Shown here one piece after another: positions 1 to 64,000 of a stretch of 64,000 bases of DNA. A program made the position numbers and the translations under genes. The DNA is from Octopus vulgaris. Taxonomy: Eukaryota. The first letter of the stretch is position 1. The number at the start of each line of letters is the position of its first letter. The notes beneath the pieces are model-generated. The model was not told the origin of the DNA. It saw nothing but the letters and a program-made list of their open reading frames with translations, and did not search any database. The stretch is from the NCBI GenBank assembly GCA_951406725.2, contig OX597816.1:102982001-103046000 (forward strand), in the 5' to 3' direction.

Positions 1-829
1 CTAAAGGTATCTTGTTGGAAATCTTTCAGTCTTATTTTCAGGAGTATTGCATACTGGATCATATTATTCAAAGTATCATTCCATTTTTAGACAGAGAGAG
101 AATTGGCGGCTATTTTTAACAGATCTGTCATTGTTTTGAGGTGTTTATATATTGTATATCCAGCGGTGGCTTCGGTACTATACTCAAAGTCATTGGCCGT
201 TGAAGGTAGTAGAGGGTGTTACAGAGTCATGTGCCCACTAATGGACGGCGAGCCTTAGAAGAAGCAACCTAGTAGAAATAGCAGCAAAATCTTCCACAAA
301 TCATATTTTATCGTTTTAAAAAATGATGGACATATATGATAATATAGTCTTATATAAACTATGCCTGAAATAAAAAAAAAAAGATATATGCCTAAATAAA
401 GATGGAGTTGTCATGTCAGGGCTCTGTCCCTCATAGGTTTTGTTCGAACACTAAGAACCGGTTATTAAACCTCCTCCTCCCCTCCTCCCCTCCTCCTCCT
501 CCTCCTCCTCATCATCCTTATCATCATCATCATCAACAACAACAGCTTAGCGTAGATAATTACATTGATTGAGTAGCTGATAATGAGCCGTGTGAGGTCG
601 ACCATCAAAATTACTGCTCTGTGTCAGTAGTCAAATACGTTCACTGTCAATTGACTAGGCGTATTTAACCATAAATACATACTGTTTGTTAGAAACAGTA
701 CACATTTTCCAAGAACTCCCATATTTTCCAGTGAACTGATATAATTAGTGTTTCTTTAAAAACAAATGCACGCCAGTTAACTCATTGTAAAACTTAGCAG
801 CTATATTTGATTGCTATAATTAGGATATA

Positions 830-1202
830 TTCTTTTAGTTGTTTCAGTGATCTGGCTGCAGCCATGCTGGAGCACCGCCTTTAGTCGAACTAATCGACCC
901 CAGGACTTATTCTTTGTAAGCCTAGTACTCATTCTATCGGCCTCTCTTTGCCGAACCGCTAAGTTACGGGGACGTAAACACACCAACATCGGTTGTCCAG
1001 TGATGGTGGGGTGACAAACACAGGCACACAAACATATAAACATATACACATATATGTATATACATATATACAACGGGCTTCTTTCAGTTTCCGTCTACCA
1101 AATCCACTCACAAGGCTTTGGTCGGCCCGAGGCTATAGTAGAAGACAGTGGGACTGACCCCGGAGCAATGTGGCTGGGGAGCGAGCATCTTACCACACAG
1201 CC
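830..1202 (-). mobile_element. tRNA-derived SINE family A copy with internal microsatellite (small deletion in head)
   Basis: Reverse complement aligns along its length to the + copies at 21311 and 53459 (GTGAGTGGATTTGGTAGACGGAAACTGAAAG; 3' GGCGGTGCTCCAGCATGG..CTGAAAC). Confidence 0.9.
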
Positions 1203-1370
1203 TTCAGTGCGCCTGTAAAAAAGCTGCGACCACGACGATGTGTGTATAAATCTTCAAGATTGGAGGGTACAATAAACTATCGTACAAAATACAGGACACA
1301 TAAATATACTCATAGATTGTCACTAGTAATTGACTATGTCCATTCCGAATGGTATAGTGGTACAGAATAT

Positions 1371-1410
<40 letters not shown>

Positions 1411-1547
1411 TCATCCCATAAATAATGCGCGTTTTTTATGCTTCTTTTATTTTTCAAAATTAAAGTTCTTTTGTAATCTAAGATATTCTCTCCTTTGTTT
1501 CTGGGAGAACACGATAACAATAATAATAATAATAATAATAATGATAA

Positions 1548-1986
1548 CACACAGATAGAGAAATTAAGGCCAACAGACCAGATATAGTTGTCAGAGATCA
1601 TGAAGAAAAAAAATGCTTTCTAATTGATGTATCAATACCGGCAGATGACAATGCGTCTCTAAAAGAAATGGAGAAACTCTCAAAATACAAAGACCTGGAA
1701 ATAGAGGTAACTAGAATGTGGAATCTGAAAACAGAAACAATTCCTATCATAGTAGGTGCATTAGGCATGATAAAAAAATATTCAGACAAATACATAACAA
1801 AAACACCAGGACTTACAAACACATATAACATACAGAAAATTGCACTACTAGGCACTGCACACATCCTACGCAGAACACTTTCCATACAATAACCATCAGA
1901 GCATCACAACAAATCACAGCACATACCCAAGGCACACAGAGCTGCGCTCGGTAGTGAAGTGAAAGCACGCTATAAAAATAAAATTA

Positions 1987-1990
<4 letters not shown>
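1548..1990 (+). mobile_element. 5'-truncated R4/Dong-like non-LTR retrotransposon (RLE endonuclease C-terminus plus 3' UTR) in (AAT)n
   Basis: Open frame 1548-1892 reads HTDREIKANRPDIVVRDHEEKKCFLIDVSIPADD..EKLSKYKDL..IPIIVGALG..QKIALLGTAHILRR (RPD..D..K RLE signature). Flanked on both sides by (AAT)n (1518-1545, 1990-2040). Confidence 0.9.
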
Positions 1991-2040
<50 letters not shown>

Positions 2041-2260
2041 TCTTTATTGCCCACAAGGGGATAAACATAGAGGGCACAAACAAGGACAGACAAAGGGATA
2101 AAGTCGATTACATCGACCCCAGTGCGTAACTGGTACTTAATTTATCGCCCCCGAAAGGATGAAAGGCAAAGTCGACCTCGGCGGAATTTGAACTCAGAAC
2201 GTAGCGACAGACGAAATACTGCTAAGCATTTCACCCGGCGTGCTTACGTTTCTGCCAGCT
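2041..2260 (-). mobile_element. tRNA-derived SINE family B
   Basis: Reverse complement has A-box-like TGGCAGAAACG, B-box GAGTTCAAATTCC and central GCCTTTCATCCTTTCGGGG.CGATAAATTAAGTACC; several copies in the window. Confidence 0.85.
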
Positions 2261-3192
2261 AATAATTGATAATAATAATCATAATAAACCTTTATATTTT
2301 GGCACTGAGAAATGTTAATTTTCATGAGGCAATCCCTGATAACCAAAAAACAATGTTCTGTTTGTGTATAATTCATTGGAGCTTCTTAGCGGGTGTCTAT
2401 GTCCATGGCTTTATTCTTATACGTGTATGAATACATATATGCATAATTTTAGTGTATGTAAACTGGTGCGTGTGCAATATCAATAAGGCAGGACTGCCAG
2501 TTTATTTTAGCAGGAAATTGAACAATAATTCCGTTACAACGTATTTTATCAAGACAAGCTGAAAAGCTAGAAATATTTTGTTTTCAGGATATTAGTATGC
2601 GTTGAAGAGAAGCATGCGTCACATTTTTCAACGATTATATTCTTTTATTTTGGTGGTAGACTATCTAGGAAGGTCTATTCTGTTGGAGACAGAATATTTA
2701 GAAAGAATACTGTTGTTTCTATGTATGTAAAAAATGGCTATCATTGATTAGGTGCGCATGTTGATATATATAACATACTAATCGTTGATTGGTTGATGAA
2801 AATTAGTTCAATTTATTCACTCGTCAATTAAAGCTGTGAATGATATCGATTGGGCTGCCGATACGTCACGAAATAAAGTTCACTCATTTCCAGGAGAAAT
2901 TCATTACATTATTTTAATACAAAAGAATATCATATATATATATATAATATAGATGAAAGACTTCAATAAACTAGTATTATCCAAGATATTAACACCCTAC
3001 TTCAGTGTTTGAAATTTCAAGCAAAGGATATAACCCTTACATTATCTGTTGATCGAAAGTTTTAGAGTGTGAACCAGCAAATTTCAATTTTACTCCGTTT
3101 CAATTTCACTGAGTAAGGAGCAGAAAGAGTTAAAACAAAGAATAACATTCTTAAAAGTTGTTTATGTTTGTGCGTGTGTGTGTGCGTAAACG

Positions 3193-3256
<64 letters not shown>

Positions 3257-3699
3257 CGTGTGCGTGCGTGTGCGTGTGAATGTAGCAATTACATCATGAA
3301 AAATGCATTTAACACACAAACCTGTTAGATTCACTAAACTTTTATATGCTTATGATATCTCATAATATAGTCATCGGTTATGACCGGTCAGAAAGTTACC
3401 ATTATTTTCACGTCTATTATTGCACTTAGAAATATTGGTGACTTAGCATATTTGCTGACCGGAGACACATAACCTCTGTAGTAACGGAGGTAAAAATGCA
3501 GTTTTCGTCAGCTTAATGTTGAAAAAAAAACACTGAAACAAATTTTTTCCGAAGCGGAACTCCTTCTAGGAGAGACGCAATTGATTCTTTTTGAAGAGTT
3601 TGAGCTGTGTCCGAAAAGGGGCAGTTTATGTCCGTTTTCTGTTGACTAGCTAGCAAGTGGAGAAGCCCAGTTTTCTAACACGATTTTTCTATCAAGCAT

Positions 3700-3970
3700 G
3701 CACCGACTGAAAATTTCACTTTTTGAATTTAAGAAGGCACACGTATCAAGAGAATCTTTTAGGATTCTTGCCCTTTTAGTCAAGCAAAGTTTGCATCGAG
3801 ATGAAGAGATGATCACAGGAAATAAATTTTTCAGTAAACGATTACACATGAACCAAGGCACAGCCTACTGAAAAAATCCTGCCATTTTCCAACTCACGTC
3901 GAAGTCTGCGGCACACCCGTGAACCATACGAAACACAAAATGTGCTGCGGCACATTGGCTGCAATCACCT
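3700..3970 (+). mobile_element. Degraded hAT (Charlie/Buster-like) DNA transposon 3' end
   Basis: Two subterminal GCGGCACA motifs followed by a terminal ..ATCACCTG, resembling hAT-derived MITE ends. No clear ORF and no matching left end found. Confidence 0.3.
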
Positions 3971-5250
3971 GATATTGACAATGCAATATGGAGAGAAGCT
4001 GGTCTTTAAAACCAGCTGGTTAAATCAATGGACAATTAATATTGATTTGTTACTTGGCATAAGGCCAGCATAACTGCCTGTAAATTGTGCTTTCGGTAGT
4101 ATCATCAAATCAATGTTTCTCCATGAGTAGTAGAACAGTATATTGATGAAAGGCAAACTCAACCCCGGTGGTATTTGAATCCAGAGTGTAAGAAAGCGTG
4201 TCTAAATCCACAATTTTTTTCTCGGTACTAACTTTTACTGATCTATGTTAAATTTATTATTGTTCTCTAAGATAGGCGCAAGATTAGCCATTTTGGGGAG
4301 AGAGAACAGTCGATAAAATCGACATTAGTATTTGTTTGATATTTATTTTATCGACTCTGAAAGAATGAAATCTGAACATTAAGACAGACATCTAAATACT
4401 GCAATATATATTTTTACCCGACGTTTTTACTAATCCTAACAATCAACTGTTATTATATTAATTGATGTTACAATAAGGTTATTGGTGAAAGTAAAGCATT
4501 CTCAGATGTTATGTATTACTTCTCTACTGGGTTTGCTTTCTTTGGCATTAAAGAAGTAACCTCTGTCTGGTTCAACGACTTGCTAGTAATGAACCCCCTC
4601 CTCAGTCAGACTCTACCGTCATATAGAAGTTCAATGGTCTGAGATGTGATGTGAACGAAGATTTGCCAAACGGATATAGAAGATGAATTGCCAATACCAC
4701 AAGAAAAGAAATGGTGAGCTATTGTGTAGTGTGCTCAGTACTTCAATTATGACTACATCTGTCAAATATACACTATTATATATCCAGTATTATTTATATA
4801 CTACCTCTGACTCAATGCTTCTTTTGTAATTAGGTATGTAATGAATTCATTACTTCCGTTTTAGGTTGTAAATTGGCAAAATTTGTTCTAGCTCTTTTCC
4901 CCAAGAGTTCAAATTCCGTTAATATCAGCTTTACTGTTTATTATTTTGTTGGACAATAAAATAAAGTATTTATTCAGGGCAGCCGACTGCTAGAACTGTT
5001 AGCGCGTCAGACGAAATGCCTTGTGGTAGGTGTTCTGTCTTCTGAGCTTTTAGATGATAAATTTAATCTGTTGCCCAGTTTAGTACCTTTGCCTGCTCTT
5101 TGGGTGCCTTTATTGGAGTTCCCTTTGTTGCACTTCTCATTTGTCTTAAAAGCTTTGAAAAAATTTCCCTCTCTCATGAAATCGTAAGAAAAAAACAAAA
5201 CAAACTACATGTATGACATATTCAGTTCTTCACTTTCTAAATTATATGTA

Positions 5251-5464
5251 TTTCTTTATTGCCTACAGGGGGCTAAACAAGGACAGACAAAGGGATTAAA
5301 TCGATTACATCGACTCCAATGCGTAACTGGTACTTATTTAATCGACCCCGAAAGGATGAAAGGCAAAGTCAACCTCGGCAGAATTTGAGCTCAGAACGTA
5401 ACGACAGACGAAATACCACTAAACATTTCGCTTGGCGTGCTAACGATTCTGCCAGCCCGCCGCC
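5251..5464 (-). mobile_element. SINE family B, full length
   Basis: Aligns to 2041-2260. Candidate 11-bp target-site duplication TAAATTATATG at 5238-5248 and 5474-5484. Confidence 0.88.
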
Positions 5465-7302
5465 ATATCCTTGTAAATTATATGCGACCTCTTTGTAGAG
5501 TTACATCCTTGTGATTACTTCTATTTTGACTAAGTGTGTAATGTTTTCCATAATTTAAGTGTTGTTGCTCAGGTGTTATCTGAATAAATCAATGCAACAC
5601 ACTCATTCCACATGGACTAACTTACTTCTTCATTTCATTTCGTACCGAACCAACGAGAGAGAGCCTATACGTGATCGCACATTCGGTTAAAATATATTGA
5701 CAAAACACCCCCAAAATTACACCTGTAGCATTATTATAAAAACACACACCCAATAAAGTAATACAGACAGAATGGCCATAGTTAGAATGTCTTTGGTCAT
5801 TGTAACAAAAAATATTATCTTTTTGAGATGTAACTATTACAGTTAAGCACTAGTGGTATTCAAAAATATATAGAATACATATGAAGGATATGCATACTGC
5901 ATATCTTTGTACGTCCTTTAAAAACCATAGCAAATATTGAACACGGAACACCTCCTGCGCTTGCTTGTCAGTCACTAATGTGCTCTTGAAGAATTTATTA
6001 TATTCAAACCTGCGTATTCTATGTACATAACATTTAGCAAATTGTAGGTCAATAGTTCTTTATTACTTAGTTCTCAAAAACAAGAGTTTTCAATGTGTCT
6101 CTTTTAGCCACTCTGCGATATTAAACTGACTAATCTAATTCAGTATCATTTTATGGTGCTTATCTCTTCTGCGGTTCTACTTGCGAGCTTATGAAAGGAT
6201 AACTCTGTTGAAAATTTAAAGTCATAGCTTAAATTCTTTGACTGAAAAAGCCAGGCCATTTTGGAATTCTGCATTGATAATGCTAATTACATTGATATAT
6301 AAAACCTTTCAAGTTTATACGGGTGGCGGTGGTGGGATGTCTCCATAGAGGATATGATCATTTGTTAATATTCTAAAAATTTTATATGTTAACTGAGTTT
6401 TATTCTGTTTTATTTTTTTATAAATTTCCTTATTTTAGTTTCTGGCGGAAAGTATTAGTCTTTTCTCGAACCTTGCTAGATGACAGCTACCATTGATTTT
6501 GGATAATGTACCTTTAAGTCGCAGTTGAAGATTGATGAATTAAATATTCACCTAATAGTAGCACCACAATATTCGATACTTACTTATCTGTATCTCCAAG
6601 ATGAGTTATAACTAAAATAGTATGCATTGATCTGAGAATACAGCAATGAAAGCACAATACTAATAGAAAGACGGCAGATGAAATTAACAGTCAAATCAAT
6701 GTCTGCTTGCAATGTTCCATGTTATCCTATAGTCTGTTGAATTGGTTGCGAAGAAGAATAATTAGTTTCGTTGGTGCGATCTGCTTTTTCCGATCAATCT
6801 TGTTCGCTAGCTATAACTAGAGAAAAGAAGTGAAGCCCAATATAACCTAACATTCACGCTTAAAATTAGGAAGTTCTGTTTGAGGTATATGGTTGTAAAC
6901 TTTATGATCGATGGTTGATAACCTCAAACAGATGAATTTTTCTGTCAACACTTGTAATCAAGAAGTAGGTTCTCAAAGAGTGTATGGAGATGTATTGATA
7001 TTTATATATTTGTTTCGATGATATATGTGCATTAAAAGGAAAGAGAGAGAAAGAGCGAGAGAGACAGAGATGTATATATGTATAAATACATGTGTACGTG
7101 TGCGCAAGTATGCGTGTGTTTGCGTGTGCCTGTTTATCAATTTATATAAAGATACATAGATACATATACATGTCTCTCCTTGACGTATATTTATATATAT
7201 ATATACGCTATATATACACATATATGTATACATATATATATACATGCATATATATATATGTATATATATACATATATATATATGTGTGTATATATATGTA
7301 TA

Positions 7303-7383
<81 letters not shown>

Positions 7384-8969
7384 GTGTGTGTGTATATATA
7401 TGGAAAACGCTATTTCTTTCAAGTATGTATTGAAAATATGTCTGTGTTCTAGTTTTATCATTTTTAGCAAGGAATGATCTGGAATTTTTTTTAGGATAAA
7501 GTGATCTTGACCTGTATAACTACCTGTTTATTGATATATGGGGCCAATGTGTTTGGTGTGTAGTATAACTTTCGAATATTAGTTTCATCGGTGTTCATGT
7601 TTGTTTGAAACAACTAGACTTTGTGACTATTTATCGTCTATTTTTATAGGAAATTCTGGAGAGTATATCTTTTCGAATCTAATTTTGTTTAGTGATATAC
7701 AGAGTAAACCTTTATATGAAAGCTCAAATAAGTTACTAATGACCAATTTAATCTATAAATACCATTGTAAACTTGATGTAAACTTCACGACTCTAACTGT
7801 TGTATTGATTTTATAAATGTTACACACTTCTGCGGGAGACCAGGGAACAGAAGAAAGAAGAAGAAAGAAGACATGCACCCAATACCAGAGCTGAAAACAC
7901 CTCCGAAAGGGGACCCCGCCACGTCAAAACGGTAGAGGAGTAAAGGCCGAAACCGGACGTGGTTCCTCCTGATGATGTCTTGAGCTAACTGGATCCTATA
8001 AAGGAGCTGTTGTGGTAGCAGAGCACGAAACACAATTGAAATTCCTCAGATCACATAACACAAAACAAATGAGATAGAAAAACATAGATGAAGGATTTGA
8101 GAACCTCACTGTGGCAAACAAACTACAAAATACGACAAACTTCATAAAAATGATAAAACTAGACATATGTACATTCACACACACACACACACGCATACAC
8201 ACACACACAAACACACACACTTGAACACATACACGCGTACATTCATACATAAATACACACGCATGTATAACACAGTTGTTCGAGTATAAGTAGAATCACA
8301 CACAAGCATGCTAAGAAGAATACATAGATAGATATATACAAATATGTACAGACAAACTGGTAAGCAGTCAGTCAGTCAGACATAGATATATTAGTAACTA
8401 TGACACCATCAGAAACATGCTATTTTCGTAGATGAATTCAGTATACGATTTATTAAAATCGAATGTAATAAATTGTCTATTATAAGTTTCCACCACACTG
8501 CTTTCTTATCAATATTAACTTTGAAAATAACATCTGATTCTGCATCATTTAAAAAATATACAAATGCGAGATTTGCCAGACGAGAGTAAGAAAGAAAATT
8601 GATGGATGGAAAAATAACAACAATTTTGAATGACTGCTATTGATAACATGCAGCTCTCTATGTAAGCAGCTAAGCATAATTTGATGCATCCCTAGAAAAG
8701 TATGTAATCCAATGATACATACTTATAAACATATACACATACACAGGCACATACACATATATATGTACATACACACATGCACACACGCATATCCAAAGGG
8801 TTATGTTTATTTGTATATATGAGTGTATATATCTAATTTATCTATAAATATGTGTGTCTATGTAAATACATGTATTTTCGTAAGTGTGTATGTGCAAATG
8901 TGCATATATGTGTATGAATATGTGCATATGTATGTGTACGTACATAAATGTGTACATATGAATGTATGC

Positions 8970-9033
<64 letters not shown>

Positions 9034-10479
9034 ATAAATGGCAATTTCTGTCTGTCAATCTTACTGTTACCATCTTGCTGCCTCTACTAGTGAGCCAATC
9101 TTGACGAAACTTTGCATACATGCTAAACTAACATTCCAGTTCAATAAAAATCTTTAATGGACCCCATAGTGATTTGGGTTATTATTTGATAAAATGAGAA
9201 GGGTGCAAAGAGTGTTAGTGTGAGGAAAATGTGGTGACATAGTGAGTGTGGCTGATATCAGGGAAAATGAGAACAGCAAATATAGAGTGACAGTAGGATG
9301 GAAACATTAATACAGCTGTCATTCACGGATATACACGCGACGCTGTATATATACTTTCGTAAATACATAGATACCTGCACACATACATACACACACACCA
9401 CACACATACGTATACACACACATACTACACACACACACATACTTGAACATACACATAAATAACTTTTAAAACACCGAGGAAGAAAAAAGTGGAAGTGAGG
9501 AATACCCAGCTTTAAGGAGAAAGGGTGTAGGCGGCTTTTCTGCTGCCCATCGAAAAAAAATACTCTTTCTCTCTTTCACACACACACACACATATATATA
9601 CATACATACGTACATGCATACACAAGTCTACTATACATTTTAAACTCGTGATTACCTGTACGTTTGTAAATGTGTGTTTGTGTGTGTGTGCATGTGTATG
9701 TGACGTCATATAACTGTCTGTCTCTCTACTTTTGTGGGACCTTCCTTGTTGTAATATATTGTAAAATTTTTAAATTACGTCAACATTTTCAAATTTGATA
9801 TATTAAAATAATTTTCCACGTTAAATGCGATTTTGTTAGTTACTCGTTCCAGAAAAATTTCAGAAACATGTTACTGAGGTTTAAAGTTTAATCAATTTTA
9901 CCTAATCAGAAAACAGGATTTGGAAGCTTGCATTTTCTGCATGATAGCTGTCTATCACAAAATGAAAGCAAAATCATTACGAGGAGGAAATTTTATTAAA
10001 CATACGAAAGCAAAGCATTACGACGACCAAAGGTGTAAGAACTTCTGAAATTTTATTAAGTTTTAATGAAAAATGTCATGTGAAACGGTCGAGCAGACAT
10101 GTAAATAATTTAAAAAGGAAAAAAATCCTCAATGAAGTTCTTTTGCGAAAAATCGCACAAATCTGTCCTGATCAAGAGACCTATTTGTCGGGGAAGGCAT
10201 GGTCTGACGTTGAATAAACAAAAATTTATACAAGACATTCTATTGTAAAATTGTCCGGAAACGACGGAATTTTCGGCTAGTACAGAATAAATAGTATCAT
10301 AAATTTTCCAGCTTTCTGTTTTAATATGAAATTATTCTGCAATTAATCTTTTCGAGCATTAACAATATTCTCCAGTTATCTCTATATAAATCATAACATC
10401 TACAAATGCTCTTTGGAGACCTGGAATTTGCAGATGTGGCTTCTCGAAGTCACAGCTCGCCGCCTTTAATATTAATTTC

Positions 10480-10860
10480 AATTTTTGTCACAAGGACTGC
10501 AATTTTGGGTAAGGGGATAAGTTGATTACATCAATCACAGTATTCATCTTGTACTTATTTTATCGGCCCCGAAAGAATGAAAGGCAAAGTCGACCCCGGC
10601 GGTATTTAAACTTAGAGTTTAAAGTAGGAAGAAATTCCGCTAAGCATTTTCACCACTGCTTTTTAATATTGGCTCAAGACCAGGAATTTTGGGGAAGGGT
10701 GCTAGTCGATTACATCAACCCCAGTGTTCAACTGGTATTTAATTTATCGATCTCCGAAAGGATGAAAGGTAAAGTTGATCTCGGCGGAATTTGAATCCAG
10801 AACGTGCAGACGGACGAAAACGCTAAGCATTTTCCCCGCGTGCTAACGATTCTGCCAGCT
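10480..10860 (-). mobile_element. Two tandem, older SINE B-related copies
   Basis: Two successive GATTACATC..GAAAG(G/A)ATGAAAGG.AAAGT.GA.C.CGGCGG..TTT blocks (~10520-10650 and ~10700-10860). Confidence 0.75.
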
Positions 10861-11910
10861 CTTTAATATTGACACAAGGTAACACCAGTCAATGTTTAAC
10901 CCAGTTACTGTGTAATGGTGCTACAGTGTAACCGCGCAAACATTTAACCAACACGACCGCATAAAACGCAAAGATGTTTACAAGAAACTATATAACCAGT
11001 CTGTTATATACCTAGGCAACCATGTAATTAACCAAGCAAATATCTGGTCTGGACATTTTATTTGGAGATCCTGATATAACAAGGCGATCAAATAACTAAA
11101 CTGTTATGTAATCAGGCAACAATATAATACGATAGCGTTTGATTTAAGGAAGACTTCGGCTATAATTTTAGCAGATCCAGTCATTATTTAGAGGCTCTCT
11201 CATTTGCTTGCTACCATTGTTGCTACTGTTGTTGTCGGTGCTGTTATTATTGTTTCTTTTATCGTTATTAATGGCGCTGTTACTTGTGTTTTATTATTAT
11301 TATTGATGATTTTTCCTAGTAGTTTAAATTCTATGCTCTCTCATTGTGTGTAAGGAGATAGATGAGTGTGTATACGGACATATTATATCATTAGCAATTA
11401 GTGTTTCCAATTAAAGACGTATTTTATTCTGTTTTTGATGTGTTGTATTTTACAGACACTCCTGAATACACATTTATTAAACGCACTCTCTTAAGTATAC
11501 AATCCTTTATACACAGTAATCACAAAAATCATCATAAAACCTGATTCTCAAATTTTTTTGATGTTCTCTCTTGATAAAATGTATGTGTGCATGTATGTAT
11601 GTTTATATTTTGTATGTATATATTCACTCATACACACATATACATACATATACGCATACACACGCGCGCACACACATAGACACACGCGCACACACAAACA
11701 CCCAAATCACACACACACACACGAATATATATAGGTCATATCAGTTAGTGATCTGATAATCAGAAGCCAGTTATTAGTAACTTGTAAAGCTGAAAATCCT
11801 GATCGTGACGGGGCCTTCGGCAACGGACCCACCGTGATCCTTCTTACTTGATCGCTGAAGAAAGCCATCGACACCTTGGCTCGACACCAGTGGCATGTAC
11901 ATATGCATGT

Positions 11911-12296
11911 TGTGGAGGCGCAATGGCCCAGTGGTTAGGGCAGCGGACTCGCGGTCATAGGATCGTGGTTTCGATTCCCAGACCGGGCGTTGTGAGTGTT
12001 TATTGAGCGAAAACACCTAAAAGCTCCACGAGGCTCCGGCAGGGGATGGTGGTGATCCCTGCTGTACTCTTTCACCACAACTTTCTCTCACTCTTACTTC
12101 CTGTTTCTGTTGTACCTGTATTTCAAAGGGCCGGCCTTGTCACTCTCTGTGTCACGCTGAATATCCCCGAGAATTACGTTAAGGGTACACGTGTCTGTGG
12201 AGTGCTCAGCCACTTACACGTTAATTTCACGAGCAGGCTGTTCCGTTGATTCGGATCAACCGGAACCCTCGTCGTCGTAACTAACGGAGTGCTTCC
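11911..12296 (+). mobile_element. tRNA-derived SINE family C, full length with TSD
   Basis: A box TGGCCCAGTGG, B box GGTTTCGATTCC; 12-bp TSD ACATATGCATGT at 11899-11910 and 12297-12308. Decayed copies at 14335-14470 and 47295-47612. Confidence 0.9.
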
Positions 12297-12918
12297 ACAT
12301 ATGCATGTGTATATATGTGAGAATTTATATGTGTATGTAAGTGCATATGGAAGATGGATACTTTCATCTACAGTGTCCAAATATTACTGACTTGTAGAAG
12401 TATGTCGAGCAGCTGTTATTTATGTGTAGAACAGATCCGGCTATCGGCCGAGTCTATCAGGAGATCGTTCCACTGCCCACCTTTAATAAAACTGAAGAGG
12501 TAGTTTTCATCTATTTGGTGGGGAGTTCAAGTGTTTTGGCGAGCATGGTGTGGCCATTACTCCCAAGTCCGCTCCGGCCCATAAAGACAGTACTCGTCCA
12601 GAGTCCAAGTTAAGGGTTAAATACCACAAAACGGTCTTGTGATTGAGACACAAGACTCGGAAGGAAACCGATCCCTTGGCAGAGAAGAAAAAATAAAAAA
12701 TAATAAAAAAAGTGACAGGTACACAATGCTGAAGAATGAATTTGGCGAGTCATCGAACCTGCGAACCATTTCAGTCACCAGCACCAAAGTTACATCTACA
12801 ACATAAGCAACAGTAATAAGTCTACAGGTGCAAAAAAAAAAAAAAAGCCAACTGCAAGAACACAGATAAGTAGAACAACCATAGAAACAGTAACAACAAC
12901 AACAACAACAACAACAAC

Positions 12919-13111
12919 ACAGTTCTATATTTAAGAGATATTTAAGGGATCATGTACATTATTTACATTATTTACATTTGACGGATATTTGCCGTCATCT
13001 TGTTTGTTGTTAACACAACGTTTCGTTCATCAGGTGACTTGGAGAAATTTCGAACCTAGGCTCTCGCTCCTTAGGTATTCTTCGATGATATTATTATTAT
13101 TATTATTATTA

Positions 13112-13163
<52 letters not shown>

Positions 13164-13238
13164 CAACTGCCTGGAATCGAACTCGGAATCTTGGGGTTAG
13201 TAGCCCGCGATCTTAACCACTACACCATATGCCCGTGG

Positions 13239-13240
<2 letters not shown>
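12919..13240 (-). mobile_element. Composite element: tRNA-like head + (AAT)n + hammerhead-bearing Penelope-type module
   Basis: Minus strand reads GGGCATATGGTGTAGTGGTTAAG..GAGTTCGATTCC (13234-13161), then (AAT)n, then CACCTGATGAACGAAACGTTGTGTTAAC..TTAAATATAGAACTGT, homologous to both arms at 32097-32365. Confidence 0.75.
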
Positions 13241-13269
<29 letters not shown>

Positions 13270-14028
13270 CAACAACAACAGCACAGCAGCAGCAACAACA
13301 CCATAGCTAAACCCATTACCGTATCAATATCAAAAGCAACAGTTAACGATACAATCCTCCAAAAAACCATCGCAAAAATATTAGAAACAACAACAACAAA
13401 AAAAAAACAGCAATAACAACACGAACAAAGTATCAGCAGCAGTGACAGAAACTGCCAAAGACACAAAACCACTCCTCTTCAACTTCTCTATTATACAAAA
13501 GACGGTAATGAGATTAAGAATTACATGAAACAAAACAATAACAAAATAGAAACAAAAAGTGAGAGCTTTGAAAAGCTTATTCTAAAACCACCAACAAACT
13601 GACTTCTGGTGAAAACATCACCAGACCTTTAGTGACGACCTTTACGGCTTACTGTGGCTCGTGACAGAAAAACTGGAGAGTAGTAAGAAATGAGTAATAG
13701 CAGATAATATAAAGATTTGTAACAGGTGATGGATGAGAAAAAACGTCGGATTTGTATGGTCTGTTGTACAAGATTTATGGTTAAACGCCTATTATTCATC
13801 CCTATTTTGGCAGATATCTATTGTAACTAACAAGTTGGTAATATTCCTGGCTATAATAACTGAGGAATGACGGAGCTACTGAGGAAGGAGAACAAAATGG
13901 GGGCATCAGTGACAATGTTTGTCAAACGCAGTCTTTAGAAAAGCTACATCTCATGTAATACAACGTCGAAAGGGAGTCATAAACCAAAATTTAGTGTGAA
14001 TTCTAATCCACTCGAAACATCAGTGCTC

Positions 14029-14075
14029 ATCGATGCTCCGTTAGTAATCGATGCTCCGTTAGTAATCGATGCTCC
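14029..14075. repeat. 18-bp tandem repeat (ATCGATGCTCCGTTAGTA) x2.6
   Basis: Seen directly in the sequence. Confidence 0.9.
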
Positions 14076-14334
14076 ATAAGTATTTCGTAGTAATCAGTGT
14101 AGTTAATTTTTCAAAGCTTCGATCGTATCAGTGTAGATGCTACATCTACACGGTGGTTAGATTAAATTACTACCCATCGGAACCGTTTAACCTTTTCAAA
14201 TCATACTCTGTCTACCCATGGTGTTCTTTCTCATCGTTTTGGTTTGTTTTGGGCCCTAAGCCAAAGCTGCATGACCTGGAGGTGTTCCACTCGAATTGGG
14301 GTCGTGCTAGTATCGAGATGGCTGAAATCGCACT

Positions 14335-14470
14335 CAAAATGTCACACATTGTGTCACACTGACTCTGCTTGGGAATTATGTTAAAGAAACACGTGTCTGC
14401 AGAATGCTAAGTCACTCACAAGTTAATTCAGGAGCAGATAACTTAAGTGATCGAATAACCAAGTGTTCAT
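14335..14470 (+). mobile_element. Decayed 3' part of SINE C
   Basis: TGTGTCACACTGA..ACACGTGTCTG..GTTAATT aligns to 12148-12250. Confidence 0.65.
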
Positions 14471-14676
14471 CTTTGAACTATTGAGATTCACAATATGCGT
14501 GTATGTCTGTTTGTGAGTGTGTGCATGCGTTTATCAACAAATACATTTGAATATATAAACTGGAGAAAAGCTATTTAGTAAGTAATAATGTAATAGAGTT
14601 TATGTATTCATTTAAATCTCCAGCACTGCTCAGTTTCTCCTCTTCTCCGATCTTTCAAGCAACAAAAACACGTGCT

Positions 14677-14723
<47 letters not shown>

Positions 14724-14827
14724 GTGTGTGTGCACGTGTGTGTATAAACGGTGAAACTCGATGTTAGTGTAGCTATAAATCATATTGTAGATATTGGGTT
14801 TAAAAAAACGCTTGAATAGAAAAGTCA

Positions 14828-15161
14828 AAGGTTGTCTGTGTGACTAGAACCCACATCTTCTGCAAACGTGATGGAAATCCTACCATTGTACCAAAGCAAT
14901 CTTTTGAATTTTTCCATTCGTTTTAGAAGTTTCAATTTTACTAATGAGAATTCTGTTATGGCATAAGAATTTTGAAACTCCGAGAGACATAAAAGACATC
15001 TTTTTTAACGATGGAACTCGGAGTAGGTAAGACTTTAAATTATAGCATATACATTTTGGATTAAAGATAGTCCTTGAATGGAAAGCGTCGAAGGTTACTC
15101 GTGGCACTTGAATCCACCTCTGTAAGCATGAGTGACGCTCTACCATTTTATCAAAGCAATC
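14828..15161 (-). repeat. Two decayed tRNA-like Pol III heads (14828-14901, 15091-15161)
   Basis: Both begin GATTGCTTTG(G/A)TA(C/A)AATGGTAG (A box) and carry B-box-like GGTTCTAGTC / GATTCAAGTG, ending AACCTT. Confidence 0.55.
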
Positions 15162-16414
15162 CTTCGGCTACTCGATAAGAGTTAACTATGGGATTAAACA
15201 GCAACATCAACACAGCCAATCCTGTATAGTATGTACCTCTATAAGCATACAACCATCAATCGCTGAAACGATTCCGAATAATAAAATACCTGTAATGTGA
15301 CTAGCACAAACAGTATTCTGGTCAACGTCTTCAAGGCTTGTGCTCACAAGCTAACGCTTATGCTTCTTTCTATTTATCATATGGTCTGCAAACATACAAC
15401 AGTATGTCCTTTGATGAAAAAAAACTAACACTTCAGACATTTTAAGCTATTGAACTTGATTGCTCTTATCTATAACAAATCCAGTGGTAGCGACAGTAAA
15501 GATTGCCACTTTCCCTTTTCAGTAACAATTTGTATGGTTTCCGCAAAGCCAAGCCTACTAAAGAAATAGAAGAGATCTATTTCGAATCACTGTTGCGTTT
15601 GAAAACTGGAGTGAAACAAAATTGTTGCTACTCGTGACATGTCCACCTAAAAGACACTTGGCAGTAATGTCTGCCTAACAGTCCCAATTGATTTGTGTCG
15701 GAAATTTCCTCCATAGGCCATCTCATTAAAGAACATGTTTGCCGTGTCTTTTCTAGTCTCCATTCTACCAAATTACCACCTGATTCAGTTCTCTCTCATC
15801 TTTGAAGATCTGTCATGGTGATCAAAACTTATACCACACAACCACATAACAGTTACATCACAAAATTATTTTATTAAAATTAACTGAAAATATTACAAAT
15901 ATTGAAGAAACAAATAATAATTCAGTGTTTCATAAACTTTTTGCTCAGTTAGAAGACAATTATAACAATATTATTAACAATGCACTTCAGTTATTAGATA
16001 TTAGATCTAAATGCCAAACAAGGAATTTTTTTTATTACAAACATTAACTGCATTAATTTGTGAATATACTACATAAATCATCACTTCAAAGTATACAATT
16101 ACTTGAAAAGACGCCACTATATGTATGTATGTATATATGTACGTAAGTATGTATGTATGTATGTATGTATGTATGTATGTATGTATGTACGCATGCATGC
16201 ATGTATGTATGTATGTATATATGTATATATATACACACACATACATTTATATATATATATACATATATATATACATATACATACATACATTTATAAATGT
16301 TATATTTATATGAATGTATATACTTATAGAATATGTATTCAATATATATGTGTGGTTGTGTGTGTATTTATATGTATGTATTTGTACAAATATATATATA
16401 TATTTATATATAAA

Positions 16415-17436
16415 CTAGCAGCATAGCCCGGCGTTGCCCGGGTATGTAAGAGCCCCTAGTAGGCAACGACTAATCCCGATCTAGTCCTTTCCCTCTAGGG
16501 AACGAAGGCGCATGTGTAGGTTGCAATGTCTTCTCTTCACTCGAATACTTCTGCGTATACGACGTTCCTATGCCAAGATTATGTTGTCTGGTCATGTTTT
16601 GTCTCGTTGACTGCTTGAAGTGGCGGTGTTGAGGGTAAAGTCTCGAATGTAATTTCTTCCTGGTAGGAATTGGTTCACCAAAACTTAGGTTAGTCTGGAG
16701 GTTTCGATGTAATCTTTGGTTTGTATGTGAGATACCTTGAAGATTAAGTCTAGATTTCCTCCTGTGAGTTGAATTATCGATAGCTGTTTGATAGTAATTT
16801 GGGGGAGTAAGAGAGAAGGTCGAGTTGCGTCCCCTAGACAGTCTGTGGTTTGTGTTTAATACACAAATCGGTTTGCTATGTGTGCCACATATGATTTAAT
16901 TAGCCGATTTTTTCCAGTAAGAAAGTATCCTATTGGAATAAAAAGGGCCATATAGCTCCTTGGAGCAGACATGATGCTCACTGTGAATTTAAAAAAAAAA
17001 TCCTACCAATTTGTTAAAGATATTGTCGAAAATATGTCATCTTGAATTTGAACGTGATTTCCCAAAATGGCATGATTTTATCGATTTTTTTCTGATGGTA
17101 AGGTATTGCATGGAAAACTAACGTCAGAATTAAGTTTCTTAGGGTAACATTAAGCTTCACCGTGAGTTTGGTGAAAATCGATTGCAAGTTGCGAAAACTA
17201 CAACAGAAAATGTATTGCATATGAAAAGCTTAGATTCTCGACCCCATGTCGAATTTATCAATTTTTTTTCAGAACGGGGGGAACTTTTCAAAGTTTTCGC
17301 TGCGTTAGTTTTGAATTATGACATTGGACTATGTGTGTGTCAAGTTTCATCAGAATCGGTTGAAAGCCGTGGTCAGGGTGAGGGTACAACCTGACAGACA
17401 CACAGACAGATAAACTGCCTTTTATATAGAGAGAGA
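16415..17436 (-). mobile_element. Non-autonomous Helitron (~1.0 kb)
   Basis: Minus strand starts A|TCTCTCTCTATATAAAAGG..TCTGTCTGTGTGTCTGTC..CCGATTCTGATGAAACTTG and ends in the GC hairpin CCCGGGCAACGCCGGG followed by CTAG|T. Inserted between A and T without a TSD. Confidence 0.8.
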
Positions 17437-17520
17437 TATATGCATATATAAATATATGTATATATTTGTATATATGTATATACATATATACACACATACA
17501 TACATACATACATACATACA

Positions 17521-17556
<36 letters not shown>

Positions 17557-17602
17557 TACCTACATATATACATACATACATATATGCATACATGCATGCA
17601 TA

Positions 17603-18044
17603 CTCGAAGCGACAGGTCGCGTGTTTGGCGTGGGAAACTTTTTATCGAAAAAACGATGAATACTATCTCCAACTTTGGAGCCACAACTAGCTGCCTTGTT
17701 AACTAACCGGTTAATCTTCAGATGAATTAACTGAGGGAGCCTTTTTCGACTGAAACTTGAATTTAGCATGCAGCGACTTACTACAAACAACATGGCTGGA
17801 CACAACATCAACAACAACTAATCAATCGAGGGACAGAACGAAAACAATAGCTCAACAGGTAAACAAATGTTTTCTAGCAGTAGTTATAGAAGAAACCGTT
17901 AACTACAAAATTCATTTCTCTTGGAGTTATGAATTGAATAATGATCTATTTAACTGCTACGAAAAAGCGAAACAAAACCCCACTGTCGGCTATATGAAAC
18001 GATTGAAATCATATTGGGACGATCTGCATCCAGAATTAAAGCAT
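17603..18044 (+). mobile_element. Probable 5' end (UTR + N-terminal domain) of an R4/Dong-like RLE retrotransposon
   Basis: Translation FSWSYELNNDLFNCYEKAKQNPTVGYMKRLKSYWDDLHP resembles the W..E.N....CY...GY.KR...W N-terminal motif of R4/Dong ORFs (from recall). Starts directly after (CATA)n. Confidence 0.6.
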
Positions 18045-18251
18045 TTACTGGCACTGCAAACACATTGTAAGCCACTGTTTTATTGAATGCAGAGAGTTCT
18101 GAGGTCCAAAATTTATTCGGCTGTAATATTCTTTAGTGACACGTGTTTTGTTACTGGTGCCACTGCGAGATATATTTTCATCCACCCCTAGAAGCCTGTA
18201 ACATTCTTTGTCAGATACAGAGGAAACAGTCAAATCTTTGACGGAGATGCT
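18045..18251 (-). mobile_element. Inverted RT C-terminal fragment of the same RLE group
   Basis: KECYRLLGVDENISRSGTSNKTRVTKEYYSRI/..WTSELSAFNKTVAYNVFAVPV, homologous to 31340-31515 (KECYKYPGIDKNVS..YNVFVVPV). Confidence 0.8.
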
Positions 18252-18496
18252 ACATACATACACACCTACATACATGCATACATACATACATATATACATA
18301 CATACATACATACATACATACATACATACATACATTACACACATACATACATACATACATACATACATACATTTATACATACATACATACATACATACAT
18401 ACATACATACATACATACATACATACATACATACACACACATACATACATACATACATACATACATACATACATACATACATACATACATTATACA

Positions 18497-18530
<34 letters not shown>

Positions 18531-18536
18531 CATACA

Positions 18537-18948
18537 TACCCAGTTGATGTTGAAATTCCAATGAAGGAGCCTTGAATCTAGATTAGAAACCTGTTCTTTC
18601 TCTATTGGTAAGAAATCTTGAAATCAAACTGAATAATGATATACATACATAGCTACCTACCTATCTACCTACCTACATACCTACCTACCTACCTACCTAC
18701 CTACCTACCTACCTACCTACCTATATACATACATACATACATACATACATACATACATACATACATACATACATACATACATACATACATACATACATAC
18801 ATACAAAAACACACAGTTGATGTTGAAATTCCAATGAACGAGCTTTGAGTCTAGGTTAGAAAGCGGCTCTTTCTCTATTGGTAAGAAATCTTGAAATCAA
18901 ACTGCAAAATGGCATACATATACATACATACATACATACATACATACA

Positions 18949-18980
<32 letters not shown>

Positions 18981-19146
18981 CATACATACATACATACATA
19001 CATACATACATACATACATACATACATACATACATACAAAACTACCCAGTTGATGTTAAAGTTCCAATGAAGGAGCCTTGGATCTAACGTTAGAAACAGG
19101 GTTTTTCTGTATTGTTAAGAAATCTTGAAATCAATCTGAATAATGG
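18537..19146 (+). repeat. Three tandem ~100-bp RLE-retrotransposon 3' termini separated by (CATA)n/(CCTA)n
   Basis: Units at 18537-18638, 18805-18912 and 19038-19146 (CAGTTGATGTTGAAATTCCAATGAAGGAGCC..CTGAATAATG). Same sequence as 33051-33159 and the minus-strand tail at 34312-34410. Confidence 0.88.
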
Positions 19147-19953
19147 CATACATACTCACAACCGCATACTCAGAGACATGCTTTAACTCATATACACACT
19201 CAAAAACTCCTAAAGAACACATATACTAATTCGCACAAACACACACATATACATAAAGTACTGTACATCTTAGACAAATTAGTACAACTAGATATTCTTT
19301 TATTACTATTTACAACAGTAATTACTAACCTTATTACTGTAATATACAAAATATTATCGCTCTGCATTACTTTGTCACTTTACCGCCCCTGCATACCGAT
19401 TTATGTAACTTTCCACACCCATCACACAGCACCCTGTTGGGAATTATGTACACATGAGATGCTCATTTCTCTCTCTCTCTCTCTTTCTGTCTCCCTCTCG
19501 CTATCTCTCATTCTCTCTCTTTCTCACCCGCTCTCTCTTTAACTCGTTCTCACTTCACTCCACTCTTCCATTCACTTTCACTCCTGTTTAACTATCTGCA
19601 CTCACACACACACATACACACACATGCACACACACTCACGCACACATACACACACACGTACATAATATACAGACATATACTTGATACATGTGTGTGTTCG
19701 TGTATCTGTTTCTCCCTGACTGAGTTTATATGTGGGAAGATGTCTAAATGTATATATATATAGAGAGAGGGATGTTATGAGAGGTAATGATGTCAATAAG
19801 ACCCAAAGGTGTCAGGTAATGCTGAGTAAGCTGAGTAATGCATAGTTAAGCTCCAGGTTCGGTGATTATGCGAATGAGTCCAACGTAGGTCGTATATCAG
19901 CATGTGTATATATTAAATTTTTTTTTCAGAATGAGATAGAAATCCAAGGCTGT

Positions 19954-20331
19954 GAAAGATTTTAGAACATTTATAAATAGAAGGTCTTACAGCTGTTTCT
20001 GGGATATTTTATATATCCCTTCATCGGAGACGGTGTGAGAAAATGGTTAAGCAATAGTTATTTTAGAAAGATATGAAATAGAGAGTGAAGTGGAGTCACT
20101 TTAAGTAAAACCCTCAATTCAATAACACCGTGTACAAACTCTATACCTGGAATGACCAATCCCAAGGTGCTATTGAATCGAAGGTTTTATTTAAAGTGAC
20201 TCTCCACTTCACTCTCTATTTCATATCTTATCTAAAATAACTTTTGCTTAACCATTTTCTCCGATGAAGGGATATATAGAATATCTCGGAAACAGCTGTA
20301 AGACCTATTTATAAATGTTCTAAAAGCTTTC
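19954..20331. mobile_element. ~380-bp inverted repeat of a Penelope-like terminal module, hammerhead-like motif in each arm
   Basis: Arms 19954-20129 and 20166-20331 are near reverse complements with a ~36-nt spacer. Each contains CCGATGAA-GGGATAT..ATATC(C/T)C-(A/G)GAAAC-AGCT-GTA-AGAC. Confidence 0.75.
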
Positions 20332-20489
20332 TTTTTTTCTTTTTCCTTACATTTCTTTTTCCTACTTTTATTCCACATTTCTGTTCATTATTTACTAAAA
20401 TAGTATTATTCGAACAACTTCTAGTTATATAATTTTAGTTTGTCATGTCTTAGTATACGATGTAAATAGCAAAATAAGTTCATATAAGA

Positions 20490-20594
20490 TAGACCTGAAG
20501 AGTAGCAATATAATCGTTTTAATATGGTATTGAATAGAGACATTCTATTTCAGCAATATCGAGAAATATGTTGTCATGAAACGCGCGTAGTCTA
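20490..20594 (+). ncRNA. Type I minimal hammerhead ribozyme motif with extended stem II
   Basis: TAGAC-CTGAAGA-(~75 nt imperfect hairpin)-GAAAC-GCGC-GTA-GTCTA: 5-bp stem I, canonical cores, palindromic stem III, GUA cleavage triplet. Confidence 0.7.
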
Positions 20595-21091
20595 GATAAT
20601 GTAAAGTATATGATTTGTAATAAGAATTGAAGATATTAATTTTGATAATTTTAATATTTAGTCCTATATCTACATATTGTAGATAATAAGCTGCTTTTCC
20701 AGATAAGCCATCTCTTAGACCCTACTACATGTCTAAACTCAAGGACAGAACTTTTCGGATCATGCCCATATGTGACTAAATTTCTGTTACGTTTTTGGTC
20801 CCCTAAAGAAAACAGATAGAACATGCTTTCTATGTTATGTCCCAAGAAGGTTTTTTTTACCTCATCATACCTTCTATCATATATTTTTTATATATATTTT
20901 ATGTATATTTTTTATATATTTTTTATATATTTTTTATGTATTTTCATATAATTTTTTAGGGCGAAAAATGCGAGTGAAGATGTGTACGTTTACATAGCGA
21001 TGTATAAGTACACAGGCAAGCAGAGTTATAACACAGTAATTTCCCTTTGTATAACGGTATTTTTTCATAGCGATTTCAAATAGCCAGATAA

Positions 21092-21145
21092 CCGAAGAGA
21101 TGACGTTGTGGATTCCCACTTCGGCATCTGAAACTCAGAGTTTCA
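21092..21145 (+). ncRNA. Degenerate hammerhead-like motif (CCGAAGA core variant)
   Basis: CCGAAGA-GATG..GTGG-ATTC-CCAC..CATC-T-GAAAC; stems I and III unclear. Confidence 0.4.
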
Positions 21146-21238
21146 TCTTGACTATCGAGTAATATAACATTATTTTATAGATAAATTTCCTCTATTTACA
21201 TAATATTGAGGTATCTTTCTTTCTTTTGTTATCTTACC

Positions 21239-21310
<72 letters not shown>

Positions 21311-21312
<2 letters not shown>

Positions 21313-21475
21313 CGCAGGAGTGGCTGTGTGGTAAGTAGCTTGCTAACAAACCACATGGTTCCGGGTTCAGTCCCACTGCGTGGCATCTTGGGCAAGTGTC
21401 TTCTGCTATAGCCCCGGGCCGTCCAATACCTTGTGAGTGGATTTGGTAGACGGAAACTGAAAGAGGCCTGTTGTA

Positions 21476-21524
<49 letters not shown>

Positions 21525-21733
21525 TTGTGTGTCTGTGTTTGTCCCCCTAGCATTGCTTGACAACCGATGCTGGTGTGTTTACGTCCCCGTCACTTAGCGG
21601 TTGGGCAAAAAGAGACCGATATAATAAGTACTGGGCTTACAAAGAATAAGTCCCGGGGTCGATTTTCTCGACTAAAGGCGGTGCTCCAGCGTGGCCGCAG
21701 TCAAATGACCGAAACAAGTAAAAGAGTAAAGAG
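21311..21733 (+). mobile_element. SINE family A, full length, in (TA)n
   Basis: A box TGGCTGTGTGG, B box GGTTCAGTCC, CORE-like CTTGGGCAAGTG, internal (TA)n(TG)n, 3' stem-loop and AAAGAGT tail. Confidence 0.92.
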
Positions 21734-22141
21734 TATATATATATATATAAACTTATTCTAACCCATGTACACGTGTGTGCGCGCGCGCGTGTGTGTGTGC
21801 GCGCGCGTGTGTGGGTGCGTGCATACTTGTGTATGCATATGGATTTAACCCCATCCCCCCACACACACATACACACACATGCAGAGAAAGAAAGGAAGGA
21901 GGAGTGTTCTTCTATAATGGCATATTAACTCCATATAAGCGATGATTACTTGAAATTATCTCCCTTCCATTTTCGGAGTCGATTGCAGTGCCCAATAAGT
22001 GCTTGCCTATATTCTATTGAATTGAAGATTAATTGAATAAATCAAGAAATGTCCTTGTACGGTATTTAGTATATCATAGCTTTGTCTTTGTTATCCAAAT
22101 TCATACTTAACTTAATTCTCTCCTATATATACTTCAACACT

Positions 22142-22186
<45 letters not shown>

Positions 22187-22342
22187 AAACATATACATAC
22201 AGATAAACAGACTCAAACACATACGCACACATATGTACATATATATATAGATAGATAGATATATACACGCGTAACTACAAATCAGAATAACTTATATATA
22301 TGTGTGCGCGCTCAAATGCACATACACACACACACTCTCTCA

Positions 22343-22383
<41 letters not shown>

Positions 22384-22459
22384 GTGCATATATATACATA
22401 TACATATATATATATATATATATATAAATATACATATATATGTATGTATATACTTATAA

Positions 22460-22492
<33 letters not shown>

Positions 22493-22546
22493 AATATACA
22501 TATATATATATACTTATAAATATATACATATATATATATGTATATA

Positions 22547-22602
<56 letters not shown>

Positions 22603-22640
22603 CTTATAAATATATACATATATATATGTATATATATATG

Positions 22641-22714
<74 letters not shown>

Positions 22715-22738
22715 CATATATATAAATGTATATATCTA

Positions 22739-22784
<46 letters not shown>

Positions 22785-22991
22785 TATATATATACATATA
22801 TAAGTGTATATATAGATAGATAGATAGATAGATAGATATACAGACATACACATATACATGTATATATATATGTGTGTGTGTGAGTGTGTGTGTATATATA
22901 TACACATATACCCATGTGTATATAAATATGTATATACGTATCTATGTATTCTTACATACACTCACATATATGTGTGTGCATGTGCGTGTGT

Positions 22992-23029
<38 letters not shown>

Positions 23030-23070
23030 ATGTGCATGTGTGTGTGTGTCTGTATTTATATATGTATATA

Positions 23071-23146
23071 CAGGGATGGCTATGAGTCACTTCACTCATT
23101 TCTAATAACAAAAAAGATGTGGGAAAGCGACTTATGGCCATCCCTG
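23071..23146. mobile_element. 76-bp Tc1/mariner-type MITE
   Basis: 22-bp TIRs CAGGGATGGCTATGAGTCACTT and reverse complement CAGGGATGGCCATAAGTCGCTT (3 mismatches), TA on both sides. Confidence 0.8.
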
Positions 23147-23156
23147 TATATAATTA

Positions 23157-23226
<70 letters not shown>

Positions 23227-23320
23227 TGTTATATATATATATATAATATATGTATATTAATATATATGCATATTCATATGTATGTATACGTACATATACA
23301 CTCACACACACACACGCACG

Positions 23321-23354
<34 letters not shown>

Positions 23355-24668
23355 CACACACATACATACAGTGACCTACATAAGCACACCCACATATGTG
23401 TGTGTGATTTAAGAGGAGACAGATCCAGATCAACCCATGGGATACGCATAAGTGTGTGTGTGCGTATGTGTGTGTGTATATATGTATGCACATATATGTT
23501 TGTGTGTGTGTGAGTGTGTGTGTACTGGTGTGTACATACATACATACATACATACACTCGTACATACATACATACATACATACATACATACATACATACA
23601 TACATACATACATACATACATACATACATACATACACTCGTACATACATACATACATACATACATACATACATACATACATACATTCATGCATACATACA
23701 TACATACATACATACATACATACATACATACATACATACATACATACATACATACATACACAGAAGTATGATGATGCAAACTGGAAAAAAAAGAACTCAA
23801 AGTATATTTTTATTCATATTTAGCAGAAGCAACAGAGTGACTCAAGTGATGGATGAATGGATGGATGGATGGATGGATGGATGGATGGATGGATGGATGG
23901 ATGGAGAGATATGGTATGTAGAAGTATACGTGCGATTGTAGCCGTCTAGTATGCCCCAATGCACACACCCACACATGCATATAAAAACACACAAATAAAG
24001 AATAGCAACGGTGCAAAGTTAAGTCGACACCTATAGACACACGCACAAAGCATACATCAACTTAAAAATTCAACACAACTAAACTAGAGTAAGATGGCGA
24101 CCGACAGGCGTTGGTATGCTCAACTTTTCTAGGAGGTGAAAAGAGTGTAATTCCTTTAATGGTAGGCATCAAGTTTTAAAATAGAGACCCTAATACATTA
24201 AACAATAAAGCTCAACCAACGCAAAACCCTTTTCGGGATGGTACGATTAAGTAGAAATAAAAACCATATTTCGTTAAGGCCATGATTAAAGAACGTTAAA
24301 CTATCCACTCCTAAACATCGTAAAACGAAAGGACAAGGTTTTCAGAGTACTAGACATGGGTCGATTGTATTGCCTTGACGTGGGTTAAACAACAGCAATT
24401 ACAATAATTTTATTCATGTAAAAACTCAAAATATTATATCTATATATGCTCATGTATGCGCCTGTGGGTGTGTATGTGTGTGCGTATTATAATATACATG
24501 TGTATGTGCCCACCTATGTGTATGTAAAAATATATATTTGTGCATATAGTGGTGTGTTTGTATGTATACTATTTTTATGTATACGATATAGGAATAGTAT
24601 ATCATATTATATGATGCATGGGTATATAACATAAAAATATAGTGTATATTTTTATCCATAATGATGTA

Positions 24669-24730
<62 letters not shown>

Positions 24731-24808
24731 TAATATAAGTATAACGAGAGAGAGAAAGAGAGTGACAGATAGAGAGAGAGAGATGCATGTATAAATACAC
24801 ACACACAC

Positions 24809-24861
<53 letters not shown>

Positions 24862-24972
24862 TACATACAAACATACAGACATAATATATACATATATACA
24901 TACATACGTACATACATATATACATACATATATATAGATATATACATACATATATATAGATATATACATATC

Positions 24973-25022
<50 letters not shown>

Positions 25023-25507
25023 GATAGATGGGTTGATAGCTACATAGACTAGTACGCACACATGCAGAAACACACCTATAAGTAATATCTCTAGGTATGT
25101 ATGTATGGATATATGTGTGAGTGTGTATGTGTATGCATGCATGTACGCATGTATGCAACCGTCCATGTATGCATATACAGATTTCCAATTTAGTGCTGAT
25201 GCACCATAAGAAGCAAATTCGGTGCTTTTGCACCAGACCTACGTGCACACGTAGTTATATGTACACACACACACACACACAAGAAATGAAAACAATTATG
25301 ATAGACTAACAGACTTGGATAAGAGAAAGAATTTTCCATGGCGATCTTAAAACGAATCAAAATGTAGGAAAGAAGGGAACGAAAATAGAAATGGAAGAAA
25401 AGAAGAACTAATCACTTTGAAATAGAAACAAATCCCTTTTTGCAGATTCAAAGATTAAATAATCTGACAAGTAATTAAATTATTACAAAATAGCAACAAC
25501 TTCTCAT

Positions 25508-25592
<85 letters not shown>

Positions 25593-25756
25593 TGGGTGGA
25601 CACATATTGTCATGTCGGATTTTGTTGAATTCAATATTGAATTCAATATTGTCACACTTCTTATCAGTAACACATATACGTCCGTGCCTTTGTATGTTTG
25701 GATTAGAGAGATAAGATATATATGCATGTATGTATTTGAGTGTGTGTGTGTGTATG

Positions 25757-25797
<41 letters not shown>

Positions 25798-25966
25798 GTG
25801 TTTATACTTACATACATACATGCATACATACATATATAGACACACACACTCACATACATATGTACATGTGCTTATGTGTATGCATATATATACATATATA
25901 TATATATATATTATATATATATTATATATATATATATATGTATATAATATATATATAATATATATA

Positions 25967-26011
<45 letters not shown>

Positions 26012-26220
26012 CATATATATATATGTATATATATAATATATATATATATATGTGTGTGTGTGTATATATACATACATACATACATACATACATACATACA
26101 TACATACATACATACATACATACATACATACATACATACATACATACGTACATACATATGTACATACATGCATGCATGCATGCATACATACATACATATG
26201 TACATACATACATACATACA

Positions 26221-26254
<34 letters not shown>

Positions 26255-26476
26255 CATGCATACATACATTCGTAAATACATTCATTCATACATATATGTG
26301 TTTGTGTGCATACATGTATATACATACATACATACATATATACATGCATACATACATTCGTAAATACATTCATTCATACATATATGTGTTTGTGTGCATA
26401 CATGTATATGCATACATAAAAATGTATATGCATACATATAAGCGTACATGTGTGTATGTATCTGTGTGTATGTATC

Positions 26477-26519
<43 letters not shown>

Positions 26520-26569
26520 TTATATGTGTGTATATATATATGTGTGTGTGTGTATGTGCGTGTGTGTAT

Positions 26570-27000
26570 TTATGTGGCGGGGAGCTTGCTTCCCAGCCGC
26601 ATGGTTCAGGGTTCTGTCCCACGGTGTGGCAACTTGGGCGGCTGTCTTCTACTGTAGCTTCGGGCCGACGAAAGCTTTGTGAGTGGATTTGGTAGACGGA
26701 AACTGAAGGAAGCCCGTTGTATACATATATATATATATTTATATATATATATGTATATATATATATATGTGTGTATGTATATATCTGTGTGTTTGTGTCT
26801 GTTTGTTCCCCTGCCATCGCTTGACAATCGGCGTTGGTGTGTTTACGTCCCAGTAACTGAGCGGTTTGGCTAAGGAGGCCAATAGAATAAATACCAGGCT
26901 TACAAAGAATGAGTCTGGAGGTCGATTTCTTCGACTAAAACGCGTTACTCCAGCATGACCACAGTCAGAATGACTGAAACAAGTTAAAAAATAAAAGAAT
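26570..27000 (+). mobile_element. SINE family A, diverged copy
   Basis: Colinear with 21311-21733. Confidence 0.88.
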
Positions 27001-27035
27001 ACTATGTATACATGTGTGTGTGCGTGTGGGTGTGT

Positions 27036-27090
<55 letters not shown>

Positions 27091-27139
27091 TTCATATATA
27101 AGTACATACGTGCACACTAAAAGTTACTCACACTCTCAA

Positions 27140-27178
<39 letters not shown>

Positions 27179-27392
27179 GTCCCTCTTCCGCTCTCTCACA
27201 CAAACACACAAGGCTGTTGATACACATGTATACCTATATTTATATATAAATGGCCTGAATAAGTATTAAAGTGTGTGTATATCCCAGTGTATACGTGCGT
27301 GCGTACACAACACACATACATAACCATGTTTGACCCACATTCGCATGTATGTTTAGGTATGCATTGTGTATTATGTACATATATATATATAC

Positions 27393-27427
<35 letters not shown>

Positions 27428-28308
27428 TGTATGTATGTATGTATGTATGTATGTTTGATTGCATATATGCGCACGAGTCCGTATATGTAGGTACATATAT
27501 GTTTACAGAGATGCATATATACATACATGTATGCAAGCAATATAAATATATACATACATTCATGCATATATAGTGAGAGATACAGACTTACAAAGACACA
27601 CACATACACTCTTGCACATTCATTCATACATATATGCACGCATGTATGCACCTATGAGTAAATTGAAAAGTAAAAATGGACACATATTGACCCGTTACCG
27701 GAAGTTACGGAGAAAGGAGATTTACCACCGGAAGTATATGGTAGCATTAGCCGTTCCAGTATTTATGGAAGTATATAAAAAGCAGTATTTCGTGTACCCT
27801 GCTACAATGATTATTAGCAATTGATGACAGATAGAACTGCTGGTATAACAAGAATTGAATACACTGACGAGTATTCATAGTACCTAATGAATTATGGGTA
27901 ATGTAAGGACAGTGAAAGTAGGAGTAAGTGTTGTGAGTGAATGTATGAGAGGTTGGTTGAGTGAAATATGTGAAGAAAACGAAGGTTAGCAGATGAATGG
28001 TGGATGAAGAAAAGGAAAAGAGCAGAGGGAGCGACGGGAGATGGTTGAAGGAGTGCAGAAATTTAAAATTTAATGGAAATCAAATAGGGATGAAAAATTC
28101 GTAAAGAGAAAAAAAGAAAGCGAGAGAGAGGGGGCAGAGGGCATCAGAGGGTGACCAAATGACAGGAACTTTGGATGAGAGAAACAGAGAGAGTTTATTA
28201 TGAATATGTAACTGGATTATACATAGTAGAAGGAGAGTGGGTGGGCTGGAAAGCATATGGTAGCAGACTCGAGTACCCAGCTAGTGTATGTATGTGTGTT
28301 TGTGTGTA

Positions 28309-28354
<46 letters not shown>

Positions 28355-28708
28355 TCATTTGGATAGGGAGACACGAGAGAGATAGACAGACAGCTGTAAG
28401 GAGAGAGGACGTGTAGCATGCAGAGATGAAGTCCGTAAAAGAAGGATAACCAGCAAAAGAAAAGAGAAGTTTAAAGAATAAAAATTTAAGAAATACGGGG
28501 AAAAAAAGGTATTAATTAAGAAACTTCGATAACAAAATGCTTTGATATCTAAACGTAATGTTAGCATAAAACAACAGCATTAACTTGTATGTGTGTCTAT
28601 CGGTATATATGTAAATATAACTAGTTGTATAAACATTCAGTAAAAATTTAATGTTATATATGTAAACCTATATGTATACATTTATCTATCTATCTCTCTA
28701 TCTATCTC

Positions 28709-28774
<66 letters not shown>

Positions 28775-28786
28775 GGTATGTGAGTG

Positions 28787-28822
<36 letters not shown>

Positions 28823-29075
28823 TGTATGTATGCACATAGAGAGGGTGTGAGTGAGAGTGAGAGTGAAAGAGAATATTTACATGTTAGCATCCATAGCATT
28901 TATGTGCTTCGTGAACCAATACCGAAAACAGAATTTATTTCACATTCCCTCGAAAGTTTGTAAATTTTTATGTTAGCAAATATACGTGTGCGTGAATGCA
29001 TGCATATACATACTATGTATGTATATATATATTGTGTGTGTGTGTGTGTGTGTGTGTGTACAATATATATATGTA

Positions 29076-29255
<180 letters not shown>

Positions 29256-29270
29256 AGAGAGATAGAGATA

Positions 29271-29353
<83 letters not shown>

Positions 29354-29789
29354 TATAGATACATACATACATACATACATACATACATACATACATACAT
29401 ACATACATACATACATACATACATGCATGCATACATACATACATCGAAATAGAGGGGAGAACAGGGATACAGGTACGGAAACAAGCATATGTATATGAAC
29501 GTTTATGTATGTGAGTGTGTGTGTTTGTGCGCGTGCACATTTCCGTTTAAAATAGTTGGCTCTCTCTTGAAATTGCAGTTTGTATAGGATAAATGAATAA
29601 ACCAACATATTTAACGAATTATTGCTGATATTTCGGCGTTATATGCCCTAAACGTTACACAGTTAAATTACTAGATTTTTAATTTCACACTGACATTTGA
29701 CGTCGTCGCATCGCCGTTGCAACTTTTTTCTCTCGGTGTATTTTTTTTTCAGAATTTATATTTCAGAACAGTTTTTTTAAATACCGTTT

Positions 29790-29950
29790 TATCTTTTTCC
29801 TTCTACTTTTTCAACCACTGGAACCTGCCTATGATGAGGCACCACCTTCAAGGTTTTAGTAGAATAATCGACCCCAATACTTATTATTTTATTAATTCTA
29901 TCGGTCTGTTTTGACAACCCGCTAAGTCACGGACACACAGACACACACAA
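29790..29950 (-). mobile_element. Decayed SINE A-like 3' half
   Basis: GCACCACCTT..AATCGACCCCAATACTTATT..TTCTATCGGTCT..CCGCTAAGT.ACGG. Confidence 0.6.
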
Positions 29951-30737
29951 AGAAGCACACACATCAGTATATGCACATATATATATATACACATTTTTTT
30001 CTATTTGGCTGAACCTGCAAAAATTAGTGAAAATTTAAATATTTGGTATATTGATATAATTTTTCACGCTGAATCTCAAGAGCTAATTAACTGTCACCAG
30101 AAAATTTTTTCAAAAAGTTTTAAACTTTGATAATTTTTACCCAGTCAGAGAACAAGATTTGGAAGTTGTTAGTTTGTCGGCTGAATTGCTTTACGCACAA
30201 CATATATCTTCTTTTAACTTTTTTATTTTTTTGAAATTTTCAAAAATTTTTACAAATTTATATTCTTTATACGGGAGGGAATCCATACAATTATGCAAAA
30301 ACCAAACAATAAAAAATTTTGGTGCGAAATTTAAGGCCTATTTAAGTATTACTTTTAGCACATCTCATGAAATCTTATACCTCATATGCTTTTAACTTTT
30401 AACAAGCGAAAAATTACCACGTGGGTAGCTGATTGGTACCAGCTTGGCTTGTTACTATGGAAACAGGCACATATATATCTGTAGATTTCGATTGGCTAAA
30501 ATTACCCAAAATTTGCAAACTTTAAAAGTTATTAACACTTTATTTATTGATTTATGGCGAAAATAATGAATTTCATGCCAATAATTACCATACAAGACTA
30601 CACCAATACACCAAACATGACAACAATTTGAACAAAAATTGGAGAAACTGAAAAGTGGCAGCCAAACAGAAAAGATATATACATACATACATACATACAT
30701 ATATACACACACACATACAAACATACACACACACACA

Positions 30738-30794
<57 letters not shown>

Positions 30795-30796
30795 GA

Positions 30797-31267
30797 GTGG
30801 CCATGACCATTCGTAATGAAAAGGAGTACTGGTGGAATGTTCCCGTGAAAGCCTCAATAAAATGTAAACAAAATAGACCTGATATAATGATTTGGGATAG
30901 AGTAGAAAAACTGCGTACAGTTCTGGAAATCAGCTGCGCAGCGGATGTTCACATAAAGCTAAAGATCAGCGAAAAATAGAATAACCATTCTACCCAGATT
31001 ACAAGTTCAGGTTTATACATGTAATTATTGCGATACTGGGATATGTTGCATTCTGCCTAAATACCAATCTTGAGAAATTAGGCTTCTCAAAACCAGAAAG
31101 GAGAAAGCTAATTCGAAGACTACAGATCCAAGCCATCACTTGGACTGTAAAAATCCGTAAAACTTTCCAGAAGTTTATCATTTAAGTATATATGAGCATG
31201 TCTAGATATGTAGTTATATGCATGAGAAAACATACATAAAACAAAGCATACAAATCTGTACGCATGC

Positions 31268-31298
<31 letters not shown>

Positions 31299-31320
31299 CA
31301 TACATACATACATACATACA
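30797..31320 (+). mobile_element. RLE retrotransposon family R-A: endonuclease C-terminus, proximal 3' UTR and internal (CATA)n
   Basis: EYWWNVPVKASIKCKQNRPDIMIWDRVEKLRTVLEISCAADV..YPDYKFRFIHVIIAILGYV..LEKLGFSKPERRKLIRRLQIQAIT, with stop and frameshift. 3' UTR matches 34430-34690 (-). Confidence 0.85.
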
Positions 31321-33040
31321 TAAAATCTTTATTCCACACAAAGAATGTTACAAGTACCCAGGTATAGACAAAAACGTATCATATGAAGGTACTGTGAATA
31401 AAGAGTGACCCGAGAATATTACAAATATTACACCAGACTTAGGAAAATGTGGTAGTCGGAATTCTCCTCTTACAACAAAACAATATCCTACAATGTATTT
31501 GTAGTACCAGTGCTGATCCCAACATTTGGGATACTTGATTGGTCTGTAGAGGAAATCCACTCCATAGATATCAAAACCCGCAAAATCCTGACAACTGGGA
31601 ACTTCCACAGAAGCAGTAATGTCGACAGGCTCTACCTAAGAAGAAATGAAGGTGGTAGAGGTCTGAGATCAGTGCAGATAGCCTTCGAATGTCATATGGT
31701 ATCACTCAGACAGCAGCAAAAATAAATATAAAATTGCAGTGCTGAAAAGTGAAGTGAGCAACATTGTACGAGTTGGCAGCGAGCTCCTCCAGCTGGACTC
31801 GCTTATCTCAGAGAAGACCTGAATGGAAAGCACTCAGCATGCAAAAAAAAAAGAAAAGAAAAAAGATTATGCATGGGTATGATGCCCAGAAGCTTGAAGA
31901 AGACAGTAGAATTGACACGAAGTGCAGCCTCTCTTGGACACAAGACCATTGCATCACATCACACTTTGAGGGCTATGTGTTTGCAATCCAGGATCAGGTG
32001 ATTGCCACAAAGTACTTTGTACAAAGATAGTGACACTCTTGTAATGTTAAGGTGCAACCGAATGCCATGTTTCTGTGGAAGACATAACGCATGTGAACAT
32101 TATTTACATTATTTACATTATTTATGTTTGACGGATAGTTGTCCTCATCTTGTTTGTTGTTAACACAACGTTTCGGCTGATATACTCTCCAGCCTTCATC
32201 AGGTGTCTTGGGAAAAGACACCTGATGAAATTACCCCAAGGCACCTGTTGAAGACTGGAGGATATATCAGCCGAAATGTTGTGTTAACAACAAACAAGAT
32301 GAGGACAAATATCCGTCAAATGTAAATAATGTACATAATCCCTCATCTCTTAAATATAGAACTGTTATTATCACGCATGTGATTAGCAGCTGTCCTGAAT
32401 TGTTGTCACGGTACTGCCTACATGTGCGGTATGATGTTGCTAAAACAATTTAGAATGCCATACGCAAAATAAAAAAGAAAACTGTCCTGAAATAAACTTG
32501 GAAAATTCCTCTGTTATGGAATACATTCCTAAACACCAACTCAAAGAATACTAGTGCAATATTCCCATCAGAACTTCTGTCAAATGTAAACATAACGGGC
32601 CGGATATTGTTGCTTGCGATAGAGGGGCAAAGGTATGTGCCGTCATAGAGGTCAGCTGCCCTGCAGATATAAATATCTCTTTGAAAATCAAAGGAAAAGA
32701 GGATATCTGTGGACAACTGTTTCGAAACCTCCAGCTTCTATACCCAGACTATGAGTTCATATTCATACCGATAATAATTGGAGCACTAGGTTTTGTTAGT
32801 AAATGCTTAAAGGAGAATCTGGATAAACTGGGATTTTCAGAAAGAGAAATCGACCGGCTAATTCATACATTGTAAGTGCTATCTGTGAGTGGAACAGTAA
32901 AAATATGCAAGAATTTTCTCAAGTACCAAATGCGAATTTGTCTGTGTTAACTACATCCCAAAGATGGAGCCTTGTATCTTTGTTGGAAACTGGCTCCCCA
33001 CTCAGTTGAAGATTCATGATAATTAAAAAAATAGAAGAGC
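31321..33040 (+). mobile_element. RLE retrotransposon family R-B (5'-truncated pseudo-ORF: RT end, CCHC knuckle, RLE, 3' UTR), nested in R-A
   Basis: YKYPG; VDRLYLRRNEGGRGL; SHFEGYVFAIQDQVIATK; C..SVEDITHVISSCP; PDI..VIEVSCPAD; FIPIIIGALG. Own tail GGAGCC..GGCTCC at ~32965-32997. Bounded by (CATA)n on both sides. Confidence 0.88.
32097..32372. mobile_element. Head-to-head inverted pair of hammerhead modules inserted in R-B with TSD
   Basis: 10-bp TSD ACGCATGTGA at 32087-32096 and 32373-32382. The minus arm has GACAC-CTGATGA-A-GGCTG..CAGCC-GAAACGTT-GTGTT (32207-32162); the plus arm is a mutated copy. Confidence 0.85.
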
Positions 33041-33050
33041 CATACATACA

Positions 33051-33159
33051 AAAATACCCTATTGCCTGTGTTGAAATTCCAATGAAGGAGTCTTGGATTT
33101 AGGCTAGAAACCAACTATTTCTCTATTGGAAAGAACTCTTGAAATAAAACTGAATAATG
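33051..33159 (+). mobile_element. Distal 3' terminus of R-A, followed by (CATA)n
   Basis: Matches the units at 18537-19146 and 34312-34410 (-). Confidence 0.85.
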
Positions 33160-33250
33160 ATATACATACATACATACATACATACATACATACATACATA
33201 CATACATACATACATACATACATACATACATACATACATACATACATACA

Positions 33251-33622
33251 CAGAAAGTTACCATCCACTGCATCTAAATTCAGGATCAGGCACTGCAATA
33301 GCCCAGGGTTCAAAGGCACACATCTTTTCAATGGCCTGCCACAAAAATTAAGAAATCTGCATAAGGTGGAAGTAGATGTCTTCAAAAAGGAACTAGACAG
33401 CCTCCTCTCCACAATACCGGATACACCAACAGCCCAACATGAGGTACAGACAAGGGCAGCGGAATCCAACTGCATTATACACCACATGGGCCAACTGCTG
33501 GTACAAAGGCACATACAGTAGTGGTGATGTGAAACACCCCAGACTGAGGAAATCAGCAAGATCACGGTGGTACTCCAGCATGACCGTTGCCACATGGCTG
33601 AAACAAGTAAAAAAGTAATAGA
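33251..33622 (+). mobile_element. CR1-group LINE 3' end whose tail matches the SINE A tail
   Basis: NSPGFKGTHLFNGLPQKLRNLHKVEVDVFKKELDSLLSTIPD..RAAESN, then GGTGGTACTCCAGCATGACC..GGCTGAAACAAGTAAAA. Confidence 0.8.
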
Positions 33623-33643
33623 GTATATTTATAAATATCTCTG

Positions 33644-33701
<58 letters not shown>

Positions 33702-33734
33702 CATCCATCCATCCATCCATCCATCCATCCATCC

Positions 33735-33773
<39 letters not shown>

Positions 33774-33814
33774 CATCCATCCATCCATCCATCCATCCAT
33801 CCATCCATCCACCC

Positions 33815-33893
<79 letters not shown>

Positions 33894-33930
33894 CATCCAT
33901 CCATCCATCCATCCATCCATCCATCCATCC

Positions 33931-33989
<59 letters not shown>

Positions 33990-34027
33990 AGCTCTGTGTG
34001 GCTAATAAAGAAACATATCTATCTATT

Positions 34028-34101
<74 letters not shown>

Positions 34102-34144
34102 TGTGTGTGTATGTATGTATGTGTGTATGTGTTTATATATATAT

Positions 34145-34250
34145 GGGGCTAGGCATCTTGATCAAGTATTCTGCTACAGCACAGGGCCAACCAAGGCCTT
34201 GTGAGTATATTTGGTTGACGGAAACTGAAAGAAGCGCATCATGTATATCG
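34145..34250 (+). mobile_element. Partial SINE A 5' part
   Basis: GGCATCTTGATCAAGT..GCCTTGTGAGT..TTGG..GACGGAAACTGAAAGAAGC. Confidence 0.7.
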
Positions 34251-34311
34251 TGTATGTATGTATGTATGTATGTATGTATGTATGTATGTATGCATGCATG
34301 TATGTATCTTT

Positions 34312-34690
34312 GCCATTAGTGTTTTATTTTAAGTTTTTTTTTTCAATAGAGAAAGAGCCGATTTTTAACCTACATCCAAGGCTCATTCATTAGAATTTCA
34401 ACATCAAGAATATATTACTGCAAGTAAGTGTGTATATGTACATGCGTAGATTTGTATATTTTGTTTTATGTATATATTCTCATGCATATATTTCTACTTC
34501 TGGAAAGTTTTACAAATTTATTACAGTTCCAGTGATGGCTTGGATCTATAGTTTTCGAATCAGCGATCTCCTTTCTGAATTTAAGAAGCCTAGTTTCTCA
34601 AAATTGGTTCTTCGATAGCGTGTTACATATCCCAGTACTCCAAATAATTACAGGTATAAATCTGGACGTGTAATACGGGCAGAATAACTA
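34312..34690 (-). mobile_element. R-A 3' end, uninterrupted (ORF end, UTR and terminus), tail in (CATA)n
   Basis: Reverse complement joins sequence homologous to 30990-31270 directly to sequence homologous to 33060-33159, then (CATA)n. Confidence 0.85.
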
Positions 34691-34917
34691 GATATATACA
34701 TAAGAAGTCTTAGGGTCTGACAGTACGCCATAAATGTACTCTTTATGGCGAGAAACCCAGGGTAACCTTATAAAAAGGCCTTCCCCAGTAATATATATAT
34801 ATATTGTATGTATGTATATATACACGCATATATATACATACATACATACACACACTCATATATATATATATGTATATATGTATATATATATGTGCATATA
34901 TATATATATATATATGC

Positions 34918-35002
<85 letters not shown>

Positions 35003-35222
35003 GTATGTGTGTGTTTATGTTACTGCCACTTTGCCTTGATATCATAAAGCAGTTGTAAAATTGTATCACTGTCATACAATCGGTTCTTTGTTTCTAATCT
35101 TCCGTGCAAACATATCTGGGAATATGTTGGCTACAGGCAGGGCATCCTAGCCGTACAATATTTCTGATCCATGTGAATGTGCAAAACTGAATGTTTCACA
35201 CACACACACGTACACACACACA

Positions 35223-35271
<49 letters not shown>

Positions 35272-35365
35272 CGCGCAATCACGGTAACATTTTTAACAGA
35301 AACGTTGCAACAGTATCTAAATGGTTTGAGTGCTTCACTTCTGAGTATGTATGTATGTATGTATG

Positions 35366-35399
<34 letters not shown>

Positions 35400-35433
35400 T
35401 GTATGTATGTATGTACGTATGTATGTGTATACA

Positions 35434-35480
<47 letters not shown>

Positions 35481-35501
35481 GTATATATATGTATATATGT
35501 A

Positions 35502-35542
<41 letters not shown>

Positions 35543-35952
35543 GTATGAATGTATATATGTATATGAATACATTTATATATATTTATATATATATATATAT
35601 AAATATAAATAAATATATGTATATACATATTTACATACATATATATATATATATAGGTATATATATATATACATACATGCATACATGCATGCATACATAC
35701 ATACATACACAGAAGTGAAGCACTCATATATATGTATATACATACATATATATATATATTAAACACCCGAATTTGCTAAGATGATCCGGTTCCGACTGAA
35801 GATTAGAGGCTTCGAGTGATCCGTCTGTTTTTTTGTGTCGTCTCTTTGTGTGTTTTTGCGTTCTTGTCGCACTTTGTAATTTATATTTTATATTTTATAT
35901 TTGATTTCTATATATATATTAAGGCGGCGTAACGTACCCCTATCTCCTATGT

Positions 35953-36018
<66 letters not shown>

Positions 36019-36571
36019 TTGATTATTTACACTTACTAATGCGTTATCACATTGCTTTGGTACGCCATTTTTTCGACGCGAATAAGCAAGTAAAGTAATA
36101 AAGGCATACACCAACTGTTTTCTAACAATCGGTTATCTTCACTCATTTTTATTCAGACAAAATTTCAGCGGAAAGTAAGTTTAATTGGCGAATTAACAAT
36201 CTTGAAAACCGTAACAAAGTCCAGTGGATACCTAAACTCTAGTAATTTATTGTCGCCGAGATATCAGATAGATGGCGGATATTCACTAGATTATCGAATT
36301 AAAGAACCATGCAGACTGGTTCTTTAAGTCAATTTTGTGTGGAACAGTTATTACTGAAAATGTTGCAACTGATTTCAGATATCTGTGTAGCTTGGCGAGG
36401 ATTTACTAAGAAAAAAGATTTAAATGAAACGGAAGAAAAAGCGAGGTAATAGTGCCACTTATCATCCAAGTATTTAGAAGGATACAGGATACTCTCTCTC
36501 TCTCTCTCTCTCTCTTCCCCATTCTCTCTCTCTCTTCCCCATTCTCTCTCTCTCTCTTCCTCATTCTCTCT

Positions 36572-36630
<59 letters not shown>

Positions 36631-36904
36631 ACCACATTTGAAAGTCGCAGGATACTAACACCATAGTTCCATTGAAAAACTAAAGTTTGTGCAAAGTAAA
36701 AATTAAGAAGGAACTGTAATGAACTTAAACTACAGAGGGAAGACCTAAGAATATCTAATGTTCAGAGATTTCGCGATATACATCATATATAGACAAAAAG
36801 ATTACATGTAGATGTTATTGAAGTTATTTTGATTAAACAAAATCCTCTGTATAAGGAGACAAGTATCACGAAGAGACAGACAAGTATATACATTCACAAA
36901 CACT

Positions 36905-36936
<32 letters not shown>

Positions 36937-36993
36937 CAAGCACACATACACACATGTATTATCATACATACATATAAAGACACAAGCGTATAC

Positions 36994-37033
<40 letters not shown>

Positions 37034-37152
37034 TATATACGCTTGTATATATATATATATATATACGTGTGTATATATGTGTGTGTATGAGTATATATAT
37101 ATAAAGAGGGAGATAGGTAGATAGATATACATATCTATATCCATTTATCTAT

Positions 37153-37190
<38 letters not shown>

Positions 37191-37200
37191 ATTTATCTAT

Positions 37201-37249
<49 letters not shown>

Positions 37250-37252
<3 letters not shown>

Positions 37253-37410
37253 GGAGTACCACCTTTAGTCGAGCAAATCGAACACAGGACTTATTCTTTG
37301 TAAGCCTAGTACTTATTCTATCGATATCTTTTGCCGAACCGCCGCTATGTTCTGGGGACGTAAACACACCAGCATCGGTTGTCAAGCGAAGTTGGGGGGA
37401 CAAACATATA
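37250..37410 (-). mobile_element. SINE A 3' half
   Basis: Aligns to 868-1020. Confidence 0.85.
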
Positions 37411-37414
37411 CACA

Positions 37415-37469
<55 letters not shown>

Positions 37470-37899
37470 AGGTTTATATATATATGTATATGCATACACA
37501 CACACACACATCATACATAAAATAGATGGAATTCAGACGGTTCGACGATATGCACTCCGTTCATTGATCAACGAAAGAATTCGCCAATTTGAATTAGCGT
37601 ATAAACAGATGAGCAGTTCAGAGACGTGGGTTCACAGAGATTACTCCTAAAGCATCATCAGTGTAAAACAGTGTATGGCAAAGATGTATCATCAACATAC
37701 ACCTACAAAGTACTCCAAACAATTTAGGCCCATATATACTCTCTCAAAAGACCTGTGACTGTGTAAAGTTATGGCAAAAAATATTTGCAAAAGAGAAAGT
37801 GGAACCTCGAGATTGTTCAAAAATTGACGAATATCCATTCCTTGTGTGTTCATATGTAGATTCTTTTCAGCTGTTTAATTCAATGTTAATTTGACTGGC

Positions 37900-38260
37900 C
37901 ACCAGCTCGGTAGCAAGGTTGTGAAGGAACAGCATTAAGAATGACCTGCAGATTTTTGAAGTCCAAGTGCTTGAATCAATGAGTTGCGTTCTCGTCCCAA
38001 GGACCCAAGTTCAACGACACTTTGCTCCAGACGGATTGGCACGTATCCTGTTGCTCCAATAATAATAGTTATGAAACTGAAAATGTATCTTGGGTACCGG
38101 ATTTGCAAATTCCTTATCAGTGGCTCATTGCTGTCCTCTTTCTCCTGAATTTTTCTAATCTCTCCGGTTTCCAGAGGGCAACTAACTTCCACAATAGAAC
38201 ATATTTTTCCTTATGGTCCAACACTGGTTGTGTTTTCACTTGGAAACCGTTTTAATTACG
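37900..38260 (-). mobile_element. RLE retrotransposon family R-C, endonuclease fragment
   Basis: VEVSCPLE..KEDSNEPLIRNLQIRYPRYIFSFITIIIGATGYVP, homologous to R-A and R-B. Upstream on its own strand is (CATA)n (38272 onward). Confidence 0.8.
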
Positions 38261-38498
38261 TATACATTTTTGTATGTATGTATGTATGTATGCATGTATG
38301 TATGTATGTATGTATGTATGTATGTATGTATGTATGTATGTATGTATGTATGTATGTATGTATGCATGTATGTATGTTTGTATGTTTATATGTATGTATG
38401 CCTGTCTGTCTGTATGTATGATATATGTATATATATATATATATATAAGCACACATACTTGTATGTATACGTTATATATATTTGGATATATGTATGTA

Positions 38499-38554
<56 letters not shown>

Positions 38555-39365
38555 CATGTTTATACTTACATACATACATACATACATATATATATATATA
38601 TACACACACACATATATATATATTATATATATATACATACCTACATATATGTATGTGTATGTATGTATATATATATATGAGTATATGAATATATATATAT
38701 TTCTATACATTTATACATATATATACATACATGCAGAAAGCACACATAAACACACAAACACACGAATATGTGTGTGTGTGTGTGATTGTGCGTGTGCGTG
38801 CAAAAGTGAATGTATATTATTGTATAATTTTCATAGCACAAATACAATTTGATTTCAAATGAGTCGATGGATATGGCTAATATTTCAACACGTGATAACC
38901 TGTTCGAATTTTCAAGTTAAGTAGGGTTGTTCATGACAGCTATTACCAGTGAAACTTACGGAAAATGCAGGGTGAAAAAAGCGTACACACTCTCATACAC
39001 GCATACATATACATACACGCACATATTTTCACATTTTTACACACATTTATCAGTATGCTGAACTGTGGTCAAGCTGTGTGACGGGAGGTCGGTTTACCTT
39101 CAAAGTTTAGTCCAAAGAAATCGACTACAGTAGTTATCCTTTAAGCTTGATATGTATTATGTCGGTCTTTGTTGCCGAATCGCTACGGCGTCGTAATCAA
39201 ACTGACACTGATTGCCAAACAGTAGTGAAGCACAATATACATATAGTTATGTAGATACATACGTACACACACACACACATGCACACACACACACACACAC
39301 ACATACACACACACAAACACACACACAAACACGCACACACAAACACACACACACACAGACACACA

Positions 39366-39419
<54 letters not shown>

Positions 39420-39477
39420 CATATACACACACATATATATATACATATATATATAGGTATATACACGCACACACGCA

Positions 39478-39516
<39 letters not shown>

Positions 39517-39518
<2 letters not shown>

Positions 39519-39592
39519 AATAATCCTATCAGGTGGTGCTATTAAGTTAGACATGGCCTGGACCAATCATTGGTCGAAACATATCTAAGTTT
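39517..39592 (+). mobile_element. Extreme 3' fragment of the CR1-like LINE seen at 54018-54762
   Basis: TAATCCTAT.AGGTGGTG.TATTAAGTTAGACATGGCCTGGA.CAATC.TTGGTCGAAACATATCTAAGTT, within (TA)n. Confidence 0.85.
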
Positions 39593-39594
39593 AT

Positions 39595-39671
<77 letters not shown>

Positions 39672-39675
<4 letters not shown>

Positions 39676-39772
39676 TACTGGGGTTGATTCGTTCGGCTAA
39701 AACGCTCCAAGGCGGTTCTTCAGCATGGCTACTGTCCAGTGAGTGAAATACAGAAAAGATGAAAGATAAAAG
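39672..39772 (+). mobile_element. SINE-type 3' tail related to family A
   Basis: TAAGTACTGGGGTTGATT..GGCGGTTCTTCAGCATGGC..GAAA. Confidence 0.6.
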
Positions 39773-40224
39773 ATATATACAAGTATGCAAAAATGCATAA
39801 ACAATATATATATTCGATTGTATCCCATAGGCTGAGTAGTAAGAGCAAAAAAATTCAGTAACTCAACACGTTCTTAATAAAACAGAAATGATTAATGGCA
39901 TAAGATACATGGTTTGGGAAGAATGGAAATATGTGTGCCTATATATGAATTCATATATTCATGTGAGTGTGTGTATGTGAGTGTATAGAGACATACGTAT
40001 AAAAGTATATATACACCAAAAATAGATATTATGAAACACTTCGTCAAAATAGGAAAAAATATACATAGATACCTGAAGACAAGTACTCGAAATTGCACAC
40101 ACGCAAAGCACACAGGTATTATATATATGTATCTATAGCTATATATATATATATATATATATATAGCTATAGATACATATATATAATACCTACATACATA
40201 AATACATATATAATACATACATAA

Positions 40225-40275
<51 letters not shown>

Positions 40276-40304
40276 AATATATACATATATACATATATAT
40301 ATGT

Positions 40305-40346
<42 letters not shown>

Positions 40347-41035
40347 TCATATCTCTATATGTCTATATTTATTTAATTAATGATATTTTGCATTTCAGCC
40401 CAACGGCAATACCCATACTAGGGCAGTGTTATCACATTTTATATTGCCATTCTTTGTGATAGAGGTAGTTTGGTGAAATGGGTAGTTTGATATTGCAACA
40501 CTTTTTTGAAATTCTTGAAAACATGTATCCTTATATATATTTGTAGATATGAATATATATATATATGTGTGTATGTATGTATGTATGTATGTATGTATGT
40601 ATGTATGTATGTATGTATGTATGTGTATGAATATATATACATATACACACATACATATATATATTACATATACTCATATATACATACATGTATGTACGTA
40701 CACACACACATACAAACTCATATATGTGTGTGTGTATCTATGTATACTGTTCTCTTCGTAACAATTGTTGGTGTGATTACGTCCCCATAACTAAGTGGTT
40801 CGACAAAATAAGAAACTATTCGTTCAATTAAAATTCTTTGTGGGTATGCACGTGGATGGTCGCAATCCAATGACTAAAACAAGTAATATCTGTATATATA
40901 TATATGTGTGTGTATGTATATATACATATATAAATATATATACATATATAGACATTCATATATATATATATATATTCATATATAGTATGTGTGTGTGTAT
41001 GTATATATACATATATTAATATATATACATATAGA

Positions 41036-41085
<50 letters not shown>

Positions 41086-41091
41086 AGTGCT

Positions 41092-41156
<65 letters not shown>

Positions 41157-41306
41157 TGTAACAAGAATACCATTAACAGTTTCAGCTAACCACGCAAGAA
41201 GCATATGAGTGTCCGATGATGGCTTAGTTGACCGAAATTGCTAAGTCACTGCATATACTATTCATGTTAACGAATAATATATATGCACACTAAAATAATA
41301 TGGATT

Positions 41307-41354
<48 letters not shown>

Positions 41355-41386
41355 TTATATGTATGTATATATATGCATAGATATAT

Positions 41387-41437
<51 letters not shown>

Positions 41438-41624
41438 ATTATCTCTCTATACATGCATATATACATATACATATGAACTTAAGGCTTGCACATACACACA
41501 ACCACCCCTACACACTCACACACACACACACACACACACACACGCAAACACAATAGTTATGTATGTTAGTGCACATAAAAATGTACATACATAAATATAG
41601 GATTAGGCACATATATATACATAC

Positions 41625-41679
<55 letters not shown>

Positions 41680-41727
41680 GTATATATATAAATATATATA
41701 TACATACATACATATATATATATAAAA

Positions 41728-41783
<56 letters not shown>

Positions 41784-41845
41784 GTGTATTTATTTATGTA
41801 CATGTATATGGGCACTTACATAAATATTAATTGTGTTTGTATATA

Positions 41846-41876
<31 letters not shown>

Positions 41877-42169
41877 TGTATCTCTATAAACGTATATATT
41901 TGTATATGTATATATACATATTCATGTCATCTATATATGTACATATATATATATATGAGTGTGTGTGTGTGTATGTTAGAGTATTCGTGTGTATGTATGA
42001 GTGTGTATTATGTATATAAACTAATACTTACTATACATATGTACAGACTTATATAATTATATACTTATATATAACTGTACATATATTGCAAAAAGGGAAT
42101 AGAAAATGCTTTGTATTCATGAATATACAATATGTATGTACGTACGTATGCATGTATAAATATTTATAT

Positions 42170-42243
<74 letters not shown>

Positions 42244-42293
42244 TTATATACATATACATATATATATATATGCATATATACATACACATATAT

Positions 42294-42553
42294 AAGTCCT
42301 TGCCAAAACATCTGAGGGATCTCCATGGAGTAGGAGTGGATGTTTCCTTTCAAGAAACAACTTGACCTCTTCCTATCCAAGATCCCAGATGAACCAATAT
42401 CAAGACAGAAACCTCAATACAGGGCAGCGGTATCGAATTCCCTCCTTCACCAAAAGCCAAACCCATAGAATTGACCAATTATATTGTTATTACACTGCCC
42501 GTGCTGTAGCATGGCCGCGGCTTCAGGTCTGAAACATAAAAGAATTAAATTAA

Positions 42554-42555
<2 letters not shown>
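42294..42555 (+). mobile_element. CR1-group LINE 3' end
   Basis: [43 protein letters not shown], homologous to 33330-33490. Tail GTGCTGTAGCATGGCCGC..CTGAAAC. Confidence 0.8.
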
Positions 42556-42610
<55 letters not shown>

Positions 42611-42939
42611 ATATACATATATACATACATACATATATATATACTTACATACATACGTAGTCATGGTATACACACGGGTTTATATATGTGTGTGTGTATG
42701 TGCATGTGCGTACGTGTGTGTGCGTTTGTATGTGTGCGTCTGTGTGTGTGTTCATATGAATGTAAACAAGTATACATGTATTTACACACACACATACACT
42801 CACATATATAGGTGTATGCCCATATATATATACGTATTTGTATGTATGTATATATGTTTATGTACATTGGACATACATACATACATATATATGTGTGTGT
42901 ATGAGTATACATTTATATATATATATATATACACATATA

Positions 42940-42988
<49 letters not shown>

Positions 42989-43058
42989 TGTTATATTCAT
43001 CTCTCTTAGTCTTTTTCTCTCTCATTCTTTATATATATATATGTATATATATATATAT

Positions 43059-43143
<85 letters not shown>

Positions 43144-43424
43144 TACATAGATAAAAATATAGATTTAGATATATATATATGCATGTGTATACATGTCATT
43201 TATATGTACATGTGTCATCTATATAGGTTTAATTAACATGTACTCGACAGAAACTGTTGACTAATTCATAACTTAGAATGTTAAATGTTTATTACAACCC
43301 GACACAAACATACACACACACACACTCAGAATGCACACAGATATGTACATGTATATACCTGTATGTATATACATACATACATACATACATACATGCATAC
43401 ATACATACACATATATATATATAT

Positions 43425-43559
<135 letters not shown>

Positions 43560-43757
43560 ATATATATATATGCATGTATGCATGCATCCGTTTCATAGGA
43601 GTCGTTTGTAGAGTTACTATCAATAATATCATGAAATGTATGAGCTAATTATCTCTCGCTTTGTGTCCTAGTCAGTGAAAGCACGCGTGTTTGTGCATGT
43701 GTGTGTGTGTATTATATATACATATGTATATGCATATATCAATAGTTAGATAGATAA

Positions 43758-43852
<95 letters not shown>

Positions 43853-44149
43853 CACAAACAACAGTTTGATTAGTTTACATGCTGATCAAAGTAATCTAAC
43901 AAACATATTATACATCATATGTATTACATATACATTTCGGATTTCAAACACACACACACGCACTGACATTCACCCACAAAGGTTCACACGCACTCATTTT
44001 CTCGTTGCATATTTACGTTAGAAATATCACTAATATGTAATTAAACCCTATTACAAATATATATTTAAACGCCTATACATTCATATATACATACAAGTCT
44101 GTTGTATATATCTATATCTATATATCTATATGTAGCTATATGTATGTGT

Positions 44150-44383
44150 GTGTGTATTTGTGTGAGTGTTTGTGTTTGTCCACCCACCAAGCCATGGCTT
44201 GACAACCGATGCTGGTATGTTATGCTCTCCGTAACCTAGCGGTTCGGGAAAAGTTTTCGATTGAATAAGTACTAGGCTTTCAAAAAATAAGTCCTAAGGT
44301 CGATTTCTTCGGCTAACACCCTTTAAGGCTGTGTCCCAGTATAGCAACCGTCAAAAGACTAAGACAAGCAAAGGAATAAAAGA

Positions 44384-44385
<2 letters not shown>
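44150..44385 (+). mobile_element. SINE A 3' half, diverged
   Basis: GCTTGACAACCGATGCTGG..AATAAGTACTAGGCTT..GGTCGATTTCTTCG. Confidence 0.8.
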
Positions 44386-44465
<80 letters not shown>

Positions 44466-44470
<5 letters not shown>

Positions 44471-44559
44471 TTATTTAGTTTCAGCTCACAAGCTGTGGCC
44501 ATGCTGGGGCACCGCCATTTGGTGTTGCTACATGATTTTACTTCACGAATGCTTTTTAG

Positions 44560-44560
<1 letters not shown>
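44466..44560 (-). mobile_element. Short retroposon 3' end (CR1-type tail)
   Basis: Reverse complement GTAAAATCATGTAGCAACACCAAATGGCGGTGCCCCAGCATGGCCACAGCT..GAGCTGAAAC; sister of 46120-46198 (+) and 53957-54000 (-). Confidence 0.75.
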
Positions 44561-44613
<53 letters not shown>

Positions 44614-44763
44614 TATAAGTAATGCGTATATAGTTAACATGCTGAATTTTCTATTGGTACTTAATGCAAAGTAGGGAAATAGTACTATTGATTTAAAACC
44701 AAGTGTGTAATTACTAGAACGTATCCCCAGGCACACAAAAGAGTATATAGATTGGCAAATAGA

Positions 44764-44807
<44 letters not shown>

Positions 44808-44811
44808 TATG

Positions 44812-44891
<80 letters not shown>

Positions 44892-44950
44892 TATTGGTGA
44901 ATTGAAGAAATGGAGCTGAACGCAGATTGAACAGAAATCGTTTTATTTCG

Positions 44951-45030
44951 TTCTACACGTGTTTCGAAAGGCACAATTTACCAAAATCCGATTGAATAAT
45001 GGGACCATATTGTGTTTTTCTCTTCAGGAA
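44951..45030 (-). ncRNA. Type I minimal hammerhead ribozyme motif
   Basis: TTC-CTGAAGA-GAAAAACACAAT..ATTGTGCCTTTC-GAAAC-ACGT-GTA-GAA: both cores, stems I and II, palindromic stem III. Confidence 0.72.
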
Positions 45031-45212
45031 GAAATAGGAAATCCGTTGGAAAAAACAAAAACAGAACAGAGATACATAGATAGATAGATAGATACATATA
45101 TACATATAGAATTATATATGTATATGTATATATATATATATTATATACATATAATATATATATATGTATATATGTATGTATATATGTATATAGGTATATA
45201 TATATAATATAT

Positions 45213-45278
<66 letters not shown>

Positions 45279-45787
45279 AATATATAAATATATATATGTG
45301 TGTGTGTGAGTGTGTGTGGGTATGTGTGTGTGTATGTATGTGTGTGTGCGCCATTTTTTGTGTAAGAGCATACATTTTCCTGCTAATACATGCACGATTA
45401 AGTATTATATAGATATAAGTGTGTCTATGTGTATATGCGTGTGTGTATATGTGTATATGTATACTTAGATATATAGTGGTAAACACATTTATACATACAG
45501 AAACATACTTCTTTAACTACACACACACACTTACACAAAACACTCGTATATTTCCAACACAGAAGCAATATATATATATGTGTGTATGTGTGTATGTGTG
45601 TGTGTGTGTGCGTGTGTGTGTATGTTGTGTATGTGTCTGTGTGTGTGTTTGTGGAAATAAAATCCGATATATGTTTATATATTTATGCATAGGTATGTCT
45701 ACATATACATATATATTTGTATATATTCACACTCTTACACACAACACACTCACACACTCCCAACACTCAAATAATATATGTATATAC

Positions 45788-45826
<39 letters not shown>

Positions 45827-45850
45827 CATACATATGTGTATGTATTTATA

Positions 45851-45909
<59 letters not shown>

Positions 45910-45918
45910 GTATTTATA

Positions 45919-45985
<67 letters not shown>

Positions 45986-46119
45986 GTGTGTGTGAATATA
46001 TATATTTTTTGTGTAAAAATGAGTGTGTGTATGCATGTATGTAGCCACATTTATGTGTGCATCCACATATACTCACTTTTGTATGTATATATATATATAG
46101 AGTAAAAAAAGAGTAAAAG

Positions 46120-46198
46120 AGTAAAATCACGTAGCAACACCGAATGGCAGTGCCCCAGCATGACCACAGCTCATGAGCTGAAACTTAATAAAATAAAA
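46120..46198 (+). mobile_element. Short retroposon 3' end (CR1-type tail)
   Basis: Homologous to the reverse complement of 44466-44542. Confidence 0.75.
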
Positions 46199-46470
46199 AA
46201 ATTATATATATATAATGTATGTATATATGCATATATATATATATCATTTATTTTATTATATGATCGAACACCACACATCCTTTTCCTAGTAAGCTTTATT
46301 TGTATATACATACATACATACATACATACATACATACATACATGCATACATATATATGTGTGTGTGTGTGTGTGTATACATACCTATATGTATCTATCTA
46401 TCCATCTCTCTATCTGTCTTTTTATATATATGTAAGTAAATATCTATACATATCTGTATATCTATATATT

Positions 46471-46550
<80 letters not shown>

Positions 46551-46656
46551 CTATATATATTTGTATATAAGTGTGTTCTTCTGTGTGTGCGTGTGTATTT
46601 GTTTCTTTGTAATTTATCGATGGATGGTCATATTAATCTTTACTACATACTGAAGC

Positions 46657-46745
<89 letters not shown>

Positions 46746-46820
46746 ATACATATATATATATACACATACATATCTATGTATTTAAGAATATGTATACGTG
46801 TGTCTCTATGTAAATATATA

Positions 46821-47049
46821 TACTCTTTTACTCTTTTACTCTTTTACTTGCTTCAGTCATTTGACTGTGGCCATGCTGGAGCACCGCTTTTAATCGAGCA
46901 ACTCGACCCCGGCACTTATTCTTTTGTAAGCCCAGTACTTATTCTATCGGTCTCTTTTGCCGAACCGCTAAGTGACGGGGACATAAACACACCAGCATCG
47001 GTTGTCAAGCAATGCTAGGGGGACAAACACAGACACACAAACACACACA

Positions 47050-47103
<54 letters not shown>

Positions 47104-47182
47104 TACGACGAGCTTCTTTCAGTTTCCGTCTACCAAATCCACTCACAAGGCTTTGGTCGGCCCGAGGCTAGAGTAGAAGACA
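46821..47182 (-). mobile_element. SINE family A (head truncated)
   Basis: Close to the 21311 and 53459 copies, including CCCTAGCATTGCTTGACAACCGATGCTGG. Confidence 0.9.
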
Positions 47183-47294
47183 CCACACATAAATACATAT
47201 ATATATATATATATATAAATATATATATATATCTATATCTACATACATATGTGTGTATGTGGGCGTTGTGTGTGTTTGTGTTTGTGTGTGTGCA

Positions 47295-47612
47295 TGGCGA
47301 AGCACATGGCTTAATGGTTAAGCATTTCTTCTCACACCCGTGAGGTCGTGGATTTGATTAGCGTTGTCACGCTTTGTCTTTGACCGCTACATTTTAGTTC
47401 AAGTTGCTCCGGTCGAAGCGGCTGGCGAAAATGAGTTGTTCATATAATTCTCCGGCGTTGTCACATTCGTATCGCACCGAATCTCCCTGAGAACTGCGTT
47501 AATGCTTCACTTGTATGTGGAGTGCTCAGTCACTTGCACGTTAATCTCATGTGAAGTCTGTCCCATTGATCTAATGAACTAGAACAGTCGTTGTCGTAAC
47601 CGATTGAGTGCA
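47295..47612 (+). mobile_element. Diverged SINE C-like copy
   Basis: TGGCTTAATGGTTAAG head; TGTGGAGTGCTCAG.CACTT.CACGTTAAT and GTCGT.GTCGTAAC match 12196-12290. Confidence 0.7.
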
Positions 47613-47653
47613 ATTTATGTATTTACATACATACATACATACACATACATACA

Positions 47654-47684
<31 letters not shown>

Positions 47685-47689
47685 GTATT

Positions 47690-47885
47690 GGTTTCAAATT
47701 TTTGCACAAGGCCAGTAATTTCACGGGTGGGATAAGTTGAAATTCTCCCCCTGTGCTGAGTTGACACTTATTTTATCGACCACAAAAGGATGAATGGTTT
47801 AGTTGACCTCAGTGGAATTTGAACTCAGAATGTAAAGACAGGTGAAAAACCGCAAAGCATCTTGCCTGGCGAGCTAACTTTACTG
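47690..47885 (-). mobile_element. Diverged SINE B-like copy
   Basis: TTTATCGACC..AAAGGATGAA.GG..GTTGACCTCAGTGGAATTTGAACTCAGAA. Confidence 0.75.
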
Positions 47886-48537
47886 TCACATTTACATACA
47901 TACATACATATATACATACATACATACATACATACATACATACACACATACATACATACATACATACATACATACATACATACATACATACATACATAAT
48001 ACATACATACATACATATATATATACATATATATACATATATATATATATATTGACATGCGGTGCATATTGTATGTTGTTTGATAACAGTGAAGGAAAAG
48101 TTTGATGCTGAATTGGTTTTAATCTTGCTTTGTGTCTTCCCATCTCCTTTCCTCCGCTCTTTATCCGTTACTTTCTCTCCGGATTTGCGGGTTACAGAGT
48201 GTCATGTATTGTGAGATGCATATACGGAGAACATAAAGAGAAAAAATGGCGACCAAAAGTGATTTCAGTCATGGCTGTGTTACATATAGGTGACGGCGAA
48301 ATCTAGTTTGCTTCCTCTTTCTGCTTCTGTTTATTTTTTCTCTCTTGATTTCTCTCTTCTTTTTTTTTTATTGTTTCCTTCAAGTGAATAGCGGAACAGA
48401 GTGCGGTCGAGAATGAAAGATGCCCATCAAGTGACTGATATGTATACATGGAGGAAATTGGTTGCAATGATGGTGATTATTGGTTTGTGTGACGTCAAAC
48501 TCTCTGTTTTTCTCTCTCAATCGTGTTTAGCATCTTT

Positions 48538-48630
48538 ATATATATTTTGTTGTAATAATCTCTCCTTCTCTATATTTTGTTGGAATAATCTCTCATTCTA
48601 TATATTTTGTAATAATCTCCTATTCTCTCT
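48538..48630. repeat. ~30-bp tandem repeat x3 (TATATTTTGTTGTAATAATCTCTC..)
   Basis: Seen directly in the sequence. Confidence 0.8.
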
Positions 48631-49319
48631 CTGGCGTAACTAAATACAGTGAATTAGAGAATGAGAAGCACGTCACAAGAGATACATATAGAGAAAGAAG
48701 AAAAGAAAGGAAGGAATGAAAGAAGGCAGGAAGAATGAAAAAAAAAAGAAGTGTGATGCTGCTGGCACTTTGAGAATAGGATCGAATTGAACAACAACCA
48801 ATGTCTATTGCAGCATTCTTTGTTGTTAAGAGAACGCGTAGTTTTAAGAACAGCATCAAATTGTACAACAGCCATATTCTACTGTAGGATTCTTTATTAT
48901 TAAATGAGCGCATGTTTTTTTCTCTTCTGCATACATCTACGTACATCTTTTGATTTATGTGGTTAAATGACAGAGAAAGTCAAATACATTTAAAGTCATA
49001 ATTTCTAAGAAACACCACGGGGGATTTACTTCTGGCTAGTGTGCTATGAGAAGAACTCCTACAGAAACCTATTGCTTTCATAACTCAATTAATATACTGG
49101 CCAGGTTTATTACCGATTAAAATGCACTGCATGAATTCCTGCTAGTTCATAGAAGGATATTTCACCAGTTAATGAATTATTAGAAAAGGATTACATAGAT
49201 GTCTGATTATAGGTGCTGACATATATACTAGTATGGGTTTTTATTCCTGATTCCATTTACCTACTCCAGCGGATCAATCTGTACATGTGTGCTTGTGTGT
49301 AAATACGTGTACAGAAATA

Positions 49320-50205
49320 TGTGATCTGATCAATAAGTATCCGGACTATTGCCATATTAACGAAGCTAAAGCAAGCAGAGTAAAGCTGCTCGGCACAGAT
49401 AGACCTTGAAGTCTGTTGTGCATGCGCACTAAGCTTTAATGTTCTGGCTCACTTCCGCTGTTTACAACAGTGCTTGTAAATAACGTGTGTAGGGTGTGTT
49501 CGCATTGACCATGACAGAGAAAGTTGAGCAGAGAATCTTCATCAAATTTTGTCAAAAGCTTGGCAACACCTGCTCAGTGGCCTACACGAAGTTTTCTAAC
49601 AGTTTTCATCGTCTTTGACAGAATCAAGGAGACTGTGTGCAACTGAAGCACGAGCGTCATTTTGGTCAGCTGAAAGCAGTTTTGGCACAAACTTGGCATA
49701 CACGCGTCTAATACCCAAATCTTAAGTGATAATGGACTGAACTGAACGATAACTAATCAGCACATCCTCTGATGATTCATGGATAGTGATTCTACGATTT
49801 CCCCTCCCAGCTACACGTACATATGTAATGTTTTTCTCAGTTCTGCTGGTTGCAGGTCACCCAGAACGTTCTTTACTATCGACATTTTTTCGACCATCTT
49901 GGAAATGTCTGAACCACTCGTACACTTGTGTGCGACCCATACACTCCTCTCCATACACTTTCCGCAACTTTGTGCTGGCCTCTGAGCAGGTATCGCCCTG
50001 ACAACTTTCTGGTCAATGCGACGATCACACGTTACACACGTTACTTGGAATCACAGCTGTAAACAGCGTAAGTGAGCTACAACGTTAAAATTTAGTGAAT
50101 ATGCACAACAGAGATCAAAGTCAATCTGTGCTAAGTGGCGCTTCTCTCTGCGTGCTGTAGCTAAATTACTATGGCAACAGTTCGGATACTTATTGATTAG
50201 ACCTC

Positions 50206-50206
<1 letters not shown>
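49320..50206. mobile_element. Fold-back mariner derivative made of two inverted 5' ends
   Basis: TA-flanked TIRs (..TCT(G/A)ATCAATAAGTATCCG(G/A)AC). + arm encodes MTEKVEQRIFIKFCQKLGNT from 49511. - arm encodes KVYGEECMGRTQVYEWFRHFQDGR..RSG*P..RRITI..DLGIRRVYAKFVPKLL. No DD(34)D domain. Confidence 0.88.
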
Positions 50207-50243
<37 letters not shown>

Positions 50244-50937
50244 GGTCATTCACAAACACAGTGATGCACACTCACACATATATATACACATATACACACG
50301 TGCGCGCGAGTACACACGCACACACACAAACACATACACAAGCATACATATTCAGTGAAATACATAATTTCCTCTTTCGTGACTGTTTTACTTCTGTGAT
50401 GTATGTGTGTGTATATATATGTATGTTTATATGCATATAATAGTAAGATTTTGGTTCATCATTCACTTATAACACGAAATCATTGCAACACATTACAATA
50501 CAGTTCCCAAAAGAAAACGGCACAGCAAAACACTAGTTGTAGAAGAGATAGTCTTACATGAAATTCCACAAAAAAACTCCCCTAATAACATCAATAGCAG
50601 CAAAAAATAAGTAAAAATATATCATAATAACTATCAGGATTTAGTACTCTATATTTATAAATCTGGTCTTAAATATTCTATCGCCCTTTGCGAGTTACTG
50701 CAGAAGGCACGGACTGTTATAACAGTAAAAATTGAAAATGAAATTATGCATGTTTCGAAACGTCAGATTTTATAGATTTAGGAATTATTATTTATTCGTA
50801 GGAAGCATAAAGGACTAATAATGACATGAAAATACCATTCATAAAAAAAAAAAATCAATATAGCTGGCTCTTTAAATGAAAAATGATAAAAGAATGAAGT
50901 GAGACAAATTTCACACACACACACGAACACACACACA

Positions 50938-50997
<60 letters not shown>

Positions 50998-51069
50998 CAC
51001 ACACACACAGAGAATATGCACGCGCCAACACACACATACATAAATACATACTAACATACATACACACAT

Positions 51070-51125
<56 letters not shown>

Positions 51126-51154
51126 ATATATATATACATATACATACACATACA

Positions 51155-51280
51155 TAAACAATAACTCTCTATTTGACTACGCCACATTGTTTAATTCCTG
51201 ATTTGAATGACTTCAACAAGTGGTGCTATTAACTTAGACATGGCCTGGGCCAATACTGATCGAAACCTGTCAAAGTAGAA
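51155..51280 (+). mobile_element. Near-identical copy of the LINE 3' end at 53085-53210
   Basis: TAAACAATAACTCTCTATTTGACTACGCCAC..CGAAACCTGTCAAAGTA, 1-2 differences. Confidence 0.9.
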
Positions 51281-52184
51281 AATATATATATTTATATATG
51301 TATATGTACATATATATATATATTCTGGAAAATTTGAGACTTTTTTAGTAGAAGCAGTTATAACTGTCCCAGATTAGTGTGATTTTAGCATATCCTTATT
51401 AGACATCTAATAAACTGACCTGCCAATAACTTTTGTTATTCCAGACTGATGGAAATTACTACCAGCACCTTAAACCCTACTAAACACTACTGGTCTAATG
51501 CAGTCGGGACGTGAAGACAGCTTAGAAGCTACGAAATAAAGTTTCGTGTTAAACTTAGCAAAAGTGCTCCAGACGAATGTATTTATATGAGCGACCATCT
51601 GCTTTTCGTCAACACAAGAGGTCAGACAAAGTAAGTTCACCGGAAAGCAGACGACATCCTCCTTTTTCGATAGCAATAATATCATTTACATCCACTGGTT
51701 TCCCTCTCATCAGACGGCCAGAAAAGAGCAAGGTCAGGGCACTAGCACCAGTACAATGCACCAGTTCACAATTCTGTCTCTACTTGAAAGAGCTGGGCAT
51801 CAAAACTATTCCTTACAATCTAGACATTTTCTTCCTGTGACATTTCATTGTCCCCCAAGCTGAAAGAGACGATGAAAGCGGCCGTAAGAAAGGTCCCTTC
51901 ACTTTGAAGAGCAACCATGGGACCTTCACGGTGTGGTTGGAGCGCGACAGCAAGTGCATTGATGTTAAAAGATTCTGCTTTGAAGGAGATTAGAGTTTTG
52001 TACTACTTTGAAATCAATAAATGCCTCTTGAAGAAAGGAATCACCTGGAATGCAACTTGCGTGTATATACATACATATTATACATCATGCACACACACGC
52101 ACACACAGACACACACACATACATACATACATACATACACATATATATGGAAGTGTGTTTGTGTGTGTATTTATATACGTATGA

Positions 52185-52224
<40 letters not shown>

Positions 52225-52371
52225 ATATATATAATATATTTTCAGCATGGTGGTATCTCGTAGATACCCTAATTTATAATTTTAATAATTATTACCTTTG
52301 AAGGTTATTTTTTCCATGTTGGTCACTTGATAAGATCGTTATTTTATTTTAATTTAGCGATCTTTTAAATT

Positions 52372-52670
52372 AGGCGAGGGCGCGTTTGCATGGTAAGAAG
52401 CTTGCTTCACAACCATATAATTCCGGATTCAGTCCCACGGAGTGGCACCTTGGGCAAGTGTCTTCTGCTATAGCTTCGGGTCGACGAAAGCCTTGTGAGT
52501 GGATTTGGTAGACGGGAACTGGTAGACGGGAACAGAAGGAGAATAAATAAAATTGTAGATTTAGCAGTCAATCATGGCGACTATATGTGTGTGTGTGTAT
52601 TTGTTTCTGTGGTGCTCCAGCATGGCTGCAGCCAAATGACTGAAACAAAAGAATAAAAGAATAAAAGAAT
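52372..52670 (+). mobile_element. SINE A 5' half plus a separate 3' tail
   Basis: GATTCAGTCCCAC..CCTTGGGCAAGTGTCTTC..GTGAGTGGATTTGGTAGACGG; tail GGTGCTCCAGCATGGCTGCAGCCAAATGACTGAAAC at 52611-52646. Confidence 0.8.
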
Positions 52671-52711
52671 ATATATACCTACATACATATATACATACAT
52701 GCATACATACA

Positions 52712-52745
<34 letters not shown>

Positions 52746-52869
52746 CATATATATATATGTGTGTGTGTGAGTGCATATGCACACACATGCATACATACAT
52801 ACATATACGCGTATATCTATCTATCTATCTATATATATATATATATATATCGTGATAGTTTGTAGTATA

Positions 52870-53210
52870 TGAATTAAGGATTGTATTCTCTCCCAAGATT
52901 CCAATTTCAAACATGCCCTTTGGTAAAATTTAGCACAATTATTTCACCTCAATTCGCCCAACTCTTTTTAACATTACACCTAAACACATTGAAGCAGAAA
53001 CACACCCCATAAAGTTCAAGTAGTCTTTGGACAAATTCCTTCAAGAAATCGTGGATAAACCTCCTACACCCAGATATGCTTCCGTAAACAATAACTCTCT
53101 ATTTGACTACGCCACATTGTTTAATTCCTGATTTGAATGACTTCAACAAGTGGTGCTATTAAGTTAGACATGGCCTGGGCCAATACTGATCGAAACCTGT
53201 CAAAGTAAAA
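52870..53210 (+). mobile_element. CR1-group LINE 3' end
   Basis: HNYFTSIRPTLFNITPKHIEAETHPIKFK*SLDKFLQEIVDKPPTPRY..NNSL, homologous to the end of 54018-54762. Confidence 0.8.
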
Positions 53211-53236
53211 TATATATATATATGTATATATGTATA

Positions 53237-53312
<76 letters not shown>

Positions 53313-53362
53313 CATACATATATATACATATATATACATATGTTTATATATATATTTATATT

Positions 53363-53402
<40 letters not shown>

Positions 53403-53458
53403 TACAAATATATATATACATACATATATATATACATATATTTATATATATATATATA

Positions 53459-53871
53459 GGCGCAGGGGTGGCTGTGTGGTAAGTAGCTTGCTAACCAACC
53501 ACATGGTTCCGGGTTCAGTCCCACTGCGTGGCATCTTGGGCAAGTGTCTTCTGCTATAGCCCCGGGCCGACCAATGCCTTGTGAGTGGATTTGGTAGACG
53601 GAAACTGAAAGAAGCCTGTCGTATATATGTATATATATGTATGTGTGTGTGTTTGTGTGTCTGTGTTTGTTCCCCTAGCATTGCTTGACAACCGATGCTG
53701 GTGTGTTTACGTCCCCGTCACTTAGCGGTTCGGCAAAAAGAGATCGATAGAATAAGTACTGGGCTTACAAAAAGAATGAGTCCCGGGGTCGAGTTGCTCG
53801 ACTAAAAGGCGGTGCTCCAGCATGGCCGCAGTCAAAATGACTGAAACAAGTAAAAGAAAGAAAGAAAGAAA
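53459..53871 (+). mobile_element. SINE family A, full length, young
   Basis: Very similar to 21311-21733; embedded in (TA)n. Confidence 0.92.
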
Positions 53872-54017
53872 GATACATATATTTATATATATATACATAT
53901 ATTTACATATATATATATTTATATATATATACATATATTTACATATATATATATTTTTTCTAGTTTCAGCTCAGAGCTGCAGCCATGCTGATGCACCGCC
54001 GTTATATATATATATAT

Positions 54018-54762
54018 CAACTTAGATATGTTTCGACCAAAGATTGATCCAGGCCATGTCTAACTTAATACCACCACCTTATAGGATTATCTAAATCCTG
54101 TTTAAGTCAAGTTTTGTTTATGGTCCATTCAAGTAGTGAGTTCTTGTTGTGTGAGTTGTATCCAACTATGGGTGGCTTATCCGGTATTCCTTGAAGAAAT
54201 CTATCCAGACTCCGTTTAAATTTGATTGGATCCTTTTCCTCTTTGATCTCTTTCGGGACAATATCAAACAGGGCAGGGCCTGTTGAGGAAAAGAAATTAT
54301 GTTGCAGTGCACCTATATGCTATGATCCTGAATTGGGCAGGGAACGTATGGCCCGTGGTCCCAGCCTTAGATGAACCTTGAAACTAATGTTCATGCCGTT
54401 TGGGCAAAGTTGGCGGTATATTCTCCACATCGTACAAATGATGTACCGCTCGCGGCGGCGCTGGAGAGAGTAGAGTTTGAAGGCTTTAAGGCGGTCCCAA
54501 TAATCGAGAGCAGTCATGCCTTCAATTCGTTTAGTGAGAGCCCTCTGGGGTGATTCAATCCTCGAGATAGTTTGTCTTGTATGGGGAGACCACAGTGGGC
54601 AGCAGTATTCGAGGTGTGGCCGTACAAAGGAGGAGAAAAGTGGTATGATGATACCTTGTTCTCTGGACCGGAAGGCTCTTAAGATCCAGGAGCTCATCCT
54701 ACGAGCTATATCGACCTTATTGTTGATGTGGGCACTCCAGCTGAGATGATTGTCATCAACAA
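54018..54762 (-). mobile_element. 5'-truncated CR1-group LINE (ORF2 C-terminus plus 3' UTR) in (TA)n
   Basis: LSWSAHINNK..LFSSFVRPHLEYCCPLWSP..IESPQRALTKRI..LDYWDRLKAFKLYSLQRRRERY..GPALFDIVP..FKRSLDRFL; in-frame stop at 54320. Confidence 0.9.
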
Positions 54763-54959
54763 TATATATATATATGTACGTGGATATATATATATATATG
54801 TGGAGGGATTTATATATGTTCTTCTGCCTAATATGTCACGCAGTGGAACTGAGCAATTCCGCGGAGTTCGACTTTGCCTTTCATCCTTTCAAGGTAAAAA
54901 AAAATTAAGTACGGCATGCATTATAATAGAACCAAGCGAAATTGATTCAGTGAGGTACC

Positions 54960-55062
54960 TTTTGAAGAGTCACCGCACGAAACAATGCTCCACCGAAGGA
55001 TGCACCAGAACCAGCTGTAGAGTATCTTATCCGATGAACGATTGAGTTGAAACGATCGTTGT
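54960..55062 (+). ncRNA. Three tandem degenerate minimal hammerhead-like motifs
   Basis: TTGAAGA..GAAAC (54962-54983); CCGAAGG..GAACC-AGCT-GTA (54993-55019); CCGATGA..GAAAC-GATC-GTT (55031-55060). Confidence 0.5.
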
Positions 55063-55194
55063 GATTAATAAACAATCTAGTGGATAACATGGTGCTTCTC
55101 TCATTTCTGATATATGCATACATATATATACATATATATACATATACATATTACACCATGAGTCTGGCGTCTTAGACAGCTCGACCATCCGTGT

Positions 55195-55355
55195 GTGTAT
55201 GTTTGTGTGTCTACATACCCGTGAGTTAGATAGGAGACCGATAGGATAGGTACTAGGCATACAAAGAATAAGTCCTGGGGTCGATTTCTTCGACTAAAGA
55301 CGGTGCCCCAACATTGCCGCAGTCAAATGACTGAAGCAAATTCAAGAGTTAAAGA
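55195..55355 (+). mobile_element. SINE A 3' part
   Basis: GTACTAGGC.TACAAAGAATAAGTCCTGGGGTCGATTTCTTCGACTAAAG.CGGTGCCCCA..CAGTCAAATGACTGAA. Confidence 0.8.
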
Positions 55356-55362
55356 CTATACA

Positions 55363-55436
<74 letters not shown>

Positions 55437-55643
55437 CATACAAACATACATACATACATATAGATACATATATATATACATATATATATATAAATCTATA
55501 TATGTATAAGAATATATATGTGTGTGTATATATATGCATGTATATATGTATAGGAGTATATATACAAATATATAAACATACATATATATGCACGTATGCA
55601 TATATATGGACATATATAAATACGCACAAACACAATCACACAT

Positions 55644-55740
<97 letters not shown>

Positions 55741-55912
55741 TATATAAATATGTATGTATGCATATGTGATTGTGCATGCATATTTATATATGTTCATATA
55801 TGCATATATACATATGTACATATATTTATAAATATATATATATAAATTTATATATGTATATAAATTTATGTATAAATATAAATTTATATATATATGTATA
55901 TATATATATATT

Positions 55913-55947
<35 letters not shown>

Positions 55948-56009
55948 GTACAAACATATATATATATATATATGCATGTATTTATACAGATATAGATATC
56001 TACATAAGA

Positions 56010-56067
<58 letters not shown>

Positions 56068-56413
56068 ATGCGTGCGTATACACACATATATACATACATG
56101 CATACATACATCAATGCATATATCTACCTATCTATATATATATATTCTTATATACATTATATATATATATGTTTTTGTGTATGTATGTGTCTGTGTGTGT
56201 ACACACACACACATACATACATACATAAATACATAGAAGCATATTTCTATCTTTATATATATTCTTAGATACATATGTATATGTATATGTATATGCATAT
56301 GCATATGTATGTATGTGTATACGCATTCATACACATACATACACACAAACATACAATATATATATGCATTTATATATGTATATATAAATCTATAAATACA
56401 TATTTATGTGTAC

Positions 56414-56475
<62 letters not shown>

Positions 56476-56753
56476 GTATGCGTGCGTATGCACACATATA
56501 TACATACAAGCATACATACATCAATGCATATATCTACTTATCTATATATATATATTCTTAAATACATATGTATATGTATATGTATATGCATATGTATGTA
56601 TGTGTATACGCACTCATACACATACATACACACAAACATACAATATATATATATATATATGTATTTATATATGTATATATAAATATATAAATACATTTTT
56701 ATATGTATATATATATATATATATATACATGTATAAAATTATGTTTGCTCATA

Positions 56754-56792
<39 letters not shown>

Positions 56793-56974
56793 GTAAGTAT
56801 ACGTGTGTGCGTATGTGTGTACATGTATTCCTGTGTATGTATGTGTATATTAGTGTATATGTGTGTGTATGAGAGCATGCGTATGTACGCACACACACAG
56901 CCGCACAAACACACACACAAACTGTTATATATATATACATATATACATATTTCTGCAGCTTATGAATATATATA

Positions 56975-57006
<32 letters not shown>

Positions 57007-57263
57007 ACGTGCATGCATCCATGCATTCATACATGTGAACATAAATATTTTTCAACAAATGAAAGAAATAGAAACAGAGGGTGAAAAGAAAGAGAGAAGA
57101 AAAAGGAAGACGAATAGGTAGAGAGAGGGAGAGAGAAAAAAAAAGCTTCGTTTAAAAGCATAAGGAGCGTGAGTTAGAAAGAAAAAGGAGGTAAAGTAAA
57201 ACGAAATAATGCACGTAAGTATTAAAGAAGTTTAGAACCGCTGAAGCCAAAAGTATATTGAAA

Positions 57264-57304
<41 letters not shown>

Positions 57305-57320
57305 TAATAATAATAATAAC

Positions 57321-57361
<41 letters not shown>

Positions 57362-57569
57362 CAACAACAACTCTAGGAAAGATTGGTTAGATGAATAATC
57401 GGCAAAGAGAGAAAGAAATGTCGGTGTAAAATTTGTGTGATGTAGTGTAGTTGAAGTTTGTAGCTGAATGGATGAAAAGCGCAGTCTGTTTAGGAAGTGT
57501 AACGGAAACATTGCATGGCGTCATACTATCAAGACGTCATAAAAGAAATACTGTTTGGACTGACATCAA

Positions 57570-58726
57570 AGCATTTTTCTTCTCTCCCCCCTGTTCCCTC
57601 TCTCTCCCTCTCTCTTTGTCTCACTCGCTCGCTCTCTTTCTCTCTCTCTCTCTCTCTTTCGCCCTCTCGCTCTCTTTATATTTATCTTTCCTACCCTCTT
57701 TTTCTACTACTCCCTTTGTTGTTCTCTTTTACTCCCTTTTCTACCTCTTCTCACCTCTTCCTCTGCTTTTTCTGCTTTTTCTCTGTCGCTTTCACTATGA
57801 CTCTCTCTCTCTCTCTCTCTCCCTCTGTTTCTCTCTTACTCCTTTTTTCGTTCACTTCTTTCTCTTTCTTTCACTTTCTCTCTCCCCTCTTTTTCACTTT
57901 CTCTGTGTCTGTCTTACAGCCTATCTATCTCAGTCTCTTTCTATCTTCCTTTCTCTCTCTCTCTCTCTCTTTTGCTGTTCACATGTCTGTCTCTTTCCCA
58001 CGATACTTTGTCATTTCCCTCCCACTCTCGCCATTTCTTTCTCCCTTTCTCCGTCTTATTCATCTGACACTCTTTCTTCTCTTCTTTCTTCTTGCCTTTC
58101 ATCACTTTGTCTTACATATACTTATCCTCACCTTACTCCTCATTGTCAGGATCTATGCCTTCTTTTTCTTCATCCTATCTCTTATGTTTTTCTCCATTCC
58201 CCTTGCTTTTTTTGCCCCTTTATTTCTTCATTTCTTCATTTTCATCGCTCTTTCTCCCTCTCTCTCTCTCTCTCTTTCTCTCTTCCTCTTTCTCCTCTTC
58301 TTCTTCTGCTTCTTCCCTCTCCTCTGCTCCTTCTTCTTCCTCCTCCTCCCCTCTCTCCTCCAACTTTTTCTCCGCCTCCCTAACTTTCCCTTCTCCTCCT
58401 CGTTTGCTTCTTTCCTATTTCCTTCTCTTTATTTCTTTGTCTCCTTTTACTCCTCCCTCTCCCCACCTTCCTTTACTCGATTTTTTTCTAGCTTCTCTTT
58501 TTTCTTTTCCTCCTCCCCCTCCTCCTCCACCACCACCACCATCATCACCACCACCACCACCACCATCCCTGCTATCCCCCTACTATCATCACCATCAACG
58601 TCACCATCACTGTCAACAATGTGACCATCACTTTCACCGACACTACCTCTACATAAGTATCATCACCGTCAACGTCTCCATCACCACCACCACAATCATG
58701 ACATCAGCACAACCACTATCACCACC

Positions 58727-58757
<31 letters not shown>

Positions 58758-58915
58758 CCACCACCACAACCACCATCGTCACCATCACCATCATCTTCGT
58801 CACCGTCACCACTACCAATACCACAACCATCTCAGACATCATCATGATCATCGTGTAGTTACCTTCTTCTTCTCCTTCTCCTCCTTCTTCTCCTTCTTCT
58901 TCTTCTTCACTCATG
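57570..58915. repeat. ~1 kb polypyrimidine (CT-rich) tract followed by (CAC/CAT)n low-complexity sequence
   Basis: Visible in base composition; overlapping ORFs are low-complexity artefacts. Confidence 0.9.
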
Positions 58916-59266
58916 TCTTTTTCTCTATCTCCCTTCCTTTCTCAATCAATGTTCAACTTTTACTCCGCCATCTTATCTTTTCTCTTTCTCTCTGTCATTT
59001 TTATTCCGCCATCTTTCTTTCTTACAGTTTGCATCATCGAGATCTTGCGGTCCTTCCTTTATTTCTCACATTTCCTCTCACCAACACACAATTTTACCTT
59101 TTCGGTACACTTAAACATATTTATTTATCTATTTATTTATTTATTTATTTATTCATTTATTTATTTCAATTCTATAATTTTTATTTTTCCATGAATATGT
59201 ATATGTGTAAGTATATGTGCGTGCGTGCATGTGAATCTATCTATATATATACATACACACATATAT

Positions 59267-59330
<64 letters not shown>

Positions 59331-59337
59331 ACATACA

Positions 59338-59385
<48 letters not shown>

Positions 59386-59845
59386 CTTATATGTGTGTGT
59401 GTGCAGATATATGCATGTGTGTGTGTGTGTAAATATATATGTATTTGTGTGTGTGTGCGTATATATGTATGTATATATGTTTTTATGTATGTATACACCT
59501 TCGTCATACATCTGTGGCTATATTTATTTTTAACAGTCAAAATAATTATTATAAAATATTACTGCCAACTCAGCATATTACATTCGCTGAGTCCTATATT
59601 TCAGTCGCGGATATCCCTAGTTTTAGGATTAGGAATACAAATATATGTGTGTGTGCATTTATGCATGTATATGGACGTGCGACTGTGTGCGTGTGTGTGT
59701 GTATTTATGTATGTATACGTATATATATGTATATATGTGTGTATATATTATTTGATTCTGTTGTTATATTCGTTGTTGGTCTCTTCTCTGTCTATTGCTG
59801 TTTGTATCTCCTGTCTATCTCTGTGTCTTTCTCGTCTCGCTGCAA

Positions 59846-59890
<45 letters not shown>

Positions 59891-59940
59891 CATGCACACA
59901 TACAAACACACACACATACATACATACATACATACATACA

Positions 59941-59973
<33 letters not shown>

Positions 59974-60078
59974 TTACATGTATATGTGTGAGTGTAATAC
60001 ACACACATATCGGTATGAACATTTCTATAATTGTTCCCCTCTCCCAATATCTCTCTTTCGTCCACTTCTCTGTCTGTC

Positions 60079-60133
<55 letters not shown>

Positions 60134-60997
60134 TCTACTGATTTACTCTTTCTGTTTTCCTCTCTCCAACTTTTGTCTTACAATATCTGCCTTTCTTTGC
60201 TGCTTTATTTCATTCGCCATTTCACCCTGTAATGTAAAGATAAGGTGTTTTAGCCACGAGAAATACAAAAAAAAAAAAAAAAAGGAAAAGAAAGAATACG
60301 AAGTAGATGAGGTGAGAGAAAGAGTGATCAGTAACATGAAGAAATAAAGAATCGACGAAAGAATGAAAAAAGGTGGCGTGGGGAAGGACTGGCATGAAGG
60401 AAAAGTGAAAAAGAAAGAGTGAACAAAGACATAAATGCCGGATTTCTTGTGATGTACAAATAAATTTAATATAGCGTGTATGTAATGCATGCATGCATGT
60501 ATGTATGTACGTATGTATGTATGTATGCATGTATGTATGTATGTATGTATGTATGTATGTATGTATGCATGTATGTATGTATGTATGTATGTATGCATCT
60601 ATGTATGTATGTATGTATGTATGTATGTATGTATGTATGTATGTATGCATGCATGCATGCATGTATGTATGTATGTATGCATGCATGTATGTATGCATGT
60701 ATGTATGTATGTATGTATACATGCATGTATGTATGTATGTATGCATGTATGTATGTATACATATATGTATGTACGTATGTATGTATGTATGCATGTATGT
60801 ATGCAAGTAAGCTTGTATGCATCTATGTATGCATGTATGTATGTCTATGTGTGAGTATACGTGAATGCATGTATATATGAATGTACATGTAAATATGTGA
60901 ATGTGTGTCTGTATATAAATCTGTTTCTCTCTGCATATAGATATATACTTATATACATATATATTCTTTATTATACATATACACACACATTCACTCA

Positions 60998-61067
<70 letters not shown>

Positions 61068-61381
61068 TGTATGTATGTATGTATGTATGTACGTATGCAT
61101 GTATGAATGCACGTACTCTGTATGTACTATATATCTATCCTCGCTTGTATTCATGTATGTATATACCTATTCATATATGTATGTATATATTTTTTAATAT
61201 ACAGACAACCGCTTCAGTTCAATTTAGTTCATTCCCATTGTATGAATTTTTGTGTGCAAACGTGCGTGCATCTGTACATATACATATATATCTATGTGTG
61301 TATGTTTGTGTACGTGTGCGTGCGCAATGTGCGCATGTGCATTCAAGTATAATAGCGTAGGCACGTACGTCATTGTGAATA

Positions 61382-61431
<50 letters not shown>

Positions 61432-61486
61432 TCAGTATGTGTACGTGTGTGTGTGTGTGTATGTACACATATAGATATGCAGACAC

Positions 61487-61528
<42 letters not shown>

Positions 61529-61533
61529 TATCT

Positions 61534-61572
<39 letters not shown>

Positions 61573-62284
61573 CATATTTGTAGGAAGATACGTATGTTTG
61601 CGCCCGTATATGTGTGTGTGTACGTATGTACGTGCGTGTGACTAACTATGTATGTGTGTGTGTGTATCTGTGTGTGTGTGTGTGTATGTGTGTGTGTGTC
61701 TGTGTGTGTGTGTGTGTCTGTGTGTGTAAATGTTAGTGCTGTTTGTCTATGTACGTGAATTCATATATATAATGAGTTTTAGGATAATATGAATGAAGAT
61801 CAAAGGAAAAGCTAAATGTACATATGTGTATGTTCGTCTATGTCTTTGTGTGTGGTTTTATGTTGCGTGTATGTTGTGAGTGTGCACATGCACGTCTGTA
61901 CTTTCGTATATGTATTTATGTATTTATGCGTAATGTATGTATGTATGTAAGTATAAACGGATGACTGGATTGGTGGATGGATGGATGGATGGATGGACGG
62001 ATGTGTGTTATGTTCGTACACATATATGTCTACATACATTCATATATTAGGTGCATAGAAAATGGAGAGAGAGGAGGACGCGCAAGTATAGAAATCGAGA
62101 GAGGGAATACCTAGTGATAGTGAGAAAGTGGTAGTTATAGATATATTAATAGAAATAAGTGTAGGAGGGAGGAGAGAAAGAGAGAATGACAATGAAAAAA
62201 AGCACACACACACATACTCACACGCACGCACACACACACGCACGCACGCACGCACGCACACACACAGACACAGACAGACAGACA

Positions 62285-62326
<42 letters not shown>

Positions 62327-62499
62327 CGGCAACTGAAATAGAGACATGATAAAGTGGTTCATAATTAGTAGGAAAATGAGTTGAGGGAAGAGTAAAAGGA
62401 ATAATAGGGAGGAGAAAACATCCCTAAAATGTATGTATCTGTGCGTGCGTGTGTGTGTGTGTGTGTGTGTGTGTTTGTGTGTGATTGTGTGTGTGAATG

Positions 62500-62543
<44 letters not shown>

Positions 62544-62608
62544 TACAGGATAGTTTGATAAGTGTTAAGGTACGAAATTGTCGGCTCTTGAGTCACTCTC
62601 TCACTTTC

Positions 62609-62700
<92 letters not shown>

Positions 62701-62846
62701 GAGAGAGAGGAGAGGGGAGAGAGAAATCTTGAACTGAGTAACTTGTGGAAAATAAATTATAATTTTATATATATATATAATGTGCTGATATGATTATATA
62801 TACAACGGTGGTAGATGAGGGTTGAATGTATATATCGATAAATATG

Positions 62847-62942
<96 letters not shown>

Positions 62943-64000
62943 TTTTCGCGAGCAACATATATATATGAATTTCCGCGTCGGGAAAAAATTGCTTTGAATA
63001 TGTATCTTCCCGGTAACATAGGACAAGAAGTGTACATATTCATTCATACTATACATACATATGTATAAAGTGAAAACTGTTATATATCTCGGAGCTTCTT
63101 TGAGCAAGGACCACAGTTCAATGAAGATATCAAAGCAAGATTTGATCTTGTTTAATTTGGTCTGATGAAACTGGAGTCACATAAAAAGTAGTTCCAGTAG
63201 TTTTTGCTCGTTGCTCTTGCTGTACAAATCCCTGAATGTTACTATGAAAACGGAAGACGAACGCCTGTTGGAAAGTATCTGAGTGTTTGTACACAAGAAC
63301 TTCAGAAACTGCTGCGCAACTGTAAGTTCTTTGTTGACTGTAAATGTTAAGTCATCTGTTCATTCAGTTATGAATCCTTTGATGATTGCCCATTTTAGAA
63401 ACCAGCTGCAATGGAAGATGTAGCCGCACCTTTGTGAAAGGATAGCTGTAGCTACCACCTATATGGCACTTACCGTCTGTCTTTGCGAAAGAAGAAACTA
63501 TGAGCAATACTTTTATTGCTACAACTCAACGATCACATTAAATGAGAAGACACTTGTGAAAAAAGGATTTACAGTGACGCATTTTCCGGTATCATTATGT
63601 TTGCTGTAAAAAAGGTTTATGTAGTTGGAGGGTTACTCAAGATGACTGATACTTTCTCTCAGCCTCAGGGAGGCCCTAACGGAAATCCAGTCTGTCACTA
63701 GATTTTGTGTTTTATTCTTCGGAGTATGACTCTTGAGCTCATCACGTTGGAAGAAAAATACAGATAGGGTGACCCCCATCATGGCTAAGGAATCTTATCT
63801 ACTCTTGTCTTAGACGTTCTGACAGTAACTAGAGTTCCAGTATTCAGAAAGTGCTCTTACAGTGTACTCGTTCATCATCTTAGGTATTTGTCTTTGTGCT
63901 GGGTTCATCCGTGCTTTTGACAAGTCTGACTTTTTACTTTCTGGTAACCCTCCTTACCAGACTAGCCTAGTGGGGTTCTGGTGTAGTCGTTGACGACGAT

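What the first reader, a model, noticed from the sequence alone, without database searches (positions are those of the whole stretch)
30797..33250. (CATA)n-associated RLE retrotransposons that carry their own target site and nest inside each other
Seen: R-A (30797-31270) runs into a (CATA)n tract inside its 3' UTR. R-B (31321-33040), which has its own homologous GGAGCC..GGCTCC tail, sits in that tract. R-A's distal terminus then resumes at 33051 and ends in (CATA)n. The uninterrupted minus copy at 34312-34690 shows that the two R-A halves are normally contiguous. Termini at 17603, 18537-19146, 34312 and 38260 all abut CATA on the element's sense strand. Known: R4-clade RLE elements are sequence-specific, and Dong targets (TAA)n. 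Inference: at least three sister families specialise in (CATA)n, and each R-A insertion supplies a new landing pad. That would be a self-amplifying safe-harbour system which could help explain the abundance of CATA here. I do not recall this target being described, but cannot check.
Basis: partly seen in the sequence, partly recalled or inferred. Interest (0 to 1): 0.75.

Follow-up and report, generated by a model that had tools for sequence, protein, structure and literature searches.

The report
CATA-targeting LINEs carrying their own target
Three old families of jumping genes in this octopus-like genome sit in CATA repeats in one fixed orientation, and one of them carries a CATA stretch in its tail that later copies jump into. 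The pattern likely reflects sequence-specific insertion, but these elements touch only about 7% of the CATA repeats sampled across the genome.

Summary
The nest is real. A 5'-truncated R-A copy is split at a CATA tract in its 3' UTR by a 5'-truncated R-B, and R-A's terminus resumes at 33051.

- 69 of 142 truncated 5' junctions of R-A/B/C abut sense-strand CATA; 3 abut the antisense.
- Controls: background 1.1%, co-resident TAA-type elements 0 of 17, SINEs 1 of 159.
- The internal pad is in the family: median 34 nt, range 8-239.
- It is reused: 9 of 145 search-hit copies lie in a pad.

Corrections:
- The three termini at 18537-19146 are one locally triplicated end.
- 17603 and 38260 are 5' junctions.
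- Preference for the pad over other CATA tracts is not shown.
- Only 9 of 138 CATA arrays in a 1.2-Mb systematic sample touch these families, so they do not explain CATA abundance.

The families form a deep RLE lineage apart from the TAA/Bombyx type and look extinct. ACAY targeting is known for the unrelated APE-type Waldo; nine searches found no RLE case, but Repbase/Dfam were not checkable. The scan's earlier notes show no such finding.

The parts
30797..31270 (+). Outer R-A, 5'-truncated: C-terminal RLE coding remnant and proximal 3' UTR (aligned 30800-31258)
   Evidence: blastn to the R-A working reference 3383-3862, 84%; translation shows a PD..E..K-type nuclease region with stops
31271..31322 (+). 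(CATA)13: left part of R-A's internal pad, 5' flank of R-B
   Evidence: pad present in 42 of 43 body-to-terminus junctions examined
31323..33040 (+). Nested R-B, 5'-truncated (reference 2355-3800), decayed; end of RT region, CCHC knuckle, RLE, 3' UTR
   Evidence: 79% and 92% to the R-B working reference; translation
32097..32369 (.). Secondary insertion in R-B: 273-bp palindrome with a CTGATGA hammerhead core on each strand, between 13-bp direct repeats (32084-32096, 32370-32382; 12 of 13 identical)
   Evidence: self-match; same kind as earlier scan note e1-8669363
32966..32997 (+). R-B 3' UTR stem-loop (GGAGCC ... GGCTCC), homologous to the stem in the R-A terminus
   Evidence: sequence; predicted folds of both termini
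33041..33050 (+). Right part of R-A's pad (two CATA units plus CA), 3' flank of R-B
   Evidence: matches the usual pad end before the R-A terminus
33051..33160 (+). Distal terminus of the outer R-A (110 bp)
   Evidence: 89% to reference; 40 of 1378 first-look genome candidates scored, all at 87-100%
33161..33248 (+). 3' flank of the outer R-A: TATA then (CATA)21
34314..34689 (-). Uninterrupted 5'-truncated R-A with a degenerate pad; CATA tract on its sense strand at 34253-34308
17604..18050 (+). 5' end of a full-length R-A (5' UTR and N-terminal coding region), preceded by a CATA tract at 17495-17603
18046..18253 (-). Inverted internal R-A fragment (reference 2385-2596); likely part of the same rearranged copy
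   Evidence: 91% to reference; rearrangement inferred
18537..19146 (+). Three tandem R-A termini separated by CATA tracts: one terminus locally triplicated
   Evidence: two private variants shared by these three only, of 63 termini
37861..38257 (-). 5'-truncated R-C-type copy; CATA tract on its sense strand just upstream (38273-38364)
   Evidence: 79-81% to the R-C working reference

Best explanation
R-A, R-B and R-C are decayed single-ORF LINEs with a C-terminal restriction-like endonuclease whose copies sit in (CATA)n tracts on their sense strand, likely because the element protein recognised and nicked that repeat and primed reverse transcription there; R-A carries a short CATA tract in its 3' UTR that later copies have inserted into. 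Shown: the junction bias, its strand, the fixed start of the 3' flank, the pad and the nesting. Inferred from R2/Dong biochemistry: the bottom strand is nicked between CATA units, and the conserved 3' stem-loop is bound by the RT. Inferred from pad lengths: the pad was short in the source element (a few units) and grew by slippage after insertion. Each R-A insertion therefore left two usable tracts (pad and 3' flank). This feedback was real but small, about one insertion in ten. The pad also acts as a direct repeat that lets the 110-bp terminus duplicate in tandem or insert alone. The families look extinct, while TAA-targeting relatives in the same genome are young and intact.
For: 5' junctions with sense CATA: truncated R-A 27/49, R-B 30/58, R-C 12/35; full-length R-A 20/30, R-B 4/5. 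Antisense: 3/142 truncated junctions. Background 1.1% of 20000 positions; TAA families 0/17 CATA and 12/17 TAA; SINE 1/159. In the 1.2-Mb systematic sample alone, 5/11 (p 8e-8).

3' ends: CATA tract in 38/66 R-A, 22/35 R-B and 11/25 R-C; the first four bases are CATA in 35/66 R-A and 18/35 R-B. Of 94 copies with both ends held, 11 have a long 5' tract (47 nt or more) but under 8 nt at the 3' side. Some 3' flanks are (CA)n or unique DNA, which a templated tail alone would not give.

Pad: 39 measurable pads of 8-239 nt, median 34. A complete self-nest is seen in L095. In-pad 9/145 and in-tail 5/145 search-hit copies.

Protein: RVT_1 at E 6e-22 in a real R-B copy; CCHC and PD..E..K motifs; N-terminal block shared with a Bombyx protein (E 4e-6).
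Against: About half of truncated 5' junctions (73/142) lack CATA by the strict test. Some are probably later deletions or insertions, but I did not resolve them one by one. No empty orthologous site was examined, so I cannot show that long tracts pre-dated insertion. Presence of a tract on one side does not significantly predict one on the other (p 0.12). No diagnostic target-site duplication could be read. Most loci came from similarity searches (30 of the 40 scored hits, out of 411-4694 candidates each), not random draws; a few are segmental duplicates (L018/L124). No biochemistry; no intact copy among the scored hits.
Confidence: 0.8

Rival explanations
1. Short-motif targeting with tract birth: the elements insert at only one to three CATA units, duplicate them, and slippage afterwards grows the long flanking tracts. 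The elements would then make microsatellites rather than find them.
For: 82 of 101 R-A/R-B 3' flanks begin with two or fewer perfect units. The internal pad itself grows from about 8 to over 200 nt after insertion. In L116 R-B joins directly at the start of a pad, with no CATA on its 5' side.
Against: Many 5' tracts are long and compound (CATA grading into CA, CCTA or CATC runs), like free arrays. Only 9 of 138 arrays touch an element, so free tracts are plentiful targets. This rival changes the size of the target, not the specificity.
Confidence: 0.25
2. Annealing-driven preference: the nuclease is weakly specific, and CATA at the RNA's 3' end pairs with nicked microsatellite DNA, as described for tailed RTE/CR1-type LINEs (recalled).
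For: The 3' flank starts in a fixed phase; termini that begin at the pad occur on their own (16 cases), as microhomology would give.
Against: 25 of 101 3' flanks have no perfect CATA unit. (CA)n 3' flanks occur together with CATA 5' flanks. The TAA families in the same genome show the same two-sided pattern that is read as target specificity for Dong.
Confidence: 0.15
3. One reading: the pad is a self-amplifying safe harbour that accounts for much of the CATA in the genome.
For: Nesting in pads and tails is real (14/145). In this window 9 of 32 arrays lie within 130 nt of a family member.
Against: Genome sample: 9/138 arrays and 888/9330 array bases. About 23,000 R-A termini (95% range 11,000-43,000) against roughly 320,000 arrays extrapolated from 138 per 1.2 Mb. 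Pad enrichment is not significant against tracts of three or more units (p 0.22). This window is about ten times denser in R-A termini than the sample, partly by local duplication.
Confidence: 0.07
4. Passive accumulation: insertions are random and survive preferentially in microsatellite-rich, weakly selected DNA.
For: The genome is rich in simple repeats (ACAT-class arrays 0.7% of sampled bases) and the elements cluster locally.
Against: Strand bias 69:3; motif specificity (AT arrays are about four times more abundant by bases, yet at 4 of 142 junctions); SINEs in the same loci 1/159; TAA families avoid CATA.
Confidence: 0.02

Closest known systems
Dong elements of the R4 clade (Dong of Bombyx mori, DongAg, DongBg; PMC3812793 and PMC3774820, passages read)
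   Same: Single-ORF RT plus C-terminal RLE; inserts into a microsatellite in one orientation with the repeat on both sides; shares an N-terminal block with a Bombyx protein.
   Different: Target (CATA)n, not (TAA)n. The CATA families lie across a long, fully supported branch (0.58 changes per column, SH-like 100) from the Bombyx protein and from this genome's own TAA families, at 26-33% identity. A home-made HDV-ribozyme descriptor hit one of two TAA-family 5' ends but neither the R-A nor the R-B 5' reference. An internal copy of the target in the 3' UTR was not mentioned in what I read on Dong.
Waldo elements (WaldoAg1, WaldoAg2, WaldoFs1; APE-type, R1 clade), listed as targeting ACAY microsatellites (PMC3812793, passages)
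   Same: Same repeat class (ACAT is CATA in another phase; CACA also tolerated here).
   Different: Waldo uses an AP endonuclease in insects; these use a C-terminal RLE in a mollusc, so the shared target would be convergent.
'Dong-R4' LINEs in octopus repeat annotations (PMC13282606: part 1 of 3, passages and one supplement row, 51 families, 92.7 Mb; PMC9115989: passages)
   Same: R-A/B/C very probably fall among such annotated families (not matched by sequence).
   Different: The main text of PMC13282606 has no occurrence of 'target' or 'nested', and its held supplement none of CATA. PMC9115989 has no 'target site'. The young, intact copies found here are of the TAA type.
Other microsatellite-specific RLE elements: Togen in (TG)n, some HERO families (PMC4640811, passages)
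   Same: RLE LINE lineages repeatedly specialise on simple repeats.
   Different: Different clades and repeat units; not compared by sequence here.

Membership tests
RLE-type non-LTR retrotransposon | Single ORF with an RT domain | tested here: met
   RVT_1 E 5.9e-22 in a real R-B copy; working references of about 3.8-4.0 kb align along one 1158-aa homologue
RLE-type non-LTR retrotransposon | C-terminal CCHC knuckle followed by a PD-(D/E)xK nuclease; no N-terminal AP endonuclease | tested here: met
   CRLC..EDITHIISSC, RHD, RPD..E..K motifs read in translations; Pfam finds no endonuclease family in the N-terminal ORF tested; a close homologue hits only R2 proteins in the PDB, over RT to knuckle
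R4 clade (R4/Dong/Rex6) | RT phylogeny groups with R4, Dong and Rex6 | tested here: inconclusive
   No verified R4, Dong or Rex6 sequence and no R2/NeSL/HERO outgroup was held. In a midpoint-rooted FastTree of 60 rows the CATA families form a lineage apart from the Bombyx/TAA group. Nearest named hits are Argonauta (40-60%) and then insect proteins; R2 is far more distant.
R4 clade (R4/Dong/Rex6) | N-terminal region without R2/NeSL-type zinc fingers, with the W..L..CY..GY..RL..W block (feature recalled) | tested here: met
   Block present in R-A and R-B and alignable to Bombyx XP_037866951 (E 4e-6 among 8 proteins); no zinc-finger family by Pfam
Dong family proper | Inserts in (TAA)n | tested here: not met
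   0 of 142 truncated 5' junctions with sense TAA; the co-resident R-D/R-E families do meet it (12/17)
Dong family proper | HDV-like ribozyme at the 5' end (PMC3774820, passages) | tested here: inconclusive
   No descriptor hit in R-A or R-B 5' references; the descriptor hit 1 of 2 TAA-family copies. The 150 of 171 Rfam rows shown were almost all miRNA/snoRNA models on the simple repeats, none a ribozyme. References are majority reads of decayed copies.
Sequence-specific retrotransposon | Target repeat at both junctions, in fixed orientation, including 5'-truncated copies | tested here: met
   69/142 sense vs 3/142 antisense; controls 1.1%, 0/17, 1/159
Sequence-specific retrotransposon | Target present at the empty site; specific cleavage by the element's nuclease | not testable with these tools
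   No related eukaryote genome is held; no biochemistry
Waldo (R1 clade) | AP endonuclease, two-ORF R1 structure (structure recalled) | tested here: not met
   Single ORF with C-terminal RLE

The most novel reading that the evidence does not exclude
R-A/B/C represent a deep, so far uncharacterised branch of RLE LINEs, with dozens of intact unnamed relatives in public assemblies, that reads a tetranucleotide repeat. It has converged on the ACAY target of the unrelated APE-type Waldo, apparently lacks the Dong-type 5' ribozyme, and in R-A has built its own target into the transcript, so that each insertion both consumes and seeds a site. It would give a natural pair (CATA-reading vs TAA-reading RLE proteins in one genome) for mapping how these enzymes choose targets.
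Probability: 0.4. Interest if true: 0.65.

Novelty: new variant of a known kind. Interest (0 to 1): 0.48.

Why it matters
RLE retrotransposons are being developed as gene-insertion tools, and how they recognise targets is understood mainly for R2. A lineage with a well-supported tetranucleotide target, sitting beside TAA-targeting relatives in the same genome and with intact homologues in databases, makes target determinants testable by comparison. The internal pad is a clean case of a LINE seeding microsatellites from a proto-repeat in its own UTR and being reused as an insertion site. The result also limits a tempting story: these elements explain little of the genome's CATA, and microsatellite markers at such loci may be multi-copy.

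Tried and rejected
- Target-site duplications: compared both flanks of two-ended copies; matches are trivial inside the repeat and no diagnostic duplication could be read.
- 5'/3' tract asymmetry: 42 vs 19 among copies with a 5' tract, but 42 vs 44 over all 94 copies. Rejected as a conditioning artefact.
- First count of arrays next to elements gave 2 of 142 because the adjacency rule was too strict; redone as 9 of 138.
- First junction table used a wrongly cut R-A reference; redone.
- Flank clustering for further CATA-tailed families or SINE partners gave only low-complexity chains and small SINE clusters.
- Rfam on nine loci: the 150 of 171 rows shown were almost all miRNA/snoRNA models on the simple repeats, none a ribozyme.
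- Search for intact CATA-lineage ORFs: none spanning the query without stops among 108 scored places apart from the query itself. The seven best CATA-lineage places among 42 scored all carry stops, while 33-34%-identity places, taken to be the TAA type, are mostly intact. Only the best candidates are scored, so this is not proof of extinction.
- A full ML tree did not finish; FastTree on 60 rows was used, a subset of the homologues held.
- The ESM Atlas gave no answer for P0007.
- Kojima and Fujiwara 2004 and the 2025 Nature survey of site-specific retrotransposons are not held, so their target lists were not seen.
- PMC9957312, PMC3124438, PMC5035012 and PMC13586686 (passages) added nothing on this target.
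- Considered and rejected: that the 110-bp terminus is an independent SINE. It is homologous to R-B's whole 3' UTR and follows the R-A body in 43 junctions.

Full report
Setting. The window lies at G000:C3:102982001-103046000 in a 2.8-Gb genome of 227 contigs. I call it octopus-like by inference: the nearest named homologue is from Argonauta and earlier scan notes say the same. I did not identify the record.

Observation. The nested structure is as described. The outer R-A half aligns at 30800-31258, (CATA)13 follows at 31271-31322, R-B aligns at 31331-33039, two CATA units follow, and the R-A terminus runs 33051-33160 before (CATA)21. The two outer halves map to adjacent parts of the R-A working reference (3384-3878 and 3890-4014), and the minus copy at 34314-34689 is contiguous. 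17603 is the 5' end of a full-length R-A: loci that start with it continue through the R-A body to the terminus. 38260 is a 5' truncation of R-C. The three termini at 18537-19146 share two variants found in none of the other 60 termini, so they are one end triplicated in place.

Anatomy. Majority-rule working references from genomic copies give R-A about 4.0 kb and R-B about 3.8 kb, each with one long coding region: an N-terminal block, RT, a CCHC knuckle and a PD..E..K nuclease. R-C was rebuilt only for its last 1.2 kb. A real R-B copy matches Pfam RVT_1 at E 6e-22. R-B's short 3' UTR corresponds to R-A's last 110 bp, with a shared GGAGCC/GGCTC stem. R-A has an extra AT-rich stretch between the stop codon and that terminus, ending in the CATA pad. 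Fragments are a median 89.9% (R-A, n=107), 90.4% (R-B, n=91) and 85.9% (R-C, n=42) identical to their references, against 97.1% for R-D (n=19). No intact CATA-lineage frame appeared among scored hits, whereas places at 33-34% identity, taken to be the TAA type, are mostly intact.

Target test. I scored a 12-mer matching the repeat with at most one mismatch, ending within 10 nt of the 5' junction. Data: 150 search loci (30 of the 40 scored hits for each of five queries), 40 extended loci, the window, and 120 stretches of 10 kb taken at fixed 20-Mb steps. Truncated copies: R-A 27/49, R-B 30/58, R-C 12/35 with sense CATA; 3 of these 142 had antisense. Full-length ends: 20/30 and 4/5. Background was 1.1%. 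TAA-type families gave 0/17 CATA and 12/17 TAA; a SINE gave 1/159. In the systematic sample alone it was 5/11. Fragments under 78% identity or 60 bp, junctions within 40 nt of a locus edge, and starts at the edge of a partial reference were dropped; two R-B sister fragments (0/2) were tabulated apart. At 3' ends CATA followed in 38/66, 22/35 and 11/25, usually in one phase. CATA at the 5' side cannot be a templated tail, and 11 of 94 two-ended copies have a long 5' tract with almost none at the 3' side. Against: about half the truncated junctions fail the strict test, no target-site duplication could be read, and no empty site was seen.

The pad. Of 43 body-to-terminus junctions, one had lost the pad and three held other insertions; the other 39 were 8-239 nt, median 34, with 13 at 78 nt or more. 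I infer a short source pad that expands after insertion. It is reused: L095 shows a full-length R-A inside another R-A's pad with both termini following, and R-B sits in pads in L111 and L120. Counting only the copy that was the search hit, 9 of 145 lie in a pad and 5 in another member's tail; the script missed L067, seen by eye. Pads are 10 of 220 tracts of three or more units, or 10 of 651 of two or more, in the sample, giving p 0.22 or 4e-4. Use is shown; preference is not.

Does it explain the CATA? No, not for recognisable copies. ACAT-class arrays are 0.7% of sampled bases. Of 138 merged arrays, 9 touch R-A/B/C, 11 touch a SINE and 118 neither. Ten R-A termini in 1.2 Mb scale to about 23,000.

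Mechanism. Most likely (0.8) this is protein-directed recognition of (CATA)n with tolerance for CACA, a nick between units, and reverse transcription primed from an RNA bound through its 3' stem-loop. The nick and priming steps are inferred from R2 and Dong, not shown. The main open point is whether the target is a long tract or a few units that grow later: 82 of 101 3' flanks start with two or fewer perfect units. The two readings are compatible in part, so the confidences overlap.

Relation to known elements. A FastTree of 60 rows, midpoint-rooted and without verified references, splits into a group with the Bombyx protein, other insect and coral proteins and the TAA families, and a group with R-A, R-B, R-C, Argonauta and many unnamed proteins (branch 0.58, SH-like 100). 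R-A and R-B are sisters; R-C sits apart within a well-supported subclade. They work like Dong but are not Dong by target, and R4-clade membership is likely but untested against true R4, Dong or Rex6. Prior art seen: PMC3812793 (passages) lists ACAY for Waldo and TAA for Dong. PMC3774820 (passages) places Dong in the R4 lineage with a 5' ribozyme. PMC4640811 (passages) lists other microsatellite-specific RLE families. PMC13282606 (part 1 of 3, passages, one supplement row) counts 51 Dong-R4 families in an octopus without discussing targets. PMC9115989 (passages) mentions one Dong consensus. Nine library searches found no RLE element with this target. Repbase, Dfam, the curated octopus library and two key papers were not visible and could already record it. 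The scan's earlier notes returned nothing on these families.

Verdict. This is a real, well-controlled target preference and a real self-carried target in a distinct RLE lineage, and so a new variant of a known kind. The safe-harbour amplification story is minor. Interest 0.48.

Noticed in passing
window 32097-32369: 273-bp near-perfect palindrome with a hammerhead CTGATGA core on each strand, inserted in R-B between 13-bp direct repeats in non-TA sequence; a related piece lies at about 12919-13025. It looks like the head-to-head Penelope-type insertions noted elsewhere in this genome.
   Followed up: partly
window 1547-1989 (+): Young (99% to reference) 5'-truncated Dong-like RLE element (R-D) with (TAA)n on both sides; used as the internal control.
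   Followed up: yes
L276:5085-5520 and L231 (minus strand): Full-length TAA-type R-D copies begin with a variable tandem array of an approximately 23-25-bp unit (2 vs about 10 copies); an HDV-like ribozyme pattern was found in L276 by a home-made descriptor.
   Followed up: partly
L241:2861-5116 (-), L297:4912-7104 (+): A second young TAA-targeting family (R-E) with 730-750-aa open frames; in L241 an R-D copy sits in its TAA tail, so TAA families nest in each other too.
   Followed up: partly
window 17604-19146: Rearranged R-A: sense 5' end, inverted internal fragment, long CATA tract, then a triplicated terminus. The arrangement does not fit simple twin priming.
   Followed up: partly
window 16411-17430: Non-repetitive block opening with a CCCGGCGTTGCCCGGG hairpin just upstream of the CATA tract at 17495; resembles a Helitron-type or similar repeat end (recalled).
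   Followed up: no
window 33250-33610: Unique-looking stretch after the nest that reads like the 3' end of another, AP-endonuclease-type LINE, followed by a SINE end and compound ATCT/ATCC arrays (impression from the sequence).
   Followed up: no
L031-L060, junction at about 1500: Full-length R-A 5' junctions often carry a few extra bases between the CATA tract and the element, with the same short words recurring at different loci (heterogeneous 5' ends or untemplated additions).
   Followed up: no
L271:300-1500, L216, L274: An older sister subfamily of R-B (about 70-80% identical) with a similar terminus followed by CATA- or CA-type repeats.
   Followed up: partly
proteins P0001-P0076: Many intact 1100-1200-aa homologues of the CATA lineage from unnamed eukaryote assemblies, some in clusters of 100-390 members, so the lineage has been active recently elsewhere.
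   Followed up: partly
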